Assembly: GCF_006345805.1 (NCBI RefSeq)
Contig: NC_043024.1
Span: 124,001 to 188,000, forward strand
From: Octopus sinensis
Lineage: Eukaryota
Direction of reading: 5' to 3'
DNA: 64,000 nt
Part shown: positions 1 to 64,000 of the stretch, in pieces
How positions within the stretch are numbered: position 1 is the stretch's first letter
Layout: each line of letters opens with the position of its first letter
Notes under the pieces: model-generated
Told to the model about the DNA's origin: nothing
Databases searched by the model: none
Seen by the model: only the letters and a program-made list of their open reading frames with translations
Translations under genes and position numbers: made by a program

Positions 1-111
1 ACATTAATTTCACGAGCAGCCTGTTCTGTTGATCGAATTAATGGGACACGCACACACATACCACACACACAAACACATGCATACATATATTACATACATA
101 ATAATATAGAT

Positions 112-149
<38 letters not shown>

Positions 150-311
150 GCACACGCACATGCGCGTGTGTGTATTTTCAATGTTTGTTCTAGGTTTAAT
201 TTTCTACACAACATATCACTCCCTCACCCCCTCTCTCTCTCTCTTCGCCTCAAATGAAGACCATCTCAATATCACTTCACCACCTTTTAAGCGGTTGATT
301 TCTCAAATAAA

Positions 312-397
312 TCATCATCAGCATCAGCATCATCATCATCATCATCATCATCTTCATCATCATCATCATCATCGTCATCGTCATCGCCATCGTCATC

Positions 398-448
<51 letters not shown>

Positions 449-496
449 GTCATCGTCATCGTCATCGTCATCATCATCATCGTCATCATCATCATC

Positions 497-544
<48 letters not shown>

Positions 545-608
545 GTCATCGTCATCGTCATCGTCATCATCATCATCATCATCGTCATCGTCGTCGTCGT
601 CGTCATCA
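312..608. repeat. (CAT)n/(CGT) compound microsatellite
   Basis: Direct reading; it produces the poly-His and poly-Met pseudo-ORFs. Confidence 0.98.
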
Positions 609-989
609 TTGCCAAGCTGCTTATATTATTTCAGACGTATGTAATTACTGTTTGAGCTTTCATAAACCGACTTAGGATGATATTACATTTTGTTAAAATA
701 ACACCAACCAACCAACCAACCAACCAACCAACCAACCAACCAACCAACAGAACGTCCCACCTGCCCACCCGCCCGCCAGCCGGCCGGTCGGCCAGCCAGA
801 TCCATCTAATATTTCAAGCGATTAACATCACCATCAATGTTTTAAATGTCAATTTTTCACAATCGAATGAATGGACCTAATCGATAAAGTTGTTCGTTTG
901 ATGGTGATTGACTGAACGGAAATTTTATTGATGTCAAACATAAAACAATGAGACCAATAATAATGATAATGATGGTGATGATGATGATA

Positions 990-2310
990 CTTTTAAATTT
1001 TGGCACAAGGCCAGCAAGTTCCGGTGAGGGGGTAAGTCGATTACGTCGGCCCCCCGAGTTTGACTGGTACTTATTTTATCGACCCCGAAAAGATGAAAAG
1101 CAAAGTCGGTCTGAGCGTAACTTGAACTCAGAACGTAAAGAGGCGGAAGAAATAGCTATTTCTTTACTACCCACAAGGGGCTAAACGCAGAGGGGACAAA
1201 CAAGGACAGACAAACGGATTAAGTCGATTATATCGACCCCAGTGCGTAACTGGTACTTATTTAATCGACCCCGAAAGGATGAAAGGCAAAGTCGGTCTGA
1301 GCACAATTTGAACTCAGAGCGTGAAGAGGCGGCAGAAATACCTATTTCTTTACTACCCACAAGGGGCTACACACAGAGGGGACAAACAAGGACAGACAAA
1401 CGGATTAAGTCGATTACATCGACTCCAGTGCATAACTGGTACTTATTTAATCGACCCCGAAAGGATGAAAGGCAAAGTCGACCTCGGCGGAATTTGAACT
1501 CAGACCGTAGCGGTAGACGAAATACTGCTAAGCCTTTCGCCCGGCGTGCTAACTATTCTGCCACCTCACCGCCTTTTAAGAAATATCACCAAGCACTTTT
1601 TCTAGTGCGCTAACGATTCTGCTGGCTCACTACCTTAATAATAATAATTTCAAATGTTGACACATGGCCCACAATTTTGGAGGAGGAGCTAAGTTGATTA
1701 ACCCGACTTCAGTGCTTAATTGCTGTTTATTTTAGGATGAAAAGCAAAGTTGAACTCGTCAGCGTTTGAACTCAAAACGTAAAGACAGACGAAATGCTGT
1801 TCAGCATTCTGCCCGGCGCGGTAACAAATCTGCCAGCTCACAGCCTTCAATAATAATAATAAGAGTTTCAAATACCGGTACAGGGCCGGTAATTTAGAGG
1901 GAGGGGCTAAATTGATTACATCGATCCCAATTCTCAATTGGTACTTATTTAATCGACTCCCAAAAGATGAAAGGCAAAAATCGATCTCAGCGGAATTTGA
2001 ACTCAAAGCGTATGACATACGAAATGCCGCATTTGAACTCAGAATGTAAAGACAGACGAAACGCCGTTAAGCATAGTGCTCGGCGTGCTAGCGATTCTGC
2101 CAGCTCGTCGGTCTCCATTAATGTAATATTCCTCTCTACTATAGGCACAAATCCTGAGCATTTGGAGTCGGAGGCGAGACGATTACATCCTCTGCATTGC
2201 CTAACTGGTGTTCCTTTTATCGACTCCGAGAGAACGAAAAGCAAAAGTTTACCTCGGCGGAATTTGAACTCAGAACAAGATACAGACGAAGTAACGCTGA
2301 AGACTCTTGC
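990..2310 (-). mobile_element. Head-to-tail array of about 6-7 tRNA-derived SINE copies (family A)
   Basis: Repeated reverse complement of head GAGCTGGCAGAAACGTTAGCAC...GAGTTCAAATTCC (A/B boxes) plus central GCCTTTCATCCTTTCGGGGTCGATAAATTAAGTACCAG. From recall, the central block resembles the Meta/Sauria-SINE domain. Confidence 0.9.
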
Positions 2311-2409
2311 AGCACTGTCTTATATAGTAGTAATTATAATATGCATTCCAAATATATAGAAATTCCATGTTCAACAGAGCTGAAGGAAGAGAGAAATTAA
2401 AGAGAGAGT

Positions 2410-2440
<31 letters not shown>

Positions 2441-3085
2441 GAAGGAAGGAATGATGAAATGAAAGGCAAAATGGCACATTATTTATTGTGTTCAAAGAAT
2501 GAATCAATAAATAAATAATATAAAAACTGGAATATTCTTCATTTATTATCAATGACTATTTCGTTTTTCACTGCGAAATGACGTTGAGCATAATAAATAG
2601 CTAAGATGCTATATTCGATCAGATAATTTTCGTGAGTGTATGACAGATACGGATCAGAGAAAACACATAGCTTCACAGATTTCGGGAAACTATAAAATGT
2701 AAATGAGATAAAAATGGAATTAAATCGACAGAAACGATAAGAATAATAAAGATTTGGAAAGAAAAATAAAACACAAAAACAAAAAATAAATGTATAAGGA
2801 ATGTTTGGTTGGTGGATACCGAGGGCGTTTCCTGAAAAATTTGGTAGAGATATCATCTTAGAATCATTCATAATAAATAAATAAATAAATACATAAATAG
2901 ATGATAATGAAGAAACGCGGTCTGTGAGGTAAGAAGTTTGCTTTCCAACCATACGGTTCCGGGTTCATTCGCACTGTATGATACCTTGAGCAAAGGTCTT
3001 CTAATATAGCCATGGGCCGACCAAACCCTTGTGAGTAGATTAGGCAGAGGATAACAGAAAGAAGCTCACCATATATCCATATATA

Positions 3086-3500
3086 GGTGCAGGAGTGGCT
3101 GTGTGGTAAGTAGCTTGCTTCCCAACCACATGGTTCTGGGTTCAGTCCCACTGCGTGGCACCTTGGGCAAGTGTCTTTTACTATAGCCTCAACCGACCAA
3201 AGCTTTGTGAGTGGATTTGGTTGACGGAAACTGAAAGAAGCCCGTCGTATATATGCATATATATATATGTATGTGTGTGTATATGTTTGTCTGTGTTTGC
3301 CCCCCCCCACCACCAACATCGCTTGACAACCGATGCTGGTGTGTTTACGTCCCCATAACTTAGCGGTTCGGCAAAAGAGACTGATAGAATAAGTACTAGG
3401 CTTCCAAAGAATAAGTACTGGGGTCGATTTGCTCGACCAAAGACGGTTTGCTCCAGCATGGTGGCAGTCAAATGGCTGAAACAGTAAAAAGTAAAGAGAA
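3086..3500 (+). mobile_element. Full-length SINE family B (tRNA head, CORE-like ACCTTGGGCAAG, internal TA/TG repeat); partial copy at 2915-3070
   Basis: GGAGTGGCTGTGTGGTAAG...GGTTCAGTCCC...CTGAAACAGTAAAA; more than 10 homologous copies in the window. Confidence 0.9.
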
Positions 3501-3505
3501 TATAT

Positions 3506-3557
<52 letters not shown>

Positions 3558-3780
3558 ATCTATATATATATAGATGATAGATAGATAAGAAGTTGGTTTG
3601 TGAAAGCACGTGGGTGAATATATAAAAAATAGTAAAGAATATATAATCTTTTGATTTCAGACCCATTGCACAGCCGCACTTTGGGCCAGTATCTTCTGCC
3701 ATAGTGCTGGTTCGACTAATGCTTGACTGGATATCTGGTAGGCGCAAACCGTGTAAAACTCCTTGGGTTAATGTATATTT

Positions 3781-4114
3781 TTTAAATGTTAAAAAATATA
3801 TATATTTGCGTCAATATGTCTGAAGAATATTAGAAATTTAAAAAAAAAAAAATTTTTTCTCTTTTATAATGACATAATTTTTAAAGAAAGACCGGTTCGC
3901 ATTTAGCTTTTCAAATTTCTTGTGACGTTATGTTTGTATAATATATAATATATACACTTGCCCAAACATAACGTCACAAGAAATTTGAAAAGCTAAATGC
4001 GAAACCGGTCTTTCTTTAAAAATTATGTCATTATAAAAGAGAAAAAAAAATTTTTCTTTTAATTCTAATATTCTTCAGACATATTGACGCAAATATATTA
4101 TTTTTTAACATTTA
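3781..4114. repeat. Inverted repeat (about 155-bp arms) flanked by a 130-bp direct repeat (3645-3776 and 4183-4316); putative PLE pLTR fold-back
   Basis: Arms 3781-3936 and 3963-4114 are near-perfect reverse complements; a related copy lies at 4900-5020. Confidence 0.85.
3978..4016 (+). ncRNA. Hammerhead-like motif, U3-A8 variant
   Basis: AAGAAA t TTGAAAA GC-taaat-GC GAAA CCGG TC TTTCTT: stem I AAGAAA/TTTCTT, palindromic stem III, GUC site. One extra T precedes the core. Confidence 0.5.
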
Positions 4115-4142
4115 AGCCTTCTGTCGTTTTTTCACTCTTTAC

Positions 4143-4185
<43 letters not shown>

Positions 4186-4323
4186 CTTTTGATTTCAGAC
4201 CCATTGCACAGCCGCACTTTGGGCCAGTATCTTCTGCCATAGTGCTGGGTCGACTAATGCTTGACTGGATATCTGGTAGGCGGAAACCGTGTAAAACTCC
4301 TTGGGTTAATGTATATATGTTTA

Positions 4324-4510
4324 TACGAGAGGGGCTGAAACGTTCCTGGCATTAAGGGTATCGCAAAAGGCTCAACTTTCCAAGTTCTTTTACAGTTCTT
4401 TTAGTGAAGGACCACTACAATAATTGAATCTGAGAGAGGAATATGTTGAATAAAATCATTATTAACTGATCCTCCTGTATATTTTTACCCAAGGTCAGGA
4501 ACTTTTCAAC
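4324..4510. mobile_element. Tc1/mariner-type MITE
   Basis: TACGAGAGGGGCTGAAACGTTCCTGG ... TCAGGAACTTTTCAAC imperfect terminal inverted repeats; TA at the left end. Confidence 0.6.
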
Positions 4511-4791
4511 AAATATTCATCAAATCTGCCTCAGATCACTGTTATCTAAAATATTCACTTCCTCTCTCCGCCACTACCCAACCCCGTGTTGCAATTTTGA
4601 TTAATATTACTCATTAAGATAATGATAACATTTTTCTTTATATTGATATAAAATTAATTAATTTTTGGTTCATTTCGCTAAATCTATATACACCCTCTTT
4701 ACTTCGCATTTTAATTATTTTCATGCCGTAATTTCCTAATCATTCTTGCGTGTTTCAAAAATCTCGCTGAAATCCTTATATATATATATAA

Positions 4792-4859
<68 letters not shown>

Positions 4860-5102
4860 ATATATAATATATATATATTATATATATATATATATATATA
4901 TGAAATCATGTCATTTTAAGGAAGGAAAAAAGTTTTCCAATATTCTCCAGACATTTTGACACAAATATATATTTTTTTTAACATTAAGCCTTCTGTCGTT
5001 TTTTCACTCTTTACTATTTTCTTATATATATCATATATATATATATGTATACATATATATGTGTATGTATGTGTATATATTCATACATATAATATGTATA
5101 TA

Positions 5103-5140
<38 letters not shown>

Positions 5141-5177
5141 TATATGTATATATATATATACATATATATATGTATGT

Positions 5178-5209
<32 letters not shown>

Positions 5210-5251
5210 CATATATGTATACACATATGTATACATATATATATATATAAT

Positions 5252-5285
<34 letters not shown>

Positions 5286-5290
5286 ATATA

Positions 5291-5620
5291 ATATTAGGGA
5301 ATAAATCCAAATTTACAGGAAAAAATCAGATTTAGGATTAAATCCAATTTTATAGTAAAATATTATATAATATTAATTCGAGACAAAACCACTATTTTGC
5401 AATACAAACAAGGAAAGACTTAACCAATACATAAAAATTTTAATATAAAGAAATAAACCGCCACTACAATCGTTTCATGTCTTCGAAAATCCACCTGACG
5501 AATGTCATTGAAGACATGAAACGATTGTAGTGGCGGTTTATTTCTTTATATTAAAAATTTTTATGTGTATTGATTAAGTCTGTCCTTGTTTGTATTGACA
5601 AATAGTGGTTTTGTCTCGAA

Positions 5621-5630
<10 letters not shown>
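5291..5630. mobile_element. Non-autonomous PLE-like fold-back element in (TA)n
   Basis: Arms 5369-5484 and 5509-5630 are inverted, with an HHR core at the centre. The left terminus ATATTAGGGAATAAATCCAAATTTACAGG is shared with 49725. Confidence 0.75.
5491..5533 (+). ncRNA. Minimal type-I hammerhead ribozyme
   Basis: CCAC CTGACGA ATGTC-attgaa-GACAT GAAA CGATTG TA GTGG: intact core, perfect stems I and II, GUA cleavage triplet. Confidence 0.85.
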
Positions 5631-5659
<29 letters not shown>

Positions 5660-5663
<4 letters not shown>

Positions 5664-5886
5664 GAGCACCATTTTCATCTACCGGATTGCTCCGGTAGTA
5701 ACACTCAATGACCACAGCATTAATTTGTTTGCTCCATCTACGCCGTGTGCGGTGGTTCATTTCTGGATATCGACAGGCTGGAGCCGGACCAGAATATCTG
5801 ACCCTACCGGATGTAACACTGTCACCATCATTCGCTTCAGTTTCTTTACTGCCGTTATTCACAATATTTTGTTTTTTCATTGTCAC
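5660..5886 (-). pseudogene. N-terminal fragment of an R4/Dong-type (RLE) non-LTR retrotransposon ORF
   Basis: RRRWSKQINAVVIECYYRSNP resembles the N-terminal motif of R4/Dong-like ORFs (from recall); truncated by (TA)n. Confidence 0.55.
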
Positions 5887-6004
5887 TCATATGAGGTAGA
5901 GATTATCAGGTTGCGCAGTTACCAGTGTTTTTATTGTGACACCATCACTAGATGTATCATTAATCCGCTCAAGAGGAGGAGGAGGAGGCTCCACCAGTTT
6001 CCTT

Positions 6005-6050
<46 letters not shown>

Positions 6051-6231
6051 CATCATCATCATCATCATCATCATCACTGATATCACTAGTATTATTGTTT
6101 TTATGTATAGTAGTAGCAGTAGTTGAGCAACAACAACAGTAGTAGGGTCCTCAGATTCCTGTGCTATCATAACAGTAGTAGTGGTAGTATTATTGTCGTA
6201 TTAGTAGTATTTAGTATCAGCAGCTGCAGCA

Positions 6232-6610
6232 AGTGGAGGCGCAATGGCCCAGCGGTTAGGGCAGCGAACTCGCCGTTTCGATGCCCAGACCGGGCGTTGT
6301 GTGTATTTATTGAGCGAAAACACCTAAAAGCTCCACGAGGCTCCGGCAGGAGTGGGTGGGGTGGCGACCCCTGTTGTACTCTTTCGCTCCAACTTTTTCT
6401 CACTCTTTCTTCCTGTTTCTTGTCCCTGACTTCCTACGCAACCGCTGAATCTGGATGTGCATTCATCCATCCGTCGATGCTCTCGATGTCGAGGGTTGGC
6501 CGGCTTTCTCTTCTACGGGTCTTACGAATAGCAAAAGACCACGTTTCGGACTTCTCCCACTACAGAGGCGCGATCTTGCGAGCTCTGGGACGAAGGCCAC
6601 TTCGCTCAAC
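6232..6610 (+). mobile_element. tRNA-derived SINE (separate family)
   Basis: GGAGGCGCAATGGCCCAGCGGTTAGGGCAGC...TTCGATGCCC head, CpG-rich body, (CAAA)n tail. Confidence 0.7.
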
Positions 6611-7036
6611 AAACAAACAAACAAAAAAGCAGCTGCAGCATATTATTATTATTATTCTTTTTTTCATTATCATCATATCTACCTCTATCATTGTAGTTGG
6701 GCATCAGATTGGTGAATAGGTCATATTTTACAGGTCTATAGATTCGGTAGAAGGTAGAGACGTCAGCCATAAAGACAAAAGGATCTTCGTATCCCTTCGC
6801 TTCAGCAGAGGTCAAATGTGTTTACTACTACCAGTGGCCGCTAACAGCGCTGCCTTGAAAAGACGCAATTCAACCATAACCAAACCAAAGGACGACGAAC
6901 TAGAGTCCATCGTCCTTTGGTTTTGTTATGGTTTCGTTTTTACACTCATTGACATGTGTTGATGTTTCTTTCGTATTCATAATTATTATTGTGTAAACGA
7001 GAGACCGAGAAGGGACAGCAATGTGCATATATATAT

Positions 7037-7260
7037 CGGTGAGCTGGCAGAAACGTTAGCACACCGGGCGAAATGCTTAGCGGCATTTCGTCTGCCGTTA
7101 CGTTCTGAGTTCAAATTCCGCCGAGGTCGACTTTGCCTTTCATCCTTTCGGGGTCGATAAATTAAGTACAAGTTACGCACTGGGGTCGATGTAATCGACT
7201 TAATCCCTCTGTCTTTCCTTGTTTGTCCCCTCTGTGTTTAGCCCCTTGTGGGTGGTAAAG

Positions 7261-7263
<3 letters not shown>
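7037..7263 (+). mobile_element. SINE family A, full copy (others: 9129-9358, 14323-14990, 19359-19570, 27636-28040 on +; 40555-40730, 41410-41615, 42710-43475 on -)
   Basis: Same head and central block as the 990-2310 array. Confidence 0.9.
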
Positions 7264-7329
<66 letters not shown>

Positions 7330-7527
7330 GAAGAGAAAGTGAGAAAGAGAGAGAGAGAGGTCTTGTATGAGTATGGATGTATATGTAATTAAAATATTAA
7401 ATTTGATAGCCTACTCACAAATTTGCAGTTTTCGTATTGCAATATTGCAATCCATGTGTTTACATTTTCACTCACGTGTTGTTTGTGGCGGCGTATCTGA
7501 GGGAAGTTATTTCTTTTTTGTATATAT

Positions 7528-7582
<55 letters not shown>

Positions 7583-7708
7583 ACTCCAGTTTCCTGAGAT
7601 GGCTTACATTAGAACATAGTTTCCTTTCATTTTTCTTGTGGATTCTTAATTCCTTCTTCTTTCTTCTTCTTCTTCTTCTTCTTCTTATTATTATTATTAT
7701 TATTATTA

Positions 7709-7763
<55 letters not shown>

Positions 7764-7972
7764 GCATATTCTCCAGTTATTCTAAAGGTATTAGTTAGGT
7801 TCTGCTTTACCGAGGGGTCGCACTAACACTAAATCATAACCGAATTTGTCACAGCGTTGCTAATAATCAGACACAAAGCCGATTGCATTCTTATATTTAA
7901 TTAATGTTGATTAATTTAAATCCGAGGATTATCTCCCTGTATTTTCAACTGAATTACTCGATAAGATAATTA

Positions 7973-8377
7973 CTCTCTTTTACTCTTTTACTTGTTTCAG
8001 TCATTTGACTGCGGCCATGCTTGAGCACCGCCTTTAATCGAGCAACTCGACCCCGGGACTTATTCTTTTGTAAGCCCAGTACTTATTCTGTCGGTGTCTT
8101 TTGCCGAACCGTTAAGTAACGGGGACATAAACACGCCAGCATCGGTTGTCAAGCAATGCTAAGGGGACAAACACAGACACACAAACACACACACGCATAT
8201 ATATATACATATATATGACGGGCTTCTTTTCAGTTTCCGTCTACCAAATCCACTCACAAGGCTTTGGTTGGCCCGAGGCTATACTAGAAGACACTTGCCC
8301 AAGGTGCCACGCAGTGGGACTGAACCCGGAAACATGTTGGTAAACAAGCTACTTACCACACAGCCACTCCTGCGCCT
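7973..8377 (-). mobile_element. SINE family B, full copy (others: 22021-22620, 22775-23110, 28855-29232, 38218-38435, 43925-44095, 48150-48300)
   Basis: Reverse complement of 3086-3500. Confidence 0.9.
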
Positions 8378-8910
8378 ATGGTTCGCCTAATTATTGATTT
8401 TTAATGCTATAAATAGCCTTAGGGGCTTCTATTCAAGACGCAGCGTATCCACAATCACATCATCCAATATGATCATCCGCTTTTAAAACGCTTGAACAAT
8501 ATTTGAGAGTGATCTAACTATTATGTTTAGCTAGTCGACGTCTCGCGTTGAGGCTCCTATATCGGATCGTTAAATTTTATATTTGTTCATAAATCGTTCT
8601 GACACCATATTGATTGCATGTACATTTGAATATGCCCAACTTCTACAAATTTCCATGTAACATCTGTTAAGTATTAACATTTAATTTCTTTCAAAAGAAT
8701 ATTACGAGAAACTTAATGCTTGCTTTAACGCTACGTCAATATGGCACATTTGCCGAATGGTTAAAATGAATTACGGCTTAAAACAGGACGTTCTGAGATG
8801 CGTTCTGATGTCAAAGTGACCTCAATTTTGTGAATGAAATTGAGCAGACGGAAACTGTATAGAAGCCTGAAAGATGGCCTATACTAGTGATTTGAAAGGT
8901 TAGCGTTTAC

Positions 8911-8974
<64 letters not shown>

Positions 8975-9393
8975 CACATGCACGCATGTTCACACGGATA
9001 TACTAAGACATACGCACAGTGGCGGCTTGACTCTATTAGAAGATTATATCAAAAGTATAAATGGCGGAGGATTATCCAAACATTTGTTCAATGATACAAG
9101 TAATACGGAGTTAGTATTACTTGTAATACGGCAAGCTGACAGAATCATTAGCAAGCCGGGCGAAATACTTAGCAGTATTTCGTCTGCTGCTACGTTCTGA
9201 GTTCAAATTCCGCCGAGGTTGACTTTGCCTTTCATCCTTTCGGGGCCGATTAAATAAGTACCGGTTTCGTACTGGGGTCGATATAATCGACTTAATCCGA
9301 TTGTCTGTCCTTGTTTGTCCTCTCTGTGTTTAGCCCCTTGTGGGTAGTAAAGAAATAGATACAAGTAATACAGCGTTAGAAATGTTTTCATAA

Positions 9394-9773
9394 TCTCCCT
9401 CTCTCTCCCCTCTTTCTCCCCATCTCTCTCCCTCTCTCTCCCTTCTCTCTTTTTCCCATCTCTTTCCCTCTCTCTCCCTCTCTCTCCCTCTCTCTCCCTC
9501 TCTCTCCCCTCTTTCTGCCCATCTCTCTCCCTCTCTCTCTCCCTTCCCTCTTTTCCCATTTCTTTCCCTCTCTCTCCCTCTCTCCCCTCTTCCCTCTCCC
9601 CCTCTCTCTCCCTCTCTCCCCTCCCCTCCTCTCCCCATCTCCCTTCTCTCTTTTTCCCATCTTTCCCTCTCTCCCCTCCCCTCCTCTCCCCCTCTCCCTT
9701 CTCTCTTTTTCCCATCTCTTTCCCTCTCTCTCTCCCTCTCTCCCCTCCCCTCATCTCCCCCTCTCCCTCTCTA
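9394..9773. repeat. Polypyrimidine (CT-rich) tract with internal subrepeats
   Basis: About 380 bp of almost pure C/T; source of the ERG-rich pseudo-ORFs. Confidence 0.95.
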
Positions 9774-9784
9774 GGCTCTTGACT

Positions 9785-9968
9785 TTGTAGCTAGGGAATT
9801 CGGTTCACGATCGTAAGGTCGCGAGTTCGAAAACCGGTGACGCGTTGTGTCCTTGAGCCAGACACTTTATTTCTCGTTGGTCCACTCCACTTAGCTGGGA
9901 AAAACGAATAGTACCTATAATCCAAAGGGTCAGCCTTGTCACAATCCTTCTAACGCTGGATCTCCCTG
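9785..9968 (+). mobile_element. CORE-like SINE family D, truncated (others: 21500-21650, 25955-26165, 39030-39320, 40758-41030, 49400-49680)
   Basis: GAGTTCGAAAACC B box followed by TGTGTCCTTGAGCCAGACACTTTATTTC. Confidence 0.75.
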
Positions 9969-10703
9969 ATCCCGAATGGCCTCCGCAGATAGCTGTGGAG
10001 GTCATAACGTTACCCGTGATGATTAGGCTGAAGGGACTGAATGAGGAATATCGCTTGTGGCCGGGCGAGGCCGACGTAGCACCCATTTCGATCTTGAATG
10101 AGGCGTGGGCGGTGATGGAGGAGGATGCGGGCACAATCGATGTTGATGGGGAATATTGATAAGAGGTTGAAAAGCCTCAGTGTTATTGAAAGTTCCTAGT
10201 TTGGAAAAAAAAGGTAAGAGGCTTCGTGCCTCATTTTGTTATTGAATTGTGAACAATATAAGAGGTTTGTTGCCTCATGAACAATATACAAGAGACCAGT
10301 GTTCCCGGGAAAAATCGATCGGTAAACGAAAAATACACCGCCGATAGTTGTTGTTGACAATCAACGGCAGTAATTTTATTCAGCTGAATACACGTCATTG
10401 ATTGGCTGAAATTACCGAAATACTACAACTTTAACGTGAAATAACTTCCTAAATATAAGCTTTTCTCAAAAACGCTAAGAGTAAAAGATGTTTTATATGA
10501 CACATTCTACCAGTGTCCGAAGTTTGAAAGTGTTTAGTTACAAAAAATTATTTTTTAAATCTGTCGGTCAAAAGGTAAAGATCCCCTCCATCTTCTGTTG
10601 CTCAACGACACTTCTTTTCCTTTGGTTTTTCTGTTACTTTGTTTCTTCCTGTTTAATTGTTATAATTTGATCTAATTATATTTTATTTTATTTTATTTTT
10701 CAG

Positions 10704-10932
10704 AAGTAAACATCATCCCATCGAAAAAGTCAAGAGCATTACGTCACTTGACGTTCTATGGAGACGCATGCGTCAAGCAACGGAAAGTTACCGGATGTTT
10801 CATAAGAAAGACGCCATGATTAGTGACGTGATGTCAGCGGCACGAGCCGAGGCTTACGAAGCCAATTTGAAAAAAACTAACGAGGAAAAATACAAATTAA
10901 TGAGGATGCGAGAAAAGTTAAAAGAAGAATGA
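10704..10932 (+). CDS. Terminal coding exon of an unidentified gene (SKHHPIEKVKSITSLDVLWRRMRQATESYRMFHKKDAMISDVMSAARAEAYEANLKKTNEEKYKLMRMREKLKEE*)
   Basis: Strong acceptor TTTTATTTTATTTTTCAG at 10686-10703, then 1 nt plus 75 open codons of non-repetitive helical/coiled-coil-like sequence, TGA at 10930-10932. Not in the ORF track. Confidence 0.7.
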
Positions 10933-11230
10933 TAAACGCTGTCTTCAACACTGGAATTCTGGGAATTCCTGTTAGGAGCCTCCCTCGTAAAATGGCTCCC
11001 CTGTCTGTCTGTCTGTCTCTTTCTCTTTCTCTCTCGCCCTCAATCTATTTATTTCTCCCCCCCCCCCTTTCAGCTTCTTTCGTTGTGATTTAACTTCCTA
11101 AGGAAGACGAATGACAAACGCTGTGTTCAAACCTTGAAGTCTGAGAATTCCTATACAGAATATTCTATCTGTTGGCTTTTATGTTGCTCTCTGTCTCTTT
11201 CTCACTTTTACTCTTTTTTACTACCTGTCA

Positions 11231-11310
<80 letters not shown>

Positions 11311-11810
11311 CTCCTCCTCCTGCTCTGCCATGGTGATAAAACTTCACAAGGAAGACAAATTAAGAACACTATCTTTAAATCTTGAATTCTGGGAATTCCA
11401 AATCGGTGCCTCTCTAACTGAAGGCTCCAACGTTTCTTTCTTTCTTTCTTTTCTCTTTCTTTCTTTTTTTCTCTCGTTCTTTCTTCCTTTCTTACTTCCT
11501 TTCTTTCTTTCTTTCTTTCTTCCTTCCTTCCTTTCTTTCTTTCTTTCTGTCTCTCTCTTTCCGTTTCACCTTCCTCTTCAGCTTCATCCATGGTTATTTA
11601 ACTTCCCAAGAAAGCGGAATATGGTACACTGTCTTCAAACTAGGAAATTTTTGAATACCAATATGGAACTTTTCTAACAGCTCCTTGCCTCTCTCTCTCT
11701 ATCTCTCTCTCTCTCTCTCTTTCACTTCTCTTCCTCTTTCAGTCTCTCTTCTCCTTTTTCTTCCAGTTTCTTCTATACTGTATTGATTTCTCAAGGAACA
11801 GCAACACCAA
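10921..11810 (+). repeat. Diverged tandem array of 4-5 units (about 190-260 bp) immediately after the stop codon
   Basis: Core cagcttc..gatttaacttcc.aaggaagac..aaacgctgtcttcaa..gaattctgggaattcc..ggctcc recurs at about 10925, 11070, 11320, 11577 and 11763; each copy is followed by a different microsatellite. Confidence 0.75.
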
Positions 11811-12219
11811 CAGCAACAACGTCTTTATAACTAATTCCATAGAACCATAAGAACGGGATGTTTTGAGACTTGGGATTAAAACGGTCCCCCAAATATGATA
11901 AATACAATTAATGATTCATAAAACTGAAATATTCAATGGCGGTGGTTTGGGTGGGCTCCGTTGGAGCGCGGACGAAATATCTTGCTTTTCGGTGTTTCAG
12001 TTTTGGTTCTTTATGCTCCAAATTCAAAACCCGGTACACTACACAGAATGGGGATGTGGGTGAAACAAAGCACTAGAGATGTACTGAGGTTTAAACGATC
12101 CTCAACATACATAAAATATTTGTGGCTTTGTGCCTTAGTTATATATCAATACATACATACATACATACATACATACATACAACATACATACATACATATA
12201 TGTATATATATATATTATA

Positions 12220-12262
<43 letters not shown>

Positions 12263-12473
12263 GTGCGTTTCTATATATATAAATATTCATAATATATGTC
12301 TCTCTCTCTCTACTCTCTGTCTCTCTCTATATATATATGTGTGTGTGTGTGTGAGTATATATATTAGATATATATATATATGTATATATATATATACACA
12401 CATACATATATATAAACACACATGTGTCTACACACGCATATATATGCATATATATATGTATATATATATGTAC

Positions 12474-12523
<50 letters not shown>

Positions 12524-12727
12524 ATAGTATCAGGGTAATAAAAATTATTGAAATTTTTACTACTAGTGGCCTAGCATACAAAAACATTAGTCTATATATA
12601 TATATATAATATATATACAAAAATATAGTCTACATATATATATAAAACATCAACATATATCTGAAGCACAGGGTTAATAACTCATAGCCGAAAATATTAT
12701 TTCGACAATATTTGCGGCGTGACATTG

Positions 12728-12775
<48 letters not shown>

Positions 12776-12801
12776 TAATAATAACAAAACAATAACATAA
12801 C

Positions 12802-12876
<75 letters not shown>

Positions 12877-13387
12877 TCCATCTATATTTTAAGCGATTGT
12901 TGTTATTTTTTTCTTATTTTCTAATTACGAAACGCAAATAGCTTCCAGCGTTTATGCATTTTATTTTCGTCCCGCCATTTATTATTTATTTATTTATTTA
13001 TTTATAATGTTATTTATTTATCACTTTATTCATTTATTTCATAGCTTCCATTTCATTTCCCAATTATTGTTAAGAGAAGACAAAACAATAGGATAAGGAT
13101 TTAAATTCTGCTTAGCAACGTAGTATTATTGCATATATAAAAAAAGAGGAGAAATATCATAATAAGAAAACAAATGTTTTTAAAAAATATTTTTAGATAG
13201 GATTGACAATTTCTGAATTATTATTACAGATAAATTGTATTATCTTTACTATTACTTACTTTCAAACTACACCGAGATCAACTTTACCCTTTACTCCGAG
13301 GTAGATAAAAGCAATTTCAGTTAAAAGTACTTGTGTCGAGATTTATCGACTGACCCTTTTTCCTCAAAGCTGCTGGTCTTCTGCCTA

Positions 13388-13432
<45 letters not shown>

Positions 13433-13435
13433 TAT

Positions 13436-13746
13436 TCTATGTTTGACTTTTGCTTTATATTTGTACAAGTTGGCTCCAAGTCTCACCCAGAGACCTCAAG
13501 AGAGACAACAGGGTTGAAAGTTCATGTTGTTGTTATGCCTAGTGTGCCATATATTTGGTTTTGTATTTAGTGTCTTTTGTCTTGTACTAGTGAATGTTTA
13601 AAAAAAAACATACGAAATTATGTTTGTATTAAAACTTGAGATACATAGAAAGTATTTTGCGTAGGATATGAGCAGTTAATTATTTATATATATTATTATT
13701 ATTATTATTATTTATTATTATATTATTATTATTATTATCATTATTA

Positions 13747-13790
<44 letters not shown>

Positions 13791-14240
13791 TCATTATTAG
13801 TAGTAGTATTAGTATTAGTATTGTTATCGGTGTTCAATATTTGGTAGTTTCAGGCAAATTTCTACTACATTCCCTGCTACACCTCCGTGTTTCTAGAGGA
13901 TACACAGTATTGCGTGTTCTTTTTTGTTTCTAGGGAAGTCCAAACTTTTCCCGGTATTGTATTGAGTCAGTGTCTTTTGTTATGGGGTCTGGTGCAGTTT
14001 TTGTTGTATTAGCGTTTATATTATGTGTAGTGCGTTGGGTGTACGGATTGCTGGTGGTTATTTATTTTATTGAATATTTTCTATATAGAGTGTGTCTTGT
14101 GTTTGTGGATTGTCTTGTTTGGGTTGTGTTATTGAATTGATAGTATCTTGCCTCGGATGTAGGCTGTACCTTACAGAGATATTTTTTCGACAGTGTGTAG
14201 TGTTGAGGGTCCAGGTATAGCTTCTACATTTTTGTTTACC
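13436..14240 (-). mobile_element. Probable LINE 3-prime fragments inserted in (TAA)n
   Basis: Non-microsatellite blocks bracketed by (TAT)n, consistent with (TAA)n-targeting R4/Dong elements (inference). Confidence 0.4.
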
Positions 14241-14712
14241 ATAATCATCATCATCATCATCATCATCATCGTCGTCGTCGTCATCATCATCATCATCGTC
14301 ATCATCATTATTATTATTATTAAGGCGGCGAGCTGGGAGAAACGTTAGCACGCCGGGTGAAATGCTCAGTGGTATTTCGTCTGCCGCTACGTTCCGCCGA
14401 GGTCGACTTTGCCTTTCATCCTTTCGGGGTCGATTAAATAAGTACCAGTTACTGGGGTCGATATAATCGACTTATTCCGTTTGTCTGTCCTTGTTTGTCC
14501 CTTCTGTGTTTAGCCCCTTGTGGGTAGTAAAGAAATAGGTATTTCAGCTGTCCTTACGTTCTTAGTTCAAATTCCGCCGAGGTCAACGTTGCCTTTCATC
14601 CTTTCGGAGTCGTTAAATTAAGTGCCAGTAAAACACTAGGGTCGATGCAATCGACTAGTCCCCTCTCCCCAAAGTTTTAGAAAGGATTATTATTATTATT
14701 ATTATTATTATT

Positions 14713-14758
<46 letters not shown>

Positions 14759-15276
14759 GTTGAAAGCAGTGGAATGACCGAATCGTCAGCACGTCGAGTA
14801 AAGCACCTAATGGATTTTCTTCCAGGTCTTTACTTTCTGGGTTCAAGTCACGCTGAGGTTAACTTTGCCTTTCGTCGTTTATAGGTAGATAAAATGAAGT
14901 ACCAGTCAAATACTGCGGTCGATGTAATTAACTAATACCTCACCACCCCACAGACCTGCTCGGCTTGTCCATAACACAGAAACAATATTTTAACGTATAG
15001 TGCTCGTTACCACAGTTTTTAACACACACACACAAGCACATATAAATATATATATATATAATTAGGGTTCAGCAAAAATGCTTTACCACACACCGAACTT
15101 TTAGAAATAGCAGCCAAGAATTAGCTATTTCCTCTACTTTAAGAAGAGTCTCCAGATAATGTATACTCAAAAACATTACACGTAGGTATAGAGGACAAAA
15201 AAAATGAAAGTTCACTCGAAAGATAATTAATTCGTGAACGCATTTTGGGATAGTTAGATATATATATATATATATT

Positions 15277-15384
<108 letters not shown>

Positions 15385-15390
15385 TATATA

Positions 15391-15433
<43 letters not shown>

Positions 15434-15503
15434 AGAATGCACTCACCCACACACGCACATACATACGCACATACATACGCATATATTTAAACGTTATATA
15501 TAT

Positions 15504-15604
<101 letters not shown>

Positions 15605-16117
15605 AAGAGAGTCGGACAGACAGTTAGACGAATAGATAGATAACATGCTTTGTTTTTTTTTAATTTCCAACTGTAACAAATAGGCGAAGATAAATTAGCC
15701 ATATGCGTTAGACAGACTAATTACATGTATTTAATTAATCATTATACTTCATCAAAACTGCACGTATGTGATATGTTTATTTATCGAATATTTAAACATG
15801 GCCAGTTAATATTGTTGTTGCTGTTGTTACTGTTTCCCGTGCGTATATCTGGTTCCAAACACGTGAATGTGATGAAAATATATTTAAAATGTTGCTGGAA
15901 CATCGTTCTTCATATGTCAAAGGCTCTGTAATAATAATATTATTAGGTAGGAAAATTGTGGTGCTTTTAGTTGTATATTATATAACAAACAAACTGTATA
16001 GGTTTGACATGTAATAATAATTTACTCGGTATTGAACCACAAAATTCTATGCAAAAAAGGTACCTCCTCATATATATAATATATATATATATGCATCATT
16101 TTGTTAATATTTTGTTA

Positions 16118-16261
16118 TTTTTAGTCGGCAGAAGGTTCAATAGGAGTGATTAAAGGACCGGGAGTTTTGTATATTATACTTATCAAACTGTTACCTTGAT
16201 ATTTGCTATGCGCGAAAATTTTGGCCCGTTATCACTTTAGTGGCTTTAAGCCGACTAAAAA
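16118..16261. mobile_element. Small MITE-like element
   Basis: 12-bp perfect TIR TTTTTAGTCGGC / GCCGACTAAAAA. Confidence 0.5.
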
Positions 16262-16286
16262 ACGAAATCGCATAATTATGTGCATG

Positions 16287-16348
<62 letters not shown>

Positions 16349-16358
16349 CATACATACA

Positions 16359-16394
<36 letters not shown>

Positions 16395-16667
16395 TATTAT
16401 ATGTATATATATATATATATTATATGTATATATATACATGTATGTAGGTAGGTATGTATGTAGGCATGTATGTGTGTATATATATACTTAAATGTCGATC
16501 AATGAGGATCAGTGCTCAACACCGCATTGGTGCATAAAATTTCTTTATTAGGAGTACCATTGGTTTTATGTAAAAAAAATATCTTAACAAATTTTCAAGC
16601 CGATCGCTAGGAGGAGCATTTCGTCTCCATTTCGGATGAAAACGTGTGTATATATGTGTATATATAC

Positions 16668-16698
<31 letters not shown>

Positions 16699-17651
16699 AA
16701 TATATATATATATATGTAAAGAGCGTTCGTAATAAATCTAATAATGACAAATATCTTTCGAATCGAAGAAAAGGAAACAGAAATATCTGTTTGAGATATT
16801 TCTTATAAATAAATAAAACATAAATTTCGATAATTATTCTTTGTGGAAATCGATTACTTTTGATCGACAATTAATCCCCAAAGTATTTAATAACAAAAGT
16901 CGACAACCCCCACCCCGGTTATTTCAAATGAGCGTCTTTAAAAAGTGTTGTGATGGCGGAAGGTAATGGCGCTGAAGCCTTGCCTGACATAATTTGAAAC
17001 TGTGCCTGGGCACTCACTTATATTCGCCCTCACTCTCTTTGTTTCAAATCCTTATAGGGGATTCGTGCTGCATTTGAATAAATATATGAAGGTTACGAGA
17101 GACGGAAATAGGGAAATCTTTGCGGTTCACCTCTCTCTCGTATTTGTGATGAAAATATCCAACGGAGAAAGAAACAAAAACAAAATCAATTCCAGACTAA
17201 TAATTACATTATTAATTATTTGCGGATTAAATTAAGCAGCTAGTTTGTTTTTATGTATATTTATTCTTTTTTAGTCTTTCATGTGACGGAATTTGAAGAA
17301 GACATTACAAATACAAACCTGTCACGCGCCACAATATTCATCTAAAATAAAATGAAGTTCGTAAATCGACTGGATTTTGCGCATTTGACTACAAATTTTA
17401 CCAGGCGCTGGCATGGCTGTGTAGTTACGCTTGCTTTGCGACCACGTGATTTCCGGTCCAATTCCACTGTGCGGCAACTGCTTGGTCAAGTGTCTTCTAC
17501 AATAGCTCCTTGTCTTGTGAGTGAATTTCGTAGAAGGAAACTGTTCTTGTCATGTATACTCACATAATATACATATATATATATATATATAATATACATC
17601 ATATATATGTATGTATATAGTTATATATATATATACGTATGTATATATACT

Positions 17652-17683
<32 letters not shown>

Positions 17684-17742
17684 TATATATAATATATATA
17701 TATTATATATATATATATATATATAATATATATATCTATATA

Positions 17743-17804
<62 letters not shown>

Positions 17805-17820
17805 TATGTATGTAGATATA

Positions 17821-17879
<59 letters not shown>

Positions 17880-18372
17880 GTAAGTAGCCATGAGTCTTTG
17901 TATTTCTTCCCCTCCACTTCTTGACAGTGGAGTAAGACTAGACTTTTTAAGTCGGTGCCACAGCAGTGCCGCAGTCGAATGACCGATATAAGTAAAACAA
18001 AAAATGAAAAGAAAAAGAAAGAAAATTTTTTTTGTCGATCAAGACTTTCACTAGTTTTCTCAGATTTCTTTTTATTTCTTTATAATTTTATTTCCGACAA
18101 ACAAACAATTATTTTTTTTAAATATATAAAATACTACATCAATAATTTATTTTAAAAGCTAACAACTTGTTGTTAATTATTAATTATCGAAGTTTCCTTA
18201 TTATGCAAACAACAATTATAAATACTCAATGACGACATCAGTAAAGATCTGATTTAATTTTTTGGGTTGAATTTATTGATGGGAAATTGCGTTACATTTT
18301 GATTTTAATACTTAACCGTAAACTAAAAGCATTTAATGGTATTCTTGAAAAATAAAATGAAATGAAATGAAA

Positions 18373-18587
18373 TACTGTAATTTTCGACATACATGTCGAT
18401 CTAGTATATAGATGAAACATGTAGTAGAAACATTCAAACATTGTCACTATTTGTTCCAAATCCTGCTATATTTCACGCGGGGTCTTCGATCCTTCAAATT
18501 AGTCTTGGCGTATAAGCCGATTTACTTTCTTTTTTGGTTGTAAATTATGGTTTCAAAAATTCCGCTTGCCTGCCGGAAAACATGGTA
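18373..18587. mobile_element. pogo/Tigger-type MITE
   Basis: TACTGTAATTTTCGAC ... GCCGGAAAACATGGTA ends, internal GGCGTATAAGCCGA subterminal repeat, TA at both ends. Confidence 0.6.
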
Positions 18588-18944
18588 ATCGAACAGTAAT
18601 GATTCAAAACCTCGAAATATTTCTTGTAGACGAACAGAGGTTTAATATTTCATTTTTCCTAAAACTCGCTGTTCGCAAAACGTAAAACATTTTAGAAAAT
18701 TTTCGCACTGTATACGAAGATAAAGTGACTAAAATATGTCTATTTTTTTAATCGCACGAGAAGTAAAACAATGTTATGCGTGATTCGAATAATCCTCCAT
18801 TTTTGGATAGTCGTGATTTGTTATGAATATTATTATACCAGTAATATACTGAGGCCATTATAACCAACCATTGCTGCTCGCCCCAGATTTCTGGCGTTCT
18901 TGCCTTTGTAAAATTTATTGTTTTGTTGTTGTTGTTGTTGTTGT

Positions 18945-19008
<64 letters not shown>

Positions 19009-19205
19009 TCATATGCCCTGATGGGGTGCCAGGCAGTGGCTCCCATGGCTTCTGATCTTAACTGATTGGAAGTATTATCATGTACGATTTATCTTTGTCT
19101 TTCATCCTTTCTGTGACAATAAAACAGGTTACAGTTAAGTACAAGGAGTGATGTAATAGACGTCCAAATTAAAAGTGGTCGTCATTATTATTATTATTAT
19201 TATTA

Positions 19206-19245
<40 letters not shown>

Positions 19246-20011
19246 AATAATAATATGATAATAAAAATAATAATAATAATATTATTACTATCATTATTTT
19301 TCTATTGTTATTATTATTATTATTGTTATTATTAATATTATTGTTGTTGTTGTTACTAAGGTGGCGAGTTGGCAGAATCGTTAGCACGCCGAGCAAAATG
19401 CTTAGCGGCCTTTCGTCCGTCTTCACGTTCTGAGATCAAAATTTCGCCGAGGTCGATTTTGCCTTTCATCCTTCCAGGATCAATGAAATGAGTACCAGCT
19501 GAGTGCTGGGGGTCGATGTAAACGATATACCTCCTTCCCCGAAATTGCTGGCCTTGTGCGAATATTTAAAATTTACTACTACTACTACTAATATTACTAG
19601 TGAGCTGACAGTGCCTGACAGCGAACATCTGACGCAATAGTTCTGGTCAGCTCTGGACAGGTGAAAAGCAAAAATGCCTTCAGCTGGATTTGAACTCAGA
19701 ACGTAGAAGACTGTAACAAATACTGTGAGCTATTTTATCTGACTCTTTACTGCTACGAAAATGATGATGATGAGGAGGAGGAGGATAAATATATTAAGCA
19801 TTAGTTTTAGTAAAGTTATCAATCCTGCTAACTTATGACATACAAATATTTACGCACGCACGCACACACACACACACATACACACAACACACACAAACAC
19901 ACACATATATGTATCGATAGAAACATATACGCATATATATGCATATACATAAATGCATAAATACGTATATATATATATGATTTTGTGTATAAAATATAAA
20001 AACTATAAACG

Positions 20012-20042
<31 letters not shown>

Positions 20043-20858
20043 CATATTAATTAACTTTCGTAAAGTAATCGATCCTGCTATATTATCGTATATATACATG
20101 CCTACATACATAGGAACATACATACATGCATACATACATACATACATACATACATACATACATACATACTACATACACACATACATACATACATACATAC
20201 ATACATACATACATACATACATACATACATACATGTATATATGTATGTATACACGAAAATTGTCTTTGTTATTGTTTTGAAAATTCTATATTATTAAACA
20301 CGGTGTTGTAAATTTAACCCCCCACACACACACACACACACACACATACATACACAAAAGTTAATTTTGAAAGCTTGTACCTGATTGATTATGTAAGAAA
20401 CCTATGGTAGCAAAATTTAAATCATTGTATTTGATGTTTAGTATTTGCAGCACAGTAGCAAAGTTGTAAAAGCCGCAAATTTAAACTTTTGAAATGTTTA
20501 TATATAAATATATATTATACACAATGTAAATTCGGCTTCCTATGGTACGAAGTATAATGTAATGTATTTGTTGCTCTGACTGTCCATAATGCCATAATCG
20601 AAGCGATGAAATAGAAAATTACAAGCTTTGCTATTAAAATGAAAAACAGTCGTAAGAGTTATAAATTTGCCACTGGTTGTACGGAAAACAACGTCTAGAC
20701 ATACAAGTTCTCGTTTCGTATTATTATATAAATATATTTTTCTACTACCAATTAATACTATGTAACATCGTTAAGATGTAAACAAAGCAAAAAAAAAGCA
20801 CATTAAACAACTCTTTTTTTACTTTTCTTCCCGTAAGAAAACACGAACCCTTCTAGGA

Positions 20859-21125
20859 CAACATTCTCCAGTCTCTTTCGCACCACGGACTGGTTCCATG
20901 CAAGACAATTTTTCCATGGGCTGAAGGTTCACATACATAACAAAACATAATAAATTACTTAACATATTAATTATCACAAATGTAATTGATATATTATCCA
21001 TTATGAATTTTATTTCGACTCTTATTAGATTAGAATATGTATAATACAAACCAAAATTTTGATAATTATTATTTCTGTGCGGCCCGGTACCAAATGATCC
21101 AAAACCCGGCGGATGGGGACCCCTG
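20859..21125 (+). mobile_element. hAT-Charlie MITE (MER1-like)
   Basis: Ends in GGGGACCCCTG; 8-bp TSD TTCTAGGA/TTCTAGGG; internal GCACCACGGACTGGTTCCATGCAAGACAATTTTTCCA. Confidence 0.75.
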
Positions 21126-21743
21126 TTCTAGGGTATCGAATAATGTTCTGTTGTTATGTTGTTTTATTTTAAATTTCATTATCAAATAATTTCCAATGTT
21201 TAATTTCGCCTTTTTATTTCTTAAAACATCTGAAGTTAAAATCAAAAACACAGCGGAATTATTTGTTAAAAGAAAAAAAAAAAGACACAAGACCTCTTTG
21301 AAAAAAGAAATGGTGTACTTGATTCTTTTTCATTTTCAAAGATCCACTTCATTACCCTCCATTTATTTGAAAAATAAGATATGCAATTGAATTTTTGTTT
21401 TTGTTTCTTTTCCACTTAAACTCCAACCCTTATCATTGTGTGTTCAGTTTCGTCAACGGATTTTTTTTATATAATTGTAAACGTCTTGATGTGAAGATAC
21501 GTGGCGTAGTGATCAGCCTCTTGGCGTCACGATTCTCACATGTCATGAGTTCAATTTCCGGATTGGGTGACTTATTGTGTTCCTGGGCAAGGCACCCCAT
21601 TTCACCTCACTCCAGTCCATTCACACGGAAATCAGTTGAATCGCATAAATGCATGATATGAATGGTTATGATGAATAGAATACACTGGATGCATGGAAGT
21701 GCACACACACACATACACACACTGAGACAGAAAGATGTGTATT

Positions 21744-21788
<45 letters not shown>

Positions 21789-22168
21789 GAGTGAGAGAGA
21801 GAGAGAGAGAGGAGGGGGGGACGGAGAATTATTGAAGTGTAGCTTTGTATAAAGCGATAGTCTATACAGAAAAGGTAGTGAGTTAGCTGAATCATTGGAT
21901 CGCTGGATAAAATGCCTTATCGTTTTCATTCCAGTTGTAAATTGTGGGTTCGAGTCCGCCATCCATTACTCAACTTTGTTTTTATCTTTTCTTTGTCAAT
22001 AAAGAAAATACTAATCGAGAATGGTAAGAAATTTGCTTTCCAACCATATGGTTCTGGTTTCAGTACCATTGTGTGGAAACCTGGGTAAATGTCTTCCATG
22101 GCCCCGGGCTGATCAAAAGCCTTGTGAGTAGATTTGGTAGACAGAAACTGAAAGAAGCCCGTTGTGTG

Positions 22169-22209
<41 letters not shown>

Positions 22210-22305
22210 CTATATATATATATATATTATATTATAGATATATAGATAGATAGAGAGATAGATAGATAGATAGATAGATACATACATACATACATACATA
22301 CATAC

Positions 22306-22430
<125 letters not shown>

Positions 22431-22672
22431 GATGTGTTTTTGTTAGCCCCACCAGCACTTGACAACTGATACCGATTTGTTTGTGTCTCAAAAGAGACAG
22501 AATAAGTGCCAGGCTCAGAAAAAACTAAGTACTGGCGTCTATTTGTTCGAATGAAACTCATCAAGTCTGTGCCGTAGCATGGCCGCAGTCTAATGCCTGA
22601 AATAAAAATAAGAAATAAAAGTATTGGGGTAGATTATTCTCTTTTATCTCCCTCTCTTTCTTCTTCTCTCTC

Positions 22673-22772
22673 NNNNNNNNNNNNNNNNNNNNNNNNNNNN
22701 NNNNNNNNNNNNNNNNNNNNNNNNNNNNNNNNNNNNNNNNNNNNNNNNNNNNNNNNNNNNNNNNNNNNNNNN
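22673..22772. other. Assembly gap (100 N)
   Basis: Run of N. Confidence 1.
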
Positions 22773-23442
22773 TTCCTTGTAAGCCTAGCCCTTATTCTAT
22801 CGGATTCTTTTGTTGAACCACTAAGTTACAGGGACGTGAACACACTAACATCAATTGTCAAGCGGTGGTAGTGAGTGGGACAAAGACACACACACACATA
22901 AATATATACATATGTATACATATATATATATAGGTGTGTGTATATTCATGTAGATATACACAACGGGTTTCTTTCAGTTCCTGTCTACCAAATCCACTCC
23001 CAAAGCTTTGGTTGACCCAAGGCTATAGAAGAAGACGATTACCGAAGGTGCCATGCAGTGGGACTAAACTTTGAACCAAGTAGTTTGAAGCAAGCATCCT
23101 AGCCACGCCTATGAGTTATTATATTTTCTGCCAATTTATTGAAACTGTCAACACAGACAGAAAACACTGACTAATCATCTCTGAAGAGTTTGTTTCTCTA
23201 TCAATTGGTATGGTAACTGTGTGCTGAGAATGTAAAGTATATTTACAAAAGATACATCTTTTTATTGTCTTGTGTGTGCCAGCTGATGCTGCAGGGAAAT
23301 GATGTGAGAGAGTAAGAGAGGTGAAGTTGTGTGCGTGCAAGTGTTTGTGTGTGAGCATGTATGTGTGCACATGTATGTAAATTTTTGTGTGTGTAAGTAT
23401 GTGTGTGTACATAAGTGTATAACTGTGTGTGTGTGTATAGTA

Positions 23443-23831
23443 TTGTATTTCAGGATGGTCATTTTTTTTCTTGCCAAATAAACACACACACACTATATAT
23501 TTGTTCTTCACTCGTTTATTACTTTTCTTATTCTAATTTATGTCCATTGTCCGGAAATCTTTCCTCACACATCTGTGACCTCTTCAGGAACGCTTTCTGT
23601 GTTTGTGTGTGCTCTTGTTTCACTTATTCCATTCTCTGAGAATGGAATAAGCAGAGATAGAGCATACATGAACAGGGAAAGTGTTGCTGAAGAGGTCACA
23701 GATGTGTGAGGAAAGATTTCCGGTCAATGGAGATGAGTTAGAATAGAAACAGTAATAAACAAGTGAAGAACAAATATATTGAGCATGCCCTTATTTGACA
23801 AGGAATAACAAATGACCATCCCAAAATACAA
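23443..23831. repeat. Diverged fold-back inverted repeat (about 195-bp arms) with degenerate HHR-like core
   Basis: Centre CTTATTCCATTCTC-T-GAGAATGGAATAAG at 23637; CTGAAGA GG TCACA-gatg-TGTGA G GAAA at 23687-23714. Confidence 0.8.
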
Positions 23832-24039
23832 CAATATCTGTTTTAACAAAATTTCACATCAGGTATCTTGCAACACAGATTCATAAATGTATATATGTAT
23901 GTGTGTATATATATATATATTATAGTGGGGTAGGCCAGTAGTTTATGGGGTTACTTTGGGTTTCTTGCTCATAAAATCAGCCACTCATAGTATTCAAGAA
24001 CCTGGTAAAAGGTGTCAGTAGGAGGATTTCAAGCCTTTC

Positions 24040-24343
24040 CTCTAACATCAAGCCACTTAATTCCCTAGACTGCAACTCCCTTGATTATTATGTGTAGGGC
24101 GCAGTTGAATGAGAGACCAACAAAACTCTTTGTAACACCAAAGATGAACTGAAGGCACGGATTATGGCAGCATTCACCAACTTAAACAAGGAGACCGTCC
24201 AGAAGAGTTGCGGGAGATTCCAAAGTCATCTGGAGGATGTGGTTGAAGCCAATGGCAATTTAATTATTTTGTTGAATGAATTTACTCTTTAATATTTCAA
24301 AATATTTTCATGTAATTTTGGTAAATATCTCTGTTAAAATGAG
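24040..24343 (+). pseudogene. Tc1/mariner (maT/DD37D-like) transposase C-terminal remnant with right TIR
   Basis: PLNSLDCNSLDYYV*GAVE*ETNKTLCNTKDELKARIMAAF...CGRFQSHLEDVVEANG matches the WPPNSPDLNPLDY motif region; in-frame stops; ends CGCACCCTGT. Confidence 0.8.
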
Positions 24344-24858
24344 ATGTCAGTGTTATTTTCATTTTTGTGTAATTTAGACGACAATTTATTCACCGCACCC
24401 TGTGTATGTATATATATATATATATATATCTATATGCACACACAGACAGACAGGCAGATAGGTAGATACATTTACAGAGAATGTTAACCAGTCTCCATGG
24501 TAACATAGGCTAAAACTGCAATACCATCAACAATTTACTGTATCAAGTATTTTAACCAATTTCTAAGGATTCCAGTATTTACAAAATATTTCTTATTTCC
24601 TTTCATTCCTAACCATTCTTTCTTTCTTTCTTTCTTTCTCCCTTTCCTTCTTTCTTTCTCTCTCAGTTGAATGAGGTTTGATATTTTTCTTTTTTATATT
24701 TAGTTGCATTCTTGGCGCCTTTCTTTCTTTGTTTTTTCCTTTCTTCTTTATTGTCTTCTCTTACTCTTTCCTCAGATGAAGTCAAACAAACACACATACA
24801 CACACTTGTGCAGACTCACATGTGCAGACATCAACACATGTACACACACTCATACAGA

Positions 24859-24906
<48 letters not shown>

Positions 24907-26350
24907 ATATATTATATATATATATATATAGAGAGAGATAGAGAGAGAGAGAGAGAGATGCACACACATTCTCACATAGACACATCCACACTTATGCAGA
25001 TTGAAGTAGACTTGTGCACACACACAATTGGTGTAAACTCTTGTACACACACATGCACATACATACACACAAGCATGCATATGCACACATACACTTGTAT
25101 TGACTTCTGAGTGTGGACATCCATCCACTTACAATCAAACACACTTGTGAAGATTCAAGTAGAGACATGCGCACGCACGTGCACACATGCACTCACACAC
25201 TTATGCAGACTAAGGTAGACACACACACACACTAACATATGCATGCTTGTGCAAACTTATGTAGACATACACATAGATACTGATATGCACATACACACCA
25301 ATAAACATGCATACCAACATACATACATACACATACATGTCAGTATACACATACATATACATTCATACCAACATACACATTCATATACATACACATACAC
25401 ACACATACCAACATGCACATACATAAATATATACACCAGCGCATATATTCACAGAATGTATAGAGACCTAATCATGAATATTTTTAATGTGCACACACCA
25501 GCCATCTTGGTCCTGCATCTGTTGAGGGAGATTTACAGGAAGGCATCCAGCGTCTCAGGTGACTTGATCTACATATGTTGTGTTTGGATGACTTGCTCTA
25601 GTATGGCCATACTTTGGCATCCATAGCAGCAGGTCACTTGTCAGCTTTTGTTTATCTCCCCAGCAATGCCCCACAAGATGCGAGCACCTTTCCCTTATAT
25701 TGTTGGACCCAAACTGGAGATCTCCTTACAGCTGTTTTGTGGTGGGATGAGTTTTACAAGACATGCTTAAGACTAATGAGATATGTTGAAAAACAACAAA
25801 TCTGTTTGGTTCAATCACCATTATCCGATCTGGAGGAGGGGGGGTCTTCTGCTGGCTAGAAATAGCAGTCAAGTTTTCTTCAAACTATACCTGTTCTTCT
25901 GAAAAAAGCACACGTTAAAAAATATAGTGCTACATATGTGACCACATGGCCAACAAAACTCTTTGATGTTGTTATACATCACTGGTCACAATGCGCTTTG
26001 CCTCATTTTAGATTTTGAATGACACCATCCTGCTGAAAGGGGGTATTGGAGCAATGTGAAATGAAGCATTTTGCTGAAGAACACAATGCACCACCCAGTT
26101 TGGGAATCGAACCCACAGCCTAGCTGTCATGAGTGCAGCAGCCTAACCACTAGGCCATGTACCTTCTCAATGCTATGTATACTATGACTAAATGAAAGAG
26201 GTATGGTCGTTTTTGGAATGTTGTTGATCCTAGATCTTCTTGATCAGGTTGATTCAGGGCTAAAAAATGATGACGGTGACAACAGCAACAACAACAACTT
26301 TTTTAAATCGAATCCTTCCTCCTTTATTTTAAAGACAGAATGATATGACT

Positions 26351-26603
26351 TGAGGGATATTTTTGCTTCTGTTTCTAGCAGGGTGAACAATAACAAGACA
26401 GAGGCTCCCTCATTAGCTTCACAAAACAGAAACTTGATATAATATTTGTATTATTGATATTTGTGAGACCAATAACAATTCTGAGAGATATTTTGGCTTC
26501 TGTTTCTTGCAGGTTAAAGAACAACACAAAGGTTCCTTCATTAGTATCTCAGACAGACACTTGACATATTTTTGTATTATTAATATTTGTGAGACCAACA
26601 ACA
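26351..26603. repeat. Diverged tandem duplication (about 125 bp x2)
   Basis: 26351-26477 aligns with 26482-26603. Confidence 0.8.
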
Positions 26604-28636
26604 GCTGAGATGGTACAACACCATTTTATTTAACTGTAATTCTATGCTATTTTCAACCAAGTCGTATGATTGTAGCACATCTGCCTGAGGAGGAAACCTA
26701 TTAAAGTCTGAAACTGATCTGTGAGTTTTCTTTGGCTGGTTAAAATTATTTGGGGTTATAACCCCGAGATTATTATTTTACAGAGAAACTATAAAAGTCT
26801 TTAGATACAATGCTATGTGATGATTGAATTTCTTATGTGGTCACGTTTTGTACAGTGTGGTATGTGTAAGTGTGTGTGTGTGTGTGTGTGGATATGAATG
26901 AATGCATATGTGTGTGGATGTAGGCATATGTATGTCTGTGTACATATGTATGCATATGTGTGTATATGTATGTATGTGTCTGTATGCATATGTGTATATG
27001 TATGCATGTGTGTGTCTGGATGTATGTGTGTATGCGTGTGTTGATGTATATGTGTGTGTGTTGATGTCTGCATGTGTGTGTGTGTTGATGTCTGTATGTG
27101 ATGGGTGTATGCATGTGGATGTGTGTGTAACTGCATGTGCATATGTATGTGTGTGCATCTGTGTGTATGGATGTATGCATGTGTGCATGTTAATGGATGT
27201 ATGTGTATGTATCTGCATATACGTGTGTGAATGTGTGTTCATGTGTATATGTGTGTGTGTATACACGCATGTGTGTGTATACACGCATGTGTGTGTATAC
27301 ACGCATGTGTGTGTGTATACACACATGTGTGTGAATGTGTATGAGAGGCTGTATGTGTGAACAGATGTATGTGTCTGTGTGGATGCATGTGAGTGTGTGG
27401 AAGTATATATACGTGCATGCATACTACATGTATGTGTGTGTGCATGTAAGTGTGTGTATGTGTACATTCATCTGTTCCCCCACCGCCACCACCATACATA
27501 ATATGCTAAGTCACAGGTCTGAGAAGAAAGAAATAAAACACCGAGCAAGGAACCACATGAGGTGATTAGAAGCTAAAAGACAGGAAGACTGTGTAAGGAA
27601 AGAAGTAAGAAGTTTGCCAAAAATATTTGATGCCAAGGTGGAAAGCTGGCAGAACCGTTAGCATGTCAGGCAAAATGCTTAGCAGCATTTCATCTATCTT
27701 TATGTTCTGAGGTTGACTTTGCCTTTTATCCCTTTGGGGGTTGATAAAGTGCCAGTTAAGTACTGTGGGTCAATGTAATCTACTTAACCCACTTCCTAAA
27801 TTTGTTGGCCTTGTGGCCAGATTTGAAGCCAGCATTCAACTACTTTAAGGCTGTGTGTCTGCAGAATTATTAGTATGGCCGGGTGAAATACTTGATGGCA
27901 TTTTGTCTGTCTTTACATTCTGAGTTCAAATCCTGCCAGGTTGACTTTGCTTTTCATCATTTTGGGGGTTGACAAAATAAGTACCAATTGAGCACCCGTC
28001 ACCCCAAAATTGCTGGCCTTGTGCTGAAATTTGAAATCAATATTCTGTAATACAGGGATAAGTAAAGCAAGGAATCCCAAATTGTGATGCTGTGTATTAG
28101 CAGGATTCAGGGAGTCATTGGTAAAAATTGTGCACACAATGATACTGGTGCCCATGCTGTCAAGTCATACCAAGAAGGAGCTGCAAAAATGCTACATTGA
28201 AGGGCCCAGAACAAAGAGAAGGCACAGAATAGCTCCAGGTCCCACCATTGCACAACTTACCTCATCACCCTTACTTCTCTGTCCACCCTTTTTATCATTA
28301 ACTTCTTCACACTAATCTCCTGCCTTTTCTGTCCCCTGTCCCTTCCTTACTACCTCCCCCCAATAGTGTCTACTCTGTTACTCTCTCCCCAACCATACTC
28401 TCACAGCTATCAGTTTCCCTCGCAGCAAAGTTTACCCTCTCTCATCATCCACTGAGGATCAATCCACAATCTCTCTCTCTCTCTCTCCTATTCTCCTTCA
28501 GCTGCAGGCATGGCTGTGCGGTAAAAAGTTTGCTGCCCGACCACTTGTTTTCAGGTTCAGTGCCACTGCACATCACCTGTAGCCTTGAGCTGACAAAAGC
28601 CTTGTGAGTGGATTCAGAAACTGAAAGAAGCCTGTC

Positions 28637-28698
<62 letters not shown>

Positions 28699-28757
28699 TC
28701 AGTAAATCATAAATCCAAAAGAGAAGCACACTCTAAGTTATAAAGCAGAAGAGAACA

Positions 28758-28829
28758 GGTCTCATAGTGTAATGGTTAGCACTCTGGACTTTGAATCCAG
28801 CAATCCAAGTTCAAATCTTGATGAGACCT
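28758..28829 (+). tRNA. tRNA-Gln(TTG), possibly decayed or pseudo
   Basis: GGTCTCA TA GTGT AATGGTTA GCAC T CTGGA CTTTGAA TCCAG CAAT CCAAG TTCAAAT CTTGA TGAGACC T: full cloverleaf with one C:A mismatch in the T-stem; a T-run follows about 15 nt downstream. Confidence 0.9.
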
Positions 28830-30063
28830 TGGTACTTTATTTAATTTTTGCTTATTGGCTGTGTGTTAAGAAGCTTGTTTCCCAACCACATGGCTTCTGG
28901 TTCAGTCCCACTGTGTGGCACCTTGGTAAATGTCTTCTACTAAAGCCTCAGGTTGACCAAAGCCTTGTGAGTGGATTTGGTAGACGGAAACTGAAAGAAG
29001 CCCATCATATATATATGTTTGTGTGTCTGTGTTTGTCCCCCTCCCTCAGCATCGCTTGAAAACTGATGTTGGTGTATTTACGTCCCCATAACTTAGTGGT
29101 TCGGCTAAAGCGACTGATAGAATAAGTACTAGGCTTACAAAGAATAAGTCCTGGGGTTGATTTGTTCAACTAAAGACGGTGCTCCAGCATGGCTGCAGTC
29201 AAATGGCTGAAACAAGCAAAAGAATAAAAGAATATATTTATATGTAAATGATGATGATGATGACAATGATAATACATGATATTTTGTTGTTTGTAAAAAC
29301 CACAGCAGTCTGGGGTTTTTTAGGAAGAATAAAAATTTTGCTTATCAAAAATGCAAATAGATTTCTGTCTTCCTCGTAACATCCTTTTCCTTTCTTTTCT
29401 TCCCTCAGTCTTGCAAGCTATTTATCAACTTCACCGGTGCCAGCGGCATAAAAGAAAGCCCCCACCCCTGCTGTAAAATGTCTGGTGTTATGAAGGACAT
29501 CATCCAGCTATGGAACCATACTAAAAGCAAACACTGGGGCCTTGTATACCTCTGCAGTTCCCTGGAGCCCGTCAAGCTGTCCAACTCATGCCAGCATGGA
29601 AAACAGACATTAAATGATGATGATGATGGTAAGCACCATTTTATTGTTGTTTTTCCTTTTTGATTGAGGCAGCTTACTTTAAGTACCCTACGAGATATTG
29701 TTTGCTTTTCTTTATTGTTGTCTAATTAAACACTTGACTATTTGTCTGCGTCTTATTTTGCCATTATTTCATTGGTTTCCGTCTCCTTTTTCAATCAGTT
29801 TTGTACTTTGACCATGTTTATATACCAAGTTTCTATCTAGAATCCATTATCGTAAACTGTATTATTGTAAATGTTTAATATCTTCAACACAGTCACATGA
29901 AATAGCCATTTGTGTTGATATAGTATTTTTCCTGGAGTCGTCAATTTTATAGCGTCTGCGAAATCTGCTGATAGGAAAAAAAAAATTCATTTATACAGAA
30001 GTGGTAACTGGGAAGGATGGAGAGAGAGAGAGAGAGAGGGACATTGTGATAAAAAGAAATAGT

Positions 30064-30370
30064 TAACAAGACAGGGAGAAAGATTGCTTGAGACTAAAAG
30101 AGAGGCGAACAGGAGATATATAGAGAGTGGAGAGAGATGAAGTATATAGAAGATATATAGAGTGGGGAGAGGTGGAGTACATACATATATATATATATAT
30201 CATCATCATCATCATCATTTAACGATGATGATGATGATGATATATATATGTATGTACTCCACCTCTCCCCACTCTATATATCTTCTATATACTTCATCTC
30301 TCTCCACTCTCTATATATCTCCTGTTCGCCTCTCTTTTAGTCTCAAGCAATCTTTCTCCCTGTCTTGTTA
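30064..30370. repeat. Near-perfect 300-bp palindrome
   Basis: Arms are identical apart from microsatellite length; centre (CAT)n-TTAAC-(GAT)n. Confidence 0.95.
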
Positions 30371-30947
30371 TATACATATATACATACTTGGAAATGGATG
30401 CGTGGCGTTTGATCATATAGTAATATAAATAACATATATATATGCATATATACATACATATATGTACATACCTACATATATATGTGTATACACATGCATA
30501 TGGGTACAGGACATAAAATAAAACGTGAACAAAATGAAAAACGAGAACATTAAAAAAACAATAACATGGAAAAATAACTTGTTTGAACAACAAAAGAAGC
30601 AAATAGAGAAATGAGACAGGTGACATAAAGAACAATCCCGTCATCAGTTGTCCCCTGTTTTATCTACTCCATGTTTCGAACATTTGGACAAGACTTGACT
30701 TTGTTAAAACAGTCGTTCATGCAAAGCAAATTAAATAAAATTTGGGATTTTTGGAAGGTTAAAGTGGCAACAAAAACAGGAGAGTAAGAACAAAACAGTA
30801 AAAACAAACAATAAGGGCTGTTAAGCCATAACGAGGTAAAGTGGTGAACGCTGGAGGAACAACCTTTGACAGGAGACAGGCAAAAGCATGTCTTTTCTCT
30901 TGTGAGGCAAGGGGAAGAAAGAAAGATAGCTGCTGGTCACATGTGAG

Positions 30948-30987
<40 letters not shown>

Positions 30988-31019
30988 CAAAATAAGCAAC
31001 AAGGATATCCAGAGGTAAT

Positions 31020-31105
31020 GCAGTACAATCATTTCATGCAACTCCATTTAATTGAACAATGCAATCATTACATCAATTTAAAAATACAGAGCAATCTTCA
31101 GCTGC
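31020..31105 (-). ncRNA. Type-I hammerhead motif with long stem-II insert, in PLE-like repeat 30982-31195
   Basis: GCAG CTGAAGA TTGC...GCAT GAAA TGATTG TA CTGC: stem I perfect; stem III is a CpG-decayed CGATCG. Confidence 0.7.
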
Positions 31106-31849
31106 ACAAAGACATAGAATTTAATTAAATTAGAACACATGGACACATTAGTATAATTATACCTAAAATCTCCAAGAAGTTAAGGAGACAGGCAATATAT
31201 ATACACATATACATACATATGTATATCATCATCATCATCATCAATCATCGTTTTGACTTCCTCCTTCCCATGCTTTCATGGGTCAGATGGAGTTTCTTAA
31301 GGAAACCTTTCTATAGCTGGATGCACTTCCTGTTGCCAACCTTCACTTGTTTACAAGGAAGGTAATATTTTCCAATGACCAAACATGTTTCTGCAGAATA
31401 TTTAGACATGAATAACATTCATTTACAACAATCACAGGATATCAAAACAAACACATTTTCATTTCTTTCTCTTTCATAAAACACTTCAACCACATCCTTC
31501 ACTGATTATTGTTGTTGTCTTTTAATCTCTCTCTCTCCTCTCACTCTCTTCTCTTCTCTCCATCCCCTCTCTTCTCTCTCTCATCTCTCCCCCTCTCTCT
31601 CATCACCCCTCTCTTACCTAGCAGGAATTTCCTGAAATCTAAGCATGGTTGGAAGACTTCCAGGAGGTCTTCAGACTGTGCTTATGTTTCAGAAATTTCC
31701 TGCTAGCCTATTGGAACCCACAGGATAACAGGGCCACCAGTGATCGATAGCCAAAGGAACACTACTCTCTTTGTTGTCATAGGTGATTGATAGCCAAGGA
31801 GAGACAATCCCCTTTGTTGACATTGAATAAAAAAGGGGTCATTTCCTCC

Positions 31850-32260
31850 TCCAGGTCTTCTCAAGCATGGTATATTGCCAAAGGTCTTGGTCACTTGTCA
31901 CTGCCCCCATGAGGCCCAAAGTTCAAAGGGTGCTTTTTACGTGCCACTGGCATTGACCATCACTATGATTTTGCCTGGCTTCATAGGTTTTCTCAAGCAC
32001 AGCATATCGCCCAACGTATGAAGGGTGTTCTTTTTGTGCCAGTTACATGACCCTGGCATTGGCTATGACTGCGATTTCATTTGGTTTGATGGGTCTTCTG
32101 AAGCATGGCATATTGCCAAAGGTCTTGGTCAATTGTCTTTGCCTTCATAAGGCCCAATGTTAAAAAATCATGCTTCATCACCTTGTCCCATGTCTTCCAG
32201 GGTCAAAGTCTTCCACAGGTTCCCTCCACGGTTAGAGATCAGCACTTCTTCACACAGATG
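31850..32260 (-). mobile_element. RTE-LINE 3-prime remnant
   Basis: Reverse strand reads VKKC..LTVEG..GR..PGRHG, followed by the 3-prime UTR shared with family C; similar to 60620-60770. Confidence 0.6.
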
Positions 32261-32411
32261 TATGAAATTTGCTAGATGACTGCTGCAATCAATGTGTGTG
32301 ATATTATGCACCAAGTACCTACAGGAGAGGATCTCTTAAATGCTAATAGTATAGTGTTTGTTGTTATAACAAAATATCTATGTTAAGTTGGATATAAAGA
32401 TTACCTGTTGG

Positions 32412-32449
<38 letters not shown>

Positions 32450-32683
32450 TTATTCTATCAGTCTCTTTTGCTGAACTACTAAGTTACGGGAATGTAAACA
32501 CCAACATCGGTTGTCAAGCAATGGTGTGGGGGACAAACACAGACACACAAACACACACACATATATATATGTAAATAAAATATTATATATATATATATAT
32601 ATATGTATGAGAGGTTTTGACATTCCAATTTCTAATGTTTAATCTTAATTTTTTAATTGGTTAATAATATATATACATGTATA

Positions 32684-32727
<44 letters not shown>

Positions 32728-33617
32728 ATATACACACACATACATACATATATGTATATATATGTATGTATGCATATGTGTATGGGTACATATGTATGTA
32801 CATATGTGCATGTATACAGGCTTATATAATAGTACATGTGCACATTAATATGTATATGCATGCGCAAGTGCGTATATCTATATACATACTTCTTTTTCTC
32901 TAATTTATCAGCCTTCACTATTGCTTTAGCTAGTACAATAAATACTAACATCTATTTTTAGAAACTTGACTGTTATATTTTCTTATCCTTCTTTCCTTTT
33001 TGAGGTTTACTACTCACTTTTAATACCCCACCATACCACATTCTTTATCCATCCCTCCACCTTAGTGCCTTTCAACGTATCACCTTCACCTTCCACTTCT
33101 CACACATTTTCCTTCCTTACATTTTTATCTCTTCCTTCTGACCCTCCTCCTATTCCTTTTATCTACTGATAGCTCTCCTCTCCCCACCCCTCATAATATC
33201 TTGACCACCAATTAGCATTCCTTTTCTCATTTTCACTTCCTCTTTTTTTCTTCTTGCCTTCCCTAATCCTTTTGACCAATACCATTTTTCTTCCTTCTAA
33301 CATATCTCTTCTCTTCTTTCTCTCTACTTCCCCCTACCAAAATTTCATTTACACTACAAGATCCCTTTGAATGAAGAGCACATAGAATTAATACCTATGA
33401 ACTATCCATTTATAATAACAAAATATGAACTCCTATTGGAATTTACATACCATAGACAAGAAGCTTTTTTACCCATTCTACACAGCACATTCCTTGGATA
33501 CTGGAACTACAACTGCAACATCCAACATATATTTTCATTCTGATATTTTCCTTTAGACTTCCTATAACTTCTTTTAATTGAACTCTACTATTTCCTTCTG
33601 TTTAACTCTCTCATATT

Positions 33618-33665
33618 GTCTCTGATGATGGGATATCCTTTATATCCATGAAACAGCTGTAAGAC
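33618..33665 (+). ncRNA. Minimal type-I hammerhead motif in a PLE-like pLTR (about 32890-33730)
   Basis: GTCT CTGATGA tgGGATAT-ccttt-ATATCCat GAAA CAGCTG TA AGAC: palindromic stem III, GUA site; base of stem II is mismatched. Confidence 0.75.
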
Positions 33666-33874
33666 TACCTCTCTCTTCATAAACTCCCTTGAAAATTCAC
33701 ACTGCCTTGGCTTTGTTGTCTCATTTTATTCAGCTCACACACACGTGCGCACACCACACACACACACACACACATTAATAATATATATATATATATATTA
33801 ATATAATATGTATATATATTGATAAGAAAATATATATATATATATATATAATATATATATATATTGATAAGAAA

Positions 33875-33905
<31 letters not shown>

Positions 33906-33910
33906 TATTT

Positions 33911-34078
33911 ATTTATATTATATTTGAAAGGAGAATTCTGGTAGATTCAACAATTTAGAATAATTAAATCATCATATTCTCGGCCATAAAAACAGTTTTA
34001 TGGCCGAGTATAAGTTGTATTATTATTCTAAATTGTTGAACCTACCTGAATTCTCCTTTTAAATATAATATATAAATA
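33911..34078. repeat. Fold-back inverted repeat adjacent to (TA)n
   Basis: Centre CTCGGCCATAAAA-acag-TTTTATGGCCGAG; about 80-bp arms. Confidence 0.85.
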
Positions 34079-34145
34079 TCTAACATCTCTGGTTATCCAC
34101 CTGACCACTTCACAGTGCTGTCTGTGTAATAAACAAAAATATAAC

Positions 34146-34205
<60 letters not shown>

Positions 34206-35356
34206 TCACACACACACGCACATATGCATTCATGTGTGTATGGATGTATGTATTTACACTTGCGTGTGTGTGTGTGTGTGTGTAATGCACATATTAACCT
34301 TTGATATTCATTTAGCTAATTGATTTGATAACATCAATTAGGAGTGAATTTAGTGAAAAATTAATGGCATGGTTGGACGGGTGGGGATTTCAGAAAGCAT
34401 GATGCTTAGAAATATAGTATTGTGTCCTAATTAGAGTCCATCTGTCTGTCAGATCTTTAGAATTGGAAGATGCACAGTCGCACACACACACACTCACATG
34501 CATGTGCACACACATACACCCATAGATGGACATACATGGACACACACGCGCACGTCAAAATATTTATACGCACTGTCCAGTTTTAACTGGGTATTTGCCA
34601 GCAACTGAAAACGCTGAAGGTTAAGACTGTGTTTTTTTTGCAAATGATAAGAAGGAATAATGCTAATTCATACATACTGTGTGTATATCCTCTTGCTGCT
34701 GCTTCTCCCCCCTCCTCCTCCTCATCTTCGTCAATATCGTCATTGTCATCATAATTATCATCCTCCTCCAGGTTATCGTTGTCATCATCATCCTGGTCAT
34801 TGTCGTTGTCATCATCATCATTGTCACCACCACCATCATCATCCTAGTCATTGTCGTTATCATCATCATCATCGTTGTTATTGTTGTAATCATCATCATC
34901 ATCTTTATCATTGTCGTCGTCATCATCATCATTGTAATTGTTGTTGTCATTGTCATCATCATCCTTGTCATCACTGTCGTCATCATCAGTATCATTGTCT
35001 TCACCATCATAATCATCATTAACTGCAACAGCACGCATGGGTTGGCTAGATCTACACACTTACTAGTCTTGAGTGCATTTGGCTTTCATAAACACACACA
35101 CAATTATCGCCAAGTGCAGTCACCACAAAACTGGCGAAAAAACAGTCTGACCAATTATCTGCCATAACCAGGAATATACTGCTCTTGCAAACCAGATACA
35201 AAAAGGAAATATATATATATATTTCCTTTTTGTATCTGGTTTGCAAGATTATTTATGTGAATTTGTGTGTTGAAAAAAATTTTGTTGTGTCTAGGAAGAG
35301 TCATTATGCCAATATTATTAACACACACACACTGTTCAATTCCACTTCTTTATGCC

Positions 35357-35599
35357 GTGGGCATATGGCGTAGTGGTTAAGAGCGCAGGCTACTAGCCCC
35401 AAGATTCCGAGTTAGATTCCAAGCAGTGACCTAAAAATAACAATAGTAATAATAATAATATTGAAAAATAGCTTAGGAATGAGAACCTAGGTTCAAAATT
35501 TCCCCAAGACACCTGAAGAAGGCTGAGGGTATATCAGCTGAAACGTTGTGTTAACAACAAACAAGATGAGGACAAATATCTGTTGAATGTAAATAATGC
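35357..35599 (+). mobile_element. tRNA-headed SINE with hammerhead-containing tail (second copy 36991-37234)
   Basis: A box TGGCGTAGTGG, B box GAGTTAGATTCC, (TAA)n linker, then the HHR. Confidence 0.75.
35508..35552 (+). ncRNA. Minimal (dimer-type) hammerhead motif
   Basis: GACAC CTGAAGA a GGCTG-agggtatat-CAGCT GAAA CG TT GTGTT; palindrome AACGTT, GUU site. Confidence 0.7.
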
Positions 35600-35750
35600 A
35601 AACGACTCACTGTTTAACCAAGATAAACAAACATTGATTTGTTAGTTGGATATCTAATCATTGACTAATAATAAAGGAATGGAATTGAACCAGTGTGTGT
35701 GTCATTAATATTTGCATAATGATTCTCTCTAGATAGAACAAAATATGCAT

Positions 35751-35828
<78 letters not shown>

Positions 35829-35883
35829 TCACACACACACGCACATATGCATTCATGTGTGTATGGATGTATGTATTTACACT

Positions 35884-35919
<36 letters not shown>

Positions 35920-37142
35920 GCACATATTAACCTTTGATATTCATTTAGCTAATTGATTTGATAACATCAATTAGGAGTGAATTTAGTGAAAAATTAATGG
36001 CATGGTTGGACGGGTGGGGATTTCAGAAAGCATGATGCTTAGAAATATAGTATTGTGTCCTAATTAGAGTCCATCTGTCTGTCAGATCTTTAGAATTGGA
36101 AGATGCACAGTCGCACACACACACACTCACATGCATGTGCACACACATACACCCATAGATGGACATACATGGACACACACGCGCACGTCAAAATATTTAT
36201 ACGCACTGTCCAGTTTTAACTGGGTATTTGCCAGCAACTGAAAACGCTGAAGGTTAAGACTGTGTTTTTTTGCAAATGATAAGAAGGAATAATGCTAATT
36301 CATACATACTGTGTGTATATCCTCTTGCTGCTGCTTCTCCCCCCTCCTCCTCCTCATCTTCGTCAATATCGTCATTGTCATCATAATTATCATCCTCCTC
36401 CAGGTTATCGTTGTCATCATCATCCTGGTCATTGTCGTTGTCATCATCATCATTGTCACCACCACCATCATCATCCTAGTCATTGTCGTTATCATCATCA
36501 TCATCGTTGTTATTGTTGTAATCATCATCATCATCTTTATCATTGTCGTCGTCATCATCATCATTGTAATTGTTGTTGTCATTGTCATCATCATCCTTGT
36601 CATCACTGTCGTCATCATCAGTATCATTGTCTTCACCATCATAATCATCATTAACTGCAACAGCACGCATGGGTTGGCTAGATCTACACACTTACTAGTC
36701 TTGAGTGCATTTGGCTTTCATAAACACACACACAATTATCGCCAAGTGCAGTCACCACAAAACTGGCGAAAAAACAGTCTGACCAATTATCTGCCATAAC
36801 CAGGAATATACTGCTCTTGCAAACCAGATACAAAAAGGAAATATATATATATATATTTCCTTTTTGTATCTGGTTTGCAAGATTATTTATGTGAATTTGT
36901 GTGTTGAAAAAAATTTTGTTGTGTCTAGGAAGAGTCATTATGCCAATATTATTAACACACACACACTGGTTCAATTCCACTTCTTTATGCCGTGGGCATA
37001 TGGCGTAGTGGTTAAGAGCGCAGGCTACTAGCCCCAAGATTCCGAGTTAGATTCCAAGCAGTGACCTAAAAATAACAATAGTAATAATAATAATATTGAA
37101 AAATAGCTTAGGAATGAGAACCTAGGTTCAAAATTTCCCCAA

Positions 37143-37188
37143 GACACCTGAAGAAGGCTGGAGGGTATATCAGCTGAAACGTTGTGTT
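37143..37188 (+). ncRNA. Minimal hammerhead motif (duplicate of 35508-35552)
   Basis: Same motif in the second duplication unit. Confidence 0.7.
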
Positions 37189-39869
37189 AACAACAAACAA
37201 GATGAGGACAAATATCTGTTGAATGTAAATAATGCAAACGACTCACTGTTTAACCAAGATAAACAAACAATTGATTTGTTAGTTGGATATCTAATCAATT
37301 GACTAATAATAAAGGAATGGAATTGAACCAGTGTGTGTGTCATTAATATTTGCATAATGATTCTCTCTAGATAGAACAAAATATGCATACACACACACAC
37401 ACACATATATATATATATGTACATAAATAAATATATATGTATATACATACATCTGATTCCTCTCCTGCCCATTTTCTATAAACACATTTACAATTTGTCA
37501 CATATTTTGCATGTCTAACAGAAAATGCTACTATCTTTTCTTTCTAATCTTTGCATCTCCTCCACTTTCAAGACCACATCTCACAACCATGTGGCATTCG
37601 TACATAAGTATTATACAACCTGCCTCTCTTTTTGCAAGATAGGCCTTTTGTTATCAACAAAGCTAATAGCTCTCTGGATTTTTTCCAAACAGTTATTATT
37701 CTAGCAGCTGTACTTTCAGAACATCCTCCACTGCTGATAATTAGGTTACCTAATTAACAGAAACTATCTTCTTCTTTTAGACATTCTCCTTGTCTAGAAA
37801 AATCTACTTCCAATGTGTTCTTAGTGTTTATTGCTCCTGTTCATCTGCCACAAACAAAGTCTACTTTCTCCGTTAACCTTCCCGTTACTCCATCATGTCT
37901 CTTATGTGTCCTTAGTTTGCGCTGGGTGTGTGTATATTACATACATATATTTATATCTCTAAACTGCCTGTCAGCCTGTCTATATCTGCCTGTCTGTTTA
38001 TTTCTCTGTCTGTCTGTTTATCCCACTCTATCTCTGACTAGATAAGATGTGGATTCAGAGAACCATGCTGCTATCACAGAAAGCTCCTCTTATGCTTTCG
38101 GCTATCAGTTCACATAGTAAACCAATACAAAGAAATGTCATGGTTACCAAAAATTCAGACGATCTGATTGATAAAAATATTTCATGAGGAGTATAGAAAA
38201 CCATAAAGTCAGAGTAATGGGGACATAAACACACCAACATCGGTTGTCAAGTGATGGTGAGATGACAAACACAGACACAAAGACACATGATGGGCTTCTT
38301 TCAGTTTCTGTCTACCAAATCCACTCACAACACTTTGGTCGGCCCGAGGCTATAGTAGAAGACACTTGCCCAAGGTGTCATGCAGTGGGACTGAACCTGG
38401 AACCATGTGGTTGGGAAACAAGTTTCTTACCACACAGTTCTCACAGTATTGATCAGGCCATCAGATGCTGTTATACACTGCTGGTCACAATGCACTTCCA
38501 ATTCTGTCTTCATTGCACCTTTCTTTTCCATCTCAACCTAAATTACTTAACCAAATCCCCTTCCCATCATCATGGAGGCCTTCCAAGTGGCTTTTTTCAA
38601 TCTCTTGGATAATACTTGACAACTGCATGGGTCTGTGAACCTTGCAATATGTCCAGCCCAGTGGAACTTGTGCTTTTGGTACTCTGCAATCACATCATTC
38701 ATTCTGCACCATTCTTCACTCATCTCATTTCAAATATACTCTCATAATGATATTCCTAACATGGATCTTTCCATGGCCTTTTGTGCCGTAGCCAATCGAT
38801 GTTCTATCCTCTTTGTATTATATGTGCCGGTATCATGTAAGTGGCACCCATGCTGGTGACACATAAATGGTACCGACTACACTCACAGAGTGGTTGGCAT
38901 TAGGAAGGGCACCCAACCGTAGAAACCAAGCCTGGTGCAGCTCTCTGGCTCACCAGTTCTACCCAAGCTGTCTAACCCCTGCCAGTATGGAAAGTGGACG
39001 TTAAATGATGATGAAATGTATAAAGGATAAAGTTCCTCTCCAAGGCACAAGTCTTGGCAAAGTTGTTTTACGGAAGACCAGCAGTCACCCATACATATAA
39101 GCCTCCCATCTCCATGCCACTGATGTTGTCCAAGGGAAAGGCAAAGGGGCTGATACAGCTTGGCACCAGTGATGCCACAACTCATTTCTACAGCTGAGTA
39201 AACTGGAGAAATATAAATTAAAGTGTCTTGCTTAAGAACACAACACACAGCTCGGTCCAAGAATCGAACTCATTACCACAATTTTGAGCCTGATGCTCAA
39301 ACCACAGAGCCATGTGCCTTCATGGTGAAATCTATGTTCACAAATTAATGCAAATAAAGAAAGCCAGTGCATCAGATAATGTTTCTGATTATTTTTCACA
39401 CATTCACAAAAGAAATATAAAAAACAAGAAAAGGCATTAAACATTTAAATTTTTAGAAATTTTTTATTTCTCATTTGTATCTTTTTCATTATTACTTGTT
39501 CTTTTCCAACAATCCATTTCATTCTATTTTTTTTCATTTAGCATATCTTCTCCATCACCATTATTATTATTTTTGTTATCATCAATCATCTCGTTCTATA
39601 CATTATAATATGTATTTTTATTATCACAAACAATACAATAGCAATCACTCTTGTCATTATACTAATATTCGTTATTAATAGAGCAATTAGAATGTATTGA
39701 TTTTGGCATGTGGCCAAACTTATTGAAACAGGATACAACTGATTAGATCTATAATACAATATATTACTGATGGTTATTTAATCAGTACCCTGCTAACAAA
39801 AGAAAGAAAAAAGCATATTTGATCTCAGCTGGATTATAATATTTTATATGCTATACTGAGTTCTAATGA

Positions 39870-40545
39870 AGACACAATGTCACAAATTTTGTGGGTTCTG
39901 AGAAAGTTACAATGTCACAAATATTGTAGATTCTAACGAATCACAACATTACAAATTTTGTGGGTTCTGACATAGACATAGCATTACAAATTTTGCAGGT
40001 TCAAACTTATCACAACATAGACAGAACATCACAAATCTTGTGATTTCTAATGTTGTTACTTCACAAATCTTGTGGGTTCTAATGTTGTTATGTCACAAAT
40101 CTTGTGGGTTCTGACAGACACAGCATCACAAATGTTGTACATTCTAACATATCACATCACAACATAAACAAAATGTCACAAATTGGGTTCTTAAATAGAA
40201 ACAATGTCACAAATTTCGTGGGTTGTAATATAGTCACAATGTCACAAAATTTGTGATTTCTAACATAAGCATATCACAAGATATGTGGGTTCTAACAAAC
40301 ACATCACAAATTTTGTGGGTTCTAATAGTCACATAATAGATTTTGTGGGTTGTAACACAGATGCAATATCACAAATTTTGTGGGTTCTAATAGTCACATC
40401 ACAGATTTTGTGGGTTGTAATATAGATGCAATATGACAGATTTTGTGGGTTGTAACATAAATACAATTCACAAATGTTATGGGCCCTAACATAATCACAA
40501 TGTTCCAAATTTTGTCGGTTCTAGAGACACAATGTCATAAATATT
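39870..40545. repeat. Diverged minisatellite, about 30-40-bp unit, roughly 19 copies
   Basis: Core TCACAAATTTTGTGGGTTCTAA with variable linkers. Confidence 0.9.
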
Positions 40546-41248
40546 GTTGTTGGGGTATAACCAATTTAACTGATGCCAGCACTTCACTGATAGCGACTTA
40601 GTTTAACTACCCTGGAAGAATGAAAGACAAAGCTGATGTTGGTGGGATATGAACTCAGAATGTCAAGGGTCACAACTAAATACCACAAAGCATTTTATCT
40701 GTCACTCTATCGATTCTACCAGTCCACCAAGCAACTATTGAGGTGTAATGTAATTACAGTGGAGGTGCATGGCTTAGTGGTTAAGGTGTTGGACTCTTGG
40801 TTGTAAGATTGTGGTTTCGATTCCAGGATCAAGTGATGCATTGTGTTCTTGAACAAAACATTTCATTTCATGTTGCAACAGTCCATTTGACTGGTAAAAA
40901 TGAGTAATGCATGATGGGACAGCATCCTGCCCAAGGAGGAATATATATATATATATATATATATATCCGAGAGATGGCAGGAAACTGGCCCTATGCTCCT
41001 TGTCCACATTGCACTGAACTTACAGAGTAATGTGGTCTAACCATACACACACACACACACACACACACTCCCCCCTTTCTGGGGTTGATTAAGTAAGTAG
41101 CAGTGGTAAATGTTATTAAAATACTTTTATTATAAATGATATTATGACCAGTGATGTTGTTGCCGTTGCTGTGCCAGAACAATGGCAACATAGCCATACA
41201 TGTTTACTCCATAAGGGATTTTAAGAGTATGTGTGTGTGTGTATGTAC

Positions 41249-41494
41249 ACCAGTTGAGCACTGGGGGTCATTGTAATTGATTAGTCCCTTCCCACAAAAT
41301 TTCAGGCCTTGTGACTATAGAAAAAAGGATTGTTATTACTGTTGTTGTTGTATGTATGTATGTATGTATGTATGTATGTATATACATACATACAACAACA
41401 ACAGTAATAACAATCCTTTCTTCTATAGTCACAAGGCCTGAAATTTTGTGGGAAGGGACTAATCAATTACAATGCCCCCCAGTGCTCAACTGGT
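41249..41494. repeat. Near-perfect palindrome of a SINE-A 3-prime end
   Basis: Arms meet at TATGTATATACATA; the right arm continues as a full SINE-A on the - strand. Confidence 0.9.
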
Positions 41495-41699
41495 ACTTAC
41501 TTTATCGACCCTGAAGGAATGAAAGGCAAAGTCAACCTTGGTGGAATTTAAACTCTGAACGTAAAGATGAATGAAATGCTGGAAAAAATTTTGCCCAGAG
41601 TGCCAGTTTGCCACCATAATAATGATAACAACAACAATTGTAAATGAATGCCCTAGACTTGTCCCCAAATATTATAAGTTGTGGTGACACAATGAGGTA

Positions 41700-42250
41700 G
41701 CAAAAATGCAATACTGAAAACTATGAAAAAAGTGGGTTCTTGAGAGCAGCAAGACATGGTATGAGCGCAAACCGCAGTGAATGGTGGAGTCAGAGACCCA
41801 CAAAATCCTGTGGGATTTCGCAATCTAAACAGATCAGGTGTTAGAACTTAATGGTGGTGGACAAGGTGTATCACATGTGCTATATAATTGATGTGTGGCC
41901 CTCTGACCCACAAACAGTCAAGAAGGAAGGCAAGAAAATAGACATATACAATCCTCTTAATTATAAAATAGCCCACCTATGGAAAATGAAGAAGGTAAAG
42001 ATAGTGCCAATTATTGTTGGGTCCTTGGGGACAGTATCAGAAGACATAAAGAGGAATATAAAGGAAATCAGTATAAAGTGCCCGGTAGAACTGTTTCAAA
42101 AGGGTTGCCTCCTTGACATGGCCAGAATAGCCAGGGAAGCATTAGATTAGCTGAAAAGAACAGATGGCATGGTACTGTAAGCTGCAGGTAGCAAACCCAC
42201 TACACATGCGAGACTCCAGGAGATCTGACAAAACCCGAGTTAAAGAGAAA
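41700..42250 (+). pseudogene. R4/Dong-type LINE restriction-like endonuclease C-terminal remnant
   Basis: KILWDF..TD..; CYIIDV.P.D; KK...Y..L..KI..LWKMKKVKIVPIIVGSLG is the RLE-domain signature. Confidence 0.8.
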
Positions 42251-45056
42251 AGTGATAATAATAATATTTTAAAAGGATTGATGTAACTCTTCACAAAGGT
42301 AAATAGACAAAACAAAGAGTACGATGCGATTGCAAGAGAAGTTTTTATTGGTTGAAGGATATTTCGACAGCTTGCTTGTCTTTGTTGAGTTCTTTTCACT
42401 TTGAACTCGACAAAGACAGGCAAACTGTTGGAATATTGTTCAACCAATAAGATATCTATAAAAATCGCATCGTGCTCTTCGTATTTTTTAATCGGCTTTT
42501 GGCTAAGATCAAAGTGTAGAATAATAATAATACCTATGGCAATAATAATAATAATAACAATAATAATAATCTCAAACACAAGTACACAGCCAACATTGCC
42601 AGAATTTGAACTCAGAAAGCAAAGGGACATATCGAAATGCTGCAAAGCATGTTTTGCACCATTCTACTGATTTGGTTTTCTGTCAATTCTTCATAATATC
42701 AATTATGGTTTTAAATTTTGGCATAAGGCCAGGAATTTAAGGTGGGGGTTAAGTTGGTTACACCGACCCCAGTGCATAACTGGTACTTATTTTATTGACC
42801 CTGAAAGGATTAAAGGTAAAGTTGACCTCGGGAGAAATTGAATTCAGAACATAAAACTGGAAGAAATGCTGCTAAGCATTTTGTTCCAATTTTGGCAAAA
42901 GGCCCGAAATTTTTATGGGGGGTGGGGATTAATCAATATCATTGAACCCAGTACTTGATTGGTCCTTTTTTTTTTTTTTATTAATCCTGAAAGGTCACTA
43001 CCTTTGTTATAATAATAATAATAATGGTTTCAAATTTTGGCACAAGGCCAGCAGTTCCATAAGAGGGGTTTGGTCAATTACATCAACACCAGTATTTAAC
43101 TGGTACTTATTTTATCGACCCTGAAAGGACGAAAAGGCAAAGTTGACTTTGGTGCAATTTGAACTCAGAACGTAAAGACAAATGAAATACTGCTAAGCAT
43201 TTTGTCTGGTGTGCTAATGATTCTGCCAGCTTGCTGCCTTAATAATAATGATAATAATAATCCTTCCTACAATAGGTACAATGCCTGAAATTTTGGGAGA
43301 AGGACCAGTCAATTAGATTGACCTCAGTATGTAACTGGTACTTAATTTATCAACTCCGAAAGGATGAAAGGCAAAGTCAACCTCGGCGAAATTTGGATTC
43401 AGAACATCAAGGCAGATGAAATGCTGATAGGCATTTCGCCTGGCATGCTAACAATTCTGTGAGCTCACTGCCTTAATAATAATAACAATAATAATAATAA
43501 TATTTCAAGATTGAAGTTACTCTCTCCAAAGGTAAAGAAACAAGAAAACAGTCACACTGTTCATTTGTTTCATTTTCATTTTAATAAACAGTCAAACAGC
43601 TGAACTCTTCTTGTTTTTTTAAATAATCTCTAACATATGCACAAGGCTACAAATTTGGATTTAGAGCAGATTAAATTGAAAGCAGCACATAGTTGATATT
43701 TTATTGACCCTGGTAACAGGCAGCACAACCAGAATTTGAACTCTGTGTGTACATGTATATAAAAATATAAATATATACATAAATATATGCATACACAAAT
43801 GTGCATGTGTGTATATGTATGTACGTATGTGTGTGTGTATATACACACACACACACACACATATATATATACATATATTTGTGCATGTGCAGGCATATAT
43901 GTATGTATATATATATATTTATATATAGGTTTCTTTCAGTTTCCGTCTACCAAGTTCCAAATTCCTTTGCAAGGCTTTGCACTGCCTGGGGTTATATTAC
44001 AGTAGAAAACACTCAAGGCGCAGTGAAGTGAAACTGAACCTAAAGTCATGTTGTTGGGAAGCAAACTTCTAAACCATGCAGCCATGCCTGAGCCTAGCCT
44101 GTCTTTTATATAGCTAACTCCATTCTTTGATGTTATCATGTTATACTCTACAGATGTTTTTCAGATGACCACCATTTGTGCAAATGCTTCATGTGGCAAA
44201 TGCCTGGATGACACATCCGAACTGACATAAAAAAGCTTATGTGCTGCTGCCACATAAAAAGCCCCCTGTACACTCAGTGAAGTGGTTGGTCTTAGGAAGG
44301 GCATCCAGTCATAGAAACCATGTCAAAACAGACAACTGCAGCCTAGTGCAGCTCTCTGGCTTGTGAGCTACTGTAGAAACCGTCCAACCTATGCCTGCAT
44401 TGAAAATGGATGTTAAATCATGATGATGATGATGATATATGTATATGTGTATATATATATTCACAATTATATATATATATTAAGTTTGATATTAATAAGA
44501 CACTGGCTACTATTCTGTTTTAATCTATGCAATTTTACTCGCAAGTCACATGTCCATCCAAGGAATATGGAAGAAAGCGCTTACCAAAGGTGCTGCAGAC
44601 TGGGATTGCAATGCAATCCATTTGATTATAAATGTAATATTTTACCTACATTTTACTACCAACTAGGTTTCATATTTGATATAGAATGAAAGCTTCTATC
44701 ATTGGGATAATTTAGGGTTTTCTGAAGGGTGCTATTTGTAAGGATTAGGGATAGAGTTGGGTAGAATACAGGTTTGATATTGTACAGAGGTTGTTATCAC
44801 AATTTATTGGTATAATAATAATAATAATAATAACAACAACAATAATAACAATTATATTATTATTATTATTATTATTATTATTAGTGTTGTAATTATGAAA
44901 AGATAATTTTTCTTGTATTTTTTCTGACATCATTATATTTTGTACAATGGTAACATTTTTTTGTTCTTTTTTTTTTACTGCTTCTAAATATTAAAAAAAA
45001 ACACAAAAATAATGAAGTATCAAAAAATCAAGAAATTTAAACAAAAAAGCCCCCCA

Positions 45057-45413
45057 TCAAACATAGAATTCTCGGCACTGTTCATCATCCCGTTCTTTGA
45101 TGCCAAGCTCTCCATTGAGCAGAGTCTCTGTGGTTTCAACACTGTCTATCAGGTTATGTTGATCTGAGAAAGAGTCCCGGTGTCGCGGAAGCAAGAACGT
45201 GACACGTGTCTTCCGTCGACACTGCAATACAATGTATATGATACAGCCAAGCACAACGATGACTCCCAGGGTGACCACAATGGCTATTTTAATGTTGTAC
45301 AGCAGCTTCTTATTGCCATAAATGAAATGGTGTGAGTGTAAACGCTCATGGTGATGGAAATTGTTTGACCTGAATATCTGCGATGCTAAAGATATTTCGT
45401 TGCTGTGATCCAT
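45057..45413 (-). CDS. 118-aa single-pass membrane protein with His-rich N-terminus and C-terminal EFYV (PDZ-ligand-like)
   Basis: ATG in strong Kozak context ACCGCCATGG; TM IAIVVTLGVIVVLGCIIYIVL followed by CRRK stop-transfer; acceptor-like ...CATAACATAG before 45494; AATAAA at 44808-44803. The frame is open from 45494, so it could instead be a terminal exon. Confidence 0.8.
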   Translation of the reverse strand: MDHSNEISLASQIFRSNNFHHHERLHSHHFIYGNKKLLYNIKIAIVVTLGVIVVLGCIIYIVLQCRRKTRVTFLLPRHRDSFSDQHNLIDSVETTETLLNGELGIKERDDEQCREFYV

Positions 45414-46176
45414 GGCGGTGGTGAGAAATCTATTTTGGGATTCCAGTTTGAATATTTTGATGTTGTTACTGATGAGTAAATTACATATATACATCTATGT
45501 TATGGATGTGTGTGTAGAAAGAGAGAGTGTGTGTAGGCATGGTGGGTATTCACAAAGAGAAAGAGAGAGATAAAGAGAAAGACAAAGAAATTGTATGTGT
45601 GACTAAATAGTCAATCTTTTAAAGTAGAGAAAAGAAAGTTTATGAAAATCAATATTTGTCATGTAAGCTAAAATAGAGAACAGAAAAAATCCACAAAGCT
45701 AATAAGAAAACTTTTTAGAGAAACTAGTTTAATGTTATATATGTGTGTGTGTATTATATATATTTATGTGTGTGTGTGTGTGTATAAATTATAATGGTAT
45801 ACTATATATATGATGATGATGATATATATATATATATTTTGTGCTGAGACGACAGTCATACAAAATTCGTAGATTAATGGAATCTTAGTCTGCTTTGCTT
45901 TTGTGTTTTTTTCTTCTTTTTCTTTAAGTTGTTTTCTTTAATTTCCAAGTGAATTTTTTCTTCTTTACAGGTTTGTATGAATATAGACAGACAAATGAAT
46001 GAATCTGTCTGTAAAAGTTAGGCAAATCTAGGCAGAAGTAAAATGAATCAGAAATAGAAATTGTGCGGAGATGGGAGAAAGGTAAACAAGATTAGGGAGA
46101 GAGAGAAATGGTAAAAGTGTGATTGGAGTAACAAGTTAAGCAGAAGTAAGATTGATAGATGTCAGGTAAGTAGACT

Positions 46177-46388
46177 TTAACCCTTTAACATTCAGAGTAT
46201 CCTGTCAAATGTAACGTTTATTTATTAACATTGTTTTAAATTAATCGTGAATTATCTCATAGCCTCAAGATTTACATGATGTGATTGTTTTTAGATTGAC
46301 ATTGTAGGGTAGTTGTGAGAGGCCTGATCTGGTTGCTTTGAACAGAATATTTTGGCTGGATATGGCTGGATTAGATGCTGAAGGTAAA
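46177..46388. mobile_element. piggyBac-like MITE (related cluster at 59572-60540)
   Basis: TTAACCCTTT start and decayed AAGGTAAA end; 59572 begins TTAACCCTTTT and units end AAAAGAGTTAA, including a 78-bp perfect tandem at 60192-60346. Confidence 0.5.
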
Positions 46389-47154
46389 TAAAAGAAGGAA
46401 AATTTTGGCAGTAGGTGTACAGGGAGAAGCAGAAGGGGTTAAGTTCAAGTAGGGGCTGAGGTAGACGTACAAGCAATTAAGTATAACAAAGCTGAAGCAG
46501 GAATAGTTTAGGCTGATTGTTGTGGTCTCGATCTTGCCAACATAATGTCCAGCATTTGTGTCAGATAAAATACAAACTCAAGTGTTGAAGGAGGGTTTTA
46601 GAAACTGGCAGTTGGTTTTTATGTGGAAGTCCTTTGGTCTCGTTGAAGTCAAATACTACAAGAGAAAGATCTAGATTAACAAACTAGTGATCATGGATAT
46701 GTATATATTATGCAGTTGGCTGTGGATTGTCTGCATGCCTGTGATTGGAGATTTATAAAATTAGTATCAGTAAATGGAGGGAGTTGATGAAAACTGAAGA
46801 AGTGTGTCTCCCACTAGCTTTGAATAAAAAAGTTACAAAAGTAAAAAAAAAAAACCCGCTTTGGAGTGACCTTTAAATTTGTGTCTGGTTACAGGTTATA
46901 ACTTTACTTAATATATATGCATACTGCTGTGTGTATATATACATATCTTTGTGTGTGAGTGGGCACTGGTTCATGAGTTCAGTTCAATCTGTTGAGAAGA
47001 AACCCACAAATAAAACGTAAAGTTGTTGTCTGGAGAAAGTCAAAAGGTCACCACTGTTGGGAGGCCATCATTTTCTGAAGACCATTGGCCTTGGAAGCTC
47101 ATTAATATGAAGAGGTCATTAACCTGCAGAGGTTGATAACCTAATATCACAATA

Positions 47155-47247
47155 TTAGCAGGAAGATGTTTTACAATTCTTCAGCTGGACATCAACAGGT
47201 GACCAACACAAAGTCATGAAGGGATCACCGACAGGATTTTCAAAAAT
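47155..47247 (-). CDS. Candidate exon (IFENPVGDPFMTLCWSPVDVQLKNCKTSSC*) or 5-prime UTR exon
   Basis: Strong acceptor TTTCTTTTTCTTCTCTTTACAG; of the three frames, phase 0 stays open longest (30 codons); unique sequence. Confidence 0.35.
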   Translation of the reverse strand: MFENPVGDPFMTLCWSPVDVQLKNCKTSSC

Positions 47248-47354
47248 CTGTAAAGAGAAGAAAAAGAAATCAGTCTCCATTATAGAACATTATAGAAAGT
47301 GAAGATAAAAGAGGCACAGGAAATATACATATCTACATACGCACATATATACAC

Positions 47355-47860
47355 AAGTAGTGGAAATCAGCTGCCCAGCGGATGTTAACATAAAGCTAAA
47401 GATGAGTGTAAAAAAAAATACCTATGCTGAATTATTGAAGAATCTACAGCTACTCTATGCAGATTACAAGTTCAGATTTGTACCTGTAATTATTGGGGCA
47501 CTGGGATATGTAGCACACTGCCTAAATACCAATCTTCAGAAATTAGGCTTCTCAAAACCAGAAAGAAGAAAGCTGATTCGAAGACTATGGATCCAATCCA
47601 TCATTGGAACTGTAAAAATATGTAAAACTTTCCAGATGTTCATCATTCAAGTATATATGAGCATGTCTAGATATGTAACTATATGCATGAGAATACATAC
47701 ATAAAGAAAAACATACAAATCTGCATGTATACAGACATACATGCATACAAAAATACTCTGTTGTTGATGCTGAAATCCCAATGAAGGAGTATTGCATCTC
47801 AGTTAGAAACTGGATCTTTCTCTATTCGCAGGAAATCTTGAAATAAAACTAAATAATGAC
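47355..47860 (+). pseudogene. RLE-type LINE 3-prime remnant
   Basis: VEISCPADVNI...KK..Y..LL..LQLLY..YKFRFVPVIIGALG RLE signature plus 3-prime UTR. Confidence 0.8.
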
Positions 47861-48601
47861 ACACATAGATAGATAGATACATACATACATATATTCATTC
47901 ATTCATTCATATTAGAAACAGAGAACAAGCAAGCAAAACACATGGTATCACTTCAGGGACTTTAATTTATAATTGAAACATAATACAGAGTAATTATAAT
48001 AAACAGTTACCAATTTACTATAACTACTTTGCATTATGTTTGAATTGTAAATTATAAATTAAAGGCTCCAAAGCAGTGATTCTCAATGTGGGGTATATGC
48101 CCCATTAGTGGGGGTGGGAAAATTGTGGTGAGGTGTGGAATCCAAAATGTGTGGTGAGAAGCTTGCTTCCCAGCCACATGGTTGTGGGATCTGTCCCACT
48201 GTATGGCACCTTGGACAAGTTTCTTCTACAATAGCCTCTGGCTGACAAAAGCTTTGTGGGTGTATTTGGTAAATGGAAACTGAAAGAAGCCCTTCATATA
48301 TATATATATATCTATCACTCAGTGCTTTAAAGTTTATTTATAAAAATGCTGTCACATTCCAAAACGCTATTATTTAACATTGTAAAAGGCTGTATCTGTT
48401 GTCAGGGGTCACTTAGCTTAGAGGTACAGGGTGCTCAACCAGAATTTGAGAGGTTCAGGGTTTGATTCTTGGTAGAAGCTATTTTTTTTTCTATCTTCCA
48501 AGGGTATTTATTTGGTCTTCTAAGCAGTTCTCACAGTTATTGAGCTTTGGATATTTCCTTTATTTTCTGTAATAAATATATAAAGGTATAGCTGTATGGA
48601 A

Positions 48602-49400
48602 GCACAGGCATGGCTGTGTCATAAGAAGCTTGCTTCCTAACCACATGGTTTTGGGTTCAGTCCCACTGCATGGCACCTTGGGTAGGTGTCTTCTACTATA
48701 GCCCCAGGCTGACCAAAGCCTTGTCAGAGGATTTGGTAGATGGAAACTGAAAGAAGCTCACGGTATATATGTATGTGTGTGTGTGTGTGTGTGTATTTGT
48801 GTCTGTGTTTATCCCCCACCACTCCTTGACAACTGGTGCTGATATGTTGATGTCTCCGTAACTTAGCAGTTCAGCAAAAGAGACTGATAGGATAAGTACT
48901 GGAGTTGATATATCTAACTAAAAAAATTTTTCAAGGCGGCACCCCAGCATGGCCTCCGTCTGATAACTGAAACAAGTAAAAGAATATATATCCTTTTTCT
49001 TTTATTTGTTTCAGTCATTATACTGTGGCCATGCTGGGGCACAACTTTGAAGAATTTTTAGTCAAATAAATCAATGCCAGTGCTTATTTTTCTTTTAAAG
49101 GCTTGTATTTATTCTATCGGTTGCTTTTTGCTGGACCACTAAGTTTCAGGGATGTAAACACACCAACACTGGTTGTTAAGCAATGGTAGGGAACAAACAC
49201 AGACACAAGACACACACACTACCATAAATATATACAACAGGCTTCTTTCAGTTTCCATCCACCAATTCTACTCACAAGGCTTTGGTTGGCCTGAGGCTTT
49301 AGTAGAAGACACTTGCCCAAGGTGCCACACAATTGAACTGAACCTGGAATCATGTGATTGGGAAGCAAGCTTCCTACCACACAGCCATGACAGTGCCTAT
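48602..49400. mobile_element. Two SINE-B copies tail-to-tail (48602-48983 +, 48992-49400 -)
   Basis: Both match the family-B consensus in opposite orientations, about 8 bp apart. Confidence 0.85.
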
Positions 49401-49992
49401 AGAACTGGCACTCTGTTGGTTACGATGACGAGGTTTCCAGTTGATTCGATCAACGGAACAGCCTGCTTGTGAAATTAATGTGCAAGTGGCTGAGTACTCC
49501 ATAGACACACATACCCTTCACATAGTTCTAAAAATGTGAAAAGGCTGTCATTTGAAATGCAGGTGCTACTCATTTTTGCCAGCTGAGTGGACTGGAGAAA
49601 GGTGAAATAAAGTGTCTTGCCAGGTATTGAACTCATGAAACTTACAACCATGAGCTAAATACCCTATGTCACAAGCCTTCACTGTGCCTATATATATGTA
49701 TATATATATATATATATGATAATAATATTAGGGAGTAAATCCAAATTTACAGGGAAAAATTAGATTTAGGATTAAATCTAATTTTACAGTATAAATATAT
49801 ATATATTAAATTAGAGATAAAACCACTATTAGGCAAATCAAAACAGTGAAAAACATAAACCAAAACATAGAAATAAAATTAATTAATATAATACACAAAA
49901 TATATAAAATTCAAATTTAAAGTTAAAATTAAAAAAAATTTTTAATTATTAATTTATACTTATAAATTATACCTATAGATTTATATATATAT

Positions 49993-50026
<34 letters not shown>

Positions 50027-50145
50027 TATTTTTATTATCTTTTATTTTTTTAATTATATATTTGTTTAATTTAAAAAAATTTTATTATTAATATATATAA
50101 CTATCAAAAAGTATTAAAAAGTTTAATATAAGATAATAAGTAAAA

Positions 50146-50242
50146 CCACTACGATCGTTTCATGCCCATAACCTAATTCGAATAACAATAATTTAAATTC
50201 AATTAATAATTCGAATTATGGTTATAGTCAATCTTCAGGTTA
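50146..50242 (-). ncRNA. Hammerhead motif with extended stem II (left arm)
   Basis: Reverse complement of 52452-52548. Confidence 0.65.
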
Positions 50243-52451
50243 ATGATAATATTTAAATAAATAATCAAATATATTTAAACAATATTTTTTTAAAGAAATA
50301 AATAAAATAATAATTTTTCTTATAAAAAACTCTATTATCAAACTAGAAACTTTAACGATTATGATTATGTCATACAATCAATTATAATGTTAAATATTAA
50401 TTTTTAAGTATTAATTTTTAAGGTAAGAATAGATAGAAAATGTATTTATCTATTCAGATATAATATGGCTTTAAAAAAACATAATAAACCCACAAATAAT
50501 CTAATCTCAGTTATAGTCAATATCTAATTACCTAAATATTTAACAAAAAAAAAAAAAATCACTAATCATTATTAAATTCAATTTCAAGTCAAATAACTAT
50601 ATAATATTTGAACAATAACCAAACCATCAATGAACTCATACAAGTGTATATAAATATAAGAATTAAGATCCAAAACTATCTCCATCAACAAGTATATATG
50701 CACGTATAACAAAGACCTAATAAATTAATTATTCTTTACCACTTATAAATACATTAAAAGATTAAAGATGAAAAAGCCGACTGTAAACAAACAAACAAAT
50801 CATTCCAAAAGAACTTCACAACTAATTAACGATCCATACATCTCGTTGGCCAACTAATAACCTACAAAAACCGTATAGTTAAGAACTAAAATGAAACAAC
50901 AAAACACTTAATGAAATAATCAATCTGCAGCTATACAGTATCCAACATATACCACTAACACACTTATCAATGGAAAAAATACCACTACCAATCTTCAATT
51001 GAAAAAAAGAAACATACAAGTTATAACAACAATTATAAAATACCTAAAATAACTATCAAAAATTACAACTATTAAAGACCAAAATCTAAGCCACCAATAC
51101 ATGCATACACATGAAACCCAACTTTAAAAGACTCGTACAACTGTTAATAATCAATACATCTCCTTGGCCAAGCAAAGTCCCACGAACAAACGTAGAGCCA
51201 AAATCCAATAATTAAATAGAAAAATCCATGTCAACTAAATCACTGCACAACAATCGGTACCTATACAAAATTATACCAAAACATTTAAATTTCAAAATCT
51301 AAAAATCCCAAATACAAACATATACTTATCTTTGCAAAGATAAGTATATATTCACATCTAAGATTTCCAAATTTTAAAATTTAAATACTTCAAAAAGTCC
51401 CATTGTACAATTCTGCACTTCACACAAATACTGATTGCCATGCAATGATCCAGCTATCGCAGCCCCCTCCACCCAATTATTAGATTCCAACTCCACGTCC
51501 ATCCACAAGACCCCACCCAGCCAAAGAGACACATTGATCGCCAACAGTTACACGAGCCCTCCAAAGCCAGGCTTCATGCACATACATGCATTGACAGCTC
51601 AAATTCCAGTCTTTAACAACCACAACTGTTGATAGCCACCTCAAACATTTTATAATTGTTACTACAACCCACACATTTTCCCCTTCAACTGACAATTGGC
51701 AGCAGTACTCCTTCCACCGACAAACATTTTAGTAGCACCTATCGGATACCACACAACCATGGATTGATCACTTCATCAAGCACTTTACCATTTCATTCCA
51801 GTTCCCAACTACACGGCCCCTGCAAGTTACCAACCAGCCAATGAGATACATGGATCGTTAACCAGCTAGAGTTCCAACAAGATAGCCCGCCTGCTCGTCC
51901 ACAACTAGCTCCCTCATCCCCAATCCTCCAATAAGCAACAATGAACAATTAATCCAACAGGTCCCCACCACACGCGCATATACACTCATTGATAGAGACA
52001 ATCCCAGATCCCAACTCCCATACTCATATAAATTCTTATATTTATATACATTTGTATGTGTTCATTGATGGTTTGGTTATTGTTCAAATATCATATAGTT
52101 GTTTGACTTGAGATTGAATTTAATAAAATATGATTAGTGATTTTTTTTTGTTAAATATTTAGGTAATTAGATATTGACTATAACTGAGATTAGATTATTT
52201 GTGGGTTTATTATGTTTTTTTAAAGCCATATTATATCTGAATAGATAAATACATTTTCTATCTATTCTTACCTTAAAAATTAATACTTAAAAATTAATAT
52301 TTAACATTATAATCGATTGTATGACATAATCATAATCGTTAAAGTTTCTAGTTTGATAATAGAGTTTTTTATAAGAAAAAATATTATTGTATTTATTTCT
52401 TTAAAAAAATATTGTTTAAATATATTTGATTATTTATTTAAATATTATCAT

Positions 52452-52548
52452 TAACCTGAAGATTGACTATAACCATAATTCGAATTATTAATTGAATTTA
52501 AATTATTGTTATTCGAATTAGGTTATGGGCATGAAACGATCGTAGTGG
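52452..52548 (+). ncRNA. Hammerhead motif with extended stem II (right arm)
   Basis: TAAC CTGAAGA TTGACTATAACCATAATTCGAAT...ATTCGAATTAGGTTATGGGCAT GAAA CGATCG TA GTGG; stem I is weakened. Confidence 0.65.
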
Positions 52549-52697
52549 TTTTACTTTTTATCTTATATTAAATTTTTTAATACTTTTTGATAGTTATATA
52601 TATTAAAATAAAAATTTAAAAAATTAAATAAATATATAATAAAAAATAAAAAAATTTTAAAAATAAAAATTAGATTAAAAATAATGATAAAAATAAA

Positions 52698-52742
<45 letters not shown>

Positions 52743-52967
52743 ATATATAAATTTATAAGTATAATTTATAAGTATAAATGAATAATTTAAAAAAGTTTTA
52801 AATTTTAACTTTAAATTTAAATAATTTAAATAATTTAAATTTTGAATTTTATATTTTATATATTTTGTATATTATATTAATTTTATTTCTGTGTTTTGGT
52901 TTGTTTTTCACTGTTTGATTTGCCTAATAGTGGTTTTATCTCTAATTTAATATATATATATATATAT

Positions 52968-53930
52968 CATCATCATCATCATCATCGTTTAACGTCCGTT
53001 TTCCGCGCTAGCACGGGTTGGATGGTTTCGACCGGGGTCTGGGGAGCTCAGGACTGCCCCAGGCTCCAGTCTAGTCTGGCAGTGTTTCTACAGCTGGATG
53101 CCCTTCCTAACGCCAACCACTCCGCGAGTGTAGTGGGTGTTTTTTACGTGCCACCTGCACAGGTGCCAGAGGGGTCTGGCATCGGCCACGTTCGGATGGT
53201 GCTTTTTATGGGGGGGGGGTGCAGAAATATAGGGGAGCACCAGTGGGAGGGGTGGTTCTGAGGACAGGTTCTAGGCAAGTAGAACGTAGGATATCGAGAG
53301 GGGTAATGCATGGTTAAATAGCGTATTGAAGAGGGGGGTTCAAAGAGTAGACACCTATAATGGTGGTGGGGGGGTGCAGAAATATAGGGGAGCACCAGTG
53401 GGAGGGGTGGTTCAGAGGACAGGTTCTAGGCAAGTAGAACGTAGGAAATCGAAAGAGGGGTAATGCATGGTGAAATAGCGTATTGAAGAGGGGGGTTCAA
53501 AGAGTAGACACCTATAATGGTGGTGGGAGAAACGACAACCGGTATAGTTGGAGCAAAATAGAGATATCCGGTATTGGTGGTGGTGGGGGTGGGTAGGGCG
53601 GGCGCGCCGCGAAGAATCGGCGGCCAATTCGATCAGCCCTGTAAGGGAGATAGATCTTAAATATCTATAACGATAACTAATGAATTATACAGAATATGCA
53701 AAAACGAGGCGAGGCTGAAATAGTAAACAGAGTGGCGACTAGGGGGATCAGAATAATGATACATAATAAATAATAATAAATAGAGATACGGGGTGAATTA
53801 AAGTTCAAAGATTTCTTATCTTGGGATGACTTCGTTTACGGACAGACTTGGCAAAAGGAATTCGGAATCAAGAATGAGGCAGGTTACTAGCTTAAGTATG
53901 CATAGCCATGGAGAGAAGTAGGAAGAGAAT
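52968..53930 (-). mobile_element. Young RTE-tailed element (family C) with 160-bp tandem duplication (53208-53527); other family C ends at 29430-29630, 38820-39015, 44240-44430, 63385-63702
   Basis: GGTTGGCGTTAGGAAGGGCATCCAG...GGACGTTAAAC(GAT)n 3-prime end; CpG-rich upstream block. Confidence 0.7.
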
Positions 53931-54415
53931 ATATATATATATAACATATTTGAACAAAATATGATGCAAATTTTAGGCACTGGGTGAAGAGTTGCTTAAA
54001 ATACTGAATTAAAAACCTATACATTGTCCAATTTCAGTCGAATGGAACTTAATTGACTGGCAGATGTAAATACCATTCCTGGAATAGGAAATAGAACACC
54101 TACAGCGATCTAATACTAATGGAAAGTTGCTGATTCTAGAGCAGCTGGAATATAAATTCACATTTCTACCTGTTCTCACTGGGTTGCTGGCTTATGTCAC
54201 AACTGTGTGTTATCAAATCTGAAATCTTGAGCAATGAACAAAACAGGAAGGACGCCATTAATCAACAGACTAATCCGTTAATGGAAGTGTTGTTGAAATA
54301 TTTAAATATTTTAGAAAACTTCACTAATTCTCTCTCTTTCTCTCGCTTTCTCTCTCTTGTTCTGTATAAAATGATGTTACAATAACACATATATATATAT
54401 TTACACATACATACA

Positions 54416-54487
<72 letters not shown>

Positions 54488-54585
54488 ATAGTTATCCAAA
54501 CAAGAAAACACAGAAAAAAACACAGCACACGCGAGACATGGAACAATTAAAGTATTATTTGACGCTCAGGAAAGAAGGAAGGAGG

Positions 54586-54620
54586 GTTTAACGTTTCGAG
54601 CGGAGCTCTTCGTCGGAAAC
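54586..54620 (-). ncRNA. Minimal hammerhead motif (U4C variant) in PLE-like repeat 54490-54720
   Basis: GTTT CCGACGA a GAGC-tcc-GCTC GAAA CG TT AAAC. Confidence 0.65.
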
Positions 54621-54770
54621 AAGGAGAAGGAAAGATCCCAAGAAGGGAAGACAGAGGAAAAAATATTTTTGCTGGTGGTGCTCAAGAGATCACATGTTGA
54701 AAGAACAGAAGTTGAGAGGTAGACCATATATATATATATATATATATATATCTATATATATATATATATA

Positions 54771-55733
54771 TATCAGATCATTAAGAATGAAGTGTCCGAT
54801 TTTCTTATGCACCAAGTTTGACAGTCATTAACTCTAATGTTTTATCCTGACAATTCTTTGTTTTACAACATTGAAGGGTTACATCATCACTTTTCACAAT
54901 ACAATTCATGGTGTCTGATTACATTGAGAATTTTCTCTTGTAAATCAATTTTTGTGAACCCATAGATAGATAAAACATTTGTGTTCTTTATGAATGAGTT
55001 CTGTTGTGGAACCAATGCATCCCAGACAGCTCAAAACATCAATGGAGTGTTTGGGGAAAATGCGGCGAATGAGTAGACTGTACGTTGATGGTTTGAGAAG
55101 TTCTCGTCTGGTGACTTTACTCTTGAAAATCAGTCCCATGGTAGAGCTGAGGTGGATAATGATGGGCTGGAAACTATAGCAGAAGCAGATACATCTCAAA
55201 CTATGCATGAGTTAGCAGCGAAGTTTGATGCATCGATTCCAAGTGTATTGGACCACCTGAAACAAATTAGCAAGGTAAAGAAGCTGGACAAGCGGGTACC
55301 ACACAAATTGAACGAGCATCAAAGGACATGTTGTCTTGAAACTTGCTGTTCTTTGCTGTCTCGGCATAAAAGCAAAACATTTTTGCATCATATTGTTACA
55401 TGTGATGGAAAATGGATTCTTTTCAACAATGGCAAGTATTCTGCACAATGGTTAGATAGAAACGAAGTGCCAAAACAAAGAATATTCACCAAAACAAGCA
55501 AATGGTGTCAGTTTGGTGGTCCAACACTGATGTCATCCCCTACAGCTTCATGAGACCTGGTAAGTCAGTTACAGCGGATGTATACAACAACCAACTGGAC
55601 AAAATGATGAGTGAACTTGCAATTAAACGACCAAGATTGGTCAATAGAGACAGGCCAGTTCTCTTGCAAGACAATGCTTGACCACATGTTGCACAAAGAA
55701 TGCTACTCAAGTTACAGGAACTAACTTGGAAGT
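54771..55733 (+). pseudogene. Mariner (DD34D) transposase remnant with left TIR
   Basis: KLDKRVPHKL (WVPHEL motif), FLHHIVTCDGKWILFNN and PVLLQDNA*PH motifs; frameshifts and stops. Confidence 0.9.
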
Positions 55734-55734
55734 A

Positions 55735-56297
55735 CTCCAAGTTTTTGCTAGGTTAACTCTAAGTCCCTTTGATTCTAGACCTTGTTTCCATACCTGGGAC
55801 TCCTTCTCTAGTTCTGGTAGTGACAGGTATAAGAGCAAGGTCATCAGCATAGAGGAGCTCCAGGGGCATCCTGTCTTGAATTCCTCTGTTATTACCTGGA
55901 GGACTATGATGAACAAAAAGGGGATGAGCACTGATCCTTGATGAATCTCTACTTGTACCCTGAATTCTTTACTGTATTTGTTGCCCACCCTCACCTTACT
56001 GGTAGCATCCCTGTACAAGGCTTGTACAGCTCTTACCAACCACTCGTCTATCCCTAGTTTCCACACTGATCACCAGATAACGGATCGGGGGACTCTGTCA
56101 AAAGCTTTCTCCAAGTCAGCAAAAGCCAGGTACAGAGGTTTAGCGTTGGCTAGGTATTTCTCCTGTAGTTGCCTTACCAGAAATATAGCATAAGTGGTGC
56201 TTCTACCTGGCACAAAGCCAAACTGCATCACATCTAGACCAATTCTCTCCATGATTAGTTGGGCTATGACTCTCTCTGCAACTTTCAAAATATGTGG
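55735..56297 (-). pseudogene. RTE-clade LINE reverse transcriptase fragment
   Basis: QFGFVPGRSTT..., AFADLEKAFDRVPR, HQGSVL.PFLF and LYADDL motifs; stop and frameshift present. Confidence 0.92.
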
Positions 56298-56707
56298 TAC
56301 CACTTTAGAGCATTTTATTTATAATCTAAACACTGTGCACCATAGTTAGAGTAAACATGTAAAGTCTCTTACAGCTGTTTCTAGAATGGCTGAGCATGTG
56401 GAGCATATGCTATTGAGTAAAGATTTCCATATAAGCTAACTATTCCACCATCAGAGAGAGAGAGAGAAATAAATAAAATCTTTAATCAAGGATATTAATA
56501 ATTACCATTTTATTGATGATGAGTTGAGAAGTGATCAAACATATGTGTGTGTGTGTGTGCTCTTTTATTCTTTTACTTGTTTCAAGCATTTGATAGTGGC
56601 CATGCTAGAGCACTGCCTTAAAGGGTGTTTAGCTGACGAATTCAACCCCAGGACTTCTTATCACACAGCCATGTATATATATATACATACATATTATACA
56701 CATACCT

Positions 56708-56763
<56 letters not shown>

Positions 56764-56820
56764 GTATAATGTAAATTAATTTAAATTTGATATAAACCAC
56801 TATTAGGCAAATATATAATA

Positions 56821-57004
56821 TTACACAAAGTATTTAATAAAATCTTCTCACATTGAGCACCAAGTTTGGTTTCTATCTATGGCTCATCAGAGGAAAATAG
56901 AGAAGTTCAAGCATTTTGTCACAATATGTCACACCAACTCCTTCTGTTGTATATATATATATATATACATACATATTATACACACACACCACATCTGTCT
57001 ATAT

Positions 57005-57039
<35 letters not shown>

Positions 57040-57140
57040 GATATATATATAACATCATGGTGTAGCATAGCATATTATTGGCATTAGGAAGAGTATCCAG
57101 CCATATCTATGTCTGTCTGTCTATCTATCTATCTATCTAC

Positions 57141-57203
<63 letters not shown>

Positions 57204-58096
57204 GTGTATATGTGTGGTATATATATTATATATTTGCATTGAGCCCCCTATTTTTATATAGAGCCTGGTGTTTATGTCTAGAATAAATATGGCAGCCATC
57301 TCAGTAGAAATCTTTCAGGACAAGGCAAAATGAATTGTTGTTTTGTCATAATCCAAAGTGATGAAAAATATGTTTCATTGATAAGTATATGGACAAAACA
57401 TGTGTTTACAAGTTTGCCTGTATCAGTAACTGCAAGCAATTCACATTTGTAAAGTGCTCAACTTCCCATGGAACGGGCTGATAAATACTGAAATTCTGTA
57501 TCAGAATGTAATCAATGTTGTGGCTTTGTGATACATTGTTGCTTCACACAGAGTGTTTAATACTGTGGAAAAGTTGTAAACACTACATTGAATAAAAGAG
57601 CTATTTAAACGTGGTGTGTGTGTGTGTGTGGTTGTATATGTAGATATATTGCAAGCGCTACTGCCTGCATTACTAGACATATAACAGCTTATTTATCTAA
57701 TAACATCTCTTATCAATGGACACAATGTTTTGCTTTCATAACTGATTGGGAAAATATTGAAAAGAGAATTTTTAATCATGCTGTCATTCTATAAAGCTGT
57801 CATATCAGCATGAAACAGTGAGGACCGAGGCAAAATGAATGGTCATTTTACTGTAAGCTGAAAACACGAGAAATACACTTTGTTGGAAAAGAGAGAGACA
57901 GAAAGTTTATTTAGGAATTCTTTTATATAAATATCTATTTGTGACAAACAATTTTAGAATGCTTTGCATCTTGAGGAAGGAATTGGTGTGACATATTGTG
58001 ACAAAATGCTTGAAACTTCTCTATCTTCCTCTGATGAGCCATGGAAACCAAACATGGTGCTCAATGTGAGAAGATTTTATTAAATACTTTGTGTAA
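56821..58096. repeat. Inverted repeat pair (about 120-bp arms, 1-kb spacer) containing CTGATGA...GAAA
   Basis: 56821-56940 is the reverse complement of 57979-58096. Confidence 0.8.
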
Positions 58097-58911
58097 TACA
58101 CACGTACACATGCATGCACACATATGTGTACACACACACACACACACACCACACACACACACGCATACTGGTTTCAAACTTTGGTACAAGGCCAGTAGTT
58201 TTATGGGAGTGTGGATAGTCAATTGCATTGACCCCAGCACCCAACTGGTACATATTTTATTGTTCCCACAAGGACGAAAAGCAGTCAACCAAGATGGAGC
58301 ATTCAAATCCAATCCAATATGTACGTATATTTTTTACATTTACACACAGATAAACATGCCTCCCACCCACCACATGCATGCATGTGCACAAACACACACA
58401 CACACACACAAGCCATGTTCAGAGGTGCCATCAGAATGAGATTAGCATCTAGGCTGAAATATATCAGGTTTCAGTTATAAACACCCTTCTGTTTATTACA
58501 GTCCTCCAGACCATAAAACAGGAATTTCAGTGGTTGCCAATGGAAACTCCTGTACATCAATAACTAAATTATCATAAGTGAATCTCTCAAAGATTCAGTG
58601 GAGAAATTCCAAACCTTGAAGCCATAATTAGAACCAAGAGGCTTGTAAAATAAACCTAGTAAAGACTGAAGTTTTGAGGAATTGGAAAAAAGCTCATGTT
58701 GAACTGCCATGAAGCATGGCAGTTAGCACACATGCGTCATACAATCTACCTTTCACTCTGAGCGAGAGACCCTTTGTCGCCAGTAGGGGAAGAAGCTTCC
58801 TAAACTTTACCCAGGCTATTCTTATTCTAGTGGTAACACTCTCTGAGCATCCACCCCTGCTACTGACTTGGTCACCTAGGTAGCAGAAACTATCAACTAC
58901 TTCTAGTTTCT

Positions 58912-58948
<37 letters not shown>

Positions 58949-61900
58949 GCGCTCACTCACATTAGCTAAAATATTTGACTTAACACTTGATACTTGATCA
59001 ATGCATTCAGCATTCCATTGCCAAGATAATAAAATAAGGAATGGCACTGGAAGAAGGATGACTGAAATAATCAGCATTTATGATGGACTTTGATAACTCC
59101 TCACTTGGCTAATGAGAGTTTATAACACTACATTTCAATCTAGTCTTTACACTGGGCTAAAGTCTGGTGTTACTGTAGCTTATATTGTGTATTCTTGTCC
59201 CGTAAGTAGAATTTGAGCAAAAATGGAATGTTAAAATAAATACTGGTTTGATATGATTGGTTAACATCGTCGACAGTAGCAGTCTAGCATGGCCATAGTC
59301 CAGTGATCGAAATCAGTTAAAAGAATAAAGAAGCCATCTATACATTCCGATACTTTCCTCATATATCAAAGCTGAAATCATCAGACACAGAACTGACAAG
59401 TTAAGAGGAAAATGGCTGCCAGGTATATTAACGCAGCACGTAGCATGACAAAGTGTTTGTAAGAGAAGAGTTGAAAGAACAGAATAAATGATGACAGTCA
59501 CTGTTAATAAAAGCAGTTTTTACTGGTGTAATGAATGTAGGAGAACATTATTCAATCTTCTGTTACTTTATTTAACCCTTTTGATACTAACTTGCCTGAC
59601 ACTGGCTCTAGGTCTATGGTGGTAACTTCCTGTTTAAAATGTTCTAAAACCTTTCATTGGAATTTCAGGATAATTTATGTTTCAAACACTATTTTATAAG
59701 TGGCAAAGATGTTTTACGGAATTGTACATAATCTTTGAAAATTAACTGAAACAAAAGCAGTCTGTCTCAATAGAAATATGGTAACAAAAGCATTAGAATT
59801 TTTGATCTGAATCTCCTTGAGACTGCAACCTCATTCTATGGATACAAACTCCCTGTTTTAAAGCAACTTAAATATTAACCTTCTCCCATCAAAGCTTCAC
59901 ATTCATTTCTGTTCCAAAATACAGACTTAATAATTTGTTTAGGTTCTCTCTACAGACTTTCTATAGAAATTATAACCAATATTGATTTGTTATGACATTT
60001 TGTATGTCCTAATGAAGCTTAATGGAAACAACAATCTGTAGAGATAAACTTAGCAAGTGGCTTAATAGCACTGCTAACACAGTAGAACACTGCCAACTTA
60101 CAAATCATTTAATATACTTTGTATAAATGAAATATGGTGTCCCCACAAGTCATTAATTATACTTATTGTCAAAGTTATTTTAAGTTCTTTATTCATTTCA
60201 AGTAAAACAGAGGCAGTGTATTTCAACAGAAATCTGGTAACAAAAGAGTTAAGGTGATCTAAATTAAAATTCATTTCAAGTAAAACAGAGGCAGTGTATT
60301 TCAACAGAAATCTGGTAACAAAAGAGTTAAGGTGATCTAAATTAAAATTTTCTCTTAAAATTTCATGTTCATTAATGTTCCAAGCACAGAATTCATAATG
60401 TCAAAGTTATTTTGCTAAATTGTTCGTTATTTACAAAATTTATAGAAACCAAGGCAGTTGTTGTATTTCAACAGAAACACAGCAATGAGATTGTGAATCC
60501 TGTTGATAGCAACCAGCCTGAAGCGGTTTCTAGTTCTATGATTGTTTTAGTCATGAGACTGTCACCCTGCTGGAATGCTGGCTTAGTGAAGTGGTTTTTA
60601 ACTGGGGTCCATATAAGGCTTTCGAAGGTCACCACCTCATCCCATGTCTTCCTGGGTCTACCTCTACCACAGATCCCCTCGACAGTTAAAGATCGGCATT
60701 TCTTTACACAGCTGCCCTGTCCTCGTCCATATGCATCACATGACCATACCAGCACAGTCTTCTCTCTTGCACTTGTGTCTGTTTCCCATCACTGCTTGAC
60801 AACTGGTGTTGGTCTGTTTATGTCCCTGTAACTTAACAGGTCACCAAAAGAGTCTGATAGAATAAGTACCAGGCTTAAAATTCTTCAAGGCGGTGTCCAG
60901 TATTCCCATGATCTAATGGCGGAAACAACTAAAAGATAAAAGATATATGTATGTATGTATGTGCGTATGTATGCATGTATGTATATACATATGTATATAT
61001 GTATGTATGTACATATGTATATATGTATGCGTGTGTGTGTGTGTGTGTGTGTTGTGTGTGTGTATTTGTGCATATATATGTCTTTCTGTTTGTCCTCTTC
61101 ATCCAAACGGTTGACATAATTTAGTCATGCCATAACTTAGTAGTTTGGTAATCTCCCTTCCCCCCTCCGTACAATAAGCCCCAGACCTTTGAACAAACAC
61201 TAGGATCCATTTTTCTTTTTTTACTAAACCCCCTCAAGGTGGTACTCCAGCATGGCCGCAGTCCACTTACTGAAACAAGCAAAAGGTTAAACCATAAAAG
61301 TTAGAAGCTAAAAGCAAAAAGAAAAACAATCAGACCTATTGTGTATCCGTATTGCAGATGATGCAGACTTGAGAGCAACTGTGACTGGCAGGTGTGCTCT
61401 GCATCAGTGCATCCCACTAGTACATGCTGCTATCATGTCCTGCACGAATGCACTGCAATGTTGTATGCTACAGCAATGTTGCACACCATAAATTGCATTA
61501 ATGCAATTTATCATTATGTGAAGGTGATCAATAGTTTTGTTCAGAGAATATTCAAAAATGACAGCAGAGTGGATGTTTTATCTGCACACTTGCTTCTGTA
61601 TGTGTGTTCCTGTTTATGATTCTATATGTAAGTATGCACGTGCATATATATGTATGTGTGTATATGAATCTAGTAGTATGTACATATGTATGTTTCTGTA
61701 TGTATGTATGTATGCATGCATGTATATATGTATATGTATATGCCTATGTGTATATATATGAATCTAGAAATGTGTATGTATGTATGTGCATTTATGTATG
61801 AATATATGTGTATATGAATCTAGAAGTGAGTATGTATGTATATGTGTATGCTTTTATGTTCCTGTATGCATGTATGTTTGTAATGCATGTTTATGTGTAC

Positions 61901-62396
61901 ATGCATGTATGTATGTATATATGTGTGTATGTGTTTGTGTTTCTGTATGTATACATGTATGTATGTATGAATGTATGCCTGTATAGTGTATGCATTTATA
62001 CTTTGTATGTATGTATGTATGTATGATCATCATTTAACAACATATATTTATAAGTGTGTATGTATTTATATTTCTCTATATGTTTGTGTGTGTACGTATA
62101 TCTGAGTATAGCTCCTTCTGCGTCTGTGTGTTCGTGCATGAGCTTGTAGCATGCAAATTTATGGCTTTTTTGCTGCAGATAATACAAGCATTTATACAGC
62201 ATAATCATAGAGACGCAGGCACTTATAACACATGTGCGAATGGCCTTTCATTCATATTGGGAACATGTGTGTATGAATGTATGCCTGTACCATATTCATC
62301 TGAATCTATATATTTAGATTCAGATGAATATGGTACTTAAGTTGAAGCACCAGCATTTAGTATGGTATTATCCATACAATTTCAAAATAAGGTGAT

Positions 62397-62967
62397 TAAA
62401 ATCAAAATAAGCAACAGGATATCCAGAGGTAATGCAGTACGATCGTTTCACGCAACTCCATTTAATTGAACAATGCAACCATCATATCAATTTTCAGTTG
62501 CAAAAAGACATAGAATTTAATTAAATTAAAACAGATGGACACATTAGTATAATTTTACCTAAAATCTCCAAGAAGTTAAGGAGATAGACAAAGAACATGC
62601 TGCCTTCACTTAAGCTACTAAGGTATCAGGAAGAAAAACTTGTTACAGATTTTGCTTGTCACTGTTTTATGGGGTCAGTTTTAATTTATAGACTAGTTTT
62701 ATCAAATCCTTGTATATCTAAGGCCGATAGAACAAGGGGCAGTGTCTGTTAGGGTAAGAGCTGAGGGAATCGACAGAAATCATAGTGGGTATAGTCATAA
62801 AAAACTATCAAGATTTATTTGAAGCAATATCATGAGATTTGGTAAAGGAAAACTTAAATCAAGATGTTAGCTGACAATTATCAATGGTCTGCTAGTGGCC
62901 GACCCTCTTAACATCTTGATTTACATGAATCGATCGTACTGCATTACCTCTGGATATCCTTGTTGCT

Positions 62968-62970
<3 letters not shown>
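62397..62970. mobile_element. PLE-like element (same family as 30982-31195) with defective HHR at 62434-62501 (-) and a short inverted terminal copy
   Basis: AAGCAAC(A)AGGATATCCAGAGGTAATGCAGTACGATCG at the left; its reverse complement at 62930-62970 runs into (TA)n. Confidence 0.75.
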
Positions 62971-62999
<29 letters not shown>

Positions 63000-63061
63000 T
63001 CTTAGCAGTATAGGTGACTCATCACACTTGATAGCCAGAGGCACACACATATACACATAAC

Positions 63062-63282
63062 TTTTTCTATGAAGCTGTGTGTTCTGATGGTATTAGGGCC
63101 CCGTGCAAGCATTTTGTGTTTAGCTGCTGATGTTGAATCCCTGTCAGCAGTTTCCAACTCCTTTTGAATTTTGACAACGACGGATTGAGGAAGTGACCTT
63201 TCTCTGAATCGCTGCACTTTAAAGACAACAGCAGCAGTGAGCTTCTTCATTTACTCAGTCAACCTGATGTCTGTTTATTTAT
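63062..63282 (-). CDS. Candidate exon with ATG at 63250 (MKKLTAAVVFKVQRFRERSLPQSVVVKIQKELETADRDSTSAAKHKMLARGPNTIRTHSFIEK)
   Basis: Acceptor ACTTACTTTTCAG; unique, protein-like ORF; only a weak phase-0 donor (AAA|GTTATG). Confidence 0.4.
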
Positions 63283-64000
63283 CTGAAAAGTAAGTTTAAA
63301 ATAAATAAGCTAAAAGAAAGTTAGGGCCATTGAAAAAGTGTCCAAAAACTGATGCATCCTATATATATATATATCTGTAGTTGTGATATCTGTGCTGGTG
63401 GCATGTAAAAAGTACCATCCGAATGTGGCCGATGCCAGCGCCACCTTGACTGGCTTCTGTGCCAGTGGCACGTAAAAAGCACCAACCGATTGTGGCTGCT
63501 GCCAGCCTCCCCTGTCACCTGTGCCGGTGGCACATAAAAAGCACCCACTACACTCACGGAGTGGTTGGTGTTAGGAAGGGCATCGTGCTGTAGAAACTCT
63601 GCCAGATCAGACTGGAGCCTGGTGCAGCCTCCTGGCTTCCCAGACCCCAGTCGAACCGTCCACCCCATGCTAGCATTGAAAACGGACGTTAAACGATGAT
63701 GATCTGTGTGTGCATGTATGCGTGTGTATACACACACATATTTATAAGTATATACATACATCCAATATATGTGAGTGTGTGCGTGTAAGTGTATATCTGA
63801 TCATGTGCATGTATACATGTCTATAAAGACGTGTACATACTTATGTAGATGGCTGTTCATATATGCATGTCCTGTGTGTGAGAGAAAAACTACTTTTGTG
63901 AATAAATTCTTAATTCTTTTGAAGTGTAAGAGATAAGAATGAAAGGTAGAGAAGTCATAAAATAGAAATTCGATCTGTTAAAAAAAAATAAATAAAAGAC

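What the first reader, a model, noticed from the sequence alone, without database searches (positions are those of the whole stretch)
35357..35599. tRNA-promoter SINE head fused to a hammerhead tail: a candidate Penelope-mobilised SINE
Seen in sequence: a tRNA-like head with A and B boxes, a (TAA)n linker, then GACAC-CTGAAGA-aGGCTG..CAGCT-GAAACGTT-GTGTT and an AT-rich end; no RTE/LINE-type tail is visible. Established: SINEs normally borrow LINE 3-prime ends, and Schistosoma Sm-alpha is a rare tRNA-related repeat carrying an HHR. Inference: a Pol III transcript processed by a ribozyme and copied by PLE machinery. Both copies here come from one tandem duplication, so this window alone does not prove the fusion is a family.
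Basis: partly seen in the sequence, partly recalled or inferred. Interest (0 to 1): 0.75.

Follow-up and report, generated by a model that had tools for sequence, protein, structure and literature searches.

The report
Octopus SINE riding Penelope retroelement machinery
This is one copy of a short, highly repeated DNA element, found in several genomes including Octopus bimaculoides, that joins a tRNA-like head to a minimal hammerhead-ribozyme motif and is likely copied by the enzyme of a Penelope-like retroelement rather than by the LINE enzymes that normally spread SINEs.

Summary
Observation confirmed. 35359-35602 holds an A box, a one-mismatch B box, a (TAA)-like linker and a minimal type I hammerhead of the kind described for Penelope-like elements (PLEs). 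The window's two copies count as one (no substitutions between them). Laid reads and contigs show a dispersed family with sharp ends: depth about 100 to 11,000 times the flanks, head and start of tail at about 1:1 depth, and head-to-tail joins at other loci. The family shows PLE insertion marks: more 3' than 5' depth, inverted 5' pieces, a partial tandem and an optional 3' extension of about 32 nt. A sister family runs in frame into a longer shared coding sequence in 3 of 122 proteins; its PLE identity is recalled, not confirmed. Best reading: a likely Pol III SINE whose tail is a PLE reverse-transcription start region. Ribozyme processing is unsupported: no read ends pile up, and a cut would part head from tail. 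No autonomous partner and no Pol III transcript were shown. Ten literature searches found no description, but repeat libraries could not be checked. The scan had not noted this DNA before.

The parts
35359..35602 (+). Whole element, copy 1 (head + linker + PLE-type module; lacks the optional 3' extension)
   Evidence: Depth steps at 35357-35359 and 35598-35602 in all 4 laid runs
35352..35356 (-). 5-nt remnant of an inverted copy of the head's own 5' end
   Evidence: Seen in sequence; longer inverted pieces are the consensus of loose ends before 35358-35359
35359..35431 (+). tRNA-like head
   Evidence: 41 of 74 columns identical to the window's tRNA-Gln, 0 of 1000 shuffles as high; no Rfam or ARAGORN hit
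35366..35376 (+). A box (predicted Pol III type 2 promoter)
   Evidence: Full match to recalled consensus
35411..35420 (+). B box, one mismatch in this copy, 34 nt after the A box
   Evidence: the family majority has the consensus C at 35414
35433..35462 (+). Degenerate (TAA)n linker
   Evidence: Seen in sequence
35463..35602 (+). PLE-type module; a frame opens at ATG 35479 and is broken in this copy by a stop and a missing base
   Evidence: the same frame is unbroken in O. bimaculoides protein P0003
35508..35552 (+). Minimal type I hammerhead motif, predicted cut after 35547, predicted to fold as a dimer only
   Evidence: features as in Cervera and de la Pena 2014
35564..35572 (+). 5' arm of a predicted 9-bp hairpin whose 3' arm lies in the extension that this copy lacks
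   Evidence: Complementarity read by eye from the loose-end consensus behind 35598
35586..35602 (+). AT-rich main 3' end, 120-124 nt after the ATG
   Evidence: Loose ends at 35598 and 35602; distances
36994..37238 (+). Copy 2, inside the 1.6-kb tandem duplication; not an independent insertion
35250..35353 (+). Left arm of the hairpin-like host repeat into which the element inserted (not part of the element)
   Evidence: 78% complementary to 35671-35773; joints that skip the element at other loci
35671..35773 (-). Right arm of the host hairpin repeat (not part of the element)

Best explanation
[quoted passage not shown] Shown: the anatomy, the family, the head-tail linkage at other loci, and the PLE-type insertion marks. 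Inferred: Pol III starts at 35359; the 3' module is a captured piece of a PLE's pseudo-LTR and ORF start; the PLE protein binds it, nicks AT-rich DNA and starts reverse transcription inside the RNA at one of two sites (35598-35602, or about 32 nt further on), which would explain the optional extension and why no terminator or poly(A) is needed; integration leaves inverted 5' pieces and partial tandems. The hammerhead is probably carried along as part of that module and would not normally cut the single transcript.
For: Family: summed contig depth over the head is 846-922 times the left flank and over the tail 6,003-10,936 times the right flank; in RNA reads 104-139 and 545-604 times; 19 of 24 listed runs from 6 coded organisms hold 28-76% of the words; O. 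bimaculoides records P0002 and P0003 carry the tail frame. Linkage: depth at the start of the tail is 0.99, 1.03, 1.24 and 1.13 times head depth in the 4 runs; 2 of the 16 listed contig pieces cross the linker with 9 and 12 differences from the window; 8 of 12 listed rows of table 5c join head to tail; RNA depth across the linker is about 280 and 210 against about 13 in the left flank. PLE marks (as listed): 3' depth 2.3-3.8 times head depth; loose ends before the head are its own inverted start (623 and 462 reads; 116 and 146 contigs); 4 of 15 listed joints link the head start to the opposite strand of the tail; one go-back joint 35583>35480 at depth 1587; a shared extension behind 35598 (1531 and 1038 reads), also encoded by P0003 and P0017. 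All four marks of PLE minimal hammerheads are met. Main 3' end lies 120-124 nt after the ATG against 111-118 nt in the anole PLE. No T4 terminator until 36214. Sister family (74% identical over 88 nt): 26 of 120 proteins have tandem units, 26 of 120 an inverted piece, always before the first sense unit, and 3 of 122 run on into one shared coding sequence.
Against: No autonomous element sharing this exact tail was found; the coding continuation belongs to the sister family and no tool named it (Pfam 76, 91; Atlas 77, 84; PDB 80; longer proteins 75; viral loci 79; model pLDDT 50). RNA reads lie equally on both strands and show no sharp start at 35359, so Pol III transcription is not shown. Identity to the one tRNA at hand is 55%, under the 60% rule of SINEBase, and Rfam sees no tRNA or hammerhead. 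The share of heads that are linked to a tail could not be counted: no genome is held, the tool cuts reads at the linker, and most table rows were not shown. Covariation is one pair in three sequences, not above shuffles (164 of 500), and stem I is broken at 3 of 5 pairs in the sister copy. The cut site lies 69 nt after the ATG here against 26 nt in the anole PLE.
Confidence: 0.65

Rival explanations
1. Two separate repeats: a simple tRNA-(TAA)n SINE, and PLE end fragments that insert again and again into its AT-rich tail, so the fusion is recurrent nesting, not one mobile unit.
For: The anole PLE endonuclease prefers ATT and Naiad PLEs favour microsatellites. The 3' part is 2.3-3.8 times deeper than the head. 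Rows at the linker were dropped by the tool.
Against: Head and tail-start depths are near 1:1 in all 4 runs; the join is in the same orientation and register in both listed bridging contigs; opposite-strand joints tie the head start to tail sequence; the excess 3' depth rises gradually, as 5' truncation of one RNA predicts.
Confidence: 0.12
2. An ordinary LINE-mobilised SINE whose body happens to hold an old PLE fragment; the short tandem unit at the 3' end is the LINE-type tail.
For: Some copies carry an extra unit of the short AT-rich 3' repeat (loose ends behind 35602). SINEs and RTE, Dong-R4, CR1 and L1-Tx1 LINEs are abundant and recently active in O. vulgaris.
Against: Inverted 5' pieces, a partial tandem and a fixed optional extension are PLE marks; the hammerhead core is kept unchanged between two families 74% identical; no target-site duplication abuts this copy (longest exact repeat 7 nt, set back from the ends).
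Confidence: 0.08
3. The unit is the terminal repeat of an autonomous PLE that itself carries the tRNA-like head; the copies are truncated insertions of that element, not a SINE.
For: The tail holds a reading frame that, in the sister family, continues into a longer coding sequence; truncated ends are the usual PLE product.
Against: Depth falls about 850-920-fold at the tRNA +1 position and the consensus before it is the inverted head, not upstream element sequence; downstream, depth also collapses.
Confidence: 0.08
4. A retrozyme-like element as the first reader half implies: transcripts are cut by the hammerhead, circularised and re-inserted as multimers.
For: Type I hammerhead; one high-depth go-back joint; tandem units in the sister family; non-LTR retrozymes are proposed PLE derivatives.
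Against: Copies begin at tRNA +1, not at the cut site; no pile-up of read ends and no joint at 35547 among 15 of 124 joints listed; most sister copies have one unit (94 of 120); minimal hammerheads showed no cleavage as monomers. Library type may hide small or circular RNAs.
Confidence: 0.07

Closest known systems
Sm-alpha / Sj-alpha SINE-like elements of Schistosoma (Ferbeyre 1998, seen only through PMC6765202 and PMC8490949 passages)
   Same: Short non-coding repeat combining a Pol III-type promoter with a type I hammerhead.
   Different: Sm-alpha is described as often tandem, with an active ribozyme that frees monomers and leaves the promoter at their 3' end. Here copies are mostly dispersed, start at tRNA +1 and carry the minimal, loopless PLE hammerhead plus PLE insertion marks. 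Sequence homology was not tested.
Pseudo-LTR / ORF-start region of endonuclease-bearing PLEs (Penelope/Poseidon; anole PAc, PMC11167929; PMC4209133)
   Same: Minimal hammerhead with extra nucleotide, G10.1-C11.1 and palindromic stem III; reading frame through the hammerhead; optional 3' extension; inverted and tandem pieces; 5' truncation.
   Different: No RT or GIY-YIG coding sequence; a tRNA-like head replaces the rest of the element; cut site to ATG distance differs (69 vs 26 nt).
Non-LTR retrozymes (PMC7229834; bioRxiv 10.64898/2026.07.22.740005) and non-autonomous Chlamys such as MRC1 (PMC8557442)
   Same: Non-autonomous, PLE-related ends, presumed use of PLE enzymes.
   Different: Defined by tandem units and circular RNA (retrozymes) or by pLTRs without a canonical hammerhead (Chlamys); no tRNA head or Pol III promoter appeared in the parts read.
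tRNA-derived SINEs, including the three octopus families of Ohshima and Okada 1994 (seen only as a citation; OR2 is a CORE SINE)
   Same: Head-body-tail layout, A and B boxes, high copy number.
   Different: Tail is PLE-type rather than LINE-derived. Whether this family is one of the three named octopus SINEs could not be checked (paper and SINEBase table not readable).

Membership tests
SINE (SINEBase definition) | Short (<1 kb), interspersed, non-tandem | tested here: met
   244 nt here; sharp ends with unlike flanks in 79-80% of laid RNA reads
SINE (SINEBase definition) | [quoted passage not shown] | tested here: met
   Summed contig depth about 2.2 million against 41-62 for single listed contigs; not a true copy number, but far above 100
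SINE (SINEBase definition) | At least 60% identity to a tRNA over 60 nt | tested here: inconclusive
   41 of 74 (55%) to the only tRNA at hand, using a decayed copy; no Rfam tRNA hit
SINE (SINEBase definition) | [quoted passage not shown] | not testable with these tools
   Boxes present; RNA-seq reads on both strands, no sharp start
SINE (SINEBase definition) | Reverse transcription by a partner LINE | tested here: inconclusive
   No LINE tail found in the window; marks point to a PLE; no LINE library to search
PLE minimal hammerhead (PMC4209133) | Type I core with short helix I and enlarged helix II | tested here: met
   5-bp stem I, 6-bp stem II, 0 of 200 shuffles
PLE minimal hammerhead (PMC4209133) | [quoted passage not shown] | tested here: met
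   also in L003
PLE minimal hammerhead (PMC4209133) | G10.1-C11.1 pair | tested here: met
   G-U in this copy; C in 1105 of 1566 and 1183 of 1613 reads of X22 and in L003
PLE minimal hammerhead (PMC4209133) | Palindromic positions 15.2-16.2 | tested here: met
   CG with no loop
PLE minimal hammerhead (PMC4209133) | Self-cleavage (weak, as dimer or protein-assisted) | not testable with these tools
   No read-end pile-up; the lowest-energy two-strand fold of copy 1 does not form the stem III dimer
PLE-type insertion (PMC8557442, PMC11167929) | 5' truncation, inverted 5' piece, partial tandem | tested here: met
   sister family
PLE-type insertion (PMC8557442, PMC11167929) | Optional 30-40 nt 3' extension | tested here: met
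   Shared loose ends behind 35598; about 32 nt from P0003 and P0017
Autonomous PLE | ORF with RT and GIY-YIG endonuclease | tested here: not met
   Element is 244 nt; no such ORF in or beside it among 57 ORFs of 110 aa or more, judged by eye
Non-autonomous PLE derivative | 3' end shared with an identified autonomous PLE | tested here: inconclusive
   Coding continuation in the sister family only, unnamed by tools
Non-LTR retrozyme | At least two tandem units each with a complete hammerhead | tested here: not met
   The window's pair is a 1.6-kb segmental duplication with flanks; no short tandem array at this locus
Non-LTR retrozyme | Abundant circular RNA bounded by the cut site | tested here: inconclusive
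   No such joint among 15 of 124 listed; standard cDNA libraries
Sm-alpha family | Sequence homology to Sm-alpha | not tested
   No Sm-alpha sequence was available from a tool

The most novel reading that the evidence does not exclude
A major octopus SINE family, of the order of 10^4 to 10^5 copies, has a Penelope-like element instead of a LINE as its partner: a Pol III promoter grafted onto the very RNA region where PLE reverse transcription starts internally. It would be a SINE class defined by a PLE tail, not yet described, and a natural minimal substrate, sampled thousands of times, for how PLEs choose start sites and make inverted and tandem ends.
Probability: 0.5. Interest if true: 0.75.

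Novelty: new variant of a known kind. Interest (0 to 1): 0.6.

Why it matters
SINEs are defined as dependents of LINEs. A high-copy SINE with a Penelope partner widens that rule to the third class of retroelements and would reclassify part of the large, mostly unclassified SINE fraction of octopus genomes (893 of 900 recently active SINE families unclassified). It also gives a 250-280 nt natural template to test open points of PLE transposition: what the protein recognises, why there are two start sites, how inverted ends arise, and whether the hammerhead is needed. Interest is held down because Sm-alpha already joins a Pol III promoter to a hammerhead, non-autonomous PLE derivatives are known, and the sequence itself is probably in octopus repeat libraries under some name.

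Tried and rejected
No whole genome is held, so copies could not be counted directly. Rfam found no tRNA or hammerhead in the element at gathering or E-value thresholds. DNA pattern scans found nothing in viral contigs, metagenome contigs or prokaryote genomes; L001 and L002 are chance peptide matches (L001 inspected; L002 has the same weak match). P0004, P0012 and P0014 of the 30 hits are unrelated repetitive proteins and were dropped, with the query P0001, before the counts. Attempts to name the sister family's coding continuation all failed; its model is low-confidence (pLDDT 50.5; helices at 83-117 and 131-190), so no fold search was run. P0138 has an RT stretch behind the unit (Pfam RVT_1; weak telomerase-like PDB matches, E 0.03-0.04), but it is a single case and may be an insertion into an old element, so it is not counted as a partner. 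Covariation on three sequences is uninformative. The flanking inverted repeats were first considered part of the element and rejected: they have their own, far lower depth and occur joined without the element. A 13-nt near-repeat at 35327/35605 was rejected as a target-site duplication because its left copy lies inside the host arm. Supplements 1 and 3 of PMC11167929 gave nothing usable.

Full report
Observation. The window at 35359-35602 reads as described. An A box at 35366-35376 matches the recalled type 2 consensus fully and a B box 34 nt later has one mismatch. The same A+B test hit 4 places in the window against a mean of 0.015 in 200 shuffles. The head aligns to the window's tRNA-Gln at 41 of 74 columns, above all 1000 shuffles, but ARAGORN and Rfam do not call it a tRNA. 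After a (TAA)-like linker lies a hammerhead motif at 35508-35552 with 5-bp stem I, one extra base after the core, 6-bp stem II and a loopless palindromic stem III; 0 of 200 shuffled windows gave a minimal match. A first descriptor lacking the extra base missed it and Rfam has no hit. These are the four recurring marks of PLE minimal hammerheads in Cervera and de la Pena 2014: extra base, G10.1-C11.1 (G-U here, C in about 70% of reads), palindromic 15.2-16.2, and large families per genome.

The two window copies are one event. They lie in a 1.6-kb tandem duplication whose units differ by no substitution over about 1,560 aligned bases, only by indels. That fits a very recent duplication or a false duplication in the assembly. 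The flanking inverted arms (35250-35353 and 35671-35773) are a separate hairpin-like repeat: they have their own low depth and are joined without the element at other loci. No target-site duplication abuts the element.

It is a family. No genome is held, so I used public runs. Of 24 listed runs, 19 from 6 coded organisms hold 28-76% of the words. Four were laid on 35226-35750 at 82% likeness. Depth steps up at 35357-35359 and down at 35598-35602: head over left flank 846-922-fold in DNA contigs and 104-139-fold in RNA reads; tail over right flank 6,003-10,936-fold and 545-604-fold. The tool warns that summed depth is no copy number; set against 41-62 for single listed contigs it suggests 10^4 to 10^5 copies (inference). 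Two predicted proteins named Octopus bimaculoides by their sources carry the translated tail (P0002, P0003), so the family occurs in that species; the window's own species is not known.

Head and tail travel together. Depth at the start of the tail is 0.99, 1.03, 1.24 and 1.13 times head depth in the four runs. Two of the 16 contig pieces listed (of about 45,000) cross the linker, with 9 and 12 differences from the window; 8 of the 12 listed rows of table 5c (of 52) join head to tail with internal deletions or replacements; RNA depth across the linker is about 280 and 210 against about 13 in the left flank. The share of linked heads cannot be given, because the tool cuts reads at the linker and hides most rows.

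Insertion marks are those of PLEs. Craig et al. 2021 list 5' truncation, partial tandems, an inverted piece at the 5' end and an optional 30-40 bp tail. Here 3' depth is 2.3-3.8 times head depth. The consensus of loose ends before the head is the head's own start inverted (22 of 23 letters in 623 and 462 RNA reads; 8 and 10 letters in 116 and 146 contigs; compared by eye), and the window copy keeps 5 letters of it. Of 15 listed joints (of 124), 4 link the head start to the opposite strand of the tail, and a go-back joint 35583>35480 stands at depth 1587 in one run. A shared extension follows 35598 in 1531 and 1038 reads; P0003 and P0017 encode it and put it at about 32 nt. Its start is complementary to 35564-35572, so the main 3' end would sit in a hairpin loop. 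Fold-back chimeras in RNA libraries could mimic the inverted ends, but DNA contigs and the window itself show them too.

The tail looks like a PLE ORF start. In the anole PLE the frame begins in the hammerhead, reverse transcription starts inside the RNA in a stem-loop 111-118 nt into the ORF, the tail is the stretch between two start sites, and hammerhead cleavage is protein-assisted and not needed for insertion in vitro. Here an ATG at 35479 opens a frame through the hammerhead, broken in this copy but whole in P0003, and the main 3' end lies 120-124 nt after it. A search with that frame gave 30 hits and a profile search 407, of which 120 were listed. Nearly all listed are a sister family in unnamed ENA contigs, about 40% identical in translation and 74% over 88 nt in the one DNA copy obtained (L003). 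Of the 120, 26 have two to five tandem units and 26 an antisense piece, always before the first sense unit. Of 122 proteins with the unit's end motif, 3 continue into the same 86-97 residue sequence at 84-91% identity: a longer coding parent exists. It resembles the N-terminus of Penelope/Poseidon ORFs as I recall them, but Pfam, the Atlas, PDB, longer proteins and viral loci did not name it and its model is poor. Whether the sister family has a tRNA head is unknown; L003 is 5'-truncated.

Mechanism. Most likely Pol III starts at tRNA +1 (inferred from the boxes and the sharp 5' end) and runs through, since no T4 lies before 36214. A PLE protein would bind the 3' module and start reverse transcription internally, so no defined RNA 3' end is needed. 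The hammerhead is probably a retained part of that module. A cut after 35547 would leave the promoter on one piece and the start site on the other; minimal hammerheads did not cleave as monomers; and no place with many read starts or ends was found, as also reported for the anole element. RNA reads fall equally on both strands, which fits passive transcription inside other RNAs or unstranded libraries and gives no support for a Pol III product.

Comparison with what is known. Sm-alpha joins a Pol III promoter to a hammerhead but is described as often tandem and cleavage-dependent. Non-LTR retrozymes and MRC1-type elements are non-autonomous PLE relatives with no tRNA head in the parts read. 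By SINEBase rules the element meets size and copy number, is inconclusive on tRNA identity and untested on Pol III. Ten searches of the held library listed no paper describing a tRNA-headed, PLE-tailed SINE; some listed only part of their hits, and subscription papers, Repbase, Dfam, the SINEBase table and the O. vulgaris repeat library are out of reach, so the sequence may already bear a name such as one of the 1994 octopus SINEs. Earlier notes of this scan hold no look-alike DNA and only one-off or failed SINE-hammerhead cases elsewhere.

Papers seen. Parts 1-2 of 4: PMC4209133, PMC11167929 (supplements 1 and 3; its sequence file was unreadable). Parts 1-3 of 5: bioRxiv 10.64898/2026.07.22.740005. 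Parts 1-2 of 3: PMC13282606. Passages plus the Definitions section: PMC3531059. Passages only: PMC6962438, PMC4758252, PMC9115989, PMC10886601, PMC8557442, PMC6765202, PMC7229834, PMC9223172, PMC8967140, PMC8490949. Not seen, known only as citations or through reviews: Ohshima and Okada 1994, Ferbeyre 1998, Lunse 2017 (not held).

Verdict. A real, abundant composite family; best read as a SINE-like element mobilised by a Penelope-like partner (0.65). New variant of a known kind; interest 0.6.

Noticed in passing
window 34146-37452: The two units of the 1.6-kb tandem duplication differ only by indels, with no substitution; possibly a false duplication in the assembly.
   Followed up: partly
window 35250-35353 and 35671-35773: Arms of a low-copy hairpin-like repeat family that hosts the element; other loci join the arms without it.
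   Followed up: partly
window 35183-35248 (and 36815-36882): Perfect 66-68 bp palindrome centred on a TA run, just upstream of the host arm.
   Followed up: no
window 5491-5533 (+): A second, unrelated type I hammerhead motif with a short stem III that passes both descriptors.
   Followed up: no
window 33618-33665 (+): Hammerhead-like core with palindromic stem III region; fails my descriptors, probably decayed.
   Followed up: no
window 23495-23779: 142-nt inverted arms, 85% complementary, 1 nt apart, each carrying a hammerhead-core-like pattern without stems.
   Followed up: no
window 28758-28829 (+): tRNA-Gln(TTG) gene, Rfam 64.9 bits, followed closely by a dispersed repeat copy.
   Followed up: partly
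window 45057-45494 (+): 145-aa open frame with a hydrophobic stretch followed by basic residues, like the last exon of a single-pass membrane protein (judged by eye).
   Followed up: no
window 5551-5886 (-), 47309-47704 (+), 55089-55553 (+), 55707-56069 (-): Frames that look like fragments of Dong/R4 LINE, mariner transposase and RTE-type RT (resemblance recalled, not searched).
   Followed up: no
protein P0002 (O. bimaculoides, named dystrobrevin beta isoform X1): Its N-terminus holds 21 residues of this element's tail frame (19 identical): an exonised copy or a gene-model error.
   Followed up: partly
L003 5977-6142: 5'-truncated sister-family copy with a 12-bp direct repeat around it, ending where the optional extension would begin; it lies in a repeat-rich, animal-like 375-kb contig filed in a bacterial MAG, probably contamination.
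   Followed up: partly
window 22673-22772: A run of 100 N, an assembly gap.
   Followed up: no

Follow-up and report, generated by a model that had tools for sequence, protein, structure and literature searches.

A one-way G.U palindrome in a Penelope-like insertion of Octopus sinensis, the likely genomic copy of an ADAR-edited RNA hairpin

The window analysed here is a stretch of 64,000 nucleotides of the Octopus sinensis genome (assembly GCF_006345805.1, contig NC_043024.1, positions 124,001 to 188,000), and all positions below are counted from its first letter. A large fold-back element is located at 49725-52966; its parts are given in Table 1 together with two other fold-back elements of the window. 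The inverted arms of about 0.9 kb claimed in the original prediction are present, with 841 of 866 aligned columns identical between 49790-50664 and 52031-52966. The extra terminus of 80 nt that it had seen on one arm was found as well: the left arm alone has a tail of some 65-80 nt (49725-49789, with the internal TA tract to 49806), and the right arm ends, as had been said, in (TA)n, at the place where the left arm has its internal TA tract. Watson-Crick pairs make up 819 of 849 columns of the outer-arm duplex (96.5%), and the complex part of the outer arms is identical at 560 of 570 positions (98%). By analogy with the start sites described in the accessible text of PMC11167929, the tail is likely the distal region at which reverse transcription starts.

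Table 1. Features of the large fold-back element and of two other elements in the window
Feature	Position	Strand	Remarks
3' tail of the element	49725-49789	-	on left arm only; two short hairpins; same tail at 5291
Left outer arm	49790-50646	- (sense)	unedited; opens with TA tract 49790-49806
Type I hammerhead-like motif, left arm	50150-50248	-	CTGAAGA at 50238; 70-nt stem II; GAAAC-GATC-GTA at 50161-50150
Inner left half, 3' arm of the putative edited RNA hairpin	50647-51334	-	69 of 218 A's read as G
Perfect zero-spacer palindromic apex	51321-51348		centre 51334/51335; final edit at 51319
Inner right half, 5' arm of the putative edited RNA hairpin	51335-52030	-	167 of 319 A's read as G
Putative end of edited cDNA (last 18 nt)	52013-52030	-	edited counterpart of 50647-50664
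Right outer arm	52031-52966	+	unedited inverted partner; tail-less; runs into (TA)n
Mirror hammerhead-like motif, right arm	52446-52554	+	CTGAAGA at 52456; GAAAC-GATC-GTA at 52533-52544
Short unedited relative	5291-5633		same tail; 123-bp arms (116 Watson-Crick pairs; transitions 1 vs 2 by direction)
Hammerhead of the 5291 element, complete	5491-5533	+	CTGACGA at 5495; GAAAC-GATT-GTA at 5518-5529
Hammerhead of the 5291 element, partial		-	3' half motif only
Element of a different hammerhead family	62397-62970		52-bp inverted arms; decayed cores CTGAAAA and GAATC; (TA)n on right only

Two of the three elements are flanked by (TA)n on both sides and the third on one side; a duplication is unreadable inside (TA)n. 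The termini are asymmetric in all three (49725, 5291 and 62397); symmetric TIRs with fixed TSDs had been named in the original prediction as the sign of a DNA transposon. A fold-back or MITE DNA transposon was rejected for this reason and because the RNA-type edits described below would imply an RNA intermediate.

The AC-rich core of 1.37 kb between the arms had been regarded as a spacer. We found that it is the inner part, about 690 bp, of the same palindrome. When the core was aligned with its own reverse complement by an aligner tolerating all transitions equally, it reached a score of 702, compared with -23 ± 15 (maximum 8) for 100 shuffled sequences, and the palindrome runs from the arm boundary to the zero-spacer apex at 51334/51335. 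The element as a whole is a single palindrome of 3.2 kb. In the final register (50647-51333 against 51338-52030), 674 columns comprise 418 Watson-Crick pairs and 256 mismatches: 167 A/G, 69 C/T, 10 reverse transitions and 10 transversions. Thus, 236 mismatches are of the G.U type on the minus strand against 10 in the reverse direction (p = 3e-57); the bias was stable in all five scoring schemes, with counts shifting by no more than two, and about 10 of the 236 sites are expected as background. The apparent AC richness of the core results from this one-way bias. Transitions are balanced in the outer arms (7 vs 8) and, by direction, in nine other local fold-backs; no other edited hairpin was revealed in the 64-kb window, the bias being confined to the element at 49725-52966. 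The folding energy is -741 kcal/mol for the minus strand and -285 kcal/mol for the plus strand. It should be mentioned that there is also a decayed internal duplication of about 320 bp without a ribozyme.

The prediction that there is no credible ORF was confirmed, since none of 12 stop-read-through frames of the core region matched Pfam at E ≤ 0.1. The reconstructed unedited stem has no frame longer than 54 codons. We rejected an origin of the core as a NUMT or an ORF remnant, as neither table 1 nor table 5 gave a long frame and no Pfam match was found.

The presence of the core in real DNA was supported by contigs from public runs, four of the 24 listed being aligned to 50090-52130 at 80% likeness with deep family contigs included; run X1, the best match, was excluded as a possible source of the assembly. 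Run X2 gave contigs of single-copy depth at 50606-50884 (no differences) and 50875-52089 (two differences), run X3 at 50867-51702 and 51751-52089 (no differences in either), and run X5 at 50867-51349 (10 differences and 13 gaps) and 51320-52089 (one difference). The three runs come from three studies with three organism labels, and one of these runs could be the source of the assembly. Contig support comes in pieces within 50090-52130, no single contig spanning the whole element, and the pieces run across the left limit of the edits and across the right junction (52030/52031 in X2, X3 and X5). The edited core is at single-copy depth, and no edited sister copies were found in the contigs. An unedited parent palindrome was not seen in the family contigs, whose cover is almost nil over 51125-51330. 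Run X5 carries an allele in which four non-G.U mismatches (51148, 51229, 51231 and 51256) are paired and a fifth (51225) is of the G.U type, so that these are later mutations of the allele in the window; the G.U-type site 51149, also paired in X5, resembles later CpG decay.

The contigs also cover the limits of the edited part. The edited right half stops at 52030, and its last 18 nt differ from 50647-50664 by five A-to-G changes only. This 18-nt stretch is repeated in unedited form at 52031-52048, where the outer arm restarts, and the repeat marks the probable junction of two separately copied pieces. In the left half the edits begin at 50671. Three boundaries thus lie within about 25 nt, which suggests one cause, the base of an RNA stem. 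Since the left outer arm is not hyper-edited, it was presumably unpaired, and the complementary part of the RNA would have ended near 52030.

A G.U pair can derive from either A:U or G:C, and the polarity of the changes therefore had to be established. Three lines of evidence were obtained: (i) at 50664-50920, among the 40 of 124 rows listed, 16 C>T rows came from family contigs, 15 of them on G.U sites and one opposite a gap; these 15 (five of which rest on one family contig per run) cover 15 of the 20 G.U sites of the C>T kind, with C>T rows on none of the 28 paired C's and A>G rows on none of the 67 A/G sites, and the numbers of C>T and A>G places per run were 32/8, 37/7, 29/9 and 17/6; (ii) at 25 informative sites the internal paralogous repeat has A/T in 18 cases, G/C in four and a transversion in three; (iii) a reconstructed A:U ancestor has a GC content of 18.0%, close to the 18.2% of the adjacent unedited arm, compared with 53% for the G:C version. 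Taken together, the family contigs, the internal repeat and the ancestral GC content indicate that the minus strand lost A's and that the changes are A-to-G on this strand. In total, 236 of 537 A's (44%) were lost, and the right half retains only about 69% identity with the unedited stem as reconstructed.

The changes depend strongly on their neighbours. By 5' neighbour, the edited fraction was 124/237 (52%) for U, 96/203 (47%) for A, 6/36 (17%) for C and 3/44 (7%) for G, the depletion after G being significant (3/44 vs 226/476 for the rest, p = 3e-8). By 3' neighbour, it was highest for G (31/54), with 24/50 for C, 91/203 for A and 78/208 for U. The order of preference did not change when unedited neighbours alone were considered. 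According to the accessible text of PMC5625713, depletion of an upstream G is a conserved ADAR motif, and among the species surveyed the hyper-editing signal was strongest in octopus. The available part of the review PMC12925331 gives nearly 50% A-to-G within an inverted repeat of avian retroviral RNA. In the octopus element the edits are A-to-G on one strand in both arms of the duplex and are limited to its double-stranded part. The plus-strand C content is 11.5% in 50090-50646 vs 21% inside the stem, and among the 40 of 124 rows listed no C>T row from family contigs falls in 50090-50670. This pattern makes ADAR the likely editing enzyme. The transcript had been proposed as a potential ADAR substrate; there is more than a potential, as editing appears to be recorded already in the DNA of the very core that had been taken for a spacer.

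Hammerheads had been reported on each arm of the large element, and their core motifs are indeed kept on both, but stem I is weak (two contiguous pairs) and stem II has a U.U at its base. Even with the threshold relaxed to E ≤ 10, no hammerhead family of Rfam was found in the regions 5440-5570 and 52420-52580; among the matches listed there were chance hairpin or miRNA-type matches and no hammerhead. The ribozyme call therefore rests on motif anatomy. By this anatomy the motif at 5491-5533, which has a 4-bp stem I, a 5-bp stem II and both conserved core strings, is an intact type I hammerhead. The insertion copies through the hammerhead cleavage site, and the template RNA must therefore have been uncleaved. 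Each strand carries one sense motif, which a full transcript would bury in the 96.5% Watson-Crick duplex. On these grounds the self-cleaving long dsRNA suggested in the original prediction is unlikely. A whole-element transcript of the 5291 fold-back would likewise bury its motif in duplex.

The parallel drawn earlier between the large element and the one at 5291 holds for the tail, the 3' end (82% identity with the tail included, over 181 columns) and the asymmetry, but the latter has one and a half hammerheads instead of two. Its tail-less arm extends upstream beyond the tail-bearing arm by about 24 nt and contains the 5' half of the ribozyme. The analogous layout claimed at 62397 is recognizable in the inverted arms and (TA)n, although the arms are short, the hammerhead cores damaged and (TA)n one-sided (Table 1). 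The tail of this element is about 10 nt long, its middle contains no hidden palindrome (score 42 vs a shuffled mean of 46), and a relative with a better hammerhead core is located at 30982-31195.

The accessible parts of PMC8557442 and PMC11167929 describe insertions of Penelope-like elements (PLEs) as having an inverted 5'-truncated partner, a one-sided tail and an AT-rich or (TA)n target; the (TA)n preference is given for two Octopus Naiads (PMC8557442, File S1). An inverted 5'-truncated partner and a tail at one end were found in all three elements of the window, and a type I hammerhead near the 3' end is present by anatomy, intact at 5491-5533 and with a weak stem I in the large copy. The family is dispersed and 5'-truncated: summed contig depth in X2, which is to be read as a gradient only and not as copy number, is about 200,000 near the ribozyme and declines to about 50 at the apex. 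In layout, apparent target, hammerhead position and uncleaved template the element resembles endonuclease-bearing PLEs as presented in the accessible text of Craig et al. (2021, PMC8557442) and Frangieh et al. (2024, PMC11167929). It differs from them in that: (i) it has no ORF, none of the 12 frames matching a PLE reverse transcriptase (RT) or a GIY-YIG endonuclease in Pfam, as expected for a non-autonomous copy; (ii) its tail of about 65-80 nt exceeds the usual 30-40 bp given in the available part of PMC8557442; (iii) the copied RNA was apparently itself palindromic, as in a second-round insertion, and carried 236 A-to-G edits, a feature that the accessible text of PMC8557442 and PMC11167929 does not mention for PLEs. 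As neither an ORF nor an autonomous partner or RT/endonuclease remnant was found, we consider the element PLE-like and non-autonomous rather than a proven member of the family, its membership resting on architecture.

In our opinion, which we hold with high confidence, the 236 one-way A-to-G changes of the inner 690-bp stem are likely due to ADAR acting on a hairpin RNA that was then likely copied into the germline by a Penelope-like RT. The parent copy of the non-coding family would have been a near-perfect palindrome, a common form of PLE insertions. From the limits of the edits, its minus-strand RNA would have begun near 52030, perhaps owing to an internal start, to trimming or to a parent with a short inverted arm, and would have formed a 690-bp stem followed by an unpaired 3' part of 900 nt. 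Both arms of the stem, and the stem only, show the loss of A's, for which ADAR would be responsible. Copying passed the hammerhead site on an uncleaved template. A PLE RT supplied in trans and primed on nicked (TA)n may have started at the tail and proceeded through the wobble-weakened stem to the 5' end of the RNA. A second cDNA, primed on the other strand, may have started at an inner site, copied the unpaired part and stalled 18 nt into the stem; blunt joining of the two cDNAs would account for the 18-nt duplication and for an outer arm that is unedited and lacks the tail. The accessible text of PMC11167929 reports for an anole PLE that the protein nicks and extends both strands at AT-rich DNA, and that uncleaved RNA serves as template, with two start sites flanking the tail.

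The (TA)n-targeted insertion route of the original prediction is retained here as a PLE-type route, but its template switch is not needed to explain the outer arm. In that version, the same edited RNA is copied, but the first cDNA folds back on itself to form the outer arm, and no second cDNA is primed. It shares the steps up to the arrival of the RT at the RNA 5' end and is counted within our confidence for those steps only; its own last step we regard as unlikely, though it deserves serious attention. In favour of fold-back, the right arm resumes no more than 18 nt from the homologous register, and its complex part shows 98% identity. However, A.C mismatches occur in the stem of the cDNA strand, whose folding is poor (-285 kcal/mol, compared with -741 kcal/mol for the RNA), and there is no microhomology at the junction. 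Fold-back is possible for the large copy but not for the 5291 relative: since the tail-less arm of the latter overshoots the tail-bearing arm, it cannot be a copy of the cDNA of that arm. By analogy, two cDNAs from two start sites would fit better than a template switch.

Alternatively, an unedited 3.2-kb palindrome may already have been at the locus, with its centre replaced through recombination or break repair by the cDNA of an ADAR-edited transcript. Zero-spacer palindromes are fragile, and this reading explains why unedited outer arms lie beside the same edit signature; in its favour, too, no unedited parent was seen elsewhere in the family contigs. We nevertheless find it improbable. A full-length transcript would pair its outer arms and edit them too, and one hairpin base explains at once the edit boundaries, the end of the right arm within about 25 nt of them and the 18-nt duplication. 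Furthermore, background divergence is alike inside (20/674) and outside (30/849), as expected for the single event that we prefer.

Slow selection for a functional G.U-rich hairpin RNA, by mixed A-to-G and C-to-U changes over many generations, has very little to recommend it. The minus strand does fold far better than the plus strand, and X11, possibly an RNA run, has contigs over parts of the core, but the polarity is one-way with an ADAR context, the boundary is sharp without a compensatory pattern, the core is single-copy in depth without edited sisters, and the allele differences in X5 look like neutral later mutations. Largely refuted, and scarcely credible, is an APOBEC/AID-like C-to-T deamination of minus-strand cDNA from a GC-rich ancestor: under a G:C reconstruction the changes are enriched after a 5' C (23/30 and 65/70), which resembles the CC preference of such deamination, but the A:U state is the one present in the family contigs, the internal repeat speaks against it at 18 sites and for it at 4, and an ancestor of 53% GC beside an 18% GC arm with 49-79% conversion would be required. 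An assembly or sequencing artefact is hardly conceivable, for although perfect inverted repeats are a source of assembly error and read support is limited to 50090-52130, independent short-read contigs from three studies match the core and the junction with 0-2 differences in the main pieces, and X5 carries an allelic version.

An APOBEC editing burst during retrotransposition, frozen in a single genomic copy, was reportedly described by Carmi, Church and Levanon in 2011; the editing there is said to be C-to-U on single-stranded cDNA. The octopus element is similar in that one editing burst appears frozen in one genomic copy, and differs in that the editing would be A-to-I on double-stranded RNA and can be read from this one copy, each arm recording the ancestral base of the other. 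A-to-G hypermutation is known from avian retroviruses (Felder, 1994; Hajjar and Linial, 1995; both as cited in the accessible part of the review PMC12925331). As in the octopus element, ADAR-type changes affect nearly half of the A's of an inverted repeat and are fixed in DNA by reverse transcription; unlike these culture isolates and proviruses, our case is apparently non-viral, inherited and shared across samples, and has kept both arms and the stem boundary. With non-LTR retrozymes, as far as the available text of PMC7229834 and bioRxiv 10.64898/2026.07.22.740005 describes them, the element shares its non-coding nature, low GC content, type I hammerhead and probable mobilisation by PLE enzymes. 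Its U.U at the base of stem II and 2-bp stem III with a tetraloop are also found in axolotl HHR_Amex2; the accessible part of PMC7229834 gives such a U.U for an axolotl motif with low activity. Retrozymes, however, consist there of direct tandem repeats of 150-450 bp and give circular RNAs, whereas this is a dispersed inverted unit of more than 1.6 kb per half without a tandem monomer. Assignment to this class was rejected, since no 150-450-bp direct tandem repeats with hammerheads were found and the decayed duplication lacks a ribozyme.

For PLEs, a fold-back that sits in (TA)n and has its tail on one side is the usual form (PMC8557442, accessible part), and ADAR changes fixed by reverse transcription have been described in retroviruses (PMC12925331, likewise). 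We found no literature report of an inherited ADAR-hyperedited PLE hairpin in a search that left most subscription journals outside. Although the conclusions rest on one locus, the element would provide direct sequence evidence that an inherited animal genome can receive a copy of hyper-edited RNA, and this in the lineage richest in A-to-I editing. From a single insertion one would learn, for a PLE transposition intermediate, its strand, how far it was paired and where its 5' end likely lay, and that the ribozyme had not cleaved it; the edit state, which separates the two cDNAs, bears on how inverted PLE units form. It can be hypothesized, tentatively and with more doubt than conviction, that in octopods ADAR hyper-editing and Penelope RT form a recurrent route by which RNA edits are written into the germline, and that edited G.U palindromes survive where perfect ones would be deleted. 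Fold-back insertions would be transcribed as hairpins, which editing would loosen for read-through by the RT. If this is true, there would be an overlooked genome-wide class of sequences, which repeat annotation would pass over as unique DNA with a strand bias and which would keep a dated record of ADAR activity in the germline. Edited cores escape repeat masking, and any assembly can be screened for one-way G.U palindromes within minutes, so that feedback of editing into cephalopod genomes is testable.

Public collections gave no metagenome and no viral matches to the element family, and five bacterial 19-mer matches were treated as chance. No RNA sample was listed with the element, and the contigs of X11 over the core, a run guessed to be RNA, do not count as expression. 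Elsewhere in the window, a putative exon at 45060-45422 had no relative found, and an RT fragment has named relatives in Octopus bimaculoides and Argonauta.

Two short hairpins, around GTAAAT..ATTTAC and GATTTA..TAAATC, were revealed in the tail found on the left arm only of the big element (the palindromic PLE-like fold-back), and both are kept in the two copies of this tail (49733–49782 in the big element and 5299–5348 in its short relative). By comparison with the anole PLE (PMC11167929), these conserved hairpins may be considered candidates for an RT start signal. In the edited core of the big element, direct duplications became detectable only once the edits were reversed in silico (75% over 104 columns). 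On the right (52968–53210), the (TA)n of the element adjoins an (ATC)n tract as well as a dispersed repeat that recurs at 63404–63703 and 44292–44450; thus, the element lies at the edge of another repeat.

The solo copy of the 62397 family, a different hammerhead family, retains the CTGAAGA core and a 5-bp stem I but has an altered GAAAC, while its long stem II resembles that of the big element. The inverted pair next to the scrap of the big family comprises 125-bp members 1 kb apart.

Features detected in the window
Feature	Position	Strand	Remarks
62397-family copy, solo, truncated	30982–31195		85%; (TA)n on left
Scrap of big family's 3' end	56755–56812		directly adjoins inverted pair 56818–58099
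Decayed internal direct duplication	50804–50905 vs 51123–51225		~320 nt apart
Decayed internal direct duplication	50652–50702 vs 51061–51111		~410 nt apart
Other short fold-backs	3800–4098, 23441–23833, 30066–30368, 33914–34072, 41249–41494, 42358–42437, 48621–49377, 62287–62336		
tRNA gene	28758–28829	+	64.9 bits; anticodon TTG from alignment
Open frame	45057–45494	-	host-exon-like
Retroelement and transposase debris	55707–56069	-	
	41845–42150	+	
	47309–47704	+	
	55089–55553	+	
Assembly gap	22673–22772		100 N

None of the scored short fold-backs of the window displayed the one-way G.U bias, i.e., arm mismatches nearly all of G.U type on one strand. Flanking DNA and microsatellites are copied in several of them, and the fold-back at 30066–30368 is perfect across 144 columns. 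A direct repeat (34633–34932 and 36265–36564, 1632 nt apart) is 100% identical and probably extends further, representing either a recent duplication or an assembly artefact.

The open frame resembles a host exon encoding a transmembrane segment; a search among longer proteins revealed no relative. The debris includes one RT fragment, two fragments presumably resembling restriction-like endonuclease tails and one presumably resembling a mariner transposase.
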